DNA from: Bacteroidales bacterium
Lineage (GTDB): Bacteria > Bacteroidota > Bacteroidia > Bacteroidales > PUMT01
Direction of reading: 5' to 3'
DNA length: 64,000 nucleotides
Assembly: GCA_007123885.1 (NCBI GenBank)
Contig: SLGC01000207.1
Location: forward strand, 1,852-65,851
This document shows, piece after piece, positions 1-64,000 of this stretch. The translations under genes and the position numbers were made by a program. Numbering within the stretch: the first letter of the stretch is position 1; each line of letters starts with the position of its first letter. The notes beneath the pieces were generated by a model. The model saw only the letters and a list, made by a program, of their open reading frames with translations, did no database searches and had not been told where the DNA came from.

Positions 1-195
1 ACAATTGAATGGGAGTAGACAAACAGTCATAACAATTGTTAAAAGAAAAGAGAAATTCAACATTTAAACTCATTTTATCGTTTACTTTATCAACAGGCGG
101 TGATGTGTTTCACTGAAACCTCCCGTCTGATAGCACTTCCCGGATCCCGTATCCGCTTTTTGAATTTGTAATTGATATTTTAAATACATTTTTAA

Positions 196-1791
196 ATGAA
201 TAAAAATAGAATTAAATATCTGTCCACTCTTTTGATCCTGATCTTACTGGTTCAAATCAGCAGCGCCCAGGTTTTCAATGAACAATTATACAAGTTCAGC
301 AAGGCACTCGGATCCATAGAAAGTTTCTATGTTGATCCGGTCGATCAGGACAAGCTGGTTGAGCATGCAATAATTGAGATGCTCAAGGAGCTGGATCCTC
401 ATTCCGTTTATATTAACAAGGATGATGTAAAGGAGATGAATCAACCGCTCCAGGGCAATTTTGAAGGTATTGGCGTACAGTTCAATCTTCTAAACGATAC
501 TATATATATAATATCTCCCATTTCCGGAGGTCCTTCGGAAAGAGTCGGGATACAGGCAGGCGACAGGATAGTGAAAATCGACTCTGAAAAGGTTGCTGGT
601 GTTGGAATAACAAATAACCAGGTTCGTGAAAAGCTAATGGGTGAAAAGGGAACAGTTGTGACAGTGACTATCAAGCGGCGAAATGAAACTTCTCTTATTG
701 ATTTTACCATTACACGTGACAAGATCCCCATTTACAGTCTTGATGCCGCCTACATGGTAGACAATGAGACAGGTTATATCAGGCTTAACAGGTTTTCTTT
801 CACCACAGTCAAAGAATTTGAAGAAGCTCTTGGGGATCTCAGGAACCGGAAGATGAGGAATCTGATACTCGATCTGCGCGGTAATGGAGGAGGTTATCTT
901 CAGGAATCCATTACCTTGTCTGATCATTTTCTTGATGAGAACAAACTAATAGTCTATACTGAAGGCAACAATATTTCAAAAATGGACTACACTTCAACCC
1001 GGGCAGGCGAATTCAAAAACGGGCGTCTTGTGGTTTTGCTTGATGAAGGATCTGCTTCTGCCAGTGAAATTGTTGCCGGGGCTGTACAGGACTGGGACCG
1101 CGGTGTGATAGTGGGAAGAAGATCTTTTGGAAAAGGCCTGGTCCAGCGGCCGGTGAATCTTCCCGATGGTTCAATGATCCGCCTTACAGTAGCAAGATAT
1201 TATACTCCTACCGGAAGACTTATTCAAAAACCATATGATCAGGGTACCGAAGAATATGCCATGGAGGCACTCAGAAGGTTTGCCAATGGTGAATATTTCC
1301 ATCAGGATAGTATCCAGATGCATGATTCACTGAGATACCTGACCAAAATCAATAAAAGACCTGTTTATGGCGGTGGCGGCATAATGCCCGATATATTTGT
1401 CCCCTATGATACAACATCAATTACACCCTACTACCAGAGCCTTATCAGAAGGCAGGTGTTCAATACTTTTGTGTTAAGGTACCTTGATGTCAACAGGGAA
1501 CGGCTGGAAGCCCGTTATCCGGACTTTCAGAAATACAAAGAGGAGTTTGTCGCTGATGATGAAATGCTTGCCGAATTTATCAAAAAAGGTGATGAATTGG
1601 GTGTGCCCTTGAATGAGGAGGAATTCAAAGCTTCTTCTGATTTGATTAACAAGCAGATAAAAGCCTTGATAGCCAGGGACATGTGGAATATGAGTGAATA
1701 TTTTGAAATAATCAATTCCACGGATAACACTTTTTTAAAGGCAATGGAAATCATAAGTGATCGCCGCTCATATCAGTCAGTCATCCGGTAA
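196..1791 (+). CDS. S41 family C-terminal processing peptidase (Ctp/Prc-like) with PDZ domain
   Basis: 531-aa ORF. It has an N-terminal signal-like segment (LLILILLVQISSAQ), a PDZ-like stretch (GGPSERVGIQAGDRIVKID) and S41 catalytic-region motifs (DLRGNGGG, SASASEI, RRSFGKG). Confidence 0.9.
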   Translation: MNKNRIKYLSTLLILILLVQISSAQVFNEQLYKFSKALGSIESFYVDPVDQDKLVEHAIIEMLKELDPHSVYINKDDVKEMNQPLQGNFEGIGVQFNLLNDTIYIISPISGGPSERVGIQAGDRIVKIDSEKVAGVGITNNQVREKLMGEKGTVVTVTIKRRNETSLIDFTITRDKIPIYSLDAAYMVDNETGYIRLNRFSFTTVKEFEEALGDLRNRKMRNLILDLRGNGGGYLQESITLSDHFLDENKLIVYTEGNNISKMDYTSTRAGEFKNGRLVVLLDEGSASASEIVAGAVQDWDRGVIVGRRSFGKGLVQRPVNLPDGSMIRLTVARYYTPTGRLIQKPYDQGTEEYAMEALRRFANGEYFHQDSIQMHDSLRYLTKINKRPVYGGGGIMPDIFVPYDTTSITPYYQSLIRRQVFNTFVLRYLDVNRERLEARYPDFQKYKEEFVADDEMLAEFIKKGDELGVPLNEEEFKASSDLINKQIKALIARDMWNMSEYFEIINSTDNTFLKAMEIISDRRSYQSVIR

Positions 1792-1863
1792 AATTAAACT
1801 GTCTGTCTGATACCGGCACGAAACAAGCAACAAGATAAATTAAACTCGTTATCATATTAATTG

Positions 1864-1892
1864 AAACCGGATCTCCGGGGGACCGGTTTTTT
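1864..1892 (+). terminator. Rho-independent terminator downstream of the S41 peptidase gene
   Basis: The stem pairs aaaccgg with ccggttt and has an inner tcc/gga pairing. It is followed by a T-run (ttttt). Confidence 0.6.
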
Positions 1893-1983
1893 GCAATACC
1901 GACAAATAAATTACTGCATCAAAGAGGAGTCTGTGGTCAATTAATTTCATAGCAAGATGCATTAGATCAGTTATTTAATATTT

Positions 1984-2523
1984 ATGAAGATTCGCAAGGT
2001 TGTAATAACCGGTCCCGAGTCAACCGGCAAAACCCTACTTGCATCCACTCTTGCCTCCCGTTATGGCACTGTGTGGATACCCGAGTATGCACGTGAATAT
2101 ATCTGCAACCTTGGAAGAACCTATAATTACCGGGATATTGAGCATATTGCGCTCCAGCAGGTTGTAAGTGAAAAGCATTATTTTTCATTTGCAAGGAATT
2201 TCCTTTTTTACGATACTTTTCTGGTGGTTACGAAAATATGGTTCATGATCCTGTATGACCGTTATCCGCGGTGGATTGATATTGCCCTGCAGGAATCACA
2301 GATCGACCTTTTTCTTGTATGTAATACGGATATTCCGTGGATAGCCGATCCAGTCAGGGAAAACGGCGGGGAAATGCGGGAAAGGCTTCTTGATATGTAT
2401 ATAAAAGAAATTAATTCTCTCGGTATTCCCTGGGACCTTGTTACCGGAAAGGATGAAAAAAGAATTCTTTCGGCTACAGGATCCCTGGATAAACATTTTA
2501 AAGTGCAGCAGCTTGGAATTTAA
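1984..2523 (+). CDS. NadR-type AAA/P-loop ATPase (ribosylnicotinamide-kinase-like domain protein)
   Basis: 179-aa ORF with an N-terminal P-loop (GPESTGKT). Overall it resembles the C-terminal kinase domain of NadR-family proteins. Confidence 0.6.
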   Translation: MKIRKVVITGPESTGKTLLASTLASRYGTVWIPEYAREYICNLGRTYNYRDIEHIALQQVVSEKHYFSFARNFLFYDTFLVVTKIWFMILYDRYPRWIDIALQESQIDLFLVCNTDIPWIADPVRENGGEMRERLLDMYIKEINSLGIPWDLVTGKDEKRILSATGSLDKHFKVQQLGI

Positions 2524-3679
2524 CAATCTCATTACATACAAGACCGGCCTGGTGGCAAAAACGCTTCGGGGACTGGAACATATTCTTGCTTCGGAGATCC
2601 GGGATCTCGGCGGAAAAAATATCAAAACAGGTACCAGGGCGGTTTTTTTTGATGGTGACAGGGAACTTATGTACAGGACCAACTTCCAGTCCCGCACTGC
2701 ATTAAAAGTGCTGCATCCTTTCTATGAATTCTTTGCGAGAAACGAAAATGAACTCTACAGGGAAGCATACAAAATTGACTGGTCAATACTTCTTTCAAAC
2801 AACAAGACCTTCGCAATAGATAGTGTGTTGAATTCCCCTTATTTCAACCATTCCAGGTATATTGCCCTTCGTGTGAAAGATGCCATTGCCGATCAGTTCC
2901 GGGCAAAAACAGGCAAGCGACCCAGTGTAAACACCGATGATCCTGATATCAGGGTAAGCATTCATATTTCAGGGGAAAAATGCACACTGCTTCTTGATTC
3001 TTCCGGGGAGTCCCTGCATAAACGCGGATATCGTGATGCAGCAAGCAGTGCTCCGCTAAATGAAGTGCTTGCCGCCGGCATTATCATACTTTCCGGATGG
3101 GACAGAAAGATGCCCTTTATAGATCCTATGTGTGGCTCGGGAACTATACCCATTGAAGCGGCTATGATGGCATATCATATCCCACCCGGCATTTACCGAA
3201 AAAGTTTTGCATTTGAGAAATGGCCTGATTTCGATGAACTGCTTTTCAAAAAAATATATAACCAGGAACATCCTGAACCCATTGAAAGACCTTTAATTAT
3301 CGGATCCGATAAGTCCTATCAGTCAGTTGCAATATCAAAGCAAAATGCGAAAAACGCCTTCCTGGGCAAAAAAATAGAATTTAAGGTTTCTTCTTTTGAA
3401 GAAATGAACCCACCGGAAGGACCAGGGATACTGGTAACCAATCCTCCTTATGGTGAAAGAATAAAGCAGGAAAACCTCAAGGCTTTTCATTCTGTAATGG
3501 GTGATGTACTGAAAAAAAATTACCGGGAATATACAGCATGGATCCTGAGTAGTAATCTGGAAGCCCTTAAATTCACCGGACTCAGGGCTGAAAAGAAAAT
3601 CATACTTTTTAACGGACCACTTGAATGCAGGTTCGTCAAATTTTCCATTTACGGGGGATCCAGAAAGGGAAACAAATAA
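2513..3679 (+). CDS. THUMP domain-containing class I SAM-dependent RNA methyltransferase (RlmL/Trm14-like)
   Basis: A THUMP-like N-terminal region is followed by methyltransferase motif I (DPMCGSGTIPIEA) and motif IV (NPPYGER). The ORF-track ATG at 2438 would overlap the upstream gene by 86 nt. An in-frame TTG at 2513 gives a typical length of about 388 aa, but the start is uncertain. Confidence 0.8.
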   Translation: MEFNNLITYKTGLVAKTLRGLEHILASEIRDLGGKNIKTGTRAVFFDGDRELMYRTNFQSRTALKVLHPFYEFFARNENELYREAYKIDWSILLSNNKTFAIDSVLNSPYFNHSRYIALRVKDAIADQFRAKTGKRPSVNTDDPDIRVSIHISGEKCTLLLDSSGESLHKRGYRDAASSAPLNEVLAAGIIILSGWDRKMPFIDPMCGSGTIPIEAAMMAYHIPPGIYRKSFAFEKWPDFDELLFKKIYNQEHPEPIERPLIIGSDKSYQSVAISKQNAKNAFLGKKIEFKVSSFEEMNPPEGPGILVTNPPYGERIKQENLKAFHSVMGDVLKKNYREYTAWILSSNLEALKFTGLRAEKKIILFNGPLECRFVKFSIYGGSRKGNK

Positions 3680-3861
3680 CAAACAGGCTTATAGCAACAG
3701 GAATCCAGTTATTTAAAAACCGACTTCTCCTTGCCGGTGATTTTGCTTAAACACCGGGTATTTTGAAGAAGGTTTTTTAAAACTGTCATATATACCGCCG
3801 TTTGCAGAGGTTTAAATATTGCAGATTAAGAATAAATGTATATTTTTAACTCCTGTAAAAT

Positions 3862-3894
3862 TTTGTATAAGGTTTCTATATTTTATTATATTTG
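3862..3894 (+). promoter_or_regulatory. Bacteroidota-type promoter (-33 TTTG / -7 TAnnTTTG) for the SiaB/SiaC-like cassette
   Basis: TTTG lies at 3862-3865 and TATATTTG at 3887-3894, with a 21-nt spacer. The site is about 50 nt upstream of the ATG at 3943. Confidence 0.45.
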
Positions 3895-3942
3895 TCCGAC
3901 GCTACTGATTAATCAGTTTTTGGAAATAATGCACCAGCCTTT

Positions 3943-4509
3943 ATGAGCTTTAATTTACAGGAATGTTATAGACAAATGAATGAGGGCGATGTGCTTCTTG
4001 CATATAAAGGGAGCATTACCACTGAATTGATAACAAATGTTCTGGAAGTAATTGAATCCAAACTGGTAGATATAAAAACAGCCTCCGCTACCAGGAAAAA
4101 GGTATATAATGTTCTCGTAGAAAGCCTGCAAAACCTTTTTCATCATATTGATGATATTCCGGAAGAGATCAAGGATGAATTTGATGCCCGGTTCGGCATC
4201 CTTGTAATAGCTTATGAAGGTGACTATTACAGGATATCGACCGGAAATTTTATCCGTTCCCAAAAGGTACCCGAACTCAGGAAGAAAATAGACAAGATCA
4301 ATACGCTCTCCAGGGAGGAGTTGAAGGAGATGTACAAGTATGTACTAAATCATCAGAAACTGACCCCAAAGGGAGGTGGCGGACTGGGATTAATTGATAT
4401 TGCAAAAAAAACCGGGAATAAAATTAGATACAGGTTCAATCCATATAACGAAGAATATTATTTTTTCAATATGAACGTATTTGTAACCGTGGAGAAAAGA
4501 TCCCGGTAG
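3943..4509 (+). CDS. SiaB-family protein kinase-like protein (histidine-kinase-like ATPase fold)
   Basis: 188-aa ORF with a glycine-rich ATP-lid-like motif (KGGGGLGLIDIAKKTG). Its size and its position directly upstream of a DUF1987 gene match SiaB/SiaC pairs. Confidence 0.65.
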   Translation: MSFNLQECYRQMNEGDVLLAYKGSITTELITNVLEVIESKLVDIKTASATRKKVYNVLVESLQNLFHHIDDIPEEIKDEFDARFGILVIAYEGDYYRISTGNFIRSQKVPELRKKIDKINTLSREELKEMYKYVLNHQKLTPKGGGGLGLIDIAKKTGNKIRYRFNPYNEEYYFFNMNVFVTVEKRSR

Positions 4510-4531
4510 ATTATAATTTTTTCACTTAATA

Positions 4532-4915
4532 ATGGAATCTATAATAAGAGAGGGTACATCCAAAACACCCGCAATAAGATTTGATGCAAAACAGGGTCTA
4601 ATTGAAATGAAGGGGCGGTCAATTCCTGAAAATTCAACGGAATTTTTCACACCCCTTGTAGAATGGCTTGATAAATATGCCGCTGATCCGGCTGAAAGAA
4701 CCAAAGTGAATATTCATCTCGAATATTTCAATACCAGTTCTTCAAAATGCATTCTCGATATTTTCAAAAAACTGGAATCAATTTACAAAGCTAATAACGA
4801 GGTTATTGTAAACTGGTATTATGAAGAGGATGATGAAGATATGCTGGAAGCCGGTGAGGATTACGAATCGATAATCCGCATACCATTCAAGCTTATTGAA
4901 ATTGACGATCATTAG
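4532..4915 (+). CDS. DUF1987 / SiaC-family regulatory phosphoprotein-like protein
   Basis: 127-aa ORF. The N-terminus (TPAIRFDAKQGLIEMKGRSIPEN), the LEYFNTSSSK segment and the acidic C-terminus are typical of DUF1987. It starts 22 nt after the kinase-like gene. Confidence 0.7.
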   Translation: MESIIREGTSKTPAIRFDAKQGLIEMKGRSIPENSTEFFTPLVEWLDKYAADPAERTKVNIHLEYFNTSSSKCILDIFKKLESIYKANNEVIVNWYYEEDDEDMLEAGEDYESIIRIPFKLIEIDDH

Positions 4916-4937
4916 CGCCGGAATTTATGGATATGTC

Positions 4938-4963
4938 ACCGGCCTCCTTCGGCCGGTTTTTTT
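4938..4963 (+). terminator. Rho-independent terminator after the SiaC-like gene
   Basis: Perfect stem accggcc/ggccggt with loop tccttc, followed by a T7 run. Confidence 0.7.
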
Positions 4964-5343
4964 GTTTACTGTCGTCCCCGGTTTAATGTTGTAAAAGCCG
5001 GTCAGCCTGGCAGACAATAGTTGTAAACCATTTCGAAATGATCTGGTTTTTTCTATGACCGGCAGTTTCTTTGAATTACTATCCAAAGAAACCTGTCAGT
5101 CTTTGCCAGAGTATGCAAATTATTTATCAAAAACATACTATGTCAATAGCTGGCAATAATGCTTTTCAAGCCGCTGAATCATCATACGGATTAGTAACTT
5201 CAATGCAAAATATTGTGGTTGAGGATTTCTCGATTTTTTGTTGTTGTGTAATTTAAGATAAAGAAATTTGACCTAAAGGTCGATTTTCCATGCAATGCAT
5301 TGCTCAATGTTGTATTTTCAACTGATGTAAAATTCATGTTCAT

Positions 5344-6633
5344 TTGGAAACATCCATTTCATATGGCAGGATATGGAGAATTGCCTGGCCCATTATTGTT
5401 GGTGGTATAGCCCAGAATATAATCAATGTTACCGATACCGCCTTCCTGGGGCGTCTTGGGGAAATCGAGCTGGGAGCTTCAGCACTTGGCGGGATATTTT
5501 ACCTTGCCATTATTATGCTGGGTTTCGGAATGGGAATCGGTACCCAGATCCTTGTTGCCAGACTTGAAGGGCAGGACAAACCAGGGCAGATCGGCAGAAT
5601 AATGGAACATTCACTTGTTATGCTGCTGGTTATGGCCTTATTAATGTTTATGGTCATAAAATTTCTCTCCACGCAGTTTTTTGCTGCTGTAATTAGTTCA
5701 GAAAGTATCTTTAATGCAACTGTTGATTTTATCAGGTATAGATCATGGGGTGTTTTTTTTGCATTCATCAATGTGGGATTTACCTCGTTTTATGTTGGTA
5801 CTACGCGGACAGGAGTCATTGCCGGATCGACTCTGATCATGGCCGCAGTAAATGTGTTTCTCGATTATGGACTGATTTTCGGGAATTTCGGTATGCCGGC
5901 CCTTGGATTAAGAGGAGCAGCACTGGCTTCCCTGGCGGCAGAAATTACCGTTACTCTTTTTTTCGTCTTTTACACCGTATTCTTTGCCAATAAAAAGCGA
6001 TACAGGCTTTTTGAGTGGCATAAATTCGATCTGCCTGTTTTAAAGAGGATATCCGGTATATCAATACCTGTAATGCTCCAGAATTTTCTCTCGCTGTTTG
6101 CATGGTTTGTTTTTTTTGTTTTAGTTGAACGGCTGGGCGAAACAGAACTTGCAATATCAAATATTGTAAGAAGTATCTATGTAATACTTATGATACCCAT
6201 ATGGGGATTTGCTGCAGCTTCAAATACCATGGTCAGCTTCCTTATCGGAAGAAGGATAGGGGGGGAGATACTTCCAACAGTTTATAAGATAGCAGGATTA
6301 TGCTTTATCATGGTCATCCTTTTTGTGATTCCCACACTTCTCTTTCCCGGTGAAATACTCCGGATATATACCACTGATCCAATCCTCATTGATTCTTCGC
6401 TTCCGGTATTAAGAGTGGTGTCCGGTTCAGTTGTCTGTTTTGCTTTTGCAATGGTTTTTTATAATGCCGTTTCCGGGACCGGAAAAACCGGGATTGCTCT
6501 CACCATGGAGTCATTAGTCGTCGGCATCTATTTTCTTGTTGCGTGGCTGCTTGCAATAGAGCTTAGGATGCCGGTAGCTGTTGTATGGACCGTTGAATTT
6601 CTTTATGCCCTGGGATTATTTGTTCTCTCCTGA
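5344..6633 (+). CDS. MATE family efflux transporter
   Basis: 429-aa polytopic membrane ORF with an apparent TTG start. The N-terminal WRIAWPIIVGGIAQNIINVTDTAFLGRLG and the repeated hydrophobic helices are typical of MATE/NorM-like proteins. Confidence 0.85.
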   Translation: METSISYGRIWRIAWPIIVGGIAQNIINVTDTAFLGRLGEIELGASALGGIFYLAIIMLGFGMGIGTQILVARLEGQDKPGQIGRIMEHSLVMLLVMALLMFMVIKFLSTQFFAAVISSESIFNATVDFIRYRSWGVFFAFINVGFTSFYVGTTRTGVIAGSTLIMAAVNVFLDYGLIFGNFGMPALGLRGAALASLAAEITVTLFFVFYTVFFANKKRYRLFEWHKFDLPVLKRISGISIPVMLQNFLSLFAWFVFFVLVERLGETELAISNIVRSIYVILMIPIWGFAAASNTMVSFLIGRRIGGEILPTVYKIAGLCFIMVILFVIPTLLFPGEILRIYTTDPILIDSSLPVLRVVSGSVVCFAFAMVFYNAVSGTGKTGIALTMESLVVGIYFLVAWLLAIELRMPVAVVWTVEFLYALGLFVLS

Positions 6634-6980
6634 CTGTACCTCAAATATGGCAAATGGCAGGAGGATGCAGAAACTTTTTAAGCCTGACGACAAAATGACA
6701 CCATGATTTGCTTGCAACTGACAAAAAGGCATATATTTATTATTTCAACCATTTGGCAGCTCTTTTGTTGAATGAAGAGTCTGTATCAGAGAAAAATTAC
6801 ATGAGTCCGTTCTCCAGAGTTTGAAGGCTGGAAGTATGAAAGTGGAGTTACTGGAATTATATACGACAGAACAAACCTGGAGGTTTACCTTGAAACCGGA
6901 TAGCGGAACCAGGGTTTAAAAAGGTTTCAGATTAAAGTTGTTACTGTCTTGAAAAAAACAGCATAATAAATCATACGGAT

Positions 6981-9575
6981 ATGAATCTGAATAATTTTAC
7001 CATAAAATCGCAGGAAGTAATTCATCAGGCTTTTTCTATTGCAGCCGGATACGGGCACCAGGGAGTTGAAACCGGTCATATAATGAAGTCTCTGCTGAAT
7101 GTGGATGAGCATGTTACAGGATTTATACTGAAAAAGCTTAACGTTAATACACAAAATCTTGCCAGGGTTCTGGACAGTATAATAGAGTCCTATCCAAAAG
7201 TCTCGGGCGGAAGCCAGTATCTTTCCTCCTCGGCCTCTGCTGCCTTGCAAAAAGCACTGGAAAGTTCCAAAGATGCAGGTGATGAATTTGTCTCCATCGA
7301 GCACCTGCTGATGGGTCTGTTTATGACGGGCGACCAGGTTTCGCAAATGCTCAAGGACAGTGGAGTAACATCAACAGATCTGAAAAAAGCTATATCTGAA
7401 TTGCGGAAAGGAGCTAAAGTAACCAGCCAGTCAGCCGAAGATACCCTTGATGCACTCAACAGGTTTGCCATCAATCTGAATGAAATGGCCCGTGAAGGTA
7501 AATTGGATCCGGTAATCGGCAGAGATGATGAGATCAGGCGTATCCTGCAGATACTGTCGCGGCGGACCAAAAATAATCCGATACTCATAGGTGAGCCTGG
7601 TGTAGGCAAAACTGCCATTGCAGAAGGACTTGCCCAGCGGATTGTCAATGGCGATGTTCCTGATAACCTGAAATCGAAGCAGGTCTTCTCATTGGATATG
7701 GGAGCACTGATTGCAGGTGCAAAGTACAAGGGGGAATTTGAAGAACGCCTGAAGGCTGTGGTAAGAGAGGTGGTTAATTCTCGGGGCGAGATAGTGATGT
7801 TCATCGATGAGATACATACCCTGGTGGGAGCAGGAAAAAGCGAAGGAGCAATGGATGCCGCAAATATCCTGAAGCCTGCCCTTGCCCGTGGCGAATTAAG
7901 GGCTATCGGGGCAACAACCCTTAACGAATACCAGAAGTATTTTGAGAAAGACAAGGCACTGGAACGAAGATTCCAGATAGTAATGGTTGACGAACCGGAT
8001 GTAATGAGCGGGATATCCATTCTCAGGGGACTTAAGGAACGGTATGAGACTCATCACAAGGTAAGGATAAAGGATGATGCAATTATTGCTGCCGTGGAGC
8101 TTTCAAACCGTTATATAACCGAGCGGCACTTGCCCGATAAGGCAATAGATCTTATTGATGAGGCCGCTTCCAAGCTGAGGCTGGAAATGAACTCTGTTCC
8201 CGAAAGCATAGATGAAATTGAGAGAAAGATCAAGCAGCTGGAAATTGAGCGTGAGGCCATAAAAAGGGAAGGAGACAGGAAAAAGGAAGGTGAATTGTCT
8301 GAAGAACTTGCCAATCTTAACGAGGAAAAGAACGGGCTCAGGGCAAGATGGGACAATGAACGGAATATTATCAGCAGGATACAGAAACACAAGGAGTCTA
8401 TAGAAAACATGAAACTCGAAGCCGGGCAGGCTGAAAGACAGGGTGATTACGGCAAGGTGGCCGAGTTGCGATACGGAAGGATAAAAGAAGCTGAATCTGA
8501 AATCCAGGAACTCCAGCAGGAACTCGATAATGTAAAGGTGAAGGGAGAGGGGTCCATGATCCGGGAGGAAATAGATTCGGAAGATATAGCCGAAATTGTA
8601 TCGCGGTGGACCGGCATACCGGTCAGCAGGATGCTTCAGAGCGAACGGGACAAGCTGCTCTCACTGGAGGCTGAGCTTCACAAACGGGTTGTCGGACAGG
8701 ATGAAGCATTACAGGCTGTTTCGGATGCAGTAAGGAGAAGCAGGGCAGGCCTGCAGGATGTAAAGCGTCCCATAGGATCCTTTATCTTTCTCGGGACAAC
8801 AGGAGTTGGTAAAACTGAACTTGCCAGGGCACTTGCTGAATTCCTGTTTGACGATGAAAATCTTATGACAAGGATTGACATGTCTGAATACCAGGAAAGG
8901 CATTCTGTATCGAGGCTGATAGGTGCACCCCCCGGTTATGTCGGATATGAAGAAGGGGGGCAGCTGACAGAAGCGGTAAGAAGGAAGCCCTATTCGGTCA
9001 TTCTGCTTGATGAGATCGAGAAGGCACATCCCGATGTATTCAACATACTGCTGCAGGTGCTTGATGACGGGCGGCTGACCGATAATAAGGGACGCACAGT
9101 CAACTTGCGCAATACAATTATTATAATGACTTCCAATGTGGGGTCACACATAATCCAGGACAATTTTGACAGGCTAAACGGGATGAATCGTGAACAGATG
9201 TTTGAAAAATCCAGGAAAGAGGTAATGGATCTGCTGAGGAAAACCATCAGGCCCGAGTTTTTGAACCGGATTGATGATATAATTATGTTCAAGCCACTTA
9301 CAGAGGAAGAGGTAAAACAAATCGTAAGGCTTCAGTTTGGACAGGTTAAAAAGTTGCTTGAATCAAACCAGGTCACTGTTGAAATAACAGAGCAGGCTAT
9401 TGATCTTCTGACAAAACTGGGTTTTGATCCCCAATACGGAGCCAGGCCTGTAAAAAGGATTATGCAGAAATATATGCTTAATGAATTGTCGCGAGAGATC
9501 CTGGCCGGAAAATTGGATAAGGAAAAAATTCTGAAGATTGATGCAAAAGAGGGTGAGCTGATTTTCAGTAATTAA
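6981..9575 (+). CDS. clpB: ATP-dependent chaperone ClpB
   Basis: 864 aa with a Clp N-domain, two AAA+ modules (Walker A GEPGVGKT and GTTGVGKT) and a long coiled-coil middle domain between them. Confidence 0.97.
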
Positions 9576-9616
9576 ACCGGCAGCCGGCCGGGGTGACCAG
9601 CTGGCCGTCCTCATAA

Positions 9617-9914
9617 CACGGATAGCTTGCTCCCAAAGACACGGATAGCTTCCTCCCAAAGACACGGATAGCTTGCTCCCAAAGACACGGATAGCTTCCT
9701 CCCAAAGACACGGATAGCTTGCTCCCAAAGACACGGATAGCTTGCTCCCAAAGACACGGATAGCTTGCTCCCAAAGACACGGATAGCTTCCTCCCAAAGA
9801 CACGGATAGCTTCCTCCCAAAGACACGGATAGCTTGCTCTCAAAGACACGGATAGCTTGTCCCCAAAACCCGGACAGTTTCCTCTCAAAGATGGGGATAG
9901 CTTGCCCTCAAAAA
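9617..9914. repeat. Head-to-tail tandem array of a 23-bp unit CACGGATAGCTT[G/C]CTCCCAAAGA (about 13 copies, degenerating toward 9938)
   Basis: Counted directly. Ten near-perfect units span 9617-9846 and differ at unit position 13 in the order G C G C G G G C C G (the tenth also has a C-to-T change). Three progressively decayed units follow. One decayed unit also precedes the array (about 9592-9616). Confidence 0.95.
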
Positions 9915-9931
9915 GCCGGGATAGTCCACTT

Positions 9932-10291
9932 TCACAAACCCGGGGTACTGGTTTGTTCGATCTTCTTTTTGCACTCCTCTACTGACTCACCAAGATTGAA
10001 AACCTGGTGCAATTGAAGCAGCTTAAACAACACCATTACATCAGGCTTGATATTACAGATGAAGAGAGTGCCGTTATTGTTTCTGGCCCTTTTCATAATG
10101 GAAAGCAGGGCACCGAATCCCGAACTGTCAATAAAATTTATGTTTTTCAGATCGAGAATAAGCCTGGCCCCGGGATCATCAAAATGCCGGCCGATCTCTG
10201 ACTTAGCCTCTTCAGAATTGATGGCATTAAGTTTTCCGGGCTGGTCAAATGAGCAGATTATTACACCATCAGAAAATTCCGATTTCACCAT
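9932..10291 (-). CDS. STAS domain protein (anti-sigma-factor antagonist type)
   Basis: The DLKNINFIDSSGFGALLSI motif carries the conserved DSSG phosphorylatable serine. Taking the ATG at 10291 (MVKSEF...) gives about 119 aa. The ORF-track start at 10318 would overlap the Hpt gene. Confidence 0.8.
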   Translation of the reverse strand: MVKSEFSDGVIICSFDQPGKLNAINSEEAKSEIGRHFDDPGARLILDLKNINFIDSSGFGALLSIMKRARNNNGTLFICNIKPDVMVLFKLLQLHQVFNLGESVEECKKKIEQTSTPGL

Positions 10292-10301
10292 GATTTTCTT
10301 T

Positions 10302-10652
10302 TTACAGGGTTTTGGCAAACTGGTTTAACTCTTCCATGGCATTATTGAATTGAATTTCTATACTGCGAATGAAAGAGGGATACAATTGGGTATCTTTTTC
10401 TTCTTTGGTCAGTAATTCCAGATCTTCAAGCTCACCACACAGCTGCTTCATTCCCATTATTGAGGCAGATGCCTTGGCCTTATGGCAAAGCTTTCCCAGA
10501 GCCATCCAATTTTTAATGTTGCAATATCCATGCATCAGGTTCACATATCCCGGCACCTCTGAATTGAAGATCTCTATCATCTCCATAAGCAGGTCCTTTT
10601 TTCCACCCGAAATTTCGTTAAGATATTGAAGGTCAACGTATCTGGTTTTCAT
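10302..10652 (-). CDS. Stand-alone Hpt (histidine phosphotransfer) domain protein
   Basis: 116 aa with four-helix-bundle-like composition. The putative phospho-His motif is LGKLCHKAKASASIMG (an H-x-x-K-[GA]-S type). Confidence 0.75.
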   Translation of the reverse strand: MKTRYVDLQYLNEISGGKKDLLMEMIEIFNSEVPGYVNLMHGYCNIKNWMALGKLCHKAKASASIMGMKQLCGELEDLELLTKEEKDTQLYPSFIRSIEIQFNNAMEELNQFAKTL

Positions 10653-10874
10653 ATCGAATGATTTGCCAGGTTTATTTTTAATTTCCGGCCTTCTTTTAAA
10701 TGATAAAAGTAATGAATTTCATAAACATAATGTTATTTGAATAATATCTTTCAGGATAATTATATGCTGAACTGTCTAAAATCATTATTTTTGTGATTGC
10801 TTTGATCTGGTATCAAATTTCAGGATTAACTGTTAACCACAATTCAGCGATCATAATTTAATTATATACTTTTT

Positions 10875-11984
10875 ATGAAGAATACTGTATTTACCGATTT
10901 TCATACAAAACTGGGCGCCAAAATGCAACCATTTGCAGGTTATTTTATGCCTGTTGAATACAGCGGCATAAATGATGAGCATTTGACTGTCCGCGAAAAG
11001 GTCGGAGTATTTGATGTTTCACATATGGGGGAATTCCGGGTTAAAGGGCCTGGGGCACCCGGGTTCCTGCAGCGTCTGACTACCAATGATATTTACAGGC
11101 TCGAAGACGGTATGGTGCAATATTCATGCTTTCCCAATGGAAATGGTGGTATTATTGATGATCTGCTGATTTACAGATTTGACCAGGAAACCTATATGAT
11201 GGTTGTCAATGCTGCAAATATTGAAAAGGATTGGAACTGGTGCGCCAAACATGCCCGGGAACATGGCCTTGAGGTAGGCACCGGTTTGTATAATGCATCG
11301 GATGACATTGCACTTCTGGCCGTACAGGGGCCTCATGCGATCAGGGTAATGGAAAAGTTAACCGAAGAGCCGATTGATGATCTGAATTTCTATAAGTTCC
11401 GGAACCTCAGTATCGCCGGCATAAAAAATGCGATATTATCAAATACCGGTTATACCGGATCCGGAGGGTTTGAGATATACGTGCCAAATGAAGACGGACC
11501 ATCATTATGGAATGCTGTTTTTGAAGCGGGCAGGGAATTCGGCATCAAGCCTGCAGGACTTGGTGCACGTGACACTCTCCGCCTTGAAATGGGATACTGC
11601 CTTTATGGTAACGATATTGATGAAACTACTTCTCCCATTGAGGCGGGACTTGGATGGATAGTGAAATTTACCGATAACAACAATTTTATAGACAGGGATT
11701 TGTTCTGGAAACAAAAAAAAGAAGGCACTGAAAGAAAGCTGGTCGGTTTCGTACTCAAGGAAAGGGGCATACCAAGGCTGCATTATGAAATAGCCGATAC
11801 TGAAGGAAACGTAATTGGAAATGTAACTTCAGGAACCATGTCTCCGATGATGAAAACAGGCATCGGAATGGGGTATGTAAAATCTGCTTTCGCCAAAGAG
11901 GGAACACCGGTCAATATCCTGATAAGGAATAAGCAGATCAGGGCCGAAGTAGTAAAGCCTCCAATTTACAGGAAAGGAAACTAA
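10875..11984 (+). CDS. gcvT: Glycine cleavage system aminomethyltransferase GcvT
   Basis: 369 aa. It matches the T-protein pattern end to end ([36 protein letters not shown]). Confidence 0.95.
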
Positions 11985-12016
11985 ATTTAACGATTCGATT
12001 CCATATCAATTTTTTA

Positions 12017-12778
12017 ATGAGCAAGAAAAAGAAAAAGGTTGAAGTCTGCTATTCTCCCGCTCTTTATCCATATTACCGTAATGACAATTCTATAGTAGTA
12101 GTAGCCGATATATTAAGGGCAACTACTTCAATATGCGCCGCCTTTAAAAATGGGGCTAAGAGCCTTATCCCTGTTGCCGGGCTTGATGAAGCCAGAAAAT
12201 GGAAAGAAAAAGGATACCTGGTTGCCGCCGAGCGGGACGGACTGGTACTTGATTTTGCCGATTTTGGAAATTCTCCCTTTAATTTCAGCCCCTCAAGGGT
12301 TAAAGGTGCCACAATAGTTTACAGCACCACCAACGGCACACAGGCTATTAAAACGGCCTCCGGGGCAAAACATGTTGCCATAGGAGCTTTTATAAATTTA
12401 ACTGCTCTTTCCGGCTGGCTCATCTCTGAAGATGCAGATGTTGTTGTTCTCTGCGCCGGCTGGAAAAACAGGTATAATCTTGAAGACAGTGTATTTGCAG
12501 GTGCACTTGCAGCAAAGCTGACCGGTTCCGGCAACTTTTTTACCGATTGCGATGCAGCTTTGGCTGCAATCGAACTATGGAATATTGCACAAAATGATCT
12601 TTGCGGCTATATGGATAAAGCAGCTCACCGGCACAGGTTAAGGAAACTGGGACTTGATGATATCATGGAATATTGTCATACTCCTGACAGCACACAAGTG
12701 GTACCTGTATTAAAAGATCATCTGCTTGTTGATTACAACAAATATTTCGTGGAAGATAACAATTCGCAACAAACTTAA
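12017..12778 (+). CDS. 2-phosphosulfolactate phosphatase (ComB) family protein
   Basis: 253 aa. The VVVADILRATTSI motif near the N-terminus and the overall length match the ComB family. Confidence 0.75.
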   Translation: MSKKKKKVEVCYSPALYPYYRNDNSIVVVADILRATTSICAAFKNGAKSLIPVAGLDEARKWKEKGYLVAAERDGLVLDFADFGNSPFNFSPSRVKGATIVYSTTNGTQAIKTASGAKHVAIGAFINLTALSGWLISEDADVVVLCAGWKNRYNLEDSVFAGALAAKLTGSGNFFTDCDAALAAIELWNIAQNDLCGYMDKAAHRHRLRKLGLDDIMEYCHTPDSTQVVPVLKDHLLVDYNKYFVEDNNSQQT

Positions 12779-12856
12779 CCGGAGAATCACTTATCTAAAA
12801 AAATATTTGTTATTTGCAATACAATTACCAAAATTTAAACCAAATAAAATCTAAAA

Positions 12857-13930
12857 ATGAAGAAACATAATTTTAGCGCCGGTCCTTCTATCCTGGCACC
12901 AGTTGTTATTGAGAATACGGCGGCGGCTATACTTGACCTTAACGGTTCCGGATTGTCTGTAATGGAAGTGTCCCACAGGGGAAAGGATTTTATGGCAGTT
13001 ATGGATGAGACTGTAACCCTGTTCAAGCAGGTTCTTAACGTACCGCAGGAATACGAGGTGCTTTTTCTGGGAGGAGGTGCAAGCATGCAATTTTGTATGG
13101 TGCCATTTAATCTTTTAAATAAGAAAGCAGCCTACCTCGAAACCGGCAGCTGGGCAAAAAAAGCAATAAAAGAGGCAGGTTTTTTCGGTAAGGTCGATAT
13201 TGTTGCTTCATCAAAAGATAAAAATTTCAACTATATCCCCCGGGATTACACCATACCTTCAGATGCAGATTATTTTCATATTACAACCAATAACACAATT
13301 TTTGGCACTCAGATAACAGAGGATATAGAAAGTCCGGTTCCGCTTGTTGCCGATATGTCGTCCGACATATTCAGCCGGCCTATGGATGTCTCAAAATACG
13401 GGATTATTTACGGGGGGGCACAGAAAAATCTGGGTCCCGCGGGAGTCACCTTTGTTGTGATCCGTCCCGACATTCTGGGAAAGGTTGAACGTCAGATACC
13501 GTCAATGCTCGATTACAGGGTTCATTTAGAGAACGGTTCAATGTTCAATACCCCTCCGGTGGTTCCGATATTCGCAGTAAGGGAAACTCTAAAATGGTTA
13601 AAGGATCTTGGCGGAATTGAAAAGATCGGGGAGATAAACCTGAAAAAGGCCGGTATGTTGTACGATGCCATTGATAACAGCGAAATATTCACTGGAACTG
13701 CCCAAAAGGAATCCCGTTCATTGATGAACGTATGCTTCGTTATGAAAGACCGGTACAAGGACATGGAGGGGGAATTTATCTCATTTGCCCAGGAGAGGGG
13801 TATGGTTGGAATAAAGGGACACCGTTCGGTAGGCGGCTTCCGGGCTTCAATCTACAATGCGATGCCGGTCGAGAGTATCAGGGCTCTTATTGATGTTATG
13901 AAAGAATTCGAAGAATTAAAAGCAGTTTAA
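12857..13930 (+). CDS. serC: 3-phosphoserine/phosphohydroxythreonine aminotransferase SerC
   Basis: 357 aa with NFSAGPS at the N-terminus, a [16 protein letters not shown]-lysine region and a [15 protein letters not shown]-terminal motif. Confidence 0.95.
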
Positions 13931-14021
13931 ACAAACCTGAAACTTGACAATAAATCGGCCATGAGAACGGGAATGATAAGCATGATGTTCTATGTGACCT
14001 TAAACAAATAAACATAACTAC

Positions 14022-14945
14022 ATGAAAAAGATATTGATAGCAACCGAAAAACCATTTGCCAGGGCGGCAATAGAGGGAATTGCCCATGTAATCAATAGTT
14101 CAGGATACGAGATGAAACTCCTGGAGAAGTATAAAGATCCTCGCGAGCTGCGTGATGCTGCAGCTGATGCTGACGCAATGATAATCCGGAGCGACCTTGT
14201 GACAAAAGAGGTTATCGATGCCGCAGATAAACTAAAGATAGTCGTCCGGGCAGGCGCGGGCTTTGACAATGTCGACCTGACTGCTGCAAGTGAAAAGGGG
14301 ATTGTTGTGATGAATACCCCGGGACAAAATGCAAATGCAGTCGCTGAACTGGCTGTCGGGATGATGATCTATGTGGCACGTAATTTTTTTAATGGAACCC
14401 CGGGAACTGAATTACAGGGCAAAAGACTGGGTCTTCATGCCTGCGGAAATGTAGGCAGGCACATAGGAAGAATAGCTGTCGGATTCGGGATGGAGGTATA
14501 CGGATTCGATCCGTTCATAAAAAGGAGCGATCTTGATATAGAAAAAATAAAATGTGTTGATTCTATTGAAGAACTCTATAGTATTTGCCAGTATGTTACC
14601 CTGAATATACCGGCCAACAAGGATACACTCAAATCTATAAATTACCGTCTTCTTGAGAAAATGCCGCAGGATGCCACTCTGGTAAATACTGCCCGCAAGG
14701 AGATCATTGATGAGAATGACTTGCTGCGAATTTTCGGGGACAGGCCTGATTTTAAATATATAGCGGATATAGCACCTGACTGCAGCGGGGAAATAGCTGA
14801 GAATTTTCCCGGAAGGTACTTCTTTACTCCCAAAAAGATGGGAGCCCAGACGGCTGAAGCTAATATCAATGCAGGAATTGCTGCAGCACGGCAGATCGTT
14901 GATTTTTTTGAAAAGGATGTAAGGACCTTCCAGGTAAATGTATGA
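14022..14945 (+). CDS. serA: D-3-phosphoglycerate dehydrogenase (short form lacking an ACT domain) / D-2-hydroxyacid dehydrogenase
   Basis: 307 aa with an NAD-binding GxGxxG motif (GLHACGNVGRHIG) and D-isomer-specific dehydrogenase motifs. It lies immediately downstream of serC. Confidence 0.8.
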   Translation: MKKILIATEKPFARAAIEGIAHVINSSGYEMKLLEKYKDPRELRDAAADADAMIIRSDLVTKEVIDAADKLKIVVRAGAGFDNVDLTAASEKGIVVMNTPGQNANAVAELAVGMMIYVARNFFNGTPGTELQGKRLGLHACGNVGRHIGRIAVGFGMEVYGFDPFIKRSDLDIEKIKCVDSIEELYSICQYVTLNIPANKDTLKSINYRLLEKMPQDATLVNTARKEIIDENDLLRIFGDRPDFKYIADIAPDCSGEIAENFPGRYFFTPKKMGAQTAEANINAGIAAARQIVDFFEKDVRTFQVNV

Positions 14946-14989
14946 TCAATTGGGTAATGACCACTTTTATAATTCAATAAAACTAAAAA

Positions 14990-16237
14990 ATGGCAATATT
15001 GAAACCATTCAAAGGTTTGCGGCCTCCGGCCGGAATAGTCCGGGATCTTGCCTGCAGGCCCTATGATGTGTTAAACTCCGATGAAGCAAGAGAAGAAGCA
15101 GAGGATAATCCCTATTCACTGCTGCGTATAACAAAACCCGAAATAAATTGTCCTCCCGGCACCCATGAACACGATCCTTGTGTATATGATAATGCCAAAA
15201 GTAATTTTGAGGAATTTATGGCCAAAGGATGGCTGGTTCAGGACGAGGAGGAGCATCTTTACATTTATGCCCAGACAATGTACGGGAGAAGGCAGTACGG
15301 ATTGGTAGGATGTGCTGCCATTGAGGATTTCATGAATGAAAGGATCAAGGAACATGAGTTAACGAGAAAAGACAAGGAGGAGGACAGGATCAAACATGTA
15401 AAGATCACAAATGCCAATATTGAGCCGGTATTTTTCACGTACCGCTCATTACCGGAACTGGATAACCTTTTTATGGAATATGCTAAAAATAACCCTCCGG
15501 TTTATGACTTCACGGCTGCTGATGGTATAGGACACCATTTCTGGGTTATTGAAGATGCAGACCTTACGGCCAGGCTGGTCAGCCTGTTCGATAAGATCCC
15601 CTTTACCTATGTTGCCGATGGGCATCACCGGACGGCCGCCGCGGTAATGACAGGCAATGAAAAGAAGGCGCAAAATCCTCACCACACGGGCGATGAGGAA
15701 TATAACTTTTTCCTGGCCGTCCATTTTCCTGATAATCAATTGCGGATTATTGATTACAACCGGGTTGTGAAGGACCTTAACGGTCTTGATGAGGCGGAGT
15801 TCATCGCGAAGCTGGAAGGATCGTTTAAAATAGAAGAAAAGGGTAAGGATATTTATAAACCCGGCAGGATTCATAATTTTTCAATGTACCTGGGAGGAAA
15901 ATGGTATTCTCTTTCAGCGCGTGAGGAAACTTACGATGATGATGATCCTATTGGATGTCTTGATGTTACCGTTCTATCGGAAGAGGTGCTGGATAATATA
16001 CTTGGCATAAAAGATCTGAGGACAGATAAAAGGATCGACTTTGTAGGCGGGATAAGAGGGCTTGAAGAACTTAAAAAGAGGGTGGACAGCGGTGAGATGA
16101 AGGTGGCTTTTGCTCTTTACCCCGTTACCATGAAACAGCTTATGGATATAGCCGATACGGGAAATATAATGCCGCCCAAGACAACCTGGTTTGAACCCAA
16201 ACTTCGCAGCGGACTGGTTGTACATCTACTGGATTAA
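14990..16237 (+). CDS. DUF1015 domain-containing protein
   Basis: 415 aa. The N-terminus MAILKPFKGLRP and the internal ADGHHR motif are characteristic of DUF1015. Confidence 0.8.
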   Translation: MAILKPFKGLRPPAGIVRDLACRPYDVLNSDEAREEAEDNPYSLLRITKPEINCPPGTHEHDPCVYDNAKSNFEEFMAKGWLVQDEEEHLYIYAQTMYGRRQYGLVGCAAIEDFMNERIKEHELTRKDKEEDRIKHVKITNANIEPVFFTYRSLPELDNLFMEYAKNNPPVYDFTAADGIGHHFWVIEDADLTARLVSLFDKIPFTYVADGHHRTAAAVMTGNEKKAQNPHHTGDEEYNFFLAVHFPDNQLRIIDYNRVVKDLNGLDEAEFIAKLEGSFKIEEKGKDIYKPGRIHNFSMYLGGKWYSLSAREETYDDDDPIGCLDVTVLSEEVLDNILGIKDLRTDKRIDFVGGIRGLEELKKRVDSGEMKVAFALYPVTMKQLMDIADTGNIMPPKTTWFEPKLRSGLVVHLLD

Positions 16238-16482
16238 CGGTATTTTGCATCCCTCAGGTCAGGAACCGGCCGCCGGTCAGGACTGATGGCGGCCAGATAT
16301 GCACTTATTCCGGTATTGACAGGTGACGGCACCCATACCCCGCCTGCCGTTTAGATGCCTGGCAGGGAAGTGGTTTAGCCGAAGCACAAGAAAAGCAGAA
16401 TAAATGAAACGGATCTGTTGTATTAACGGTATTATTGATTAGGGACATGATGTAAAATAATGCCGGATAATCCGGTTGAGAT

Positions 16483-17148
16483 ATGGAAGCAGGAACAAAT
16501 CTGAATAAAATTTTGAAGGAACTCCCCACGGGGGTTAAAGTTGTTGCAGTTTCAAAAACAAGAACCCCTTCCGAGATACTTGACCTTTATACCTCCGGCC
16601 ACAGGATGATGGGAGAAAATAAGGTCCAGGAGCTGATGGAGAAGAAGGATAAACTTCCGGGAGATATTCAGTGGCATATGGTAGGGCATTTGCAATCCAA
16701 CAAGGTGAAATATATTGCCCCGTTTATATCCCTCATCCACTCTGTCGATTCGTTGAAAATAATCAGGACGGTAAACAAGGAGGCAAACAGGAACAATCGT
16801 GTTATTGACTGCCTCCTCCAGGTTCATATAGCCACGGAAGAGAGTAAATTCGGTTTTTCTGAAGAGGAGCTTCTTGAATTGCTAAGGAATTTCGAACCCG
16901 GCGATTATCCCGGCGTGCGCCTCAGGGGACTTATGGGGATGGCGACATTTACCGGCAATGAGGATCTGATAAGAAGAGAATTCAGAAACCTCGCCCGGAT
17001 TTTCCGGGAATTAAGAGAGAGCGGTCTTGTATCGGATGATTTTAACGAACTGTCGATGGGAATGTCGGGTGATTATGGGATCGCAGTGGAAGAGGGGAGT
17101 ACTATTGTGCGGATCGGAAGCCTGATCTTCGGGGAAAGAGACTATTAA
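16483..17148 (+). CDS. yggS: YggS family pyridoxal-phosphate homeostasis protein
   Basis: 221 aa with the PLP-lysine context VVAVSKT, a HMVGHLQSNK motif and a C-terminal SMGMSGDY..VRIGSLIFG. Confidence 0.9.
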   Translation: MEAGTNLNKILKELPTGVKVVAVSKTRTPSEILDLYTSGHRMMGENKVQELMEKKDKLPGDIQWHMVGHLQSNKVKYIAPFISLIHSVDSLKIIRTVNKEANRNNRVIDCLLQVHIATEESKFGFSEEELLELLRNFEPGDYPGVRLRGLMGMATFTGNEDLIRREFRNLARIFRELRESGLVSDDFNELSMGMSGDYGIAVEEGSTIVRIGSLIFGERDY

Positions 17149-17175
17149 TTAATAAATAATAAACTAATTTTTGTT

Positions 17176-18153
17176 ATGCCAGACCTGGGAGTTAATTATC
17201 TTGGATTAAAGTTAAAGAACCCGCTTATTGCCGGTAGTTCCGGATTGACCTCAAGCATTGACCGCATCAAATTACTGGAACAGGCCGGAGCCGGTGCAGT
17301 TGTTCTGAAATCACTGTTCGAGGAACAGATAAATTACGAAGCAGGATCTATGATACAGGATCAGGATTACCCGGAAGCAGAGGATTATATTAAAAACTAC
17401 ACAAAAGCTCATTCGGTCGATAACTACCTGGATCTTATTGCCGGGGTTAAAAAAAGTGTTGATATACCTGTTATCGCAAGCATTAACTGTATTTCTGCAA
17501 GTGACTGGACCGGGTTCTCACGCATGATAGAAGAGGCCGGTGCAGACGCGCTTGAACTCAATGTATTTTTCCTGCCTGTAGACAAGCAAATACCGTCGGT
17601 CGATTATGAGAATATATATTGTGACCTGGCAACCCGGATCTGTAAAACAATACGTATACCCGTATCAGTCAAACTTGGGAGCCATTTTACCAATGTGCTT
17701 GGGGTCATTGACCGCCTTTATGCACGGGGGGTAAAGGGGGTGGTGATGTTTAACAGGTTTTATGAGCCGGATATAGATATTGACACCCTGAGACTTACTT
17801 CGGCAGATATTTTCAGTACCGCTGCCGATCTGCGCCATGTACTCCGCTGGGTTGCCCTTGTACATGATAAGATACAAAAGGTAGATATTTCTGCATCTAC
17901 CGGCGTCCACTCATGGGAGGCTGTGGTCAAGCAATTACTTGCGGGAGCTAAAACAGTGCAGGTCTGTTCCATGCTGTACAGGAAGGGAACCGGTGAAATT
18001 GGGGGACTTATCCGGGGGCTTGAGGAGTGGATGAAGAATAAGGGTTATGATTCCATTGATCAGTTCCGGGGGAAAATGAGCTACAGGAGTATCACTGATC
18101 CTGCAGCCTATGAACGGGTGCAGTTTATGAAATATTTCTCCGGCGTTGACTAG
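17176..18153 (+). CDS. Dihydroorotate dehydrogenase-like protein (PyrD-family TIM barrel, function uncertain)
   Basis: 325 aa. The N-terminus has LKNPLIAGSSGLT, and TIM-barrel FMN-binding-like segments are present. A canonical class-1 active-site loop is not evident. Confidence 0.75.
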   Translation: MPDLGVNYLGLKLKNPLIAGSSGLTSSIDRIKLLEQAGAGAVVLKSLFEEQINYEAGSMIQDQDYPEAEDYIKNYTKAHSVDNYLDLIAGVKKSVDIPVIASINCISASDWTGFSRMIEEAGADALELNVFFLPVDKQIPSVDYENIYCDLATRICKTIRIPVSVKLGSHFTNVLGVIDRLYARGVKGVVMFNRFYEPDIDIDTLRLTSADIFSTAADLRHVLRWVALVHDKIQKVDISASTGVHSWEAVVKQLLAGAKTVQVCSMLYRKGTGEIGGLIRGLEEWMKNKGYDSIDQFRGKMSYRSITDPAAYERVQFMKYFSGVD

Positions 18154-18155
18154 GA

Positions 18156-18247
18156 ATCGCTAAAATCTGACTAACCACTTTTTTGCGCACATGCCTTTTG
18201 TGCAGAGCCCCGCCAGACATTACCGCTCCTGAAAGACCCGGGTTTTT
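18156..18247 (+). repeat. Structured intergenic repeat family, copy D (full-length, immediately after a stop codon)
   Basis: It aligns almost base-for-base with the reverse complement of 34762-34878. The shared sequence is cgctaaaatc[t/g]gacta[a/t]ccacttttttgcgcacatgcc...agccccgccag(g)acatt[a/g]ccgc...cgggttt. It ends in a T5 run. Confidence 0.85.
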
Positions 18248-18266
18248 AAAACTCTTACTGCAACAG

Positions 18267-18294
18267 AGAGCCGGACCCGTGGGGATCCGGCTCT
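18267..18294 (+). terminator. GC-rich hairpin downstream of repeat copy D
   Basis: Stem agagccgga/tccggctct with a 10-nt loop. The trailing T-run is weak (tt). Confidence 0.4.
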
Positions 18295-18419
18295 TTAAGG
18301 TGCGCCGGCCATTACCGCCAATGAACTGCATTTTGGCCGTCCTGATTATTTTGGCCGGGAATTGTACCGGCAGCCATATATACTCCGGGCGGGAAATGAG
18401 CTCTGTTTTAGCCGACCGG

Positions 18420-19358
18420 TTAATCGATTTTTCTCAGGAATTTCAACAGCTCATTGTCGGTCGAGAGAACAATGCTTGTATTACCATCAATTGATTTTTC
18501 GAGCGCCTCCATGGAACGCAGAAAGCTATATAGTTCCCTGCTGCCGTTGTTCCTGTTGTATGCGCCCGCATATACGGAAGTGGCCAGTGCATCTGCACGG
18601 CCCATAATGCCTTCCGCTTCCCTGAATGCCTCCGACTGGATCCTGGCCAGCTCGCGTTCCTTGTTTCCTTCAATTCGCCTGGCTTCGCCCTGGCCTTCCG
18701 ACCGGAACTGATCTGCTATCCTGTTCCTTTCACTGATCATTCTGTCAAAGACCCTCTCCCTGACCTCCTGAACATAGTTCATTCTTTTAAAACGGAAATC
18801 AAGAACCCTTATGCCAAGGTCGGAGGTCCTTTCATTTGCCCTTTCAAGGATAAGCTCTTCAATCCTTTCCCTTCCCACGGAAATTTCTTCGAGGGTTTCA
18901 ATATCTTCCAGGTATTCATCATAAACTACCGGCTCCCGGTTGGTAGACCTCACCAGATCGATCAGCTCATGGCTGGCTATTGCATTACGGGTTTCCCCGT
19001 CAAGGATATCATCAAGCCGTGACTGGCCGGAACGTTCATCCCTGAGCCTGATAAAGAACTGCAGGGGATCGGTTATCTCCCAGCGGGCATAGGTGTCGAC
19101 GAACATGAATCTTTTATCCTGCGTGGGCACCTGGTTGGGATCTCCGTCCCACTTAAGATATCTCTTGTCAAACATTTGAACCTTATGAATAAAAGGGGTT
19201 TTAAAGTTCAGGCCGGGCTCTGTTCTTGCTCCCCCGACGGGACGGCCGAATTGAGTGACAATGGCCTGCTGCGTTTCATCCAGTATAAAGATGCTCTGGG
19301 AAGCTGCTATAAGCATGGCTATGGCTACGGCTGCAAGTAAAATATATTTTGTCTTCAT
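18420..19358 (-). CDS. hflC: Protease modulator HflC (SPFH/band-7 family)
   Basis: 312 aa with an N-terminal TM anchor followed by an SPFH domain. It lies directly downstream of hflK. Confidence 0.9.
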   Translation of the reverse strand: MKTKYILLAAVAIAMLIAASQSIFILDETQQAIVTQFGRPVGGARTEPGLNFKTPFIHKVQMFDKRYLKWDGDPNQVPTQDKRFMFVDTYARWEITDPLQFFIRLRDERSGQSRLDDILDGETRNAIASHELIDLVRSTNREPVVYDEYLEDIETLEEISVGRERIEELILERANERTSDLGIRVLDFRFKRMNYVQEVRERVFDRMISERNRIADQFRSEGQGEARRIEGNKERELARIQSEAFREAEGIMGRADALATSVYAGAYNRNNGSRELYSFLRSMEALEKSIDGNTSIVLSTDNELLKFLRKID

Positions 19359-19360
19359 AA

Positions 19361-20350
19361 TTATTCTTGGATTTGTTGTTGAATATCGGTACGTTGATTT
19401 AGATTTAACAGCGGAAGCACATTGGATCCGTTTTCATCCAGTATAACCTTCACTCCGGTATTTGCCATTATCCTTTCCATGGTTTCAAGGTAGATACGCT
19501 TTTTGGTAACCTGCGGGGCTTTGATGTATTCTTCATACAGGGCGGTAAAACGTTCCGCTTCACCAGTCCCCCTGTTTACCCTGTTAAGTGCATATCCTTC
19601 TGCAAGTTGTATGGTCTCCTCGGCTTCGCCCCTTGCCCTGGGAATTACCCTGTTGTATTCAGATTCCGCCCGGTTTATCAGTGTTTCCCGTTCCTGTTGG
19701 GCTTCATTGACGGCGTTGAATGATGCCTTCACCGATTCAGGAGGGTTAACGTCCTGGAGGACAACCTGGTCGATCCGGATGCCGTTCTCATAATCATCGC
19801 ACATCCTTTGCAACAATTCTTCCACCGTTGTGGCCACCTCCTGCCTACCCACGGTCAGCACTTCATTTACGGTACGGTCGCCTACCACTTTACGCATTGC
19901 AGCCTCCGACATATCGTGAAGGGCATCTTCGGCATCCCTTACCCTGAACAGGTATTTATACGAATCCACTATACGGTACTGGATTACCCATTCGACGTCG
20001 GCAATATTAAGGTCTCCGGTGAGCATAAGAGACTCATCACCGTATCCGGCTTTGGTATACTGGGTCCTGGTTCCGGCCTCAACGGTCCGGAAGCCGAACT
20101 CCTGCTTAAGCTGACGCTGTACAGGTATTTTGTGCATTTTTTCCAGACCCAGGGGAAGAATGAAATTAAGTCCCGGATCTACCGTCCGGTTATATCTTCC
20201 AAGCATCAGAACGACCCCCTCTTCTTCGGGGCCAACGGTTTTGGCGGATGTGGCTGCAAGAATGACCAGTACTGCCAGCAGTACAACTTTTCTGGCATTT
20301 TTCCTGATCCATAGCAGCGAATCCTGGATTTGTTGATCTTGATTTCTCAT
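19361..20350 (-). CDS. hflK: FtsH protease activity modulator HflK (SPFH/band-7 family)
   Basis: 329 aa with a TM anchor, an SPFH domain and a coiled-coil C-terminal region. The gap to hflC is 2 nt. Confidence 0.9.
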   Translation of the reverse strand: MRNQDQQIQDSLLWIRKNARKVVLLAVLVILAATSAKTVGPEEEGVVLMLGRYNRTVDPGLNFILPLGLEKMHKIPVQRQLKQEFGFRTVEAGTRTQYTKAGYGDESLMLTGDLNIADVEWVIQYRIVDSYKYLFRVRDAEDALHDMSEAAMRKVVGDRTVNEVLTVGRQEVATTVEELLQRMCDDYENGIRIDQVVLQDVNPPESVKASFNAVNEAQQERETLINRAESEYNRVIPRARGEAEETIQLAEGYALNRVNRGTGEAERFTALYEEYIKAPQVTKKRIYLETMERIMANTGVKVILDENGSNVLPLLNLNQRTDIQQQIQE

Positions 20351-20849
20351 TTATGACATTTTTGGTTAACAATTTACTTTAATATTCAAGTACTTATTTG
20401 GCTGTATTTTAGGGATAATTTATTGGAAATCGGGGTTGATGTATTAATTACATGGCCTGGTACCTACCGGTTTTATGGAATATCCTAATCAGGGGGGTAT
20501 CGGGCAGAATGAAAATAGATTTAAAGTTGTATCATTCCTGATCCTGGTTCCGGTCATGGCCTCTAAAACGGTCTGAAGTATCTTATATTGCAGTACTACA
20601 TTCAATTTATATTAAAAGAGACCAAATAAGGACATATTGTTTTACATGTTCACCTGTGAACCCCTTAACATGGACAAACAGGACTATTTACATGGTCCTC
20701 CAGCGAGTGCAAAAGAACGAAAAAAATATTACATTTACTATCCGGCACCATAAAAATGATCATCCCATAAGCCTGTTCCCATCCACCTGACGGATAAATA
20801 TTTCTGTTTATGTCCTTTTTCCCTGTCACACCCAAGGCTATCGTGCTAC

Positions 20850-21012
20850 TTTTAACCTAACTTAAAAACTGCGTCTTCCAGGCGCGGTCATGTCCTGACG
20901 GGGCTTTGCGCGAAAGCCATGTGCGATAAAAAAATTCGCGGTGCTAAGCAAAAATCGATGTTAATGCCATCTCCGGTGGTGGATAATCCGATTTTGGCGT
21001 ATTTTTTAGTTG
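20850..21012 (-). repeat. Structured intergenic repeat family, copy A (with an approximately 43-nt internal insertion)
   Basis: On the minus strand it starts about 40 nt after the uvrA stop. It contains the 5-prime module (cgccaaaatcggattatccac), an insertion, then the double-hairpin core and a T5 run. Confidence 0.85.
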
Positions 21013-21048
21013 CAACAGCTAAAATTGTACCGGGCATCCAAGGTTGGC

Positions 21049-23856
21049 TTAATTTGCCTTTATGCCGGTCAGTCTTCCTGCAAGATGCTTTCCGGTATGC
21101 GATCTTTCGCATTTCACAAGCTCATCGGGCGTGCCTTCAAATACAAGATGACCTCCTTCTTCACCTCCTTCGGGACCAAGATCAATAAGCCAGTCGGCTG
21201 TTTTGATCACCTCCAGGTTGTGTTCTATGACCAGAACGGAATTCCCTCTTTCAATCAGTGCCCGGAAAGCTCTTAAAAGCTTTTTTATATCATGAAAATG
21301 GAGTCCCGTGGTAGGTTCGTCAAATATGAACATCAGGGACTGGTTTGTTTTTTCCCTGCCGAGGAAAGAGGCAAGCTTCACCCTCTGGCTTTCACCCCCG
21401 CTCAGGGTAGAGGAAGATTGTCCGAGTTTCACATAATCCAGTCCCACCTCATTGAGTGTATTAAGTTTTTCGATGATCTTCTTTTCAAGGTGGCTGTCCC
21501 CTTCGCTGAAAAAATCCAATGCTTCCCTGACAGTAAGTTCCAGAATATCATGAATATTTTTTTCCCTGCACCTGACATCAAGGATATCTTCCCTGAAACG
21601 TTTTCCCTGGCAGCTTTCACATAGTATATTCACATCTGCCATGAACTGCATCTCGATGGTAATGGTGCCTTCACCCTGGCACTCTTCACACCTTCCGCCC
21701 TCGATATTGAATGAAAAATGGCCGGGGCCGAAATTGTTGTATCTTGCTGCCGGCTGGGCCGCAAAAAGTTTCCGGATCTCATCGTAAGCCTTGATGTATG
21801 TAACCGGATTGGATCGTGAAGAGCGCCCGATGGGATTCTGATCAATCATTTCAACACCTGTGAGTCGTTCAAGGTTACCTTTCAGGGTACCGAATTTTCC
21901 GGATTTTATTCCATTGTTCTGATAAAGTTTTCCGAGTGCGGGATATAATATATTCCTTACAAGGGATGATTTTCCGGAACCGCTGACTCCGGTAACAACA
22001 GTCAGTATATTAAGCGGGAACTTCACTGTTATGCCCTTCAGGTTATTTTCCGATGCGCCGGTTATCTCTATGTAGTTATTCCATTTTTGACGGACAGCGG
22101 GCACAGGGATTGATTCTTTTCCTGTCAGGTACCTGGCAGTGATACTTTTACTATCCCTGATCAATCCCCTGTGATCTCCCTGGTACACTATTTCTCCACC
22201 CAGATGCCCGGCCATCGGTCCGATATCAATGATCCGGTCGGATGCCCTTATTATATCCTCGTCATGTTCAACCACAACCATCGTGTTTCCTGACTGTTTC
22301 AGTTGCCTGATCACCTTTATGAGCAGGTGGGTATCCCTGGGATGAAGTCCTATACTGGGCTCATCCAATATGTAAAGGGAACCCACCAGGTTGCTGCCCA
22401 GGGTGCTGGCAAGCCTGATGCGCTGTGATTCGCCGCCCGAGAGACTGGCAGAAAGGCGGTTCAGGGTAAGATACCCAAGGCCGACGTCTTTCAGGAAGTC
22501 AATCCGGCTCTTTATTTCCATGATCACCCTCCCGGCAATTTCCATTTCATTCTTTTCGGGCCGGAGGTTGTGAAAGAAGCCGGAGAGACCGGCTACAGGC
22601 AGCTGTACCAGTTCATTAATAGATTTGCCGCCTACTTTTACCCAGGAAGATTCCTTTTTCAGCCTTGTTCCCTTACATTCGTAGCATGTAGTTCTGCCCC
22701 GGTATCTTGACAACATTACCCGGTACTGGATCTTGTAGCTCTTTTTTTCAATATACCTGAAAAATTCATGCAGTCCCCGGAAGTACCCGTTACCGGTCCA
22801 CACAAGCTCCTTCATCTCTTCACTGAGCTCGTACCAGGGCTTATGGATGGGAAAGCCGAAAGCGGAGGCAGTGTATATAAGTTTTTCCTTCCATTTTTTC
22901 ATTTTCTCCCCTCTCCAGCATGCTATAGCATCGTTATATATTGACAGGCTCTTATCCGGAACAACCAGGTCTTCGTCAATACCGATTATTCTCCCGTATC
23001 CTTCACATATTGGGCATGCGCCAAGGGGATTATTGAAGCTGAACATGTGTTCCGATGGTTCTTCGAAGATGATCCCGTCAAGTTCAAACCTGTTTGAAAA
23101 TTTTACCGGTTCTTGTTTTCCTTCAATCACAAGCATACATTCATCGTTCCCCTCATAAAAAGCGTTTTCAACCGAATCGGCAATCCTGGACCTTGTATCG
23201 CTGTCCCCCGCTACCCTGAGCCGGTCAATGACCAGCGCAAGATCACCGGTAATTTCTGGTTTTTCAGGATTTGAAAGCAGATCCTCGACCTTCTCAACCT
23301 TGTTATTCAGGAAAATCCTTGTCATGCCCTGTTGAAGCCTGATATTCAGGCTTCTTTCAAATAATTCGGCGGGTGGAGCCGGTATTGGAGCAAGAATGAG
23401 AACTGTGGCATTCTCTTTGAGGGACAAAATGAAATTAACGACATCATTTACATCATGTTTTTTTACCACTTTGCCTGATACGGGTGAAACAGTCCGGCCA
23501 ATGCGGGCATAAAGCAATTTAAGGTAATCATAAATTTCGGTAGAGGTACCAACTGTAGATCGGGGGTTGTGAGTATTAACTTTTTGTTCTATTGCTATTG
23601 CGGGAGGAATACCTGTGATAAAATCAACTTCGGGTTTGTTAATTTTTCCTAAAAACTGTCGTGCATAAGAGGAGAGGCTCTCGACATACCGCCTTTGTCC
23701 TTCTGCATAAAGGGTGTCAAAGGCGAGTGAGGATTTTCCCGATCCCGACAAGCCTGTAATAACTATAAACTGATCCCTTGGGATGGCTAAATCAATGTTC
23801 TTTAAATTATGAACCCTGGCACCCTTTATAACAATTTGCTTACTATTTCCCCACAT
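21049..23856 (-). CDS. uvrA: Excinuclease ABC subunit UvrA
   Basis: 935 aa with two ABC ATPase modules (GLSGSGKSSLAFDT and GVSGSGKSSLV), zinc-finger cysteine pairs and LSGGE signatures. Confidence 0.97.
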   Translation of the reverse strand: MWGNSKQIVIKGARVHNLKNIDLAIPRDQFIVITGLSGSGKSSLAFDTLYAEGQRRYVESLSSYARQFLGKINKPEVDFITGIPPAIAIEQKVNTHNPRSTVGTSTEIYDYLKLLYARIGRTVSPVSGKVVKKHDVNDVVNFILSLKENATVLILAPIPAPPAELFERSLNIRLQQGMTRIFLNNKVEKVEDLLSNPEKPEITGDLALVIDRLRVAGDSDTRSRIADSVENAFYEGNDECMLVIEGKQEPVKFSNRFELDGIIFEEPSEHMFSFNNPLGACPICEGYGRIIGIDEDLVVPDKSLSIYNDAIACWRGEKMKKWKEKLIYTASAFGFPIHKPWYELSEEMKELVWTGNGYFRGLHEFFRYIEKKSYKIQYRVMLSRYRGRTTCYECKGTRLKKESSWVKVGGKSINELVQLPVAGLSGFFHNLRPEKNEMEIAGRVIMEIKSRIDFLKDVGLGYLTLNRLSASLSGGESQRIRLASTLGSNLVGSLYILDEPSIGLHPRDTHLLIKVIRQLKQSGNTMVVVEHDEDIIRASDRIIDIGPMAGHLGGEIVYQGDHRGLIRDSKSITARYLTGKESIPVPAVRQKWNNYIEITGASENNLKGITVKFPLNILTVVTGVSGSGKSSLVRNILYPALGKLYQNNGIKSGKFGTLKGNLERLTGVEMIDQNPIGRSSRSNPVTYIKAYDEIRKLFAAQPAARYNNFGPGHFSFNIEGGRCEECQGEGTITIEMQFMADVNILCESCQGKRFREDILDVRCREKNIHDILELTVREALDFFSEGDSHLEKKIIEKLNTLNEVGLDYVKLGQSSSTLSGGESQRVKLASFLGREKTNQSLMFIFDEPTTGLHFHDIKKLLRAFRALIERGNSVLVIEHNLEVIKTADWLIDLGPEGGEEGGHLVFEGTPDELVKCERSHTGKHLAGRLTGIKAN

Positions 23857-24118
23857 TATTTTCTGGCATAATTATTGTTTTATAAAAGTTGAGGTATTTT
23901 TGAAACGGTTAAAGGTGTAAGTCCCCTCAGGACAATTGTTTGGAGGATTTTCCTGGTACAAGGTAGAAGTTTTCTTTTATATTATTAAAATTGTGTACAA
24001 ATGAATTTTTTTACTTTCTTTGTAACCGATAATATTACAGAATTATTGCATAAATTTAAAAGAGACTGCTATCGGGAAACTTATACTCACGTATAATATT
24101 ATAAAAAAGGAGGTTAAC

Positions 24119-24709
24119 GTGGAAGCAAAAAGGATGAGTGATCAGGAACTCATACAGCAGTATCTTTCAGGTAACAATATAGCAATCGAAAAACTCATAA
24201 ATCGTCACAGGACTAAAGTTTTCACCTATATTGTTCTGGTAGTCAAAAATCAACAGCTTGCTGAAGATATTTTTCAGGACACTTTCATTAAAGTGATACG
24301 TTCGCTGGTTGATGGCAAATATAAAGATAACGGCCGTTTTGTGTCCTGGGTGATAAGAATAGCGCATAATCTGATAATAGATCATTTCAGAAAGGAAAAG
24401 CAGATCAATACCCTTTCAAATGATGATTACGAAGCTGATATTTTTAATTCAAAAAAATTCTCTGATCAAAATATAGAAGATCTTATGATCAAGGATCAGA
24501 TCACCAATGATGTACGACAACTAATAGATGAACTCCCGGAAGAACAGAAGCAGGTTATTTTACTGCGGCATTATGGCGGACTGAGTTTCAAAGAAATAGC
24601 AGATCAAACCGAGGTAAGCATTAATACGGCTCTTGGCAGGATGCGCTATGCACTGATAAATCTCAGGAAGCTGCTTACCAGAAGAAACATTAGTCTTACC
24701 CTGAGCTAA
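24119..24709 (+). CDS. ECF-type RNA polymerase sigma-70 family factor
   Basis: 196 aa with region 2 (FVSWVIRIAHNLIIDHFRKE) and a region 4 HTH (LSFKEIADQTEVSINTALGRMRYAL). The GTG start is preceded by aaggagg at 24107-24113. An alternative ATG lies at 24134. Confidence 0.9.
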   Translation: MEAKRMSDQELIQQYLSGNNIAIEKLINRHRTKVFTYIVLVVKNQQLAEDIFQDTFIKVIRSLVDGKYKDNGRFVSWVIRIAHNLIIDHFRKEKQINTLSNDDYEADIFNSKKFSDQNIEDLMIKDQITNDVRQLIDELPEEQKQVILLRHYGGLSFKEIADQTEVSINTALGRMRYALINLRKLLTRRNISLTLS

Positions 24710-24742
24710 AGGACATCTTTTTTAAAAAAATCAACATTTTAA

Positions 24743-24791
24743 GCGAAAGTTGGAGGAAGTGCAATAATAAATTCCTTCAACTTTCGTTTTT
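24743..24791 (+). terminator. Rho-independent terminator after the ECF sigma gene
   Basis: A stem of about 16 bp (gcgaaagttggaggaa / ttccttcaactttcg) with one or two mismatches, followed by ttttt. Confidence 0.7.
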
Positions 24792-24827
24792 CTGTTTGTA
24801 GGTCTGTTAAAAGTTGTTAAATTAGTA

Positions 24828-25034
24828 ATGAGAAAATTTTATCACATTCTGTATATAATGGATGATCTGCAAGAAGATAAGGAAGGACTGCTCCGACCTG
24901 ATTCAGATGAATCAGAGCAATTCGAAAATTACAGGGATGTTTTATCATTTCTTGATCAGCAAAGTTTCGATGTGAGTAAATCAATTGTGCAAAGGTTGGT
25001 TGATTATGCCGGAAAGCAGTTCAGAGACAGATAA
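24828..25034 (+). CDS. Hypothetical small acidic protein (68 aa; may start at the internal MDDLQ)
   Basis: ORF only. There is no TM segment and no recognisable motif. It lies between the ECF sigma terminator and the convergent rsmE. Confidence 0.3.
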   Translation: MRKFYHILYIMDDLQEDKEGLLRPDSDESEQFENYRDVLSFLDQQSFDVSKSIVQRLVDYAGKQFRDR

Positions 25035-25047
25035 CCTGCTGATGATG

Positions 25048-25755
25048 TTACTGCCAGGTATTAACCAGGTTTATAGTATGACAGGCAACAAGACCTGCCG
25101 TTTCTGTCCGCAACCTGCTTTTCCCCAGATTTACCGGAATATACCCGTGCAGCCTCGCCATATCCATCTCCTCTTCATGGAAATCCCCTTCAGGACCTAT
25201 TAAAATCAGCACATCAGTACCTTTTTCATACAGCTTTGCCAGATGCTGATCTTCAGGTGTGCTGCCTGATGCAATGAACTTTTTTGCCTCATGCTGCTGC
25301 CTTACCAGTTCCCGGAATGTTACAGCAGGGGAGATTTCAGGCAGCCAGGCCCTGAGTGATTGCTTTATTGCCGATAATGCAACTTTTTTCAACCTTTCTT
25401 CTTTAATCATCCTGCGTTCCGAGTTGATGCATAAAAGGGGAATTATCCTGTCGACACCTATCTCGGTTACTTTTTCGATGAACCATTCATACCTTTCAAT
25501 CCTTTTTGTAGGTGCAATTGCTATTTGCAGGAAATAATTTCTTTCTTTCGGAATCTGGCGGATCCCGGTTATTTGTATAATGCAGGCTTTTTTATCAGGA
25601 TTTACTAATTTAGCCTGGTAAAATTTACCGTTTCCATCTGTAAGATGGATCATATCTCCTTTCTTCAGCCTCAAAACCCGGATGCAGTGTGCTGATTCTA
25701 TGGGATCAAGTGTAAATTTGTCTCTGTTTATTTCGGACTGGTAAAAAAGATGCAT
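25048..25755 (-). CDS. rsmE: 16S rRNA (uracil1498-N3)-methyltransferase RsmE
   Basis: 235 aa with a PUA-like N-terminus (HCIRVLRLKKGD) and a SPOUT C-terminus (ILIGPEGDF...LGKSRLRTETA). Confidence 0.9.
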   Translation of the reverse strand: MHLFYQSEINRDKFTLDPIESAHCIRVLRLKKGDMIHLTDGNGKFYQAKLVNPDKKACIIQITGIRQIPKERNYFLQIAIAPTKRIERYEWFIEKVTEIGVDRIIPLLCINSERRMIKEERLKKVALSAIKQSLRAWLPEISPAVTFRELVRQQHEAKKFIASGSTPEDQHLAKLYEKGTDVLILIGPEGDFHEEEMDMARLHGYIPVNLGKSRLRTETAGLVACHTINLVNTWQ

Positions 25756-25806
25756 CTAATCAAATTAATGTGGTGATATCCGGGTTGTCAAAATTAATAT
25801 TTTTTT

Positions 25807-26331
25807 ATGAGTATCATAATAGGGTGCCTGTCTGATACACACGGTCTTTACGACGAACGGCTGACTGAATTTCTGGAAACGTGTGATGAGATATGGCATG
25901 CAGGTGATATAGGAAGCTTGCAGGTGGTAAAGAGGCTCACCTCGCTTAAACCGCTGAAGGCTGTTCACGGAAATATAGATGGTAATGAGATAAGGCAATT
26001 ATTCCCGGAACATCAAAGGTTTATGTGCGAAGATGTTGACGTATGGCTGACGCATATTGGCGGTTATCCGGGGAGATATGATTTCAGGGTGAAGGGAGAA
26101 ATCAATGAGTCACCGCCGCGTCTTTTTATTTGCGGTCATTCACATATTCTCAGGATCATGAATGATGAGAAACTAGGGTTACTGCATATAAATCCCGGAG
26201 CAGCTGGAAGATCCGGTTTCCATGCAGTTCAGACAGCCGTACGGTTCACTGTCAGCGGGAGCGGGATATCGGATCTTGATGTTCTTGAACTTAAAAAGAG
26301 CCCAAATCCCGGTTCCGTCGGTATGTCCTGA
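25807..26331 (+). CDS. Metallophosphoesterase family protein (YfcE/MJ0936-like)
   Basis: 174 aa carrying the calcineurin-like motifs DTHG, GDIG, GNID and GHSH in order. Confidence 0.85.
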   Translation: MSIIIGCLSDTHGLYDERLTEFLETCDEIWHAGDIGSLQVVKRLTSLKPLKAVHGNIDGNEIRQLFPEHQRFMCEDVDVWLTHIGGYPGRYDFRVKGEINESPPRLFICGHSHILRIMNDEKLGLLHINPGAAGRSGFHAVQTAVRFTVSGSGISDLDVLELKKSPNPGSVGMS

Positions 26332-29300
26332 AGAATTGTTCCAGCTTGGTATCAGGGGCAACCATGTAGATGTATCTTTCCTGACCCCGATCCCCCCTGT
26401 CCCTTCTGTGCCTGAGAGCAATATTGTTAATTATGTTCACAAAATCCTGGTTTGATGAGAATGATTGCATTGTCCCCCTGGTATAGCCGAAATAATACCA
26501 GTTACCGTCATCCGGTTCAATATAGAGATCAATGAAATCACCCGACCGGCGCTTGGTTATTTCCAGGTATCCCGTCAACATCCTGTTTACCGGTACTCCA
26601 TTTATATAAGCCACCCCTATTTTCCCCTGTGATATATATGAGCGGCTCTCCTTGTTCCAGACAAGACTGACATCGGACAAAACAAAGGTTTTTTGCAGTT
26701 CTCCGGGAAGTTCTTCAGCCCTTTTTGCCCCGGACGACTGCCTGAAGTTATCGGCTCTCTCTTTTCCGAGCAGTTCATTGAGCCCCATCCTGTAGTACCA
26801 GGCTGCCGAGTCAACAGGCTGGCTTCCGGTGCTCCCGTCATTAAGGGTCATAAGAGCCACAGCCTCTTCAGAAAAGAAGAAATCCAGGGTTACCATTCCA
26901 TTGATGGAAGTTTCATTTTCATTTACCCTGTTTAATGCCGTACCAAAAGCCTCCATCCCGAGCTGTCCGAATGATACGCCAAGTTCAAGTTCTCCCTCTC
27001 CCTGCAGGATGCATTCTTTGGGGTCAAGGCGCAGATAATTGCCGGGCATATCGGGATTCCTGAGCTTTTCCAGTGATGCAATATGGTATTGGCCGGAATG
27101 ATGATCGTATTTCATGTAACCATCGGCCGTGACAATCGGCAGATCAGCATAATTTTTTCTTTCCGAAAAGAATGCAGGATAAATATGAACCGAATCAGTC
27201 GCTATAAAAATGCCCGGATATATCCTCGTCCGGTCTGCCGACAATGGCTGTGCGGGTACCGGAATAAGTATTTCCATGGGATCAACCGTATGCTCGAAGG
27301 CAAGCCATTGGTCATCAATCCCTTCGCAGTTATGAACTATTTTAGTTGCACCCCTGAAATTAAGATGGCTTCTTGATGCCAATAACTCAGTCTCACCGGA
27401 AAAGACAAACCAGGGACTCAGCATAAAATCATTTTCTTCTGTGCTGCCGGATGCAAATGTTTCCTTATCGCCGGTAACAGTTATATCGCTGAAAAAAATG
27501 GATTGTACATCATCCCGCTCATCGCGGTAATCATAATATCCTGACCCACTGTATTGATTGCGGTTTTTTATATTTACCACAGCATCATAGATCTCATGAG
27601 AATATCTGCCGGCACCGGCCATGATCCTTGCCTGATGCAACGGGGCGATTTCGGTGCTCTCTCCAATGACAAGCACTTCATCATTGGGAATTATCATAGC
27701 ATCGGCTATTTCCAGGTACTTCACCTGGCTTGCAGTCAGTAAATGGTTACCATAATCCAGTTTGACATGTGGTGATATAAATCTCAACGAATCCTTGTCG
27801 CTTACTGTAGAAATATATTCCGCACCCTCAAGTCCTGTTTCCGGACATAAATGTGAACAAAAAAATTCAAATTCCTTTTCGTCCATTTTCCAGGTAAAAT
27901 TTTCAGGTTCTGTCGTAAAGCCATTCATTGGCAACAAAAGGGGACTGCTATCATGGCTCCTGGTAAATTCTCCGGTTTGCTTTTCAATATCTATACTGGC
28001 AAGCAGGCTGTTTCCTGATAATGTGGCATTTCTATTCTCCGGATCATGAAAAATAAGCCTGCTGCGGGATGTTGTAAATGATTCTGCCCCGAATGAGTAT
28101 TTTTCGGCTGTGAATTCAGCATTATCGATCCTAAGTGACCCTGAACCCGCAAGTCCCGATGGGGATATCTCCAGTGAACCTGCCAGGTAAGCCTTGTTTT
28201 CAAACAAACTGAAAGGCTCGTCACCCTGCTGCACCATCATCAGATCTTTTTCAGGAACCCATCTGACAGGATTGCCGCGGGATCTTACTGCCGGGAATTC
28301 GCTCCTGCCTCTTGATTTCTCAATTAAAAAATCATTTGTTACGGCAACCAGGGAATCAGGTAAGAATAGAAAATTTTCTGAAAACAGGGATGATGACAGG
28401 TAATCAAGTCTGCCATTCCCCCGCAGACCGCTATTATCCAGCAGTATATCTTCAAACCAGGTTCCTTTGCCACCATATACAGGCAGTCCCCCGGACGCTG
28501 CATGTCTTATGCCCAGCGAAAAATCTTCCTGTAATATAAGCTTTTCCCCGATATCAGAGAAAATTCCTGCCGAGACCAGTTTGCCGTCGAAACTCAGATC
28601 ATCGTTCCTGAAAGAGCTAAGGCTGTCCAGTACGAATGGATAAAGTTCAAAAAAGAAATCCTCCTGGCCATATACACCACCCTGAATTTCCCTGTTGTCA
28701 TAAAAGACATAGGAGTTGGTCGAGCTGCTGAATTTGGGATAATCGGGGTGATCAATCCTTCCGGATTTATTAAAAGGCTTATCAACATAAAGCTCTCCGG
28801 TAACATTCCTGATAAGGTTCCTCACGCCGGCCAGTCTGGCTCTGCCGTATATATCGGTAGCTTCAAGAGGCACCCTCATGCTTATTGAATCAACATCATT
28901 GAGGCTTATCCTGTAATCGTCATAATCAAAGGAAAAAGTGGTTCCGAAAAAACTGAGGTTGCCTGCATTGATGTTCCCGTCAAACTGGAAATTCCTGTTT
29001 TTTTTCAATGTCACGGTATTGTTCACGGGAAAAATATTTACATTTTGAGTGTTGCTGATGATCACCTGTGGTATACCGTTGATCTTTACATCGTGGGTTT
29101 CAAGGCTAAGGATCGCATTTTCAAGAGGTGACTGCACCGTTGATGAAAAGTCAATAATATCATAATCGATACTTCTTATATTAGCCTGCAGGTAATCAAA
29201 CATCTTGTCCCTTACGCGGATCAGGTCTGTGCCGGTATCATAAAAAATAAATCCTTCCAGGGTCAGTTCCAGTAACTGATGACGCACTCTTGGAAGCGGC

Positions 29301-30733
29301 CTTCTGAGGTATCTTGCATATGCATTTGCCGGAAATTCGCCTGAGCCATATTCATTGGAAAAATTCCTAAGTGCAAGAAGCGGATGAACATCATCCATCC
29401 CTTGAAGCTGCCGGTAATGAATACGATCAAAAAAGCTGAATGATTTAAAGTTGGCACTGCCCTGTGAACTTGCCCTTGGCATGGTGAACCGCATTTCCGG
29501 ATCATCTATTTTCCAAAGCAGCTGAGCAAAACTCATGTCAACCTGATGGAACTGGTTATACCAGGGACTCTGGGACATGATCCTTTCATTCCGGCTAAGG
29601 GATAATTCCCGGGATCTTTCAATGTAGTTAAGCTGCAGGTCGGGATGAAAAACCATCTCATCTTCCAGGTGAAGAATTATACTGGCGCTAACAGAACTTG
29701 CTCCCTGGGAATTAAAGACAAAATGGTCTGAGCTTGCCGTAAGTAATTTTTCATTATCCCTGTAAAAAATCAGCGATGCTTCACCATTTTCTCCCCCCGA
29801 GCCGATGAGCCTGGCTCCCTGCATACTCAATCCGCCTTCATAATCAATATTCCGGTATATCCCCCTGATATTGAAATCCTGTCCATAGGATCTGAACCTG
29901 GGGTAACCGGCAGCGGAATTATTACCGGAAGTCATAACCCTGTCAGTTAATCTGCCTGCTATCGGAGTATTAAAATAAGGGCTGAAGTGGAAAAGAACTG
30001 AATCTGCATGATATTCAGATCTGCCCAGTTCTATTTCATAGTTATCGAGTATGGCGTATGCTTCAGTTTCATCGAGCCCGGTCCGTTCCCACGTTACCCT
30101 TCCACCCTTTCCCATCCAGGTCCGGCTCAGTGGGTAGAGCACTCCGGCCGTGGTGAAGATGGTAAGTGTATCGATATGGTTGAATCCTTTAAGAATGGTT
30201 TCCGGGAAGACGATCTGCAGGGAATCATTAAAAACAAGTGAGAAATCCGGAACAGATGATTTCCAGCTTATTGCGTCTGATTTGTAAAGTGTATTGTCAG
30301 AAATCAATCCGTTTATAAACAGCATCAGATCATTGATCCTCCGCAAGGAAAGATTCTGGTTCTCCAGCAGGTCTGGAAATGCCCCCTGCCAGACCCGGTA
30401 ATGCCGGCGGTCATGGTCGCTTTCTGCGAAGGTGGTAAGCATCTCCATATAGTTAAGCATATGTGGAACCGGCCGGGCATTGCGCTCATGAAGAAGATTG
30501 GCGGTATGGATTATGGTCAGCATCTCACCTGCACTGAACGCATCGGCATCCCATTGGCCGGTGAATCCGGTAAGTTTTTCAAACTGTTTTTCAGTCAGGT
30601 TGCTGCCCATAAAATCAGAAATTTCATTTACAAACAGCATTGGATCACCTGAAAATCTGTTGGTGGAGGGAAAGGTGTTTTGTAGTGAAAGTATTATTGC
30701 TGAAAATAAGATTAAGGGTAGATGTTTTTGCAT
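26291..30733 (-). CDS. Very large uncharacterised protein (about 1480 aa) with an N-terminal signal/anchor
   Basis: A long uninterrupted ORF. The likely start, MQKHLPLILFSAIILSL at 30733, avoids overlap with prmA. I recognise no catalytic motif, and the C-terminal tail is basic. Confidence 0.75.
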   Translation of the reverse strand: MQKHLPLILFSAIILSLQNTFPSTNRFSGDPMLFVNEISDFMGSNLTEKQFEKLTGFTGQWDADAFSAGEMLTIIHTANLLHERNARPVPHMLNYMEMLTTFAESDHDRRHYRVWQGAFPDLLENQNLSLRRINDLMLFINGLISDNTLYKSDAISWKSSVPDFSLVFNDSLQIVFPETILKGFNHIDTLTIFTTAGVLYPLSRTWMGKGGRVTWERTGLDETEAYAILDNYEIELGRSEYHADSVLFHFSPYFNTPIAGRLTDRVMTSGNNSAAGYPRFRSYGQDFNIRGIYRNIDYEGGLSMQGARLIGSGGENGEASLIFYRDNEKLLTASSDHFVFNSQGASSVSASIILHLEDEMVFHPDLQLNYIERSRELSLSRNERIMSQSPWYNQFHQVDMSFAQLLWKIDDPEMRFTMPRASSQGSANFKSFSFFDRIHYRQLQGMDDVHPLLALRNFSNEYGSGEFPANAYARYLRRPLPRVRHQLLELTLEGFIFYDTGTDLIRVRDKMFDYLQANIRSIDYDIIDFSSTVQSPLENAILSLETHDVKINGIPQVIISNTQNVNIFPVNNTVTLKKNRNFQFDGNINAGNLSFFGTTFSFDYDDYRISLNDVDSISMRVPLEATDIYGRARLAGVRNLIRNVTGELYVDKPFNKSGRIDHPDYPKFSSSTNSYVFYDNREIQGGVYGQEDFFFELYPFVLDSLSSFRNDDLSFDGKLVSAGIFSDIGEKLILQEDFSLGIRHAASGGLPVYGGKGTWFEDILLDNSGLRGNGRLDYLSSSLFSENFLFLPDSLVAVTNDFLIEKSRGRSEFPAVRSRGNPVRWVPEKDLMMVQQGDEPFSLFENKAYLAGSLEISPSGLAGSGSLRIDNAEFTAEKYSFGAESFTTSRSRLIFHDPENRNATLSGNSLLASIDIEKQTGEFTRSHDSSPLLLPMNGFTTEPENFTWKMDEKEFEFFCSHLCPETGLEGAEYISTVSDKDSLRFISPHVKLDYGNHLLTASQVKYLEIADAMIIPNDEVLVIGESTEIAPLHQARIMAGAGRYSHEIYDAVVNIKNRNQYSGSGYYDYRDERDDVQSIFFSDITVTGDKETFASGSTEENDFMLSPWFVFSGETELLASRSHLNFRGATKIVHNCEGIDDQWLAFEHTVDPMEILIPVPAQPLSADRTRIYPGIFIATDSVHIYPAFFSERKNYADLPIVTADGYMKYDHHSGQYHIASLEKLRNPDMPGNYLRLDPKECILQGEGELELGVSFGQLGMEAFGTALNRVNENETSINGMVTLDFFFSEEAVALMTLNDGSTGSQPVDSAAWYYRMGLNELLGKERADNFRQSSGAKRAEELPGELQKTFVLSDVSLVWNKESRSYISQGKIGVAYINGVPVNRMLTGYLEITKRRSGDFIDLYIEPDDGNWYYFGYTRGTMQSFSSNQDFVNIINNIALRHRRDRGDRGQERYIYMVAPDTKLEQFFRTYRRNRDLGSF

Positions 30734-30749
30734 AAGCAGATGTTTGACG

Positions 30750-31607
30750 TTATTCTGGTTTTGTAAAAACAATCATCAGCCATTCCCTTTTTTGTGAAAT
30801 CTCTATTGGATCAAACCCCGTTTTGGTGGCCTCATTCATAATCACGGAAAAATCTTTTTCAATAATTCCACTTATTACCAGAGTTCCTCCGTGTTTCAAT
30901 ACCCTGAAATAAACCGGTATATGATCAATCAGCACCGATCTGTTAATATTTGCAAGGATCATATCCGGTTCCCTGTTTTCAAGCAGCTCACAGCCGCCCA
31001 GGTAAACTTTTATATCATCTGTATCATTTTTTTTGACATTTTCACGTGCACTGGTAACGGCATCAGCGTCAATATCGGCCATTTCAACTTTTGCGGCACC
31101 TGCTTTACGGGCAATGATCCCGAGAATACCTGATCCGCAGCCCATATCGAACAGGAAGATCCCTTCAGGCTGACTACCAAGGATATATTCTGCGATCATT
31201 TCAGTGGTAGGATGATGGCCGGTTCCAAATGCCATTTTGGGTTCAATGATTATATCAAAGGGATATTCCTTGACAGGTGGATGAAATGGTGCCCTTACCA
31301 GGCATCTATTTGATATTGTCACAGGTGGAAAATTTTTTTCCCACTCTTCATTCCAGTTCCTGTTTTCCAGCGTGGTGTACTGATATTTTATCTTCTTTTC
31401 CCTGAAAATATCCAGTTCATCAAGCATCGCAGGAGAAAAAGAATCTTCTGAAATATAGGCAAACAAATGCTGATCCTCTTCCCAGAATCCTTCGAACCCG
31501 ATATCCATTAATACGGCTGTCACTATTGAGGAAACAGGGGATTCCTCTCCACCTGTAATACATTTTAGTTCGATAAAACCTGGTTTATTTTTGGTAGTGG
31601 CTGACAT
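30750..31607 (-). CDS. prmA: Ribosomal protein L11 methyltransferase PrmA
   Basis: 285 aa with FGTGHHPTT and the SAM motif DMGCGSGILG. Confidence 0.9.
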   Translation of the reverse strand: MSATTKNKPGFIELKCITGGEESPVSSIVTAVLMDIGFEGFWEEDQHLFAYISEDSFSPAMLDELDIFREKKIKYQYTTLENRNWNEEWEKNFPPVTISNRCLVRAPFHPPVKEYPFDIIIEPKMAFGTGHHPTTEMIAEYILGSQPEGIFLFDMGCGSGILGIIARKAGAAKVEMADIDADAVTSARENVKKNDTDDIKVYLGGCELLENREPDMILANINRSVLIDHIPVYFRVLKHGGTLVISGIIEKDFSVIMNEATKTGFDPIEISQKREWLMIVFTKPE

Positions 31608-31661
31608 ACTGAATATTTTGATTTAATGCAGGCCGTTTCGGGTAAAGCAGATATTGTAAAA

Positions 31662-31732
31662 TAAAAAAACGCCTCCGTTCATCCGGAGACGTTTACCAGC
31701 GTATAACTCCGGATATTTTGGAGTTATACGCT
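31662..31732 (-). terminator. Tandem hairpins downstream of tpiA (13-bp perfect stem, then hairpin plus T7)
   Basis: Read on the minus strand, agcgtataactcc/ggagttatacgct (31698-31732) comes first. It is followed by aaacgtctccg/cggaggcgttt and ttttttt (31662-31694). Confidence 0.65.
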
Positions 31733-31750
31733 TAATTTTCAAAAATGTTA

Positions 31751-32506
31751 TTAAAATGAACCGGCAATTGCCAGAAAGTCATCTGCTTTAAGTGATGCAC
31801 CGCCTATCAGTCCGCCGTCAACATCCGCATTTGCAAACAATTTCCTTGCATTTCCCGGATTACAGCTGCCACCATAAAGGATGGTTGTATCATCGGCCGT
31901 TTCACTGCTATAAATATTTTTCAGGACTGTTCTGATAAAATTATGCATATCCTGGGCTTGTTCGGGAGTGGCAGTCTTACCGGTACCTATTGCCCATACA
32001 GGTTCATAGGCGACGATAATTTTACTGAATTCGTCGCCGGAAATATCAGCCAGTCCCCGTTCAAGCTGCTCTCTTACCACCTCCGTATGAATCCCTTTTT
32101 CTCTTTCGTGCAGATTTTCACCGCAACAGAAAATCGGGGTTAATCCATTGGCAAGAGCCTCTTTAAGTTTTTTATTCAGGTCAGCGTCAGTCTCATTGAA
32201 GTACTGACGTCTTTCAGAATGACCGATAATCACATATCCCGCTCCGGCGGAGGCTATCATGGCAGCCGATACTTCTCCGGTGAAGGCTCCGGAAGATTCG
32301 GATGCACAGTTCTGGGCAGCCAGCCCGATCCCCTGAGGCAATATTTTTTTGATTTCCGGGAGGTGGGTAAAAGGTGGAGCGACGATAAGGGTTACATTTT
32401 CGGGTAAACTTTTTTCTGCTTTTTTACTCACTTCTTCGGCCAGGGTTAATCCTTCCTGAAGCAGTGTGTTCATTTTCCAGTTCCCTGCTACAATTTTTCT
32501 TCTCAT
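31751..32506 (-). CDS. tpiA: Triose-phosphate isomerase
   Basis: 251 aa with the motifs VAGNWKMN, IIGHSERR and AYEPVWAIGTG. Confidence 0.96.
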   Translation of the reverse strand: MRRKIVAGNWKMNTLLQEGLTLAEEVSKKAEKSLPENVTLIVAPPFTHLPEIKKILPQGIGLAAQNCASESSGAFTGEVSAAMIASAGAGYVIIGHSERRQYFNETDADLNKKLKEALANGLTPIFCCGENLHEREKGIHTEVVREQLERGLADISGDEFSKIIVAYEPVWAIGTGKTATPEQAQDMHNFIRTVLKNIYSSETADDTTILYGGSCNPGNARKLFANADVDGGLIGGASLKADDFLAIAGSF

Positions 32507-32555
32507 GGTGTTAATTTTTTAACTGTTAAATTTTGTGATCAATCATTAGCGCCTG

Positions 32556-33842
32556 CTAATTTAACATTTTTTTCTCATCTATTTTGCCGGGAACTCCACG
32601 TAGGTATATTCCGGCAACATTCAGGAGGGTAACGGCAAAAAGAAGTGATAAAATATACCCGATGGTGATAAGCCTGTTTTTTGATGTCTGTTGTGATTCG
32701 AATGACCAGGAAAGAAGGTTGTCTCCGACCTCATCGGCATGTGGAATGTTCCTGTTATGCCATTTCCCGATGATCGTCCCCTGCTTGAGCAACAATAATC
32801 CGGGGTTGCTTCTGATGATCGTTTTCAGGGTAATCTCATCAGTATGATAAAAGTCATACGTGGCACCGGTATTCTCAATATATTCATCTATCTGTGGCAC
32901 AGGGCTGGAGGTAAGGCATATGAAGCCAATATCCCTTTGAGATGACCATTCTGCCAGCTGGTTGATCCTGGTAATGTTATTCCTGGAACTTCTGTCAAGA
33001 TCATATGCAACCATTACGAAAGTATATCCGCCCTCTTCAAGTATATCGTAGGTATGATCTATACCCTCTGTTATTGATTCTATCCGGAAATTTGTTATTG
33101 GTGGTTCATATCCGGGACTTATAAGGATGCTTTCGGTCCTTACCCATTCCCAGGATGAATCGGGAATAGAGTCAACTGAAAATGCTCTGGTCTCACCATC
33201 TTTCGTGTAATAAAGAGTTATTTCATATTCATCGGCAGGAGCATCGGGGGGCACACTCATCTTTTCAATAATGTTGCTGCCTATGCTGAAGGGTCTGAAA
33301 TCGATTACAGGAAGGTTCCTGTAGGAATATGAAAAGATTGCAAGTATGGTTATGAAAAATATTGCCACGGTTCCCGATTCGTAATATCTTAACCGGAAAA
33401 AATTTTTGAATTTTTTCCGGTTAATGAACAGGTTTACCACCAGGCCCATTAAAACCACGTTTTTCCAGAATGTTTCCCAGTTTGTCAGGATGATGGCGTC
33501 TCCAAAGCAACCGCAATCGGCCACAGGATCTGTAAGTGCTATGATGAGGGTCAGTATGGTGAAAAAACCCATAAAGAGAAATACTCCCCACGTGGCCATA
33601 ACCATTTTGATGCCGGCAAGCAACAGGATGCCGATGAGCATTTCGGCTGCCGATAAAAGGACCGACAGGATCAATGAATACTGCTCCAGGGATTCCATGT
33701 TGAAGGCTACGAAATAATCGGTGAATTTGTATGCAGATCCCAATGGATCGATACCTTTGACAAAACCCGAATAGATAAAAACAATACCTGCTATTATTCT
33801 CGAAAAATGCAAAAAAATGCCTGACAGATTTTTCCAGGGCAT
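32556..33842 (-). CDS. DoxX/MauE-like membrane domain fused to a thioredoxin-fold-like domain (BT_3928-type family)
   Basis: 428 aa. The N-terminal multi-TM region carries a CGCFG motif, the middle is soluble, and there is a C-terminal TM helix. Confidence 0.65.
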   Translation of the reverse strand: MPWKNLSGIFLHFSRIIAGIVFIYSGFVKGIDPLGSAYKFTDYFVAFNMESLEQYSLILSVLLSAAEMLIGILLLAGIKMVMATWGVFLFMGFFTILTLIIALTDPVADCGCFGDAIILTNWETFWKNVVLMGLVVNLFINRKKFKNFFRLRYYESGTVAIFFITILAIFSYSYRNLPVIDFRPFSIGSNIIEKMSVPPDAPADEYEITLYYTKDGETRAFSVDSIPDSSWEWVRTESILISPGYEPPITNFRIESITEGIDHTYDILEEGGYTFVMVAYDLDRSSRNNITRINQLAEWSSQRDIGFICLTSSPVPQIDEYIENTGATYDFYHTDEITLKTIIRSNPGLLLLKQGTIIGKWHNRNIPHADEVGDNLLSWSFESQQTSKNRLITIGYILSLLFAVTLLNVAGIYLRGVPGKIDEKKMLN

Positions 33843-33946
33843 ATCAACCGGAATTTAAATTATTATTTTAGGAATAACGGTAAAACTTCTTTTATACTAT
33901 ATCAGGTTTGTAAAATTCATAAAGTTTAAGAATTGTATATTATTGC

Positions 33947-34633
33947 TCAGATAAAACTTTCCCGTTTCAACAAATCTGTAATTTTACTAAAAATTTCCTG
34001 TGGGCCGAGCATTCCCTTTTTTGAATCGTAACAGGAAACCAGTTTAAGATTTATACCGGTTCCGGATTGTTCCAGGTATACATCCCTCACCCTGCGCTGA
34101 AAATCAAGGTCGGCCTCATGAATATCCTTTTGTCCGTTAAGATAATCCCTTTCGGTGCCTGAACGCCGGGTGTTTAATTGTTCAGCTGTAAAATCAAAAG
34201 GCACATCAAGAAATATGTTCAAATCAGGCTTTGGTATACCATAATGCTCATATTCAAGATGAAATATCCACTCCTTGAGTTGTTTCCTTTCTTCCGGCGT
34301 TTTCATCTTGGCACCCTGATAGGCTACATTCGACATAACATATCTGTCGGCCAAAAGAAGATAGCCTTTGGAAAGCCACTCCAGCATCCTTTTTTTTGCA
34401 TCATTCCTGTCGGCTGCATAGATCAATGATACCAGGTAAGGATTTACCTCATCTATTTTTCCCAGCTCACCCCGCAGGAACCTGGCAATCAGTTCACCGA
34501 AAACCCCGTGTCCGGTGCGGGGGAAATGTAAAAACCTGTATACTATTTTATTTTTGTCCAGATATTCACACAGAAGCCTGTTTTGCGTCGATTTTCCTGA
34601 TCCGTCAAGGCCTTCCAAGACTAAAAATGCCAT
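33947..34633 (-). CDS. tmk: Thymidylate kinase family protein
   Basis: 228 aa with the P-loop LEGLDGSGKST and a DRY-type motif (LADRYVMSNVAYQ). Confidence 0.75.
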   Translation of the reverse strand: MAFLVLEGLDGSGKSTQNRLLCEYLDKNKIVYRFLHFPRTGHGVFGELIARFLRGELGKIDEVNPYLVSLIYAADRNDAKKRMLEWLSKGYLLLADRYVMSNVAYQGAKMKTPEERKQLKEWIFHLEYEHYGIPKPDLNIFLDVPFDFTAEQLNTRRSGTERDYLNGQKDIHEADLDFQRRVRDVYLEQSGTGINLKLVSCYDSKKGMLGPQEIFSKITDLLKRESFI

Positions 34634-34761
34634 TCCTGAATAAATTGGTTATAGTTTCACTGACAGGTTATTCTCTGAACCTTGCAGCCATTTTGCAAAT
34701 GTGTAAAAAAAATATGAAACTCTCTTTGTTGGTTATTCACTTTGATGTGAAATTCATGTAC

Positions 34762-34878
34762 ATTTAGTTTAATTTGTAAACCCGCGTCCGCTGGTCGCGG
34801 CAATGTCCTGGCGGGGCTTTACCCGAAAGGCATGTGCGCAAAAAAGTGGATAGTCCGATTTTAGCGAATTTTTTACTT
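34762..34878 (-). repeat. Structured intergenic repeat family, copy B (orphan copy in the tmk/folP divergent region)
   Basis: Full-length copy with the 5-prime module, the double-hairpin core and gggttt. No same-strand gene ends upstream of it. Confidence 0.85.
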
Positions 34879-34895
34879 ATTTTAAAATAGGAGAT

Positions 34896-35759
34896 ATGGA
34901 AATTTTTGCAAGGAAAAAAAGCCTTAGAATAAAGGGGAAACTTTTTGACCTTTCTGAACCGGTTGTTATGGGAATTCTGAATGTAACTCCCGATTCCTTT
35001 TATGACGGCGGCAGGTTTTCCGGAGCTGACGAAGTAGTTTCAAGGGTAGGGCAGATGAGAGATGAAGGTGCCGATATAATTGATGTCGGGGCGGTTTCCA
35101 CCAGGCCGGGTGCGGGAACTGTTCCTGAAACCGAGGAACAGCATCGTTTGTCATGGGTTATGGAGGCAATTCTAAAGGAATTTCCCGATGCCATAATTTC
35201 GGTTGATACCGTCAGGTCGGCTGTTGCCAGGAATATGGTTGAAAATTATGGGGTAGCTATTATAAACGACATATCGGCAGGCAGTTTCGACAGGAACATG
35301 TTGAATACCATTGCAGAGCTTCAGGTTCCCTACGTAGCTATGCACATGCAGGGAACTCCTGAAACAATGCAGCTGGATCCAAAATATGACGATGTGGTCA
35401 ATGATATACTGAAATTTTTTGCCGGGAAAATCCGGATAATGCGCAGCATGGGTATAGGGGATATTATAATTGATCCCGGTTTCGGATTTGGAAAGACAGT
35501 TGATCACAATTATATCCTTGCAGCTAACCTGGAAGAATTCAGTATGCTGGGCCTGCCGGTTCTTGCCGGGTTTTCACGAAAATCAATGATCTGCAAACTG
35601 CTCAGGGTCAATCCCCCGGGGGCTCTGGCAGGAACAATTGCCCTTAATGCCATAGCAGTTTTTAAGGGGGCCGATATATTAAGGGTGCATGATGTAAGGG
35701 AAGCAAAAGATACAATAAGGGTTTTGGAATATCTTAAAAAAGCGAAGGGTGAAACCTGA
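34896..35759 (+). CDS. folP: Dihydropteroate synthase
   Basis: 287 aa with the motifs MGILNVTPDSFYDGG and DIIDVGAVSTRPG and a C-terminal ILRVHDV. Confidence 0.94.
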   Translation: MEIFARKKSLRIKGKLFDLSEPVVMGILNVTPDSFYDGGRFSGADEVVSRVGQMRDEGADIIDVGAVSTRPGAGTVPETEEQHRLSWVMEAILKEFPDAIISVDTVRSAVARNMVENYGVAIINDISAGSFDRNMLNTIAELQVPYVAMHMQGTPETMQLDPKYDDVVNDILKFFAGKIRIMRSMGIGDIIIDPGFGFGKTVDHNYILAANLEEFSMLGLPVLAGFSRKSMICKLLRVNPPGALAGTIALNAIAVFKGADILRVHDVREAKDTIRVLEYLKKAKGET

Positions 35760-35980
35760 AATACGATATCATACAGTCTGTCTATCAACGATAACAGTGT
35801 ATGTAAGTCATCCTTGATATTAGTTTCCGGAGAAATCAGATCTTTTGTATCCCGGGTAACCTGGTATCATCAAATGCAAAAAAAAAGAAACAATGCAACA
35901 CTTAATGGTTTGAATTCTAGAAAAAAATAGGGAATTTTGCTTTTATTCTTCACCGGTACCGATAATTCTATTTATACTTC

Positions 35981-36787
35981 ATGACTGATCTTTTCATAAC
36001 AATAAGAATACTTGATGTTTTTGATGTTTTACTGACCGCAGTTCTCTTCTACCAGATTTACCGGATTATAAAGGGGACAATTGCCATAAATATCTTTATT
36101 GGCATCTTCTCTGTTTATTTGTTGTGGTTACTGGTCAGGGCATTGAACATGCAGTTGCTTGGTTCCATTCTCGGGCAGTTCATAGGAGTAGGGGTTATTG
36201 CCCTGATTATTGTTTTCCAGCAGGAAATAAGACGCTTTCTTATTCTTATAGGCACCAGGTATACGTCCAACAGGACATTTTCACTTGAAAAACTCTTTAG
36301 CTCTGTAAGCGGTAGCAGACCGAAGGTGCGGATTAATTCACTGATCAAGGCATCTAAAAAACTCTCAGGAAAAAGGCTGGGCGCCCTGATAGTTATTGCC
36401 CGGAAATCTGAGCTTCAGCCTTATACACAGACAGGCGATTATCTTGCCGCAGCAACTTCCAGCCGCCTGCTCGAAAGTATTTTCTGCAGGGAAAGCCCCC
36501 TTCATGACGGGGCAGTGATAATCATAGGCGACAGGATACATGCTGCCAGATGTGTTCTGCCCGTTTCGGAAAACACCAACGTGCCACCGGAGCTTGGGAT
36601 GAGGCACCGGGCAGCTTTGGGGATGTCTGAACAGACAGATGCAGTAGTTGTTGTAATTTCAGAGGAAACGGGGAGGTTATCAATAACCGATGGTGGAAAA
36701 ATAAAAATGAATGTCAGCTTCAGGGAACTCTCGGAATATCTTGAGAACGAATTTATCCGTGATCCCTATGTAAATGAGTTTACTTAG
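35981..36787 (+). CDS. cdaA: Diadenylate cyclase CdaA (membrane-anchored DAC domain)
   Basis: 268 aa with three N-terminal TM helices and the DAC motifs GALIVI, HDGAVII and GMRHRAALG. Confidence 0.92.
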   Translation: MTDLFITIRILDVFDVLLTAVLFYQIYRIIKGTIAINIFIGIFSVYLLWLLVRALNMQLLGSILGQFIGVGVIALIIVFQQEIRRFLILIGTRYTSNRTFSLEKLFSSVSGSRPKVRINSLIKASKKLSGKRLGALIVIARKSELQPYTQTGDYLAAATSSRLLESIFCRESPLHDGAVIIIGDRIHAARCVLPVSENTNVPPELGMRHRAALGMSEQTDAVVVVISEETGRLSITDGGKIKMNVSFRELSEYLENEFIRDPYVNEFT

Positions 36788-36794
36788 AAAAAGT

Positions 36795-37448
36795 TCAGCT
36801 TGCGCGGCGCTCTTCCCTTCTCCTGAAAAGGAAAGTCGCTTTTGATTCCTCATTCCTGACCAGCCTTTCGATGTTCTTCTGATGTGTGAAAAGAAGCAAT
36901 ACAAAAACAATAAGCGAGAATATTACCAGAGATGATGTAGTTGTAGTGAATACCACAATTACCAGAACCGGGAAAGAGAGTCCGGCTATCATGGAGCTGA
37001 GGGATACATACTTGGTAATAATAAGTGTTATAAGGAATACCCCGATACATATCAAGGTAGAAACAGGGTCAATGGCAAGTATTACCCCAAGCAATGTGGC
37101 TACACCTTTTCCTCCCCTGAAATTTGCAAATACCGGGAAAATATGACCAAATATAACTGCAAGTCCGAGCAGAAGCTGGAAATTGATGTAGTCACCGGTT
37201 GCAGGTATATAATAGAAAGTGAAATAAATAAGTTTGACCGCCAGGAAACCTTTCAGTATATCAAGCAGCAATACCGGTATTCCTGCCTTATAGCCCAGTA
37301 CCCGTATGGTATTGGTACTACCCGAATTCTTGCTGCCATAATCCCTGACATCCGTATTAAAAAAGACTTTACCAATCCAGACAGCATTGGGAACAGAACC
37401 CAGCAGATAGGCAAACAACAATATTACAGCATTCCACAATCCTGGCAT
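36795..37448 (-). CDS. plsY: Glycerol-3-phosphate acyltransferase PlsY
   Basis: 217 aa with the motifs LLGSVPNAVWIGK and GSKNSGSTN and a polytopic membrane profile. Confidence 0.92.
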   Translation of the reverse strand: MPGLWNAVILLFAYLLGSVPNAVWIGKVFFNTDVRDYGSKNSGSTNTIRVLGYKAGIPVLLLDILKGFLAVKLIYFTFYYIPATGDYINFQLLLGLAVIFGHIFPVFANFRGGKGVATLLGVILAIDPVSTLICIGVFLITLIITKYVSLSSMIAGLSFPVLVIVVFTTTTSSLVIFSLIVFVLLLFTHQKNIERLVRNEESKATFLFRRREERRAS

Positions 37449-37735
37449 AATTAGCGATATTTAAATTATTTATGCTTTTATGTCTTTCAAAAAGCTTTAC
37501 AAAGTTCAACAAATAGTTTCACTTTTCCAAGAACATTAAGGTTTTATAACGGTTGTGCTGCTATGTTAACCCGGGAAAGAGTATTTTGTTCGGATTTATC
37601 TCGGGCTGTTTAGACTTGATACTATAATTTGTAGAAAAACATGGTGAAGAATAAAAAGTGAATAAGCCTGCCCATTACATAGTACTTTGGCCGGAAGCCA
37701 TAACTGTTGTTGTTTAACTCAGGCAAAACCATTCT

Positions 37736-38158
37736 TTAGATCTGCACTACTTGGTTTGGAATGTTAAAGACCAGCTCTGAAATCCGCCCATTGTCGTGGA
37801 AGATTAAACTGTCAGCCAGATTTCTTAGCAGGAAAATGCCTCTCCCGGCTGTTTTTTCAATGTTTTCAGGTGCTGTGGGATCTGGTACGTTATTAAAGTC
37901 AAAGCCTTCCCCCTGATCCTTTGTAATTATAACCAGACTGTCATTTTCTATTTTCAACCTTAGCTCAACAATCTTCTGCGGATCATATTTATTCCCATGC
38001 CGAATTGAATTCTGAACAATTTCAAAAGCGGCAATTTGAATATTGCCATAAAATTTCCCGGCTATTTTGTGTTTAACAGCAAACTCGTCAATAGTTTTTT
38101 CAACTACATTGAGGCTCTCTGTTTTTGATTCGAGCAATATTTTTTTCTCCATTGACAC
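37736..38158 (-). CDS. Anti-sigma regulatory factor-type Ser/Thr kinase (RsbW/SpoIIAB-like HATPase)
   Basis: 140 aa with an N-box-like EIVQNSIRHG, and G-box-like DQGEGF and GRGIFLL. The start is GTG at 38158 or ATG at 38152. Confidence 0.75.
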   Translation of the reverse strand: MSMEKKILLESKTESLNVVEKTIDEFAVKHKIAGKFYGNIQIAAFEIVQNSIRHGNKYDPQKIVELRLKIENDSLVIITKDQGEGFDFNNVPDPTAPENIEKTAGRGIFLLRNLADSLIFHDNGRISELVFNIPNQVVQI

Positions 38159-38408
38159 TGACTTTACACCATTTCTCCCCCTGCCAAACCCTCTTATTTA
38201 CGATGGGTACAGGGAAAAGTTTCATGAATGCAGCCAGTCTGCCTATCCGTTTCCCCTGGGCCAGAGTTCTCTCTTGCCCTGACTTTATATCCTCCGAATA
38301 CCTTTTTAACTGGAAATTAGCGATATCAGAGAAAAAGGCTAATAACAGCTTCCTGATGGAAGAATTTGAAGTATCCAGGTAAGGTTGAGGGCAGGATTTA
38401 ATCTCCAC
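38100..38408 (-). CDS. Doubtful ORF upstream of and overlapping the RsbW-like gene (possible degenerate partner gene)
   Basis: The frame is open from 38516 to 38100 with no ATG, and the first candidate start is GTG at 38408. It overlaps the kinase gene by 59 nt. No clear motif is present. Confidence 0.2.
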   Translation of the reverse strand: MEIKSCPQPYLDTSNSSIRKLLLAFFSDIANFQLKRYSEDIKSGQERTLAQGKRIGRLAAFMKLFPVPIVNKRVWQGEKWCKVSVNGEKNIARIKNREPQCS

Positions 38409-38529
38409 ACCATAACTTTCAAGTGTTTTGAAGTATTGCAGGGTTTTTAATATCCCAAGGCGGGAAAAGCAGTCTTCCAGAATAACAGTAGGACATACTA
38501 TGCCTGGCTTGCCGGTTCAATGGCAGTGT

Positions 38530-39612
38530 TTATCTCCCCAACATCTTCAACATTTCGGCATGCCTGGCAATAGTCCCCAATGCAGTAGGTTGCACCCGGT
38601 AGGTCACCCCGTACCTATCAGCAGTTTCTTTTATGATTGGAGAAATATCAGGGTAATGTACATGACAGATGTGGGGAAATAGATGATGTACTGCATGGTA
38701 GTTCAGCCCACCCACTGCCCACGTTAAAAACCGGTTACCGGTTGCATAATTCGTAGTTACGGTCAACTGGTGTATAGTCCAGTTATTATCTACATAGCCA
38801 TTTTCATCGGGCAGGGGATATGCCGAATCAGGCATCACGTGCGCTGTTTGAAAAATAGTGCTTAAAATAATGCCAGCTATGAAATGCATGATCATGAAAA
38901 ACAGTAATGTCAGATACCATGGAATGGGAAGTATGATTATTGGCAGTGCAATAAAAAAGATATAATACAGAAGTTTTGTAAGCGCAAGTTTTATAAAAAG
39001 CAGGTAGAATGTTTTTTTTTCATTTGCCATCATGCCCCTTGCCCTGTATTTGATCAGCTGCTGGAAATCTTTGGTGGTAATCCACATAATGGTCATAAGC
39101 CCGTAAAGGAACCAGGCATATATATACTGGTATCTGTGTATTTTACGCAGTGGCTTGTGGGGGGAAAACCGCAGCATGGGAGCAGGATCAATATCGACAT
39201 CGTATCCGTCGATATTGGTATATTTATGGTGAATGGTATTGTGCTGGATCTGCCAGGTTTCAGGAAGCCCACCGAGGATAAACAGTGAGGCGCCGATCCA
39301 TTTGTTTACCCGCTGATTGGCACTGTAACTGCCATGATTGGCATCATGCATGACCGTCATGCCCACACCCGACATGCCCAGCCCCATCACGATCCAGCAT
39401 AGCAGAATCAGGGGAGTGGAAGTAACCACGCCTGTCATCATAAGTAAGTAAGGCCCGATATATAATGTCAGCATGACAACGGTCTTGAAAACCATCCCTG
39501 CATTGGCATGCTTTGAGAGGTTATTCTTTTCAAAATGCTCATCAACTTTTCCTCTTAATTCTTTCATGAACTCAACCTTATCGGTCGGGAATTTGACTGT
39601 TTTTGTGGCCAT
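38530..39612 (-). CDS. Membrane fatty acid desaturase family protein
   Basis: It has three histidine boxes (HDANHG, HNTIHHKYTN, HAVHHLFPH) and TM helices. The likely start is MATKTVKF at 39612, whereas the ORF track extends to 39639. Confidence 0.88.
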   Translation of the reverse strand: MATKTVKFPTDKVEFMKELRGKVDEHFEKNNLSKHANAGMVFKTVVMLTLYIGPYLLMMTGVVTSTPLILLCWIVMGLGMSGVGMTVMHDANHGSYSANQRVNKWIGASLFILGGLPETWQIQHNTIHHKYTNIDGYDVDIDPAPMLRFSPHKPLRKIHRYQYIYAWFLYGLMTIMWITTKDFQQLIKYRARGMMANEKKTFYLLFIKLALTKLLYYIFFIALPIIILPIPWYLTLLFFMIMHFIAGIILSTIFQTAHVMPDSAYPLPDENGYVDNNWTIHQLTVTTNYATGNRFLTWAVGGLNYHAVHHLFPHICHVHYPDISPIIKETADRYGVTYRVQPTALGTIARHAEMLKMLGR

Positions 39613-39833
39613 TTTTTTAACTCTTATTTGACATTTCACAAAATTACTTCACCGTGAGATAATTTCACAAAAAAATATCGAAATAAAGTATATCTAACGC
39701 ATAAAAAGTAGGCAGTTACTGCTAACAATCTGGTCTGGTGTTACACAATCGGCTTTTTTTGTTGTGAATGTAAAAAATAATTAACTACAGAAATTAAAAA
39801 GAATAATGCAATACAACTTGTCTTCAGACTTCA

Positions 39834-40682
39834 TCAGGGCCGGGGAGAAGAGCCCTGAACAAATACCCGCGATACGGCATCTGAAAAACCGCCTTCATTG
39901 TTTGATCTGCAGGATCCGTAGAGTTGTTTGAGTTGAAAGGGAGCATTGGCAACGGCAAAGGGATAATGGACAAAATCAAGCAGGTCGATATCATTATAAT
40001 CGTTGCCGACCCCCATCGTTCCCGTCTTCTCAATATCCAGCCTGCCGCAGAGCCATTCTATGGCATGGCCCTTTGATACGTTGGACGGAAATATTTCTAT
40101 CCACATTGATTCTCCGTCAAGAGGTGATGTTGTCCGGACGACCCTCAGGTTTTTCAGTTTGTTTTTGATGGTTTCAAGCAATGAAATGTTTTCGGGTACA
40201 ATGGCAAGAAGCTGGCTGGCATGGCTAAAATCGTCAGATACCGGGTCCATCGGCACTGCAAATTCATTGTAAAGCTTACACCTTCTCTGAAAATCACTGC
40301 TGCCGCAGTTGGCATCGAAATACCTGAAACTGTGATTGTCGGGAACAAGGTCGTGTACCATGAAGCTCATACCTGCCTCACGCAGGGTATTTATTGCCAG
40401 AGTTACCTCAGTTTCTTTCAAATGTTCTGCAAAGATAAGTTCACCTGAGCGCCAGTCCATTATACCGGCGCCGGTTGAAAAAACAAGGTAGTCGACCGGA
40501 ACATTTTCAGGCAGGATCTTTTTTGCGCTGTACAGGTTCCTCCCGGTTGCAATTACCCTGCAAATGTTCTTTTCGCCCAGGTTTTCAAGTGTCTGCAGGT
40601 TTTGCCCGGTAATTTCCTGCCTGTCATTCAAAAGTGTCCCGTCAAGGTCGGTAACTACCATCCGGATCATCTGATTTTCCAT
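39834..40682 (-). CDS. Cof-type HAD-IIB family hydrolase
   Basis: 282 aa with motif I VVTDLDGTLL, a TGR motif and a C-terminal GVGNDYNDIDLL. Confidence 0.85.
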   Translation of the reverse strand: MENQMIRMVVTDLDGTLLNDRQEITGQNLQTLENLGEKNICRVIATGRNLYSAKKILPENVPVDYLVFSTGAGIMDWRSGELIFAEHLKETEVTLAINTLREAGMSFMVHDLVPDNHSFRYFDANCGSSDFQRRCKLYNEFAVPMDPVSDDFSHASQLLAIVPENISLLETIKNKLKNLRVVRTTSPLDGESMWIEIFPSNVSKGHAIEWLCGRLDIEKTGTMGVGNDYNDIDLLDFVHYPFAVANAPFQLKQLYGSCRSNNEGGFSDAVSRVFVQGSSPRP

Positions 40683-40690
40683 AATTCAAT

Positions 40691-41473
40691 TCAATTTCCG
40701 CCATTTCCAGGTTTGCCGCAGCCATAAGGCGTAAATGTAAACCTGTCTATCCTTGCGCTTGTAGCCTTTTGAGAATCATTTTCCGGATGTCTGCCTCCTG
40801 CAAGCCAAAGGTTTAAGCGAACCTGTTCATTAGCCGGTGCCGGCACTTTATTTCCCGTTATTGTTATGGATTCGATTTTCCTCCAACTCCATGGCCGGCT
40901 TCCCCTGTAGCTTTCAAATACCAGTTTCCCGGGCATCCAGTCTATTACATGAAGGGATCTTGATACAGATCCCTTCATGCTGAACTCATATTTTTCAAGA
41001 TCATTTTCACCGTAATGTACCACATACTGGGAGTTATGGTCATTTTTCCCTCCCCATCTGGAAAATTCTATATCTATTTCATTATGGTGCGGCTTCAAAT
41101 CAGGATCCCATGTAAATAAACCAAGTACGGCATTAATATCAAGATCCGGCGGACTGCTGCCAATAAGGAATTCATACCTGCCATAGCCGAAAGATCCGGA
41201 GCTGACCACTTCGGCGCAGTACCACCGGTTTTTTTCCCTGCTAAGGTATAGATGCAGCCTTCCTCTTCTGTCAATATGCACATTCGAAGCTGAAAAGAAA
41301 TTCGGCCCCGGTCCTGTTCGTCCCGCACTGCTTTTTATCATCCACCGGTATCCGGAAAATTCCACCGCACGCTCATATCTGACCCTGCCTGTTCTCTGTC
41401 CTTGCAAACCAGTCTCACCAAAAACAGACAGCATAAAGACTGATAATATAATGAAGAATTTTCCGGCAACCAT
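40691..41473 (-). CDS. Secreted GH16-like (concanavalin-fold) glycoside hydrolase family protein
   Basis: 260 aa with a signal peptide and an ExDxE catalytic-type motif (EIDIEF). Confidence 0.65.
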   Translation of the reverse strand: MVAGKFFIILSVFMLSVFGETGLQGQRTGRVRYERAVEFSGYRWMIKSSAGRTGPGPNFFSASNVHIDRRGRLHLYLSREKNRWYCAEVVSSGSFGYGRYEFLIGSSPPDLDINAVLGLFTWDPDLKPHHNEIDIEFSRWGGKNDHNSQYVVHYGENDLEKYEFSMKGSVSRSLHVIDWMPGKLVFESYRGSRPWSWRKIESITITGNKVPAPANEQVRLNLWLAGGRHPENDSQKATSARIDRFTFTPYGCGKPGNGGN

Positions 41474-41475
41474 TA

Positions 41476-42537
41476 TTATCTGTTATAAAACCTGCTTATA
41501 GCCGTTTTTATTTTGTCCTTTTCAATCAGGAATCCATCGTGACCATATAATGATTCGATGCCGGCAAATGTTGCCCCCGGGATCCGTTCAGTAAGAAAAA
41601 GCTGTTCCCTTACGGGGAAGAGATAGTCGCTCAGTATCCCGATAACCAGTGTTCTGGCTATTATTGAACCCAGAACATTGTCTATGCTCTCTCTTTTACG
41701 GCAAATATTATGTGAATCCATTGCATTCAGAAGTCTCATATATGAATAAGCGTTGAACCGCTTTACCAGCTTCCGGCCCTGGTATACCTGGTAGCTCATT
41801 GCCCTGTACCCGGTAATTTTTTCATCGCTCTCTTCGCACTGTGTTTCAAAATATGTCTGGTAATTCCGGTAGCTAAGCAACGCTATTGACCTTGCAGCTG
41901 CCAGTCCCCGTAAACCGGCATCCGGACTGTTTTCCTGCCATGTCTGGTCTGCCTCTATAGCCATTCGCTGAGACTGGCTGAATGCGATGCTCCAGGGTGA
42001 TGACCTGGCATGGTTGGCGATACACACAAGATTGTCTATCAGTCCGGGATTCATGATCGACCATTCCAGCGCCTGGTGCCCGCCGGTTGAACCACCAAGA
42101 ACAGTATGGATCTTTTCTATACCCAGGTGTTTTCTCAGTATTTCATGCGCATTGACCATGTCCCTGATCGTTATTTCCGGGAAGCTGTGAAACCAGGGTT
42201 TACCGGTATTGGGATTCTGGCTGAGCGGACCGGTGGAACCATAGCATGATCCTATTTTGTTTGCACAAATAATGAAATAATCATCCGGATTGTAAAAGCA
42301 ATTTTCACCAAACAATCCTTTCCACCAGTCGAATACATCGGAATTGGCTGTAAAGGCATGACATACCCAGATGACATTGTTCCTTTCAGGATTAAATTCG
42401 CCATAGGTATTGTATGCAATTTCCAGCTCCGGCAGGTAATCTTCCGATTCGAGAAGGAATGGGTGTTTATGACGGTAAATATTGAAATTCCGGGTCACCA
42501 TTTCTTTAGGTTTTGAAAATAGTGCAAAGATATTCAA
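41476..42537 (-). CDS. metX: Homoserine O-acetyltransferase MetX
   Basis: 353 aa. The alpha/beta-hydrolase nucleophile elbow is GGSTGG, and the N-terminal pattern IAYNTYGEFN..NVIWVCHAFTANSD and GSCYGSTGP also fit. Confidence 0.9.
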   Translation of the reverse strand: MNIFALFSKPKEMVTRNFNIYRHKHPFLLESEDYLPELEIAYNTYGEFNPERNNVIWVCHAFTANSDVFDWWKGLFGENCFYNPDDYFIICANKIGSCYGSTGPLSQNPNTGKPWFHSFPEITIRDMVNAHEILRKHLGIEKIHTVLGGSTGGHQALEWSIMNPGLIDNLVCIANHARSSPWSIAFSQSQRMAIEADQTWQENSPDAGLRGLAAARSIALLSYRNYQTYFETQCEESDEKITGYRAMSYQVYQGRKLVKRFNAYSYMRLLNAMDSHNICRKRESIDNVLGSIIARTLVIGILSDYLFPVREQLFLTERIPGATFAGIESLYGHDGFLIEKDKIKTAISRFYNR

Positions 42538-42845
42538 AACTGAAAAGACTTTTAAGAGAAATACTTTTTTGTTTCAGGGGGATAGCTGGGATTTCCCTTC
42601 AATCTGATATGAAAAACCGGATTTCAGACCATTGATTAAATATTGATCAATATTTACAGAGGCGACCCTGACCACAATTACCGGAGATTTCCGGGGGGTC
42701 AGTTTTTCGGAAATCATCAGATCATTGCCATGTTTGAAAGGTTTTATGAAAGACAAAACCGGCGCCCTTCTGGTCTGGTCATTGATCCATGTCCGGGCTG
42801 GTGGGGAATTAGTCATAAAATAACTATTTTTAAACTGTGGAAAAA

Positions 42846-44159
42846 ATGCTGCTCTATTCGCCCCTTGCGGGCCCCCGGTTAAGGTATATTGCATCCCACC
42901 TGGTGACGGAAATACTTGGACTGGACCTGCAGATTGTTTCAAGTGTCCGCGATATTGCCGGTACAGAGAGACCGTTTATAAACTATTCTGCCGCCCACTT
43001 TCCTGCCGGAGTGAATATCATTCCCTGCGGCCTGCTTGATGAGAAAGGTATAACCGGTAAGCCGGTCAGGGCCGGACGGCATAATGGCTTACCCGTTCTT
43101 TTCAGGACCGCCGGAGTTGACGATACAGGCTTTGACATTTTAGCAGCATCTTTTTTCATGCTGAGCCGCTACGAGGAATACCTTCCTTTTAAAAAAGACC
43201 GTCACGGAAGATTTCCCCTTGCTGAAAGCATTGCATACCGTAACGGTTTTCATATGGAGCCGCTGGTGGAGCAATGGGCAGGCGAGCTTAAAAAAGCCAT
43301 CCTGCGGAAATTTCCCGCCGTTGTTTTCCCCGCAAGGGAATTCAGGTATATTCCCACTATTGATATTGATATTCCATGGGCTTATAAAGACCGCAGTCTG
43401 TTGCGCACGTCGGGAGGTTTTGCAAGGGCTCTTTTAAAAGGGGACATCAATGATATCGTTTCCCGTTACAGGGTACTTGCCGGCGGGGATCAGGATCCTT
43501 ATGACACCTTCTCCCATATTTTCCGGTTACATGACGAGGCGGGCCTGAAACCCCTGTTTTTCCTTTCTGCCGGCACCTACAGCAGATATGATAAATGTGT
43601 TCCGCTCAACAGTCCCCAATACCGGAAGCTTGTCAGGGAAATTTCCTTAAGGTATCACACGGGCATTCATCCTTCGTATTATTCAGCGATTGATGGGGAA
43701 TTGATGGGAAAGGAGATAAAAATCCTCTCTCACGCTACCGAAAGACCGGTTTCAGGAAGCCGTCAGCATTACCTCAGACTACGGATGCCGGAAACGTACA
43801 GACTGCTTGATGATAATGGAATTACCGACGACTACACCATGGGGTGGGCAGAGGCGCCCGGATTTCGTGCATGTACATGCACCCCGTTCCTTTTTTATGA
43901 TCTTATGCGGGAAAGATCTACCAATTTGAGGATCTGGCCTTTTCAAATTATGGATGGCTCTTTTACCGATTATATGCATACGGATCCTCTGCAGTCGGAG
44001 TCCCTGGCCCTTAATATAATACGGAAGATCGGGGAAGCAGGCGGAACGCTCATAACTTTATGGCACAATGAATCTTTTTGCGGGAAAGGCCGTTGGAAAA
44101 ACCGGGAAAATTTGTATCTTAACATCATAAAGGAGGCAGCATTATGGGTGAAAAAATAG
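42846..44159 (+). CDS. Polysaccharide deacetylase-like family protein (uncertain)
   Basis: About 437 aa. The N-terminus MLLYSPLAGPRLRYIASHL resembles a family conserved in Bacteroidota that is annotated as polysaccharide deacetylase. The ORF-track start at 42837 is GTG. Confidence 0.5.
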   Translation: MLLYSPLAGPRLRYIASHLVTEILGLDLQIVSSVRDIAGTERPFINYSAAHFPAGVNIIPCGLLDEKGITGKPVRAGRHNGLPVLFRTAGVDDTGFDILAASFFMLSRYEEYLPFKKDRHGRFPLAESIAYRNGFHMEPLVEQWAGELKKAILRKFPAVVFPAREFRYIPTIDIDIPWAYKDRSLLRTSGGFARALLKGDINDIVSRYRVLAGGDQDPYDTFSHIFRLHDEAGLKPLFFLSAGTYSRYDKCVPLNSPQYRKLVREISLRYHTGIHPSYYSAIDGELMGKEIKILSHATERPVSGSRQHYLRLRMPETYRLLDDNGITDDYTMGWAEAPGFRACTCTPFLFYDLMRERSTNLRIWPFQIMDGSFTDYMHTDPLQSESLALNIIRKIGEAGGTLITLWHNESFCGKGRWKNRENLYLNIIKEAALWVKK

Positions 44160-45067
44160 AGTATTTTACCCGCAGCCAGATTGAAGATGAGCGGTGGGAT
44201 GACTGGATCAAGGCCTCCCTGAACAGAAGGATGCAGGCAACATCCTGGTTTCTTGACAACTTCAGTCCCGGTTGGGGAGCCCTTGTTATGGATAACGGAA
44301 ATGCGGTAATGCCTGTAACCCAAAATAGAAAATATGGCATTAGCTATCTCTTTCAACCCATTTTTGTCCAGCAGCTTGGCTTTTTCTATACCGATGACCA
44401 TTATTCCCGGTTTCTGCCCGAATTCATAGAAAAGATAAACGTGAATTTCCGGTTTGCAGATATATCATTTAATGAGATGAATGACATTTCAACCACCGGG
44501 TATCAGTGTTCCACGTTGTACAATTACATTCTCAGGCTTGACCGGCCATATTCCCTGACGGCAGGAAGTTTCAAAAATAATACCAGGAGGAACGTTATAA
44601 AGGCGTCCAGGCTGGGAGTCAGGCTTACATCCCGATATTCAGCTTCTGAGATAATCCGGCTTTTCATACAGCACAACGGCAGGATGTATCCTAACATCAG
44701 GAAGCTGAACTACAGCAGGCTGGCGGATTCAATAGAACATTCAATTGCCAGGGGTATGCTGTGTATAAGAGCAGCTCGGGCGCGTAACGGCGACATCATT
44801 GCCGCTGCCTGTTTCCTTAAGGATTTTGACCGGCACCTGTTCTACTTTTCGGCAAATACGGCAGAAGGAAGAATGCAGGGAGCCATGTTTATGCTGATTG
44901 ATAATTTTATCAGGGAAAATTCCGAACAGGAAATGCTACTCGATTTCAACGGCTCGATGAACCAGGGACATGCACGCTTTTACAAAGGTTTTGGCGCCCG
45001 GCGAACTGCCTATCAGCGATTGAAGATAAACAGGCTTATGTTCCCGGTTAATTATTTAATAATGTAA
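44144..45067 (+). CDS. GNAT/FemAB-like acyltransferase family protein (uncertain)
   Basis: 307 aa. It overlaps the upstream gene by 16 nt. The C-terminal half (AACFLKDFDRHLFYFSANTAEGRMQGAMFMLID) resembles FemAB/BioF2-like acetyltransferase folds. Confidence 0.5.
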   Translation: MGEKIEYFTRSQIEDERWDDWIKASLNRRMQATSWFLDNFSPGWGALVMDNGNAVMPVTQNRKYGISYLFQPIFVQQLGFFYTDDHYSRFLPEFIEKINVNFRFADISFNEMNDISTTGYQCSTLYNYILRLDRPYSLTAGSFKNNTRRNVIKASRLGVRLTSRYSASEIIRLFIQHNGRMYPNIRKLNYSRLADSIEHSIARGMLCIRAARARNGDIIAAACFLKDFDRHLFYFSANTAEGRMQGAMFMLIDNFIRENSEQEMLLDFNGSMNQGHARFYKGFGARRTAYQRLKINRLMFPVNYLIM

Positions 45068-45092
45068 TGAGCCTCTCCTTCCTGGTTTATGT

Positions 45093-45176
45093 AATTTAGT
45101 TTAAATTAAAAACCCGCGTCTTTTAGGCGCGGTAATGCCTTGGCGGGGGCTTTGCCCGAAAGGCATGTATTTTAGA
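45093..45176 (-). repeat. Structured intergenic repeat family, copy C (core only)
   Basis: On the minus strand it starts about 17 nt after the ftsE stop. It has the double-hairpin core (atgcctt...aaggcat; ccgcg..cgcgg) followed by gttttt, and it lacks the 5-prime module. Confidence 0.85.
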
Positions 45177-45191
45177 TGAAATAAATCCAGG

Positions 45192-45902
45192 TTACCCCAT
45201 AAGGCTGCTGAAATCTATTTCGGCAGAATGGTCCACCTCTTTTGCCTTTCCTTTTTCGCACCTTAATGTTCTGGCAGGGAACTTTTTAAGCAGGGGATAA
45301 TTGTGCGTGGCCATAATTATTGCCCTGCCGTTGTTCCTGATATCCAGCAGTACCTGAAGGATCTCTTCAGATGTTTCCGGGTCAAGATTGCCTGTAGGTT
45401 CATCGGCCAGTATAATTTCAGGATCATTGAGCAGGGCCCGTGCTATGGCTACTCTCTGCTGCTCACCACCTGAAAGCTGATGGGGCATTTTGTATCCTTT
45501 GTAGTTAAGGTCAACTTTTTCAAGGACTTCTATTATCCTGTCATTTATTTCCTTCCTGTTTTTCCATCCGGTGGCGCGCAGGACAAACGAGAGGTTATCG
45601 TATACATTGCGATCTCCAAGAAGCTGGAAATCCTGGAATATGATGCCAAGTTTTCTCCTGAGGTATGGGATATGTTTCTTTTTCAAGTTTCCCAGGTCAT
45701 AGCCGGCAATGACAGCTTCACCCGACTGCAGGGGGAGTTCGGCAATAAGGGTCTTTATGATGCTGGTTTTCCCACTTCCCACCTTTCCGATAACATAGAC
45801 AAATTCACCCCTTGTTATGCTAAAGGTAACATTCGAGAGAACAAGATTCTCGGCCTGGAAAATATTCACCTTGTTAACATCAATAATAAGGTCGAGTGAC
45901 AT
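45192..45902 (-). CDS. ftsE: Cell division ATP-binding protein FtsE
   Basis: Walker A GKVGSGKT, signature [15 protein letters not shown] and Walker [12 protein letters not shown] are present. The likely start is MSLDLII at 45902, whereas the ORF track extends to 45989. Confidence 0.9.
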
Positions 45903-46229
45903 ACTGATATGATAAAAAAATGATTTTCGGGTATCCCGGAAAATAAAGAGCATTTCCGGCCGCATATCTATAATTCTGAAAGTCACCAATGTTCTGAAGC
46001 TTCCTTGCTGCTTTCTTACGATGGCTGGCTAAAATAGCTATTTTTTTGCGGGAAACTACAGAATAAACGTCAAAATTTTCAGTTATTGTTAATTAAAGGT
46101 TCTTTTTAAATGATGTGAATAATTTTATAATTATTTTTGGTCCGGGCTCATGTGATAAATCGACCATCATAAAATAGACTCTGAAAAAGTTGCCCGATTT
46201 TTTAATTTCACTAATATAGATTATATCGA

Positions 46230-49200
46230 ATGATACGGATTGCCGGATACCATTTGCTGTCAGTTCTGCTTTTACTGATCTGTTTACAACCTGCAAGCGC
46301 ACAGAAGTCTTTGTTCTACGATGATGATGATTCTTCCTACAGGCTTGCCATAGAGCTTTTTGAAAAAGAAAAATATGGTGCTGCCCAGCAACATTTTCAA
46401 AGGGCGATCAGGGATTTCGGTGAATCGAACACTCTTCTCAGAATAAATGCCGAATATTATTCAGCCCTTTGTGCCATCAAGCTTTTCAATGATGACGCCG
46501 AATACCTGATGACCAGATTTGTGGGTGATCATCCCGAAAGCATACACCGCAACGATGCACATTTTCATCTGGGCCAGCTTTTTTATCGTAAAAGGAATTA
46601 CAGGAAATCGACCGACTGGCTGGAAGCAGTTAACCATGAACATCTGAAAAATGAAATCAGGGACGAATATTTCTTTATGCTCGGCTACAGTTATTTCATG
46701 AGGAACGAATATGACAGGGCATCAAGAGCTTTCTTTGTCATCAAGGACGGGCAATCCCACTATGCCGCACCGGCAACATATTATTACTCTCATATAGCAT
46801 ATACTGAAAACAATCTTGCAACCGCCCTGCGCGGCTTTGTCAGTCTCCGTGATGATGAGTCTTTTTCGGGACTTGTTCCCTATTACATTATCCAGATCTA
46901 TTACCTCCAAAGAAGATATGACGATGTTATTGCCAATGGTCCCGGGCTGCTTGAAATTGCCGTTTCCAGAAGGGTGCCCGAAATTTCAAGGCTGATTGGC
47001 GAATCACACTACCGACGCCGCCAGTACCGGGAGGCTATTCCCTATCTTGAAAAATATATTGACAACACGGCAGGCATTTCCCGGGAGGAGCGCTATCAGC
47101 TTGGCTATTGTTACTATCATACCGGCCGGTATGAGGAGGCAATTGCAATGCTTGAAAGAGTTGGCGGGAGGGACGACATGTTAAGCCAGAATTCCAATTA
47201 CCACCTGGCTGATTGCTACATAAAAACCGGCGACAAGCAGAAGGCACGAATGGCCTTTTCTGCTGCATCCCGTATGGATTTTGACAAGACCATACAGGAA
47301 GATGCTCTTTTCAATTATTCGCTTCTCACTTTTGAAATAGCCTATTCCCCGTTTAATGAGGCAATAAACGGATTCAACAATTTCATTGAGCTGTTTCCGG
47401 ATTCCAGGCGAATAGATGAGGCTTACAACTATCTGGTCATGGCTTATATGAATACCCGCAATTATCGTGAAGCCCTTGCATCCATTGACAGGATAAGTGT
47501 TAAAACCAGTGAAATACGAAGGGCCCATCAGCGCGTTGCATATTTCAGGGCACTTGAACTATACAGCAACCTGCGTTTTGAAGATGCCATCAGGACATTT
47601 GATATTTCACTGGAAAATGCACAGTTCAATCCGGTAATTGCCGCACAATCACATTACTGGAAAGGAGAGGCTCATTTCAGGCTTAGCCGCTTTGATGAAG
47701 CTATCAGGAGTTATAACCGCTTTATCCTTTCACCCGGGGCATTTCAGCTTGAAGAATATAATATAGCCCATTATAACATGGGATACGCTTATTACAGGAG
47801 CAGGGATTTCGCAAATGCAATTTCCTGGTTCAGAAGATATGCCAATCAGACCAGGAACGCCCGGACCAGGATGGTGGCTGATGCCCTTAACAGGATAGGC
47901 GATTCCTATTTCATAATGAGCCAGTATCAGAATTCAGTAGAATTTTATGACCGGTCAATTAACAACGGTGCTTCTAACCGGGATTATGCGCTTTTTCAAA
48001 AAGCCATCGCGATGGGATTGATGAATAATGTTAACGGCAAGATCTCGGTGCTTGAGCAATTGCTTGCCGACCACCCTGCATCGACTCACCGCCTGGAGGC
48101 TCTCTTTGAGTTGGGGAATGCCCATATGGCCAACAGGGCACCAAACCGGGCCGTTACCTATTATACAATGGTAACAGAAGAGTATTCCGGCAGTTCATAT
48201 GTCAGTCCCGCGCTTCTGCAGCTTGGACTGATTGAGTATAACCGCAACCGCAACAATGAGGCAATTACCTATTACAAGAGAGTGGCCGAAAATTATCCCG
48301 GAACACCGGAAGCAAGATCTGCTCTTGCAGGTTTGCGCAATATTTACCTGGACATGAACCAGGTTGACCAGTATGTACAATATACCCGCGGTCTTGGTGA
48401 CTTTGCCAGTGTAACCATTTCAGAGCAGGATTCTCTGACTTATATGGCCGCTGAAAATTCTTATATGGCCGGCAACTGCCGGCAGGCCGTTGAGGGTTTC
48501 GCCCGCTATATCGATCAGTTCAGGAATGGAAGCTTCATATTAAATGCTCATTTTTATAAAGCTGAATGTCATCAAAGACTGGGTGAATTTGACAAGGCTC
48601 TGGAGTCTTACCGTTTTGTTACCGGAATGTTCCGCAATAGTTTTACCGAACAGGCACTTGTAAGCAAGGCCGCGATCAATTTCCAGGAAGGCAACTTCAA
48701 GGATGCCCTCAGTAATTACAAAGAGCTTGAAAATGTTGCAGAAACCGGTAATAATCTGCTTTCTGCAAGGATAGGTATAATGAGAAGCAGCAATATTCTT
48801 GGCAATCATGAAGGTACTATTGATGCTGCATCAAAAGTGCTGACCACAGATAACCTGCCGGCAGAAATTAACCGTGAAGCCCATTTCAACCTTGCCAAGG
48901 CATACAAGGTCACCGATCAGTTAGACAAGGCTATGAATGAATTCAGGATTGTTGCCAGGGAGGTAACAAGTGAGGAAGGAGCAGAATCAAAATACAGGAT
49001 AGCCGAAATTTATTTTCTCCAGGGAAAGGCTGAGAGGTCTGAAGAAGAAGTTTATGAGCTTGTCTCCATGAATACACCTCATCAGTACTGGATGGCCAGA
49101 TCATTCATTTTGCTTGCCGATATTTACGTGCAGCTTGGTGATGATTTTCAGGCAAGGCACACATTGCAAAGCATCCTGGATAACTATGATATTGCCGATG

Positions 49201-49310
49201 ATGGTGTTATATCCGAGGCGAGAAAACGTCTTCAGGCTATCCACGCAAGGGAAGAGACAAACCCGGAAAGTGAGGATGATGTATTGGAAATCAGGTTAAG
49301 AAATCAATAA
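46230..49310 (+). CDS. Large tetratricopeptide-repeat protein with signal peptide
   Basis: 1026 aa. The signal peptide ends in PASAQ. Many TPR-like A/Y/F-periodic helices run throughout the protein. Confidence 0.85.
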   Translation: MIRIAGYHLLSVLLLLICLQPASAQKSLFYDDDDSSYRLAIELFEKEKYGAAQQHFQRAIRDFGESNTLLRINAEYYSALCAIKLFNDDAEYLMTRFVGDHPESIHRNDAHFHLGQLFYRKRNYRKSTDWLEAVNHEHLKNEIRDEYFFMLGYSYFMRNEYDRASRAFFVIKDGQSHYAAPATYYYSHIAYTENNLATALRGFVSLRDDESFSGLVPYYIIQIYYLQRRYDDVIANGPGLLEIAVSRRVPEISRLIGESHYRRRQYREAIPYLEKYIDNTAGISREERYQLGYCYYHTGRYEEAIAMLERVGGRDDMLSQNSNYHLADCYIKTGDKQKARMAFSAASRMDFDKTIQEDALFNYSLLTFEIAYSPFNEAINGFNNFIELFPDSRRIDEAYNYLVMAYMNTRNYREALASIDRISVKTSEIRRAHQRVAYFRALELYSNLRFEDAIRTFDISLENAQFNPVIAAQSHYWKGEAHFRLSRFDEAIRSYNRFILSPGAFQLEEYNIAHYNMGYAYYRSRDFANAISWFRRYANQTRNARTRMVADALNRIGDSYFIMSQYQNSVEFYDRSINNGASNRDYALFQKAIAMGLMNNVNGKISVLEQLLADHPASTHRLEALFELGNAHMANRAPNRAVTYYTMVTEEYSGSSYVSPALLQLGLIEYNRNRNNEAITYYKRVAENYPGTPEARSALAGLRNIYLDMNQVDQYVQYTRGLGDFASVTISEQDSLTYMAAENSYMAGNCRQAVEGFARYIDQFRNGSFILNAHFYKAECHQRLGEFDKALESYRFVTGMFRNSFTEQALVSKAAINFQEGNFKDALSNYKELENVAETGNNLLSARIGIMRSSNILGNHEGTIDAASKVLTTDNLPAEINREAHFNLAKAYKVTDQLDKAMNEFRIVAREVTSEEGAESKYRIAEIYFLQGKAERSEEEVYELVSMNTPHQYWMARSFILLADIYVQLGDDFQARHTLQSILDNYDIADDGVISEARKRLQAIHAREETNPESEDDVLEIRLRNQ

Positions 49311-49338
49311 AACAGGCATAATCAATAAAGAGATAAAA

Positions 49339-51021
49339 ATGAACCAGTTTGATAATATACCAGTAAGAATTCTGCTGCCAGTTCTCTCAGGAGTATTGTT
49401 ATTGTTATTCTCACCGGGACTGAGTGCCCAGCAGGAAGATATTGATAAGGAAGTTGTCGTGGTACGGGCCTTCGAGCCTTCCGTTGCCGATGCTGCCAAA
49501 ATCAACCTGCTGCCATCATTGACCGATACAATAAGTGTTACACCGGTATTCAGCTATTCCATATTGCCGATCCCCGTGGCCTCTGATTTCGAAGTTGAGA
49601 CCATCACACCTGCCCGCATGAGTGCAGAGGCCGTCTCCAGGCTATACGGAAGTCATATAAAACTTGGCATTGGAAGCTATATGACCCCGTTCGCCGAGTT
49701 GAGCATCAATAATCTCCGCCACAACAAATTTTCCGGCGGAATGTACCTGAAGCACCATTCTTCGCAGGGCAGGCTGCAACTTGATAATAATGAAAAGGCA
49801 TTTTCTCAGTTTGGTGATAATGAAATGCTTTTCTATGGTAAAAGAATGGGGCGCAGGAATGTTTTATCAGCACAGGCTGGACTCCAATCCAATAACTTCC
49901 ATTTTTACGGATATGATATTACCCTTGATACAATTCCTGAAAAAGATGATATAAGGCAGAGGTTTATTACCGGTAATGCCGGTTTGAGCCTGAACTCCTC
50001 CCACCCCGATTCAAGTCACCTGAACTATGATCTTTCACTTGATTACAATTATTTCCAGGACAGGCTTGATGTGGCCGAACACGGTTTGAATTTCCGGGCG
50101 GGATTCAATAAGTTTTTAAGGAGCCAGATCCTAGGCCTCGACCTGGGAGTTGATTATTTTGATAATACCCTGGATCCTGACCATTCCAACATGATACTTG
50201 CTCTTAGTCCCTGGTTCAATAAAGCTGATGATGAATGGGAAATTTTTGCAGGATTTCATGGTTTCTACGACCAGTCCGGTGACGGAGGCAAATTATATTT
50301 TTATCCGAAAGCAAGCCTGCAATTCAGCATAATTCGCAATTATGTCATACCTTATATAGGTCTGGACGGCGGATTGCAGGTAAATAACCAGAAAAAGGTT
50401 GCTTTTGAAAACAGGTTCATCCTTCCGGGTCTCACGGTCAGAAATACCGACCGTTCAATGGATCTGTACGGCGGTGTAAAGGGTAATTTCACACGCAACA
50501 TACCTTTCAATTTCCGTATGTCCTATGGTGTATACAATGATATGTACTTTTTTGTAAATGACAGTACAGGACTGATAGGTAATCAGTTTGATGTGGTATA
50601 TGATGATATCGAGTTGCTTCATTTTACAGCAGAAGTTGGTGCAAATATTTCAGACCGTTTCAGCCTGATGGCAAGGGCAAATTTATATGACTATGGAATG
50701 AAAACTCAGGAGCACCCATGGCATAAACCTACAGTCGACCTGAACTTTTCGGCCAGATATAATATTGGAAATAAAATATTGCTTAATGCCGATGTTTTCT
50801 ATATAGGTCAACGATTTGCCAGGGCACATGGTGTAGAAAATGATGAAGCGGTTGAGTTGCCCGGGATCACCGATATCAATCTTGGACTGGAATACAGGTA
50901 CAACAGGCTGCTTTCCGGATTTTTACGCCTGAACAACCTTACCGGTAACAGATACTACAGATGGAACAATTATCCTGTTCAGGGTTTTACACTGATGGCC
51001 GGATTTACTTACTCTTTGTAG
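49339..51021 (+). CDS. Putative outer-membrane beta-barrel protein
   Basis: 560 aa with a signal peptide (LLLLFSPGLSAQQ). Amphipathic strands alternate throughout, and the C-terminus is aromatic-rich (GFTLMAGFTYSL). It starts 28 nt after the TPR gene. Confidence 0.6.
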   Translation: MNQFDNIPVRILLPVLSGVLLLLFSPGLSAQQEDIDKEVVVVRAFEPSVADAAKINLLPSLTDTISVTPVFSYSILPIPVASDFEVETITPARMSAEAVSRLYGSHIKLGIGSYMTPFAELSINNLRHNKFSGGMYLKHHSSQGRLQLDNNEKAFSQFGDNEMLFYGKRMGRRNVLSAQAGLQSNNFHFYGYDITLDTIPEKDDIRQRFITGNAGLSLNSSHPDSSHLNYDLSLDYNYFQDRLDVAEHGLNFRAGFNKFLRSQILGLDLGVDYFDNTLDPDHSNMILALSPWFNKADDEWEIFAGFHGFYDQSGDGGKLYFYPKASLQFSIIRNYVIPYIGLDGGLQVNNQKKVAFENRFILPGLTVRNTDRSMDLYGGVKGNFTRNIPFNFRMSYGVYNDMYFFVNDSTGLIGNQFDVVYDDIELLHFTAEVGANISDRFSLMARANLYDYGMKTQEHPWHKPTVDLNFSARYNIGNKILLNADVFYIGQRFARAHGVENDEAVELPGITDINLGLEYRYNRLLSGFLRLNNLTGNRYYRWNNYPVQGFTLMAGFTYSL

Positions 51022-51204
51022 AAGGTTGACAATTTCTGCCTGTTTGTTAATTGTTGAAAAATAGGGTTTTTCACTGTATGAGATATTCAGCCTGCTTATC
51101 GTATTTTTCTTATATTTGTTAAATTTTAAAAAGATGCAAATGTTTTTACAGTAATTTATATTACTGTCAAGCCGGTAAGCAGTCAGGCAACGTAAATCAG
51201 TTAG

Positions 51205-53244
<2,040 letters not shown>

Positions 53245-53275
53245 TCATCATGATTTTTCTCTTTAATTTTAAAGT

Positions 53276-53305
53276 GAAAAATCCCGGCTGCTGACCGGGA
53301 TTTTT
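53276..53305 (+). terminator. Rho-independent terminator after gyrB
   Basis: Stem aaaaatcccgg/ccgggattttt with a 7-nt loop. The T-run forms part of the stem tail. Confidence 0.7.
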
Positions 53306-53423
53306 CTTGGTGGTGCGCCGTGCATGTGCATGGCAGATAACCAGGTGGCGAAAGTCCACTAATTGGGTTGTGTTATATTGAGGACTCTTTGAGGTTTTGT
53401 TTTAATATATGTATTTTTGAAAG

Positions 53424-54944
53424 ATGTTAAGATTCAGCGTTTTTTTAGTCGCTATATCCTTTATTTTATCCGGCAGCATACCGGCAGGCAATCCTTTAAA
53501 TGCCATTGAATTCACTGGCACTGATAAAGTTTTGCCCTGCACGGACAGTTCTCTCAAATCCCTCAATGAAGTCCCCTCTCTTTGCAGTGATGATGAGATC
53601 TCACCCTATTCTGCCCGGCTTTTAAGTCATTATATAACATATGCCTCTGTAACCGGAAATGAAAATCAGGCAGGGATCTTCATTTCAAATGTGGCCAGAC
53701 AAAAAGGGTTCCATGTTGAGATACTGACAGATCAGCCGGGAAGCTTTAATTTTACTGCCTCGCTCTATCCGCTTGATAAGAAAAAGCCGAATGTTATATT
53801 TTTGAATCATATTGATGTTGTCCCGGCTTCCAGTGAACCGGGAATTGAATATACCTATCCTCCTTTTTCAGGAACAATTGCAGAGGGGAAGATCTGGGGA
53901 AGGGGCGCAATTGACAACAAGGGCATGGCAGTTATGCAACTGCTGGGACTTGAATATTTTCTTGATGTGGCTGCTGAAATTGATCTTCCATTCAATGTTA
54001 CCATGCTCTCCGTATCGGGCGAGGAAACGGGGGGATATACCGGAGCAAAAATCATGGTTGATGAATTTCTCGATTATCTTAACCCGGTTGCGGTTTATGG
54101 GGAAGGGGGCTCGGGGATTCCCGGAATAATCAGAAGAGAACCTGATAGAAAGCTTTTCGGTATTTCAACCACCTTTAAAAGAAGTCTCTGGCTCGAGCTG
54201 ACGCTTAAAAACAACACCTCCGGACATGGGGCCGTACCTCCTCCCGACTATGTCGTAAAAGAAAAAGTCCAGGCCCTTAGCCGGCTGCTTAATGAGACAA
54301 GAAGGATTTCATTTTGTGCCACAAGCAGGAACATGTTCAGGGAACTTGGAAAGATAGAGGGTGGTGCAAGGGGAATGGCTCTCAGGAATCTCAGGCTTTT
54401 CAGGCCTTTTGTTATCCGTTCCATCAAGCAGGAGAATATAGTAAAATCCCTGCTTACCAACACGATAACGATAACATCAATCAACAGTCCCATGGCTGCT
54501 GCAAACCAGATACCGCAGGAAATTGTTTCCGTGCTGGATTGCCGGCTGCTACCTGAAACAACCACGGAAGATTTCTTAGAACATATTCATGATATCCTTG
54601 CCAATGATCTGATAAGCATCAGGGTTATACACGAAAAAAACATAATACCACCGACAGTGATCGATGCCTGGTACTATTACATGAGGGAAGCTCTTCAAAT
54701 GGTTTATCCCGGTGCCGGTGTTATTCCCATTATTGCACCTGCATCAAATGACAATAACTATTTCAGGGAACATGGAATTCCCACTTACGGAATTATGCCG
54801 GTTTTTATTCCTGTTCATCTTCTCGAGACGATACATAATGTTGACGAGAGAATACCGGTAGAAGCACTTGAACAAGGAAAAGCGGTTTACAGGGAACTGA
54901 TCCGTATTATTATTGAATCCAAAATTGATCAGTCCGCAATTTAA
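53424..54944 (+). CDS. Secreted M20-family metallohydrolase (ArgE/DapE/ACY1/CPG2/YscS family)
   Basis: 506 aa with a signal peptide and the metal-ligand motifs LNHIDVVPA, GRGAIDNKG and SGEETGG. Confidence 0.85.
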   Translation: MLRFSVFLVAISFILSGSIPAGNPLNAIEFTGTDKVLPCTDSSLKSLNEVPSLCSDDEISPYSARLLSHYITYASVTGNENQAGIFISNVARQKGFHVEILTDQPGSFNFTASLYPLDKKKPNVIFLNHIDVVPASSEPGIEYTYPPFSGTIAEGKIWGRGAIDNKGMAVMQLLGLEYFLDVAAEIDLPFNVTMLSVSGEETGGYTGAKIMVDEFLDYLNPVAVYGEGGSGIPGIIRREPDRKLFGISTTFKRSLWLELTLKNNTSGHGAVPPPDYVVKEKVQALSRLLNETRRISFCATSRNMFRELGKIEGGARGMALRNLRLFRPFVIRSIKQENIVKSLLTNTITITSINSPMAAANQIPQEIVSVLDCRLLPETTTEDFLEHIHDILANDLISIRVIHEKNIIPPTVIDAWYYYMREALQMVYPGAGVIPIIAPASNDNNYFREHGIPTYGIMPVFIPVHLLETIHNVDERIPVEALEQGKAVYRELIRIIIESKIDQSAI

Positions 54945-54961
54945 TTCTTAAATCAAGTATT

Positions 54962-56467
54962 ATGGGGGTGACAGGTTTTTTGTCAGGAATTGCTGCCCGT
55001 GCATACGCACCACGTATTGCTCAGTGGGACAAGAATTCCCTTGAACTGCAAGATAAAGAATTCAGGAAGCTTTTAAAAAAAGGAATGGATACCGCCTTTG
55101 GCAGGGATCATTCCTTCAGCAAAATATCATCTTACGAGGATTTTAAGAAAAATGTACCGGTAAGGGATTATGAAGCCCTGAGGGATTATATCGGACGCGT
55201 AAGGCTCGGGGACAGGGATATTCTCTGGCCTGGGCGGCCACTATATTTTGCCGTAACCTCGGGAACAACCTCAGGGGGGAAATTCATCCCCATTACCAGG
55301 GACTCGATGCCAAATCATATCAATTCGACCAGGCTTGCCCTGCTGAATTATGTCAATAAAACAGGTAATACAAGTTTTCTTGAAGGAAAATATTTATTCC
55401 TTTCCGGAAGTCCGGAACTTGGAAATGAAAACGGTATACCCTCCGGACGACTGTCAGGCATAGTAAATCATCATGTTCCCGCCTACCTGAAATGGAGGCA
55501 GCTGCCTTCCGGCAAAACAAACCGGATAGCTGACTGGGAAAAGAAGATAGATGCCATAATTGATGAAACAATCAACCAGGATATGAGCCTGATAAGCGGT
55601 ATCCCTCCATGGGTGAGGATGTATTTTGACCGGTTGCTCGAACGTTCCGGAAAATCCTGCATAGTTGAGCTTTTTCCGCGGTTTTCTCTTTTTATTCACG
55701 GGGGTGTTAATTTTCAGCCCTATGAACCAAAATTCAACAAACTGGTAGGAAGGGATATTGATAAACTGGAATTATTCCCTGCTTCAGAGGGTTTTATCGG
55801 TTTCCAGGACAGGTTCCCTGACGAAGGATTGCTGCTTATACCTGATTCAGGCATATTTTACGAATTTATACCAATGAAGGATTTTCTCGAAGGAAGCAGG
55901 GAGCGCGTTTCTCTTGCAGGAGTGGAGACGGGGGTAAACTATCTGATGATACTCAATACCAACGCTGGATTGTGGGGCTATAACATTGGCGATACCGTCA
56001 GGTTCATTTCGAAGGATCCATACCGGTTCAGTGTTACCGGCAGGGTAAACCATTTTATATCCGCCTTTGGCGAGCATGTTATAGCCGAGGAGGTTGAGAT
56101 GGCCTTAAGCGAAACCTGCAAAAAAACCGGTTCGCGGGTTGCCGAATTTACAATTGCCCCTCTGGTGGATAATCCTGACGGGAAATCATGCCATGAATGG
56201 TTCATTGAATTTACCGAACCTCCTGTCTCACTGGAAGATTTCAGGAGGGAGCTGGACAGGCAGCTATGTCTCAGGAATTCATATTACAATGATCTTATCA
56301 GTGGCAAGATCATCCAGCCTCTTATTATCAGGTATTTGCCGAAAGACAGTTTTTCGAAGTACATGAATTCAATAGGCAAACTTGGCGGTCAAAACAAGAT
56401 GCCTCATCTCAAAAATGACAGGGATATTGCAGAAGTGTTGATTACCGGGTATTTAAAGCCGGAATAA
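54962..56467 (+). CDS. GH3 family acyl-acid amido synthetase-like protein (GH3 auxin-responsive promoter family)
   Basis: 501 aa with an adenylation motif (TSGTTSGGKFIPIT), a FPASEGF motif and YNIGDTVRF. Confidence 0.85.
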   Translation: MGVTGFLSGIAARAYAPRIAQWDKNSLELQDKEFRKLLKKGMDTAFGRDHSFSKISSYEDFKKNVPVRDYEALRDYIGRVRLGDRDILWPGRPLYFAVTSGTTSGGKFIPITRDSMPNHINSTRLALLNYVNKTGNTSFLEGKYLFLSGSPELGNENGIPSGRLSGIVNHHVPAYLKWRQLPSGKTNRIADWEKKIDAIIDETINQDMSLISGIPPWVRMYFDRLLERSGKSCIVELFPRFSLFIHGGVNFQPYEPKFNKLVGRDIDKLELFPASEGFIGFQDRFPDEGLLLIPDSGIFYEFIPMKDFLEGSRERVSLAGVETGVNYLMILNTNAGLWGYNIGDTVRFISKDPYRFSVTGRVNHFISAFGEHVIAEEVEMALSETCKKTGSRVAEFTIAPLVDNPDGKSCHEWFIEFTEPPVSLEDFRRELDRQLCLRNSYYNDLISGKIIQPLIIRYLPKDSFSKYMNSIGKLGGQNKMPHLKNDRDIAEVLITGYLKPE

Positions 56468-56507
56468 TCATGCCTGAATAAAGTATCAGTCCGCCTGCAC
56501 ATCCGGT

Positions 56508-57620
56508 TTAACGAATTTTTTTCAACACCCACAACTCTATTTTTTCCTGGGCCCTGATCATGTTTATCCAGTTTTTGGACCGGCCTGCCCTCTCCGTTAC
56601 ATTACGGTTGATCCTTTCCTTAATCCTGAAGTCCCCGCGAACTGCACATTCATCCTCAATTGGATGAGTTTTGCTTATTCCTGCTTCAAGGGCGAAGGTT
56701 GAAAAAATTATTACCAGCACCGAACCCGGAATTAATATTCTTCCAGCTTCATCAAAGAAGTTTTTGAAAAAACCTTCTTTGTAATAAATACCCCTGTCTG
56801 TAATGCCTGCCCACATGCCGGGAATCCAGGGAGGATTGAAAACAGCCAGCTGGCGCACTTCCTTTAATGACCCGAAAAAAGAGGAATGTTCGATAGTGAT
56901 ACGGGCACCGGGATCGAACCTTTTACCTTCAAGCAGCATGCTGTAAACCGCATTCGGATTTATATCGGTAGCATGAATTCTTCCTATGCCGTGCCTGGCC
57001 ATCATAAAACTAAGGATGCCGCAACCGGTCCCTATATCCACAGCGCTTTCAAAACGATTGTTTTCTCTGCCCAGCCACTGGTCGAACAGGATCAGATGCT
57101 CGTGTCGCGTAGGGAAATAGACTCCATAGAAGGGATGAAGTTTGTAAGGCAGTACCGGATATTGTATACCGTTCATGTACCACTGCCATGCGCCATTCAT
57201 TCCAAGGAGGTCAGGCAGGGTAATTAAGAAATGTGGAGTGTCAGGGTAAAATTCCATTAGCCATGGAATCGCGGGCGCTCTGTCAAGATCTATCCTGTGG
57301 TCCCTGACAGGTACCAGGATTTTTTTTGTCAGTCGCCCTGTCATCTCTTTGGCTATCCTGGAAGATAAGTAATCATGAACAGGATATTCTTTCAAAGTTC
57401 TTTTTTTGAGCCAGGAATAGAATGCCAGGGCTGTGGGATAGCTTCCGTGCACCACTATCTCCCGGTTTTCTATTTCTTTAAGGAATCTGCGATAATTCTT
57501 GCCTCCGGTAAATACCGGGAGGTCATCATTAAAATTGGATATTCCTGGCTTAATCAGGCTTGTTGCCGGAATTTCTCCTGTTTGTCCTGATGCTTCTATG
57601 TAATTAGATGAATTTTTCAT
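56508..57620 (-). CDS. Class I SAM-dependent methyltransferase (NPPW-type, N-terminal domain of unknown function)
   Basis: 370 aa with motif I VDIGTGCGILS and motif IV FNPPWIPG. Confidence 0.75.
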   Translation of the reverse strand: MKNSSNYIEASGQTGEIPATSLIKPGISNFNDDLPVFTGGKNYRRFLKEIENREIVVHGSYPTALAFYSWLKKRTLKEYPVHDYLSSRIAKEMTGRLTKKILVPVRDHRIDLDRAPAIPWLMEFYPDTPHFLITLPDLLGMNGAWQWYMNGIQYPVLPYKLHPFYGVYFPTRHEHLILFDQWLGRENNRFESAVDIGTGCGILSFMMARHGIGRIHATDINPNAVYSMLLEGKRFDPGARITIEHSSFFGSLKEVRQLAVFNPPWIPGMWAGITDRGIYYKEGFFKNFFDEAGRILIPGSVLVIIFSTFALEAGISKTHPIEDECAVRGDFRIKERINRNVTERAGRSKNWINMIRAQEKIELWVLKKIR

Positions 57621-57692
57621 GACAAGTCGAAGTTATCAGGATGGTTGTGCGAAGAGCGCACTGAATTATGACCGGCCCTTATCCTCCGGGGA

Positions 57693-58487
57693 TTATAACA
57701 GATCGTCTGTTTCCAGTGTGCCGCTGAATACCTTTTTTACCGGCCCGGTCAGCCAGACATTTGTAAAGGATGTTTCACCTGTTTTTGTAAAACTTACCTG
57801 AAGCGGACCTCCCGTTGTTTCTATTTTCAGGCTGTCCCGGCCATTTCCTGTTTGGATTGCGGTGCAAATTGCTGCTGCAACCGACCCTGTGCCGCAAGCA
57901 AGGGTCTCGGCCTCCACACCCCGTTCATAGGTCCTTATCAATATGGTGTTATCATCTGAAATTTCTACGAAATTGACATTTATTCCGGATTCCCGGTATC
58001 TTTCGCTGTACCTTATTTCTCTTCCCGCACCGGCAACATCTGTCTTATCAAGATTGTGCGTGAACAATACATAATGAGGCGATCCGGTATCCAGAACGTA
58101 TGCATCACCATCCCTCTCCACTCCTGTCACATCCTGCATTTTTATATGAACATACCCGTTATCAATAATGGCTTCATGAGGACCATCGATACCGGAAAAA
58201 CTGGCAGTATCGTCAATCAGCCCGATCTCCCTGGCAAAATGGACAATACAGCGGCCCCCATTACCGCACATACTGCCTTCCTTTCCATCAGAGTTGAAAT
58301 ATCGCATGTGGAAAGCAAATCCCTGCCTCTCTTCCAGCAACATAAGTCCGTCTGCACCCACACCATAATTCCTGTCACATAACCGTTTTACAAGCAGCTG
58401 GTTTGTAAAGGGAAATTTTCCTTTACGGTTATCAGCTACAACGAAATCATTGCCATTGCCGTGATATTTATAAAATGAGAAGCGCAT
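57693..58487 (-). CDS. dapF: Diaminopimelate epimerase
   Basis: 264 aa with GNGNDF at the N-terminus and two catalytic cysteine motifs (SMCGNGGRC, ACGTGS). Confidence 0.94.
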   Translation of the reverse strand: MRFSFYKYHGNGNDFVVADNRKGKFPFTNQLLVKRLCDRNYGVGADGLMLLEERQGFAFHMRYFNSDGKEGSMCGNGGRCIVHFAREIGLIDDTASFSGIDGPHEAIIDNGYVHIKMQDVTGVERDGDAYVLDTGSPHYVLFTHNLDKTDVAGAGREIRYSERYRESGINVNFVEISDDNTILIRTYERGVEAETLACGTGSVAAAICTAIQTGNGRDSLKIETTGGPLQVSFTKTGETSFTNVWLTGPVKKVFSGTLETDDLL

Positions 58488-58724
58488 GTGCTGTTTTTTA
58501 TGATTTTATACAGGTTTTTAAATATATTTAACCAGACGCAATGACATATTACTTGCATAAGGCATTATTTTTGTAAATAATGCAGTGCATTTATCCGATA
58601 AATACCATGCACCCGGCAAAAATAAGAAAACAATTGGAAACAGTTATTGTTAACAAAGTATAACACCCGGGCCTTTAAAATTTGGATAGTATTATAAGAC
58701 TGTAATATTTAAAAACAATTTATT

Positions 58725-60158
58725 ATGAGACTGAAAGATATACTTGTTTATTTTCTGGTAGCAATAGTTGCGGGGCTTGTCGCGGTTTACGCCTATTCAC
58801 GGATCGTCCCCCCTTCTGTTCATGAGATCACCCTCAGGGAAAACAGCCCCGCCTGGTTCACCAGTCTGCCGGATGATTTCGATGCCGACCAGTTCGATTT
58901 CACATATGCAGCCGAGAAGACAATTCACGGTGTGGTCCATGTTACCAGTATGCGCCAGCGTCAGCGCCAGATGGATATGTTCGAATGGTTCTTTGGCCCG
59001 AGAGGAGGGGAGCAAAGGGAACCGGAAGCCGTACCCGGGATAGGATCGGGAGTTATTGTTTCGGGCGACGGGTATATTGTGACCAACAATCATGTTATAG
59101 AGGATGCAGCCACTATTGAGGTGGCCCTTAATGACGGACGTACCTATGATGCCGAAGTTGTGGGAACCTATGCCGCTTCCGACCTTGCTCTTCTTAAGAT
59201 CAACGAGACGGGGCTTCGTTATATCGAGTTCGGAGATTCCGATGCCCTCAGGGTAGGACAATGGGTCCTTGCAGTGGGTAATCCCATGAACCTGGCATCA
59301 ACCGTTACCGCCGGTATTGTAAGTGCTAAAGGCCGGGGACTGGGTGTTCTTCCGCAGGAATTTGCAATCGAATCGTTTATACAGACAGATGCCGCGGTTA
59401 ACCGTGGTAACAGCGGAGGGGCTCTGGTGAACCTGAAAGGAGAACTGGTAGGCATACCCACCCTTATCCTTTCACCCACAGGAGCCCATGCCGGTAATGC
59501 CTTTGCAATTCCTTCCAGTATTGTAAGGAAGGTGGTTGAGGACCTTATTGAATTTGGCGAGGTGCAGCGTGCTGTTCTCGGCGTGCGGATTCAGGGAGTG
59601 ACATCGGAAATTGCACGTGAACAGGGACTGGACAGGATTGAAGGTGTATATGTGGCTGAAGCAATGGAGAAAGGCGCCGCCGAGGCTGCCGGTATCCGGG
59701 AAGGTGATGTAATTATTAGTGTGGATGGAGTGAAGGTTAACACAGCACCCGAATTGCAGGAGCAGATTGCAAGATACCGTCCCGGCGATCAGGTGAATGT
59801 CGTAGTTTTGAGAAACGGCCGTACACGCCAGATTACTGCCACTCTCAGGAATGTAGAGGGAAGAGAGGAACTGGTTAAGCCGCAGGAAGCTTTCCTCGGA
59901 GCAACTTTAAGGGAAGTTCCCGAAGATTTGAAGAAGGAGCTGAATATAGATCACGGAGTCCAGATAACAAATGTCGGGCCGGGCCCCTTCAGGTCGCAGA
60001 GGATCAGGGAGAATTTCATAATACTTTCGATAAATAACCAGCCAGTCAGTAAGCCGACCGATGTAAGGGATATTCTTGAAGGATATCAAGGGGGTGTCTA
60101 TATAGAAGGAATTTATCCTGATGGAACTGTAAGCTATTATGCATTCGGCATAAATTAA
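58725..60158 (+). CDS. htrA: Do/HtrA family serine endopeptidase with PDZ domains
   Basis: 477 aa with an N-terminal anchor, the catalytic triad contexts TNNHVI, DLALLKI and GNSGGALVN, and two PDZ-like regions. Confidence 0.92.
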   Translation: MRLKDILVYFLVAIVAGLVAVYAYSRIVPPSVHEITLRENSPAWFTSLPDDFDADQFDFTYAAEKTIHGVVHVTSMRQRQRQMDMFEWFFGPRGGEQREPEAVPGIGSGVIVSGDGYIVTNNHVIEDAATIEVALNDGRTYDAEVVGTYAASDLALLKINETGLRYIEFGDSDALRVGQWVLAVGNPMNLASTVTAGIVSAKGRGLGVLPQEFAIESFIQTDAAVNRGNSGGALVNLKGELVGIPTLILSPTGAHAGNAFAIPSSIVRKVVEDLIEFGEVQRAVLGVRIQGVTSEIAREQGLDRIEGVYVAEAMEKGAAEAAGIREGDVIISVDGVKVNTAPELQEQIARYRPGDQVNVVVLRNGRTRQITATLRNVEGREELVKPQEAFLGATLREVPEDLKKELNIDHGVQITNVGPGPFRSQRIRENFIILSINNQPVSKPTDVRDILEGYQGGVYIEGIYPDGTVSYYAFGIN

Positions 60159-60178
60159 TCATTATTACATACTCCTGT

Positions 60179-60210
60179 ATCCCCCGGAAAGTGCCGGGGG
60201 ATTTTTTTTT
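60179..60210 (+). terminator. Rho-independent terminator after htrA
   Basis: Perfect stem atcccccgg/ccgggggat with loop aaagtg, followed by a T9 run. Confidence 0.8.
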
Positions 60211-60316
60211 GCAGTTACAGATGCAAATCAATACATTTGCGTTTGCTGTCGCCCATCATTGGCAGGCAGTATCATTTATCAGAACCAAACTTTGGTCAAC
60301 CCGAAACCTGAACTAA

Positions 60317-62668
60317 ATGAAAATATTCAAGACCTTAACAATAACAGCTTCCTGCTTCCTGCTATTACTGTCCTGCAGTGATAATCCCGGCTCTTTTGCA
60401 CCGCCCGACCGTTTTATAACTGTCACTGACAGCTCGGAACAAAAAGAGTACCTTGAAGCACTTCTTAGCTGGCTGCCTCCTGACATTCCCGCCAATGGCA
60501 GGCTATCCTTTCTGGATGAAACATTTATTGACTGGCTTGAACGGACCGGAGAACTGCCGCCTGATTTCAGTACATTGCCTTCAATTCCCTTTCTGCCCGA
60601 TCCTCTTATAATGGATGAAGGAGGAATGAATATTCCGGTTACTAATATGGATCAATGGAAGAAACAGCGTGAATGGATGAAACGGCATCTGGAGTATTAT
60701 ATTACGGGAACCAGTCCCCCTCCACCTGATAACATGCAGGTGAACATACTGGAAGAAAGAATGGACGGTGAGATCCGGATACAATTGGTTGAATTGAGGT
60801 TCGGCCCGGATCACCGGGCCAGGCTAACCGTTGAGCTTATGATCCCTCCGGGTGAAGGGCCTTTCCCTGTTTTCCTGACTATGTGGAATCATCGCCAGTG
60901 GGCCCGGCTTGCAGTCCGCCGCGGATACATAGGCTGTATCTACGCAGGTGCCGACGCAAAAGATGATACCGAAGAGTATTCAGAGATCTGGGCGGGCCGG
61001 TACGATTTTACCAGGTTAATGAGAAGGGCCTGGGGTGCCTCCCGTGCCATTGACTATCTTTATACCCTTGGCTTTGTTGACAGGGAAAAGATCGGGATTA
61101 CCGGACACTCACGGAACGGCAAGCTTGCCCTTATGGCGGCAGCCTTCGACGAACGTATAACAGCCTGCATTCCCAGCAGCGGCTGTACGGGCGCCGAGGT
61201 ACCATGGAGATATACGGCACATAAATTCCATATCGAGGATATTGCTTTTCTGTCTGCCGTAAGGCCCTCATGGCTTCATCCCAGGCTCAGGTTTTTTACG
61301 GGGCGGGAGCATAAGCTTCCTGTCGACCAGAATCATTTTATGGCTCTTATAGCACCCCGGGGACTAATGCTGAGTACGGCACTTACAGAAAAATACAGCA
61401 GTTATTGGGCAAAAGAACAGGTATTTCATGCCAGCCGTAAAGTTTATGATTTCCTGGGTTCCCCCGACAATATTGCGATCCGCTCCCGGCACGGCCTTCA
61501 TGGCATCGCTGCCCGCGATACGGAAGACCATCTTGATTTTTTTGATTTTATTTTCGGGCACAACAGTCAGAAACCGGAAAGCAGGGAGTATTTTCAGTAT
61601 ACTTTTGATGAGTGGCTGGAACTAAGCGGCGAGAATGTCGATCCGGGGGATTTTGGAGATGCCGTTTCCTGTATTAAAGATATCAGGACTTTGGCGGATT
61701 GGGAAATAAAAAAGGAAGAAGTTAAAAGCCGGCTGGAATGGATACTTGGAGATGAACCATCTCCTGTCACAAACCCCGGTATCCGAACTATACGAAGCGG
61801 GGGGCGGGGTGAAGAGGGTGTCGGAACTTTTCTGACCCGGCCATCTGCCAATTCGCGTATGGGCCTTATGACTTTTGGGTTCTACGATCAGATTTTCGGT
61901 TATCTCTACTTCCCCGTTGACGATCAGGGAGGACCTGTAAACAATAATCTGCCTGCTGTAATATACCTTCATGAATATGATTATTCCAAAGGATTCAGCC
62001 CCTACAATCCGGCAGATGATATGATCCTGTCCATGGTGGATCTTGGTTATGCAGTATTTGCCTTTGACATGATAGGCTTTGGCAACCGTATAGAGGAGGG
62101 CACAAGATTTTACCACAGGCATCCAAACTGGTCAAGGATGGGGAAGATTGTAAGCGATACCAGGGCGGCAGTTGAGGTGCTGGTTAATATTGATGGAATT
62201 GACAGTGAACGGATTTTTATTTCAGGATATTCACTTGGCGCCACTGCAGGGCTTTTTACCGCTGCACTTGAAGAAAGAGTTGCAGGAGTGGTTTCGGTTG
62301 CCGGCTTCACGCCTATGCGTGCAGATCCGTCCGGGAACGGCACCGAAGGTATAATGGCTTACTCTCATCTTCACGGATTGATGCCCAGGCTTGGGTTTTT
62401 TGCCGGGAACGAGGAGCATATACCGGTTGATTTCAATGAGATACTTTCAGTTATCGCTCCAAGACCGGTACTGGTGATTGCGCCGGAGCTTGACAGGGAT
62501 GCGCATCATGAAGGAGTTAAACTGGCCCTGGAGGAGGCAGGGAGGATCTACAGCCTGTATGGCAACAAGGATAACCTGGGATCTTTTTACCCATATGATT
62601 ACAGCAGGTTTTCCCCTGATATGCGAATGGAGATGTATGACTGGCTGGAGGACAGATTGAGGGACTGA
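60317..62668 (+). CDS. Lipoprotein with two tandem alpha/beta-hydrolase domains (N-terminal CE15 glucuronoyl-esterase-like, C-terminal GxSxG esterase)
   Basis: 783 aa with the lipobox LLLSC. The N-terminal domain carries GHSRNGK (a CE15-type G-x-S-R-x-G-K) and IAPRGL. The C-terminal domain carries GYSLGA. Confidence 0.7.
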   Translation: MKIFKTLTITASCFLLLLSCSDNPGSFAPPDRFITVTDSSEQKEYLEALLSWLPPDIPANGRLSFLDETFIDWLERTGELPPDFSTLPSIPFLPDPLIMDEGGMNIPVTNMDQWKKQREWMKRHLEYYITGTSPPPPDNMQVNILEERMDGEIRIQLVELRFGPDHRARLTVELMIPPGEGPFPVFLTMWNHRQWARLAVRRGYIGCIYAGADAKDDTEEYSEIWAGRYDFTRLMRRAWGASRAIDYLYTLGFVDREKIGITGHSRNGKLALMAAAFDERITACIPSSGCTGAEVPWRYTAHKFHIEDIAFLSAVRPSWLHPRLRFFTGREHKLPVDQNHFMALIAPRGLMLSTALTEKYSSYWAKEQVFHASRKVYDFLGSPDNIAIRSRHGLHGIAARDTEDHLDFFDFIFGHNSQKPESREYFQYTFDEWLELSGENVDPGDFGDAVSCIKDIRTLADWEIKKEEVKSRLEWILGDEPSPVTNPGIRTIRSGGRGEEGVGTFLTRPSANSRMGLMTFGFYDQIFGYLYFPVDDQGGPVNNNLPAVIYLHEYDYSKGFSPYNPADDMILSMVDLGYAVFAFDMIGFGNRIEEGTRFYHRHPNWSRMGKIVSDTRAAVEVLVNIDGIDSERIFISGYSLGATAGLFTAALEERVAGVVSVAGFTPMRADPSGNGTEGIMAYSHLHGLMPRLGFFAGNEEHIPVDFNEILSVIAPRPVLVIAPELDRDAHHEGVKLALEEAGRIYSLYGNKDNLGSFYPYDYSRFSPDMRMEMYDWLEDRLRD

Positions 62669-62930
62669 TCAGGATATATACCGGTTCCTTGTAAATGGAT
62701 ATTTTACAGAATCAGATGTACAGGTTTTTCGATTTTTTTCCCAGATATGATGATATTCAATGAAAAGTACATTAAATTGCAACCAATTTTATTTTCCTTC
62801 GTAATTTCGAAGATATTAGGGACTGCAGGGTGAAAAGGTTCTGTCAAATTTTCCATGTGTAATAAACAAAGGCAGGAGATATGCACCATCATACCTCTTT
62901 TAACATTTATTGAAGCTTGAACTTGCCGGG

Positions 62931-62967
62931 TTTGGGTTGATATTATTGATTAAAAAACTTACATTTG
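62931..62967 (+). promoter_or_regulatory. Candidate Bacteroidota-type promoter of rpoD
   Basis: TACATTTG (TAnnTTTG) lies at 62960-62967, 21 nt before the ATG. The upstream TTTG at 62931-62934 is separated by a rather long 25-nt spacer. Confidence 0.35.
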
Positions 62968-62987
62968 TTTTTTATTTAAAAAATAAG

Positions 62988-63848
62988 ATGAGACAGCTAA
63001 AGATCACCAAATCAATCACAAACAGGGAGAGTGCATCACTGGATAAGTATCTTCAGGAGATCGGCCGTGAGGAGCTTATTACCATTGAGGAAGAAGTTGA
63101 CCTTGCACAAAGGATCCAGAATGGTGACAAGACAGCACTTGAAAAGCTTACACGGGCAAATCTTCGTTTTGTAGTATCCGTGGCAAAACAGTACCAGAAC
63201 CAGGGACTCAGTCTCCCCGACCTTATTAATGAAGGCAATCTGGGCCTTATAAAGGCTGCCGAGAAATTTGACGTTACCCGGGGTTTCAAGTTCATATCCT
63301 ATGCGGTATGGTGGATTAGACAATCCATACTGCAGGCTCTGGCCGAGCAATCGCGTATTGTGAGACTCCCGCTTAACCAGGTCGGATCATTGAACAAAAT
63401 AAACAAAGCCTTTTCAAGATTCGAACAGGAATTTGAGCGCACACCTTCACCGGAAGAACTTGCAAATATCCTTGAGTTGCCAAAGGAAAAGATAAATGAC
63501 ACACTCAGGGTTTCAGGAAGGCATGTTTCGGTGGATGCACCTTTTGCAGACGGAGAGGAGAATTCGCTGCTCGATGTGCTCATCAATGATGATTCGCCCA
63601 ATGCAGACAAGACCTTGCTGAACGAATCGCTCGGAAAAGAGATTGAACGTTCCCTGGCCACCCTCACGGAGCGTGAAAGGGATATAGTACGTTATTTTTT
63701 CGGGATCGGTGTACAGGACATGACCCTTGAAGAAATAGGTGGCCGTCTTGGACTGACCCGGGAAAGGGTAAGGCAGATAAAGGAAAAAGCCATCCGTCGG
63801 TTAAGACATACATCCAGAAGCAAATTCCTTAAAAGTTATCTTGGGTGA
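62988..63848 (+). CDS. rpoD: Primary RNA polymerase sigma factor (short Bacteroidota RpoD/SigA)
   Basis: 286 aa counted from the ATG at 62988, with region 2 ([26 protein letters not shown]) and region 4.2 ([23 protein letters not shown]). The ORF-track TTG at 62910 adds an implausible hydrophobic leader. Confidence 0.93.
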
Positions 63849-63882
63849 TCAGGCAGTCAAAATAAAGGAGTTTACCAGGCAT

Positions 63883-63908
63883 AGCGGAATAGAGATCCGC
63901 TTTTTTTT
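63883..63908 (+). terminator. Rho-independent terminator after rpoD
   Basis: Stem agcgga/tccgct followed by a T8 run. It abuts the stop codon of the convergent partial gene. Confidence 0.65.
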
Positions 63909-64000
63909 ACTCTTCAACTTCCATGGGAACCATTTTAAAGGGTATTTTCAGGATAGATGCGTAATCTTCTCCTGATTCCTCCATTTCAATATCGTCTTTT
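63907..64000 (-). CDS. 3-prime end of a second DUF1987/SiaC-like gene (partial, continues beyond the window)
   Basis: My own translation of the minus strand gives ...KDDIEMEESGEDYASILKIPFKMVPMEVEE*. This aligns with the C-terminus of the 4532-4915 product (...LEAGEDYESIIRIPFKLIEIDDH*). Confidence 0.55.
   Translation of the reverse strand, partial: KDDIEMEESGEDYASILKIPFKMVPMEVEE

Follow-up and report, generated by a model that had tools for sequence, protein, structure and literature searches.

In the stretch of 64,000 nt of Bacteroidales DNA analysed here (the window), four intergenic segments were found to be copies of a single repeat. We put at roughly 60% the probability that these segments represent a non-coding, non-autonomous interspersed repeat of ~164 nt, which has colonised the intergenic DNA of an uncultured Bacteroidales/Bacteroidetes clade. 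The repeat is most likely a small parasitic mobile element carrying terminator-like hairpins. The family is neither gene-specific nor tied to the genes' own strand, and it is apparently undescribed so far, although the class to which it belongs, the interspersed structured repeats of bacteria, is familiar.

A sequence-only reading of the window had taken the look-alike segments for repeat copies, and this was borne out by an nhmmer profile of the core, which gave exactly four significant matches in the window (E from 9e-24 to 4e-22), the next-best match having an E-value of 0.64. Repeat detection in the window paired positions 18157-18216 with 34808-34867 (90% over 60 nt) and 18208-18249 with 45106-45147 (83%), and it grouped 20849-20903, 34762-34816 and 45094-45148 as a family of direct repeats. 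No tRNA was detected in the window by ARAGORN.

Copy A (20851-21010, minus strand) is the sole full-length copy in the window, comprising ~160 nt with both the 5' extended hairpin and the 3' module. It matched nhmmer model positions 1-159 with an E-value of 6e-41 and scored 78.9 bits in cmsearch, a score that is partly high by construction, given that copy A is among the 20 training sequences of the covariance model. The distance from the uvrA stop (21049) to this copy is 38 nt, and the hflK start (20350) follows ~500 nt beyond it. Copy B (34763-34877, minus strand), recognised from the sequence, repeat detection and nhmmer, scored 94.1 bits in cmsearch. Both of its termini are intact (AGTAAAAAATT.. 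and ..AAACTAAA), and it is located between the divergent start codons of folP (34896, plus strand) and tmk (34633, minus strand), as assigned with Pfam. Copy C (45095-45187, minus strand), recognised from the sequence and from profile matches and scoring 86.4 bits in cmsearch, consists of the 3' module only, with a CTAAAA stub before it at 45175-45170 and no 5' module. It is flanked by two convergent stops, that of ftsE (45192), which it follows by ~5-17 nt, and that of a GNAT-like gene (45067).

Copy D (18151-18258, plus strand), identified by nhmmer, by cmsearch (49.5 bits, E = 2.5e-10), by reading of the sequence and by its fold, begins at the AG of the TAG stop (18151-18153) of a DHO_dh-like gene (17176-18153), and it faces hflC. 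The placing of copies D, A and C relative to the DHOD-like, uvrA and ftsE stops in the sequence-only reading was correct, D adjoining the TAG itself. Copy D is internally deleted and decayed: a 5' stub, (AG)GAATCGCTAAAATCTGACTAACCAC, is fused to T6 and followed by the 3' module, in which the terminator-like hairpin P6 is degraded to CCG...CGG only. Copies B and D exhibit an identical internal deletion junction, ..CCAC^TTTTTTGCGCACATG.. (the caret marks the boundary, here and below), with ~46 nt of the hairpin interior gone. As this junction is common to both, the defective variant must itself have been copied to a second place. An isolated exact 13-mer, TTTCGGGTAAAGC, is also present in the prmA-tpiA spacer (31636-31648, plus strand). 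The sequence-only reading had given an identical 13-nt fragment there at 31626-31648; the exact match is real, but it is not a recognisable copy and was rejected as such, its profile E-value being only 4.8, and it is either a chance match or a relic beyond recognition.

With regard to the unit itself, some 60 copies drawn from at least 17 other species-level MAGs gave a true length of ~164 nt, organised in two modules, with the consensus (alignment A1) AGTAAAAAATTCGCTAAAATCGGACTATCCACCACCAAAGGAGGTGGCTTTAACCCCGATTTTTGCTTCGCACCGCGAATTTTTT-AATCGCACATGCCTTTCGGGCAAAGCCCCGCCAGGACATTACCGCGCCTAAAAGACGCGGGTTTTTAAGATAAACTAAA. The 5' module is one extended hairpin of ~86 nt, flanked by A6 and T6 and comprising three helices: P1 (AAAAAATTCGC/GCGAATTTTTT), P2 (AAAATCGG/CCGATTTT) and P3 (CCACC(A)CC/GG(A)GGTGG). 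Comparison of upstream flanks showed that this conserved stretch of ~86 nt precedes the core in most genomes, and the apparent 52-nt insertion in copy A is the normal state of the family. The 3' module comprises a near-invariant 34-nt core, the covarying CCGCG...CGCGG hairpin (P6), a T-run and a conserved tail, AAGATAAACTAAA. Per-column identity in the core (positions 5-36) is 80-99%, and the P6 stem varies with compensation. The three-part consensus proposed earlier is present as described; its "5-prime module" and "T6" also exist, but they are the outer ends of the single ~86-nt hairpin and not separate parts.

The family was observed in full-length, internally deleted, 5'-less and head-to-tail tandem forms. 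Several copies that seem to be 3'-only (window copy C, L041 and L061) keep the 5' terminal CTAAA(A), and they are therefore internal deletions and not 5' truncations. The most conserved part of the unit, the core, is internal. Transposon ends are not usually built this way, and such a core would also agree with a binding site selected by the host or with the seed of a small RNA. A small protein was considered and rejected: a conserved ATG opens a frame of 19 codons, in which 16 copies stop at codon 4 or 10, and the indels are not multiples of three.

The helices were written by hand on a MAFFT alignment of 27 full-length copies, RNAalifold having given almost no structure. Across these 27 copies, 87% of cells fall in standard pairs, compared with 35-51% when the partners are slid by 1-3 columns. 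Compensatory double changes are found in P1 (C-G to U-A), P2 (U-A to C-G), P3 (C-G to U-A) and P6 (G-C to A-U and C-G to U-A). In a 53-copy alignment of the 3' module, which was fitted to the covariance model and thus leans towards structure, 88.9% of cells are paired (28-49% when slid), and double changes occur at 9 of the 17 pairs, a level reached by none of 500 shuffles. In the core, which shows hardly any variation, both CGGG/CCCG and CTTT/AAAG pairings are possible. In each of the helices, G:U mismatches are about as common as A:C mismatches, with 13 versus 10 in P1, 11 versus 11 in P2 and 16 versus 17 in the core of the 3' module. As a consequence, the covariation is not assignable to selection at the RNA level. 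This mismatch pattern is expected if source copies keep their palindromes and daughter copies decay by transitions.

Predicted folding gave -8.8 kcal/mol for P6, which is followed by GUUUUU, and -26.7 kcal/mol (forward) and -34.0 kcal/mol (reverse) for the 5' module, which is followed by U6 in each direction. Hairpins with T-runs are present on both strands: the forward strand carries a hairpin with T6 and then a hairpin with T5, and the reverse strand carries the long hairpin and then T6. In the predicted fold, a stable GC-rich hairpin directly precedes a U-tract, as in intrinsic terminators. A rule-based terminator scan did not flag P6, because its 9-nt loop exceeds the 8-nt limit.

The surroundings of the copies were compared with orthologous sites in relatives. 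In L095, L096 and L097, whose HflK is 88-92% identical, the uvrA-hflK-hflC-DHOdh order is kept and no copy is present at site A or D; the DHOdh-hflC spacers of these relatives contain ordinary bidirectional terminators. In the window, a native intrinsic-terminator hairpin (AGAGAGCCGGACCC..GGGATCCGGCTCTTT; ~-26 kcal/mol) is found outside the repeat at 18264-18297 on the plus strand. It is homologous to that of L095 at the orthologous, repeat-free locus, and copy D sits between the stop codon of the DHO_dh-like gene and this hairpin. At site C, the relative L107 (FtsE 82% identical) has 3 nt between the convergent stops, compared with 124 nt in the window. In another relative, the spacer at this site is 101 nt long and gave a weak match only (14 bits, E = 0.18), which may be a relic of the repeat. 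In the search for an empty site B, the folP relatives were at most 72% identical.

The orthologous sites without a copy, together with the position of copy D upstream of a retained native terminator, indicate that the copies are insertions and not the genes' own terminators. Since the gene keeps a strong terminator just downstream, copy D would be a decayed copy with no likely function. This copy is present in 7 of 7 same-species assemblies, among which no insertion polymorphism was found. A filled/empty pair at nucleotide resolution was not obtained from the relatives (82-92% protein identity), whose spacers are too diverged for base-by-base alignment.

Species-representative genomes were scanned with a degenerate 23-mer of the core. 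At least 87 stretches were retrieved, of which about half were chance matches in unrelated phyla, and the others proved to be genuine copies, in MAGs carrying the label Bacteroidales or Bacteroidetes. In this sampling, which was seeded on the 3' core and would miss 5'-only copies, the family is present in at least 17 other species-level MAGs, in addition to the window's own species. Judging from isolate names, most of the repeat-bearing MAGs presumably originate from Siberian soda-lake sediments. Profile searches of these loci gave at least ~55 copies, and the covariance model of the 3' half gave 53 matches in 458 kb (window and loci). A further seven copies came from six metagenome contigs, four of them originating in a single soda-lake sediment metagenome. 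The repeat recurs about once every 15-55 kb, all repeat-bearing genomes being fragmented MAGs. Many copies are located at contig ends, and a canonical copy is present in a contig that had been binned as "Caldiserica".

Mean copy identity is 0.73 within genomes versus 0.71 between genomes, and the nearest-neighbour copy lies in the same MAG for 12 of 53 copies (4.3 expected). The copies are not grouped by genome, which fits continuing production from conserved sources followed by decay. A metagenome scan for the deleted variant shared by B and D gave zero matches, in a collection that also lacks the window's own copies. No real copies were found in IMG/VR, PLSDB or INPHARED, and a phage or plasmid origin was rejected on these grounds. 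In Rfam, the window had no match at the gathering threshold, and copies A and B and the consensus-like L080 gave nothing meaningful at E <= 10; the lone sub-threshold match was GP20-a (19 bits), on the P6 hairpin. A known RNA family was thus rejected, in agreement with the earlier statement that the element is not a named RNA motif. A literature search for three 16-nt core strings found no paper containing any of them.

The sequence-only reading had described the repeats as attached to gene 3' ends, which does not hold for the family. Copy B lies between divergent starts and is one of 7 divergent-region copies. Among the 53 copies, for which orientation counts rest on crude longest-ORF calls, the element and its upstream ORF share a strand in 22 cases and are on opposite strands in 24 (p = 0.88). 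The 44 copies assigned to a region type comprise 11 in convergent, 7 in divergent and 26 in co-directional regions (p = 0.34 against 1:1:2), and within co-directional pairs the element is sense in 10 cases and antisense in 16. With 10 sense, 16 antisense and 7 divergent copies, the suggestion of a terminator module or 3'-UTR-derived small RNA on the gene's strand fails. The neighbours are unrelated housekeeping genes (uvrA, ftsE, DHO_dh-like, folP/tmk, metH, greA, cheD, pfk, SDR and M20 peptidase genes), for which reason a gene-specific cis-regulator was rejected. The lack of a family-wide orientation bias and the unrelated neighbours together show that the family is not attached to the genes' strands. 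The joint absence of orientation bias and covariation was to count against the sequence-only reading; the bias is indeed absent, but compensatory changes are present.

Among the alternatives, the one that survives best, although we regard it as unlikely, is that of a bidirectional terminator or insulator cassette, selected by the host and spreading by recombination without a dedicated transposition system. The presence of a hairpin and T-run on both strands agrees with such a role. P6 with T5 resembles a Rho-independent terminator in its GC hairpin and T-run, and the A6-hairpin-T6 arrangement is typical of bidirectional terminators. Moreover, 37 of 44 copies face a gene 3' end on at least one side, and many are located 0-30 nt from stop codons, several of them overlapping or abutting the stop. 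Nevertheless, a 164-nt unit with an invariant 34-nt core and conserved A(G/C)TAAA termini differs from ordinary terminators, and neither the core nor these termini are needed for termination. Copy D coexists with, and precedes, an intact native terminator (-26 kcal/mol) that is much stronger than its own degraded P6, copy B lies in a divergent promoter region, and at the corresponding sites the relatives make do with ordinary terminators or a spacer of 3 nt. Copies are not significantly depleted from divergent regions (7 of 44 versus 25%, p = 0.22).

Slightly less probable still is a family of small regulatory RNAs, either derived from 3' UTRs or independent, in which the core would be a seed or protein-binding site and P6 with its U-run a terminator. 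A core conserved at 80-99% next to a compensated P6 stem is the pattern of a seed plus terminator, and 5'-less copies tend to occur 1-60 nt past a stop on the same strand (10 versus 5 on the opposite strand). This trend is not significant relative to full-length copies (Fisher p = 0.12), however, and the consistent co-orientation just after the upstream gene that characterises 3'-UTR-derived small RNAs was not observed, given the overall 22 versus 24 and the divergent setting of copy B. The flanks diverge at once, with no conserved promoter upstream of either module. The symmetry of G:U and A:C mismatches in all helices leaves no strand-specific RNA signature, and tandems, internal deletions and decayed forms are as found in junk copies. 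The lack of an Rfam match and the relatives' orthologous sites without copies also argue against this explanation.

The ends of the repeat are well defined. At the 5' end, 33 junctions read (A/T)AG^TAAAAAATT, with AG directly 5' of TAAAAAATT in about 26 of the 33; at the 3' end, ~40 junctions read AACTAA^A, followed by unrelated sequence. The termini are AGTAAAAAA.. and ..AACTAAA. No terminal inverted repeats are present (5' AGTAAAAAATTCG versus 3' ..GATAAACTAAA), the 5' end AGTAAAAAATTCGC being unlike TTTAGTTTATCTT, the reverse complement of the 3' end. At the copy junctions, no direct repeat recurs in the flanks; a TAA/TAAA duplication could hide within the conserved AGTAAA/ACTAAA ends. Head-to-tail tandems occur in L043 (= L106), L020, L065 and L084. 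In these, the tail of the upstream copy is ..AGTAAA rather than ..ACTAAA and runs straight into the next copy, and the junction is always AG^TAAA. The junction sequences suggest that insertion may take place at AGTAAA-like sequences, including the variant tails of existing copies. Stop-codon triplets are present at either end of the repeat, TAA on the forward strand and TAG on the reverse strand.

These ends bear on the possibility, which we consider quite improbable, that the repeat is a classical MITE, derived from a DDE insertion sequence and having terminal inverted repeats and target-site duplications, or a REP/BIME mobilised by a RAYT. The family shares with MITEs its small size, the absence of coding capacity, multiple copies, intergenic location, hairpin formation and presence or absence that differs between related genomes, and it likewise comprises subfamilies and internal-deletion variants. 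However, its ends do not form inverted repeats, and its flanks show no recurrent direct duplication. REPs are single stem-loops of 20-40 nt with a stem of 5-13 bp and a GTAG/CGTC tag; they usually form head-to-head or tail-to-tail clusters and often adjoin a RAYT gene (PMC3733652). Most of them occur downstream of genes, and Y1 transposases are believed to mobilise them (PMC3733652), features that favour a relationship.

Likewise, the present repeats are extragenic, form hairpins, lie mostly near gene ends and are modular or mosaic, with no terminal inverted repeats and no demonstrable target-site duplications. Their subfamilies differ by complementary stem changes, and mobilisation is presumed to involve single-stranded hairpins. 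In contrast to REPs, the soda-lake repeat is ~164 nt long and has five to six helices. It carries no GTAG tag, and the one CGTC that it contains is part of the P6 stem/loop, on the reverse strand, rather than standing beside a stem. Its tandems are only head-to-tail, with no head-to-head or tail-to-tail clusters. Among the genes examined beside copies in the window and the loci, no transposase or RAYT gene was found, and a transposase next to the tandem or clustered copies of L021 and L084 was rejected, as only housekeeping genes are present there. The earlier designation as REP/BIME-like thus applies in the loose sense of a dispersed, hairpin-forming, mosaic extragenic repeat, but the strict definition of a REP fails on length, tag and cluster organisation.

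The repeat can also be compared with the long-hairpin, MITE-like intergenic repeats ERIC/IRU of enterobacteria and Correia/NEMIS of Neisseria. The resemblance extends to a size of 100-170 nt, the non-coding and imperfectly palindromic character, the dispersed intergenic (often transcribed) location in either orientation, the shorter variants that arise by internal deletion at fixed points, and a capacity, predicted for the soda-lake repeat, to serve as terminators or processing sites. ERIC and Correia elements are bounded by terminal inverted repeats and a TA duplication, whereas the soda-lake repeat has no terminal inverted repeats, no demonstrable TA duplication and no sequence similarity to them. 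It is also bipartite, with a long palindrome in the 5' module only and an asymmetric core and small hairpin in the 3' module. PATEs derived from IS200/IS605 resemble the repeat in the absence of terminal inverted repeats and of demonstrable target-site duplications, the hairpins close to the two ends, a short conserved motif (here AG) immediately 5' of the left end with a similar motif at the right end (ACTAAA), and tandems that would form by insertion into the right end of a copy itself. The two hairpins of the repeat, left and right, are nevertheless unrelated in sequence (CCACC/GGTGG versus CCGCG/CGCGG), and no tnpA or tnpB was found nearby.

A SINE-like element retro-mobilised through a structured RNA, with the 3' module as recognition unit and possibly also a protein-binding small RNA, is highly improbable: ~15 of 55 copies are 3'-intact and 5'-short, as from incomplete reverse transcription, the core is the most conserved part and there are no inverted repeats or demonstrable duplications, but the copies were collected with the 3' core as seed, several of the short ones still carry the 5' terminal CTAAA(A) and point to internal deletion instead, and the G:U and A:C mismatches are symmetric.

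Returning to the small parasitic mobile element, new copies would be made by an enzyme acting in trans, with the conserved core and the A(G/C)TAAA termini as its recognition sites, plausibly in the form of folded single-stranded DNA, as in REP/RAYT or the ends of IS200/IS605. Insertion would be preferred at AGTAAA-like, A-rich sites in the proximity of stop codons. Once inserted, the element would probably serve as a bidirectional transcription terminator or insulator, and this side effect would make insertions just after stops tolerable and perhaps useful. Against mobility, the loci examined contained no transposase or other candidate mobilising gene, and no autonomous master element with the same ends.

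If this interpretation is correct, a well-defined, high-copy interspersed repeat family is added to Bacteroidota, for which few small non-autonomous elements have been described to our knowledge. The family has no bearing on any long-standing question. Its consensus and covariance model can be used for annotating further copies. Such repeats break MAG assemblies, and they can also betray mis-binned contigs. The bipartite build and the invariant internal core across at least 17 other species-level genomes, with no recognisable transposition signature, are unusual. The combination of an internal conserved core with the lack of inverted repeats and of any demonstrable target duplication would point to a separate mobilising activity, possibly an enzyme of the HUH/Y1 type that recognises hairpins. 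For the organisms that carry them, the copies may rewire termination between genes.

A local hotspot of the repeat, the ~164-nt hairpin-rich element, was found at L021, a locus from another genome, where three divergent copies lie inside 3.5 kb (4176-4339, 6854-7018 and 7535-7701), all in one orientation and alternating with murC-like, DUF2752 and response-regulator genes. These copies are older-looking, and two of the three were found by the covariance model of the 3' module, at 30-47 bits. The same model gave a weak match (14.3 bits, E = 0.18) in the same orientation at 2733-2821 of L108, which is the post-ftsE spacer of a related species and is orthologous to the site of copy C. An old insertion at that site may thus survive here as a decayed remnant. 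In the window, copy C is flanked by an inverted repeat (45191-45181 and 45090-45081; arms CCTGGATTTAT and ATAAACCAGG), which could be a leftover native hairpin with the element inserted in its loop, or the ends of another small element.

The spacer between tpiA and prmA carries two strong terminator-like hairpins, arranged back-to-back (31667-31732), which adjoin the isolated 13-mer TTTCGGGTAAAGC (31636-31648), an exact match to the repeat core. Another intergenic region, with clpB (6981-9575, +) on one side and a STAS-domain gene (9932-10318, -) on the other, contains a minisatellite (9616-9912), comprising 13 tandem copies of the 23-nt unit ACACGGATAGCTTGCTCCCAAAG with 90% matches and in perfect register. 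As spacers are absent from it, a CRISPR array was ruled out. A 1493-aa ORF (26291-30772, -) showed no Pfam match at E <= 1e-5, in a housekeeping region that is otherwise well annotated.

The Bacteroidales repeat also occurs, as a canonical copy, at positions 1-119, the extreme end, of PXBT01000109.1 (L010), a 4.6-kb contig from a MAG labelled Caldiserica; this assignment is probably a binning error. Many repeat copies are located at contig ends, which suggests that the repeat breaks assemblies.
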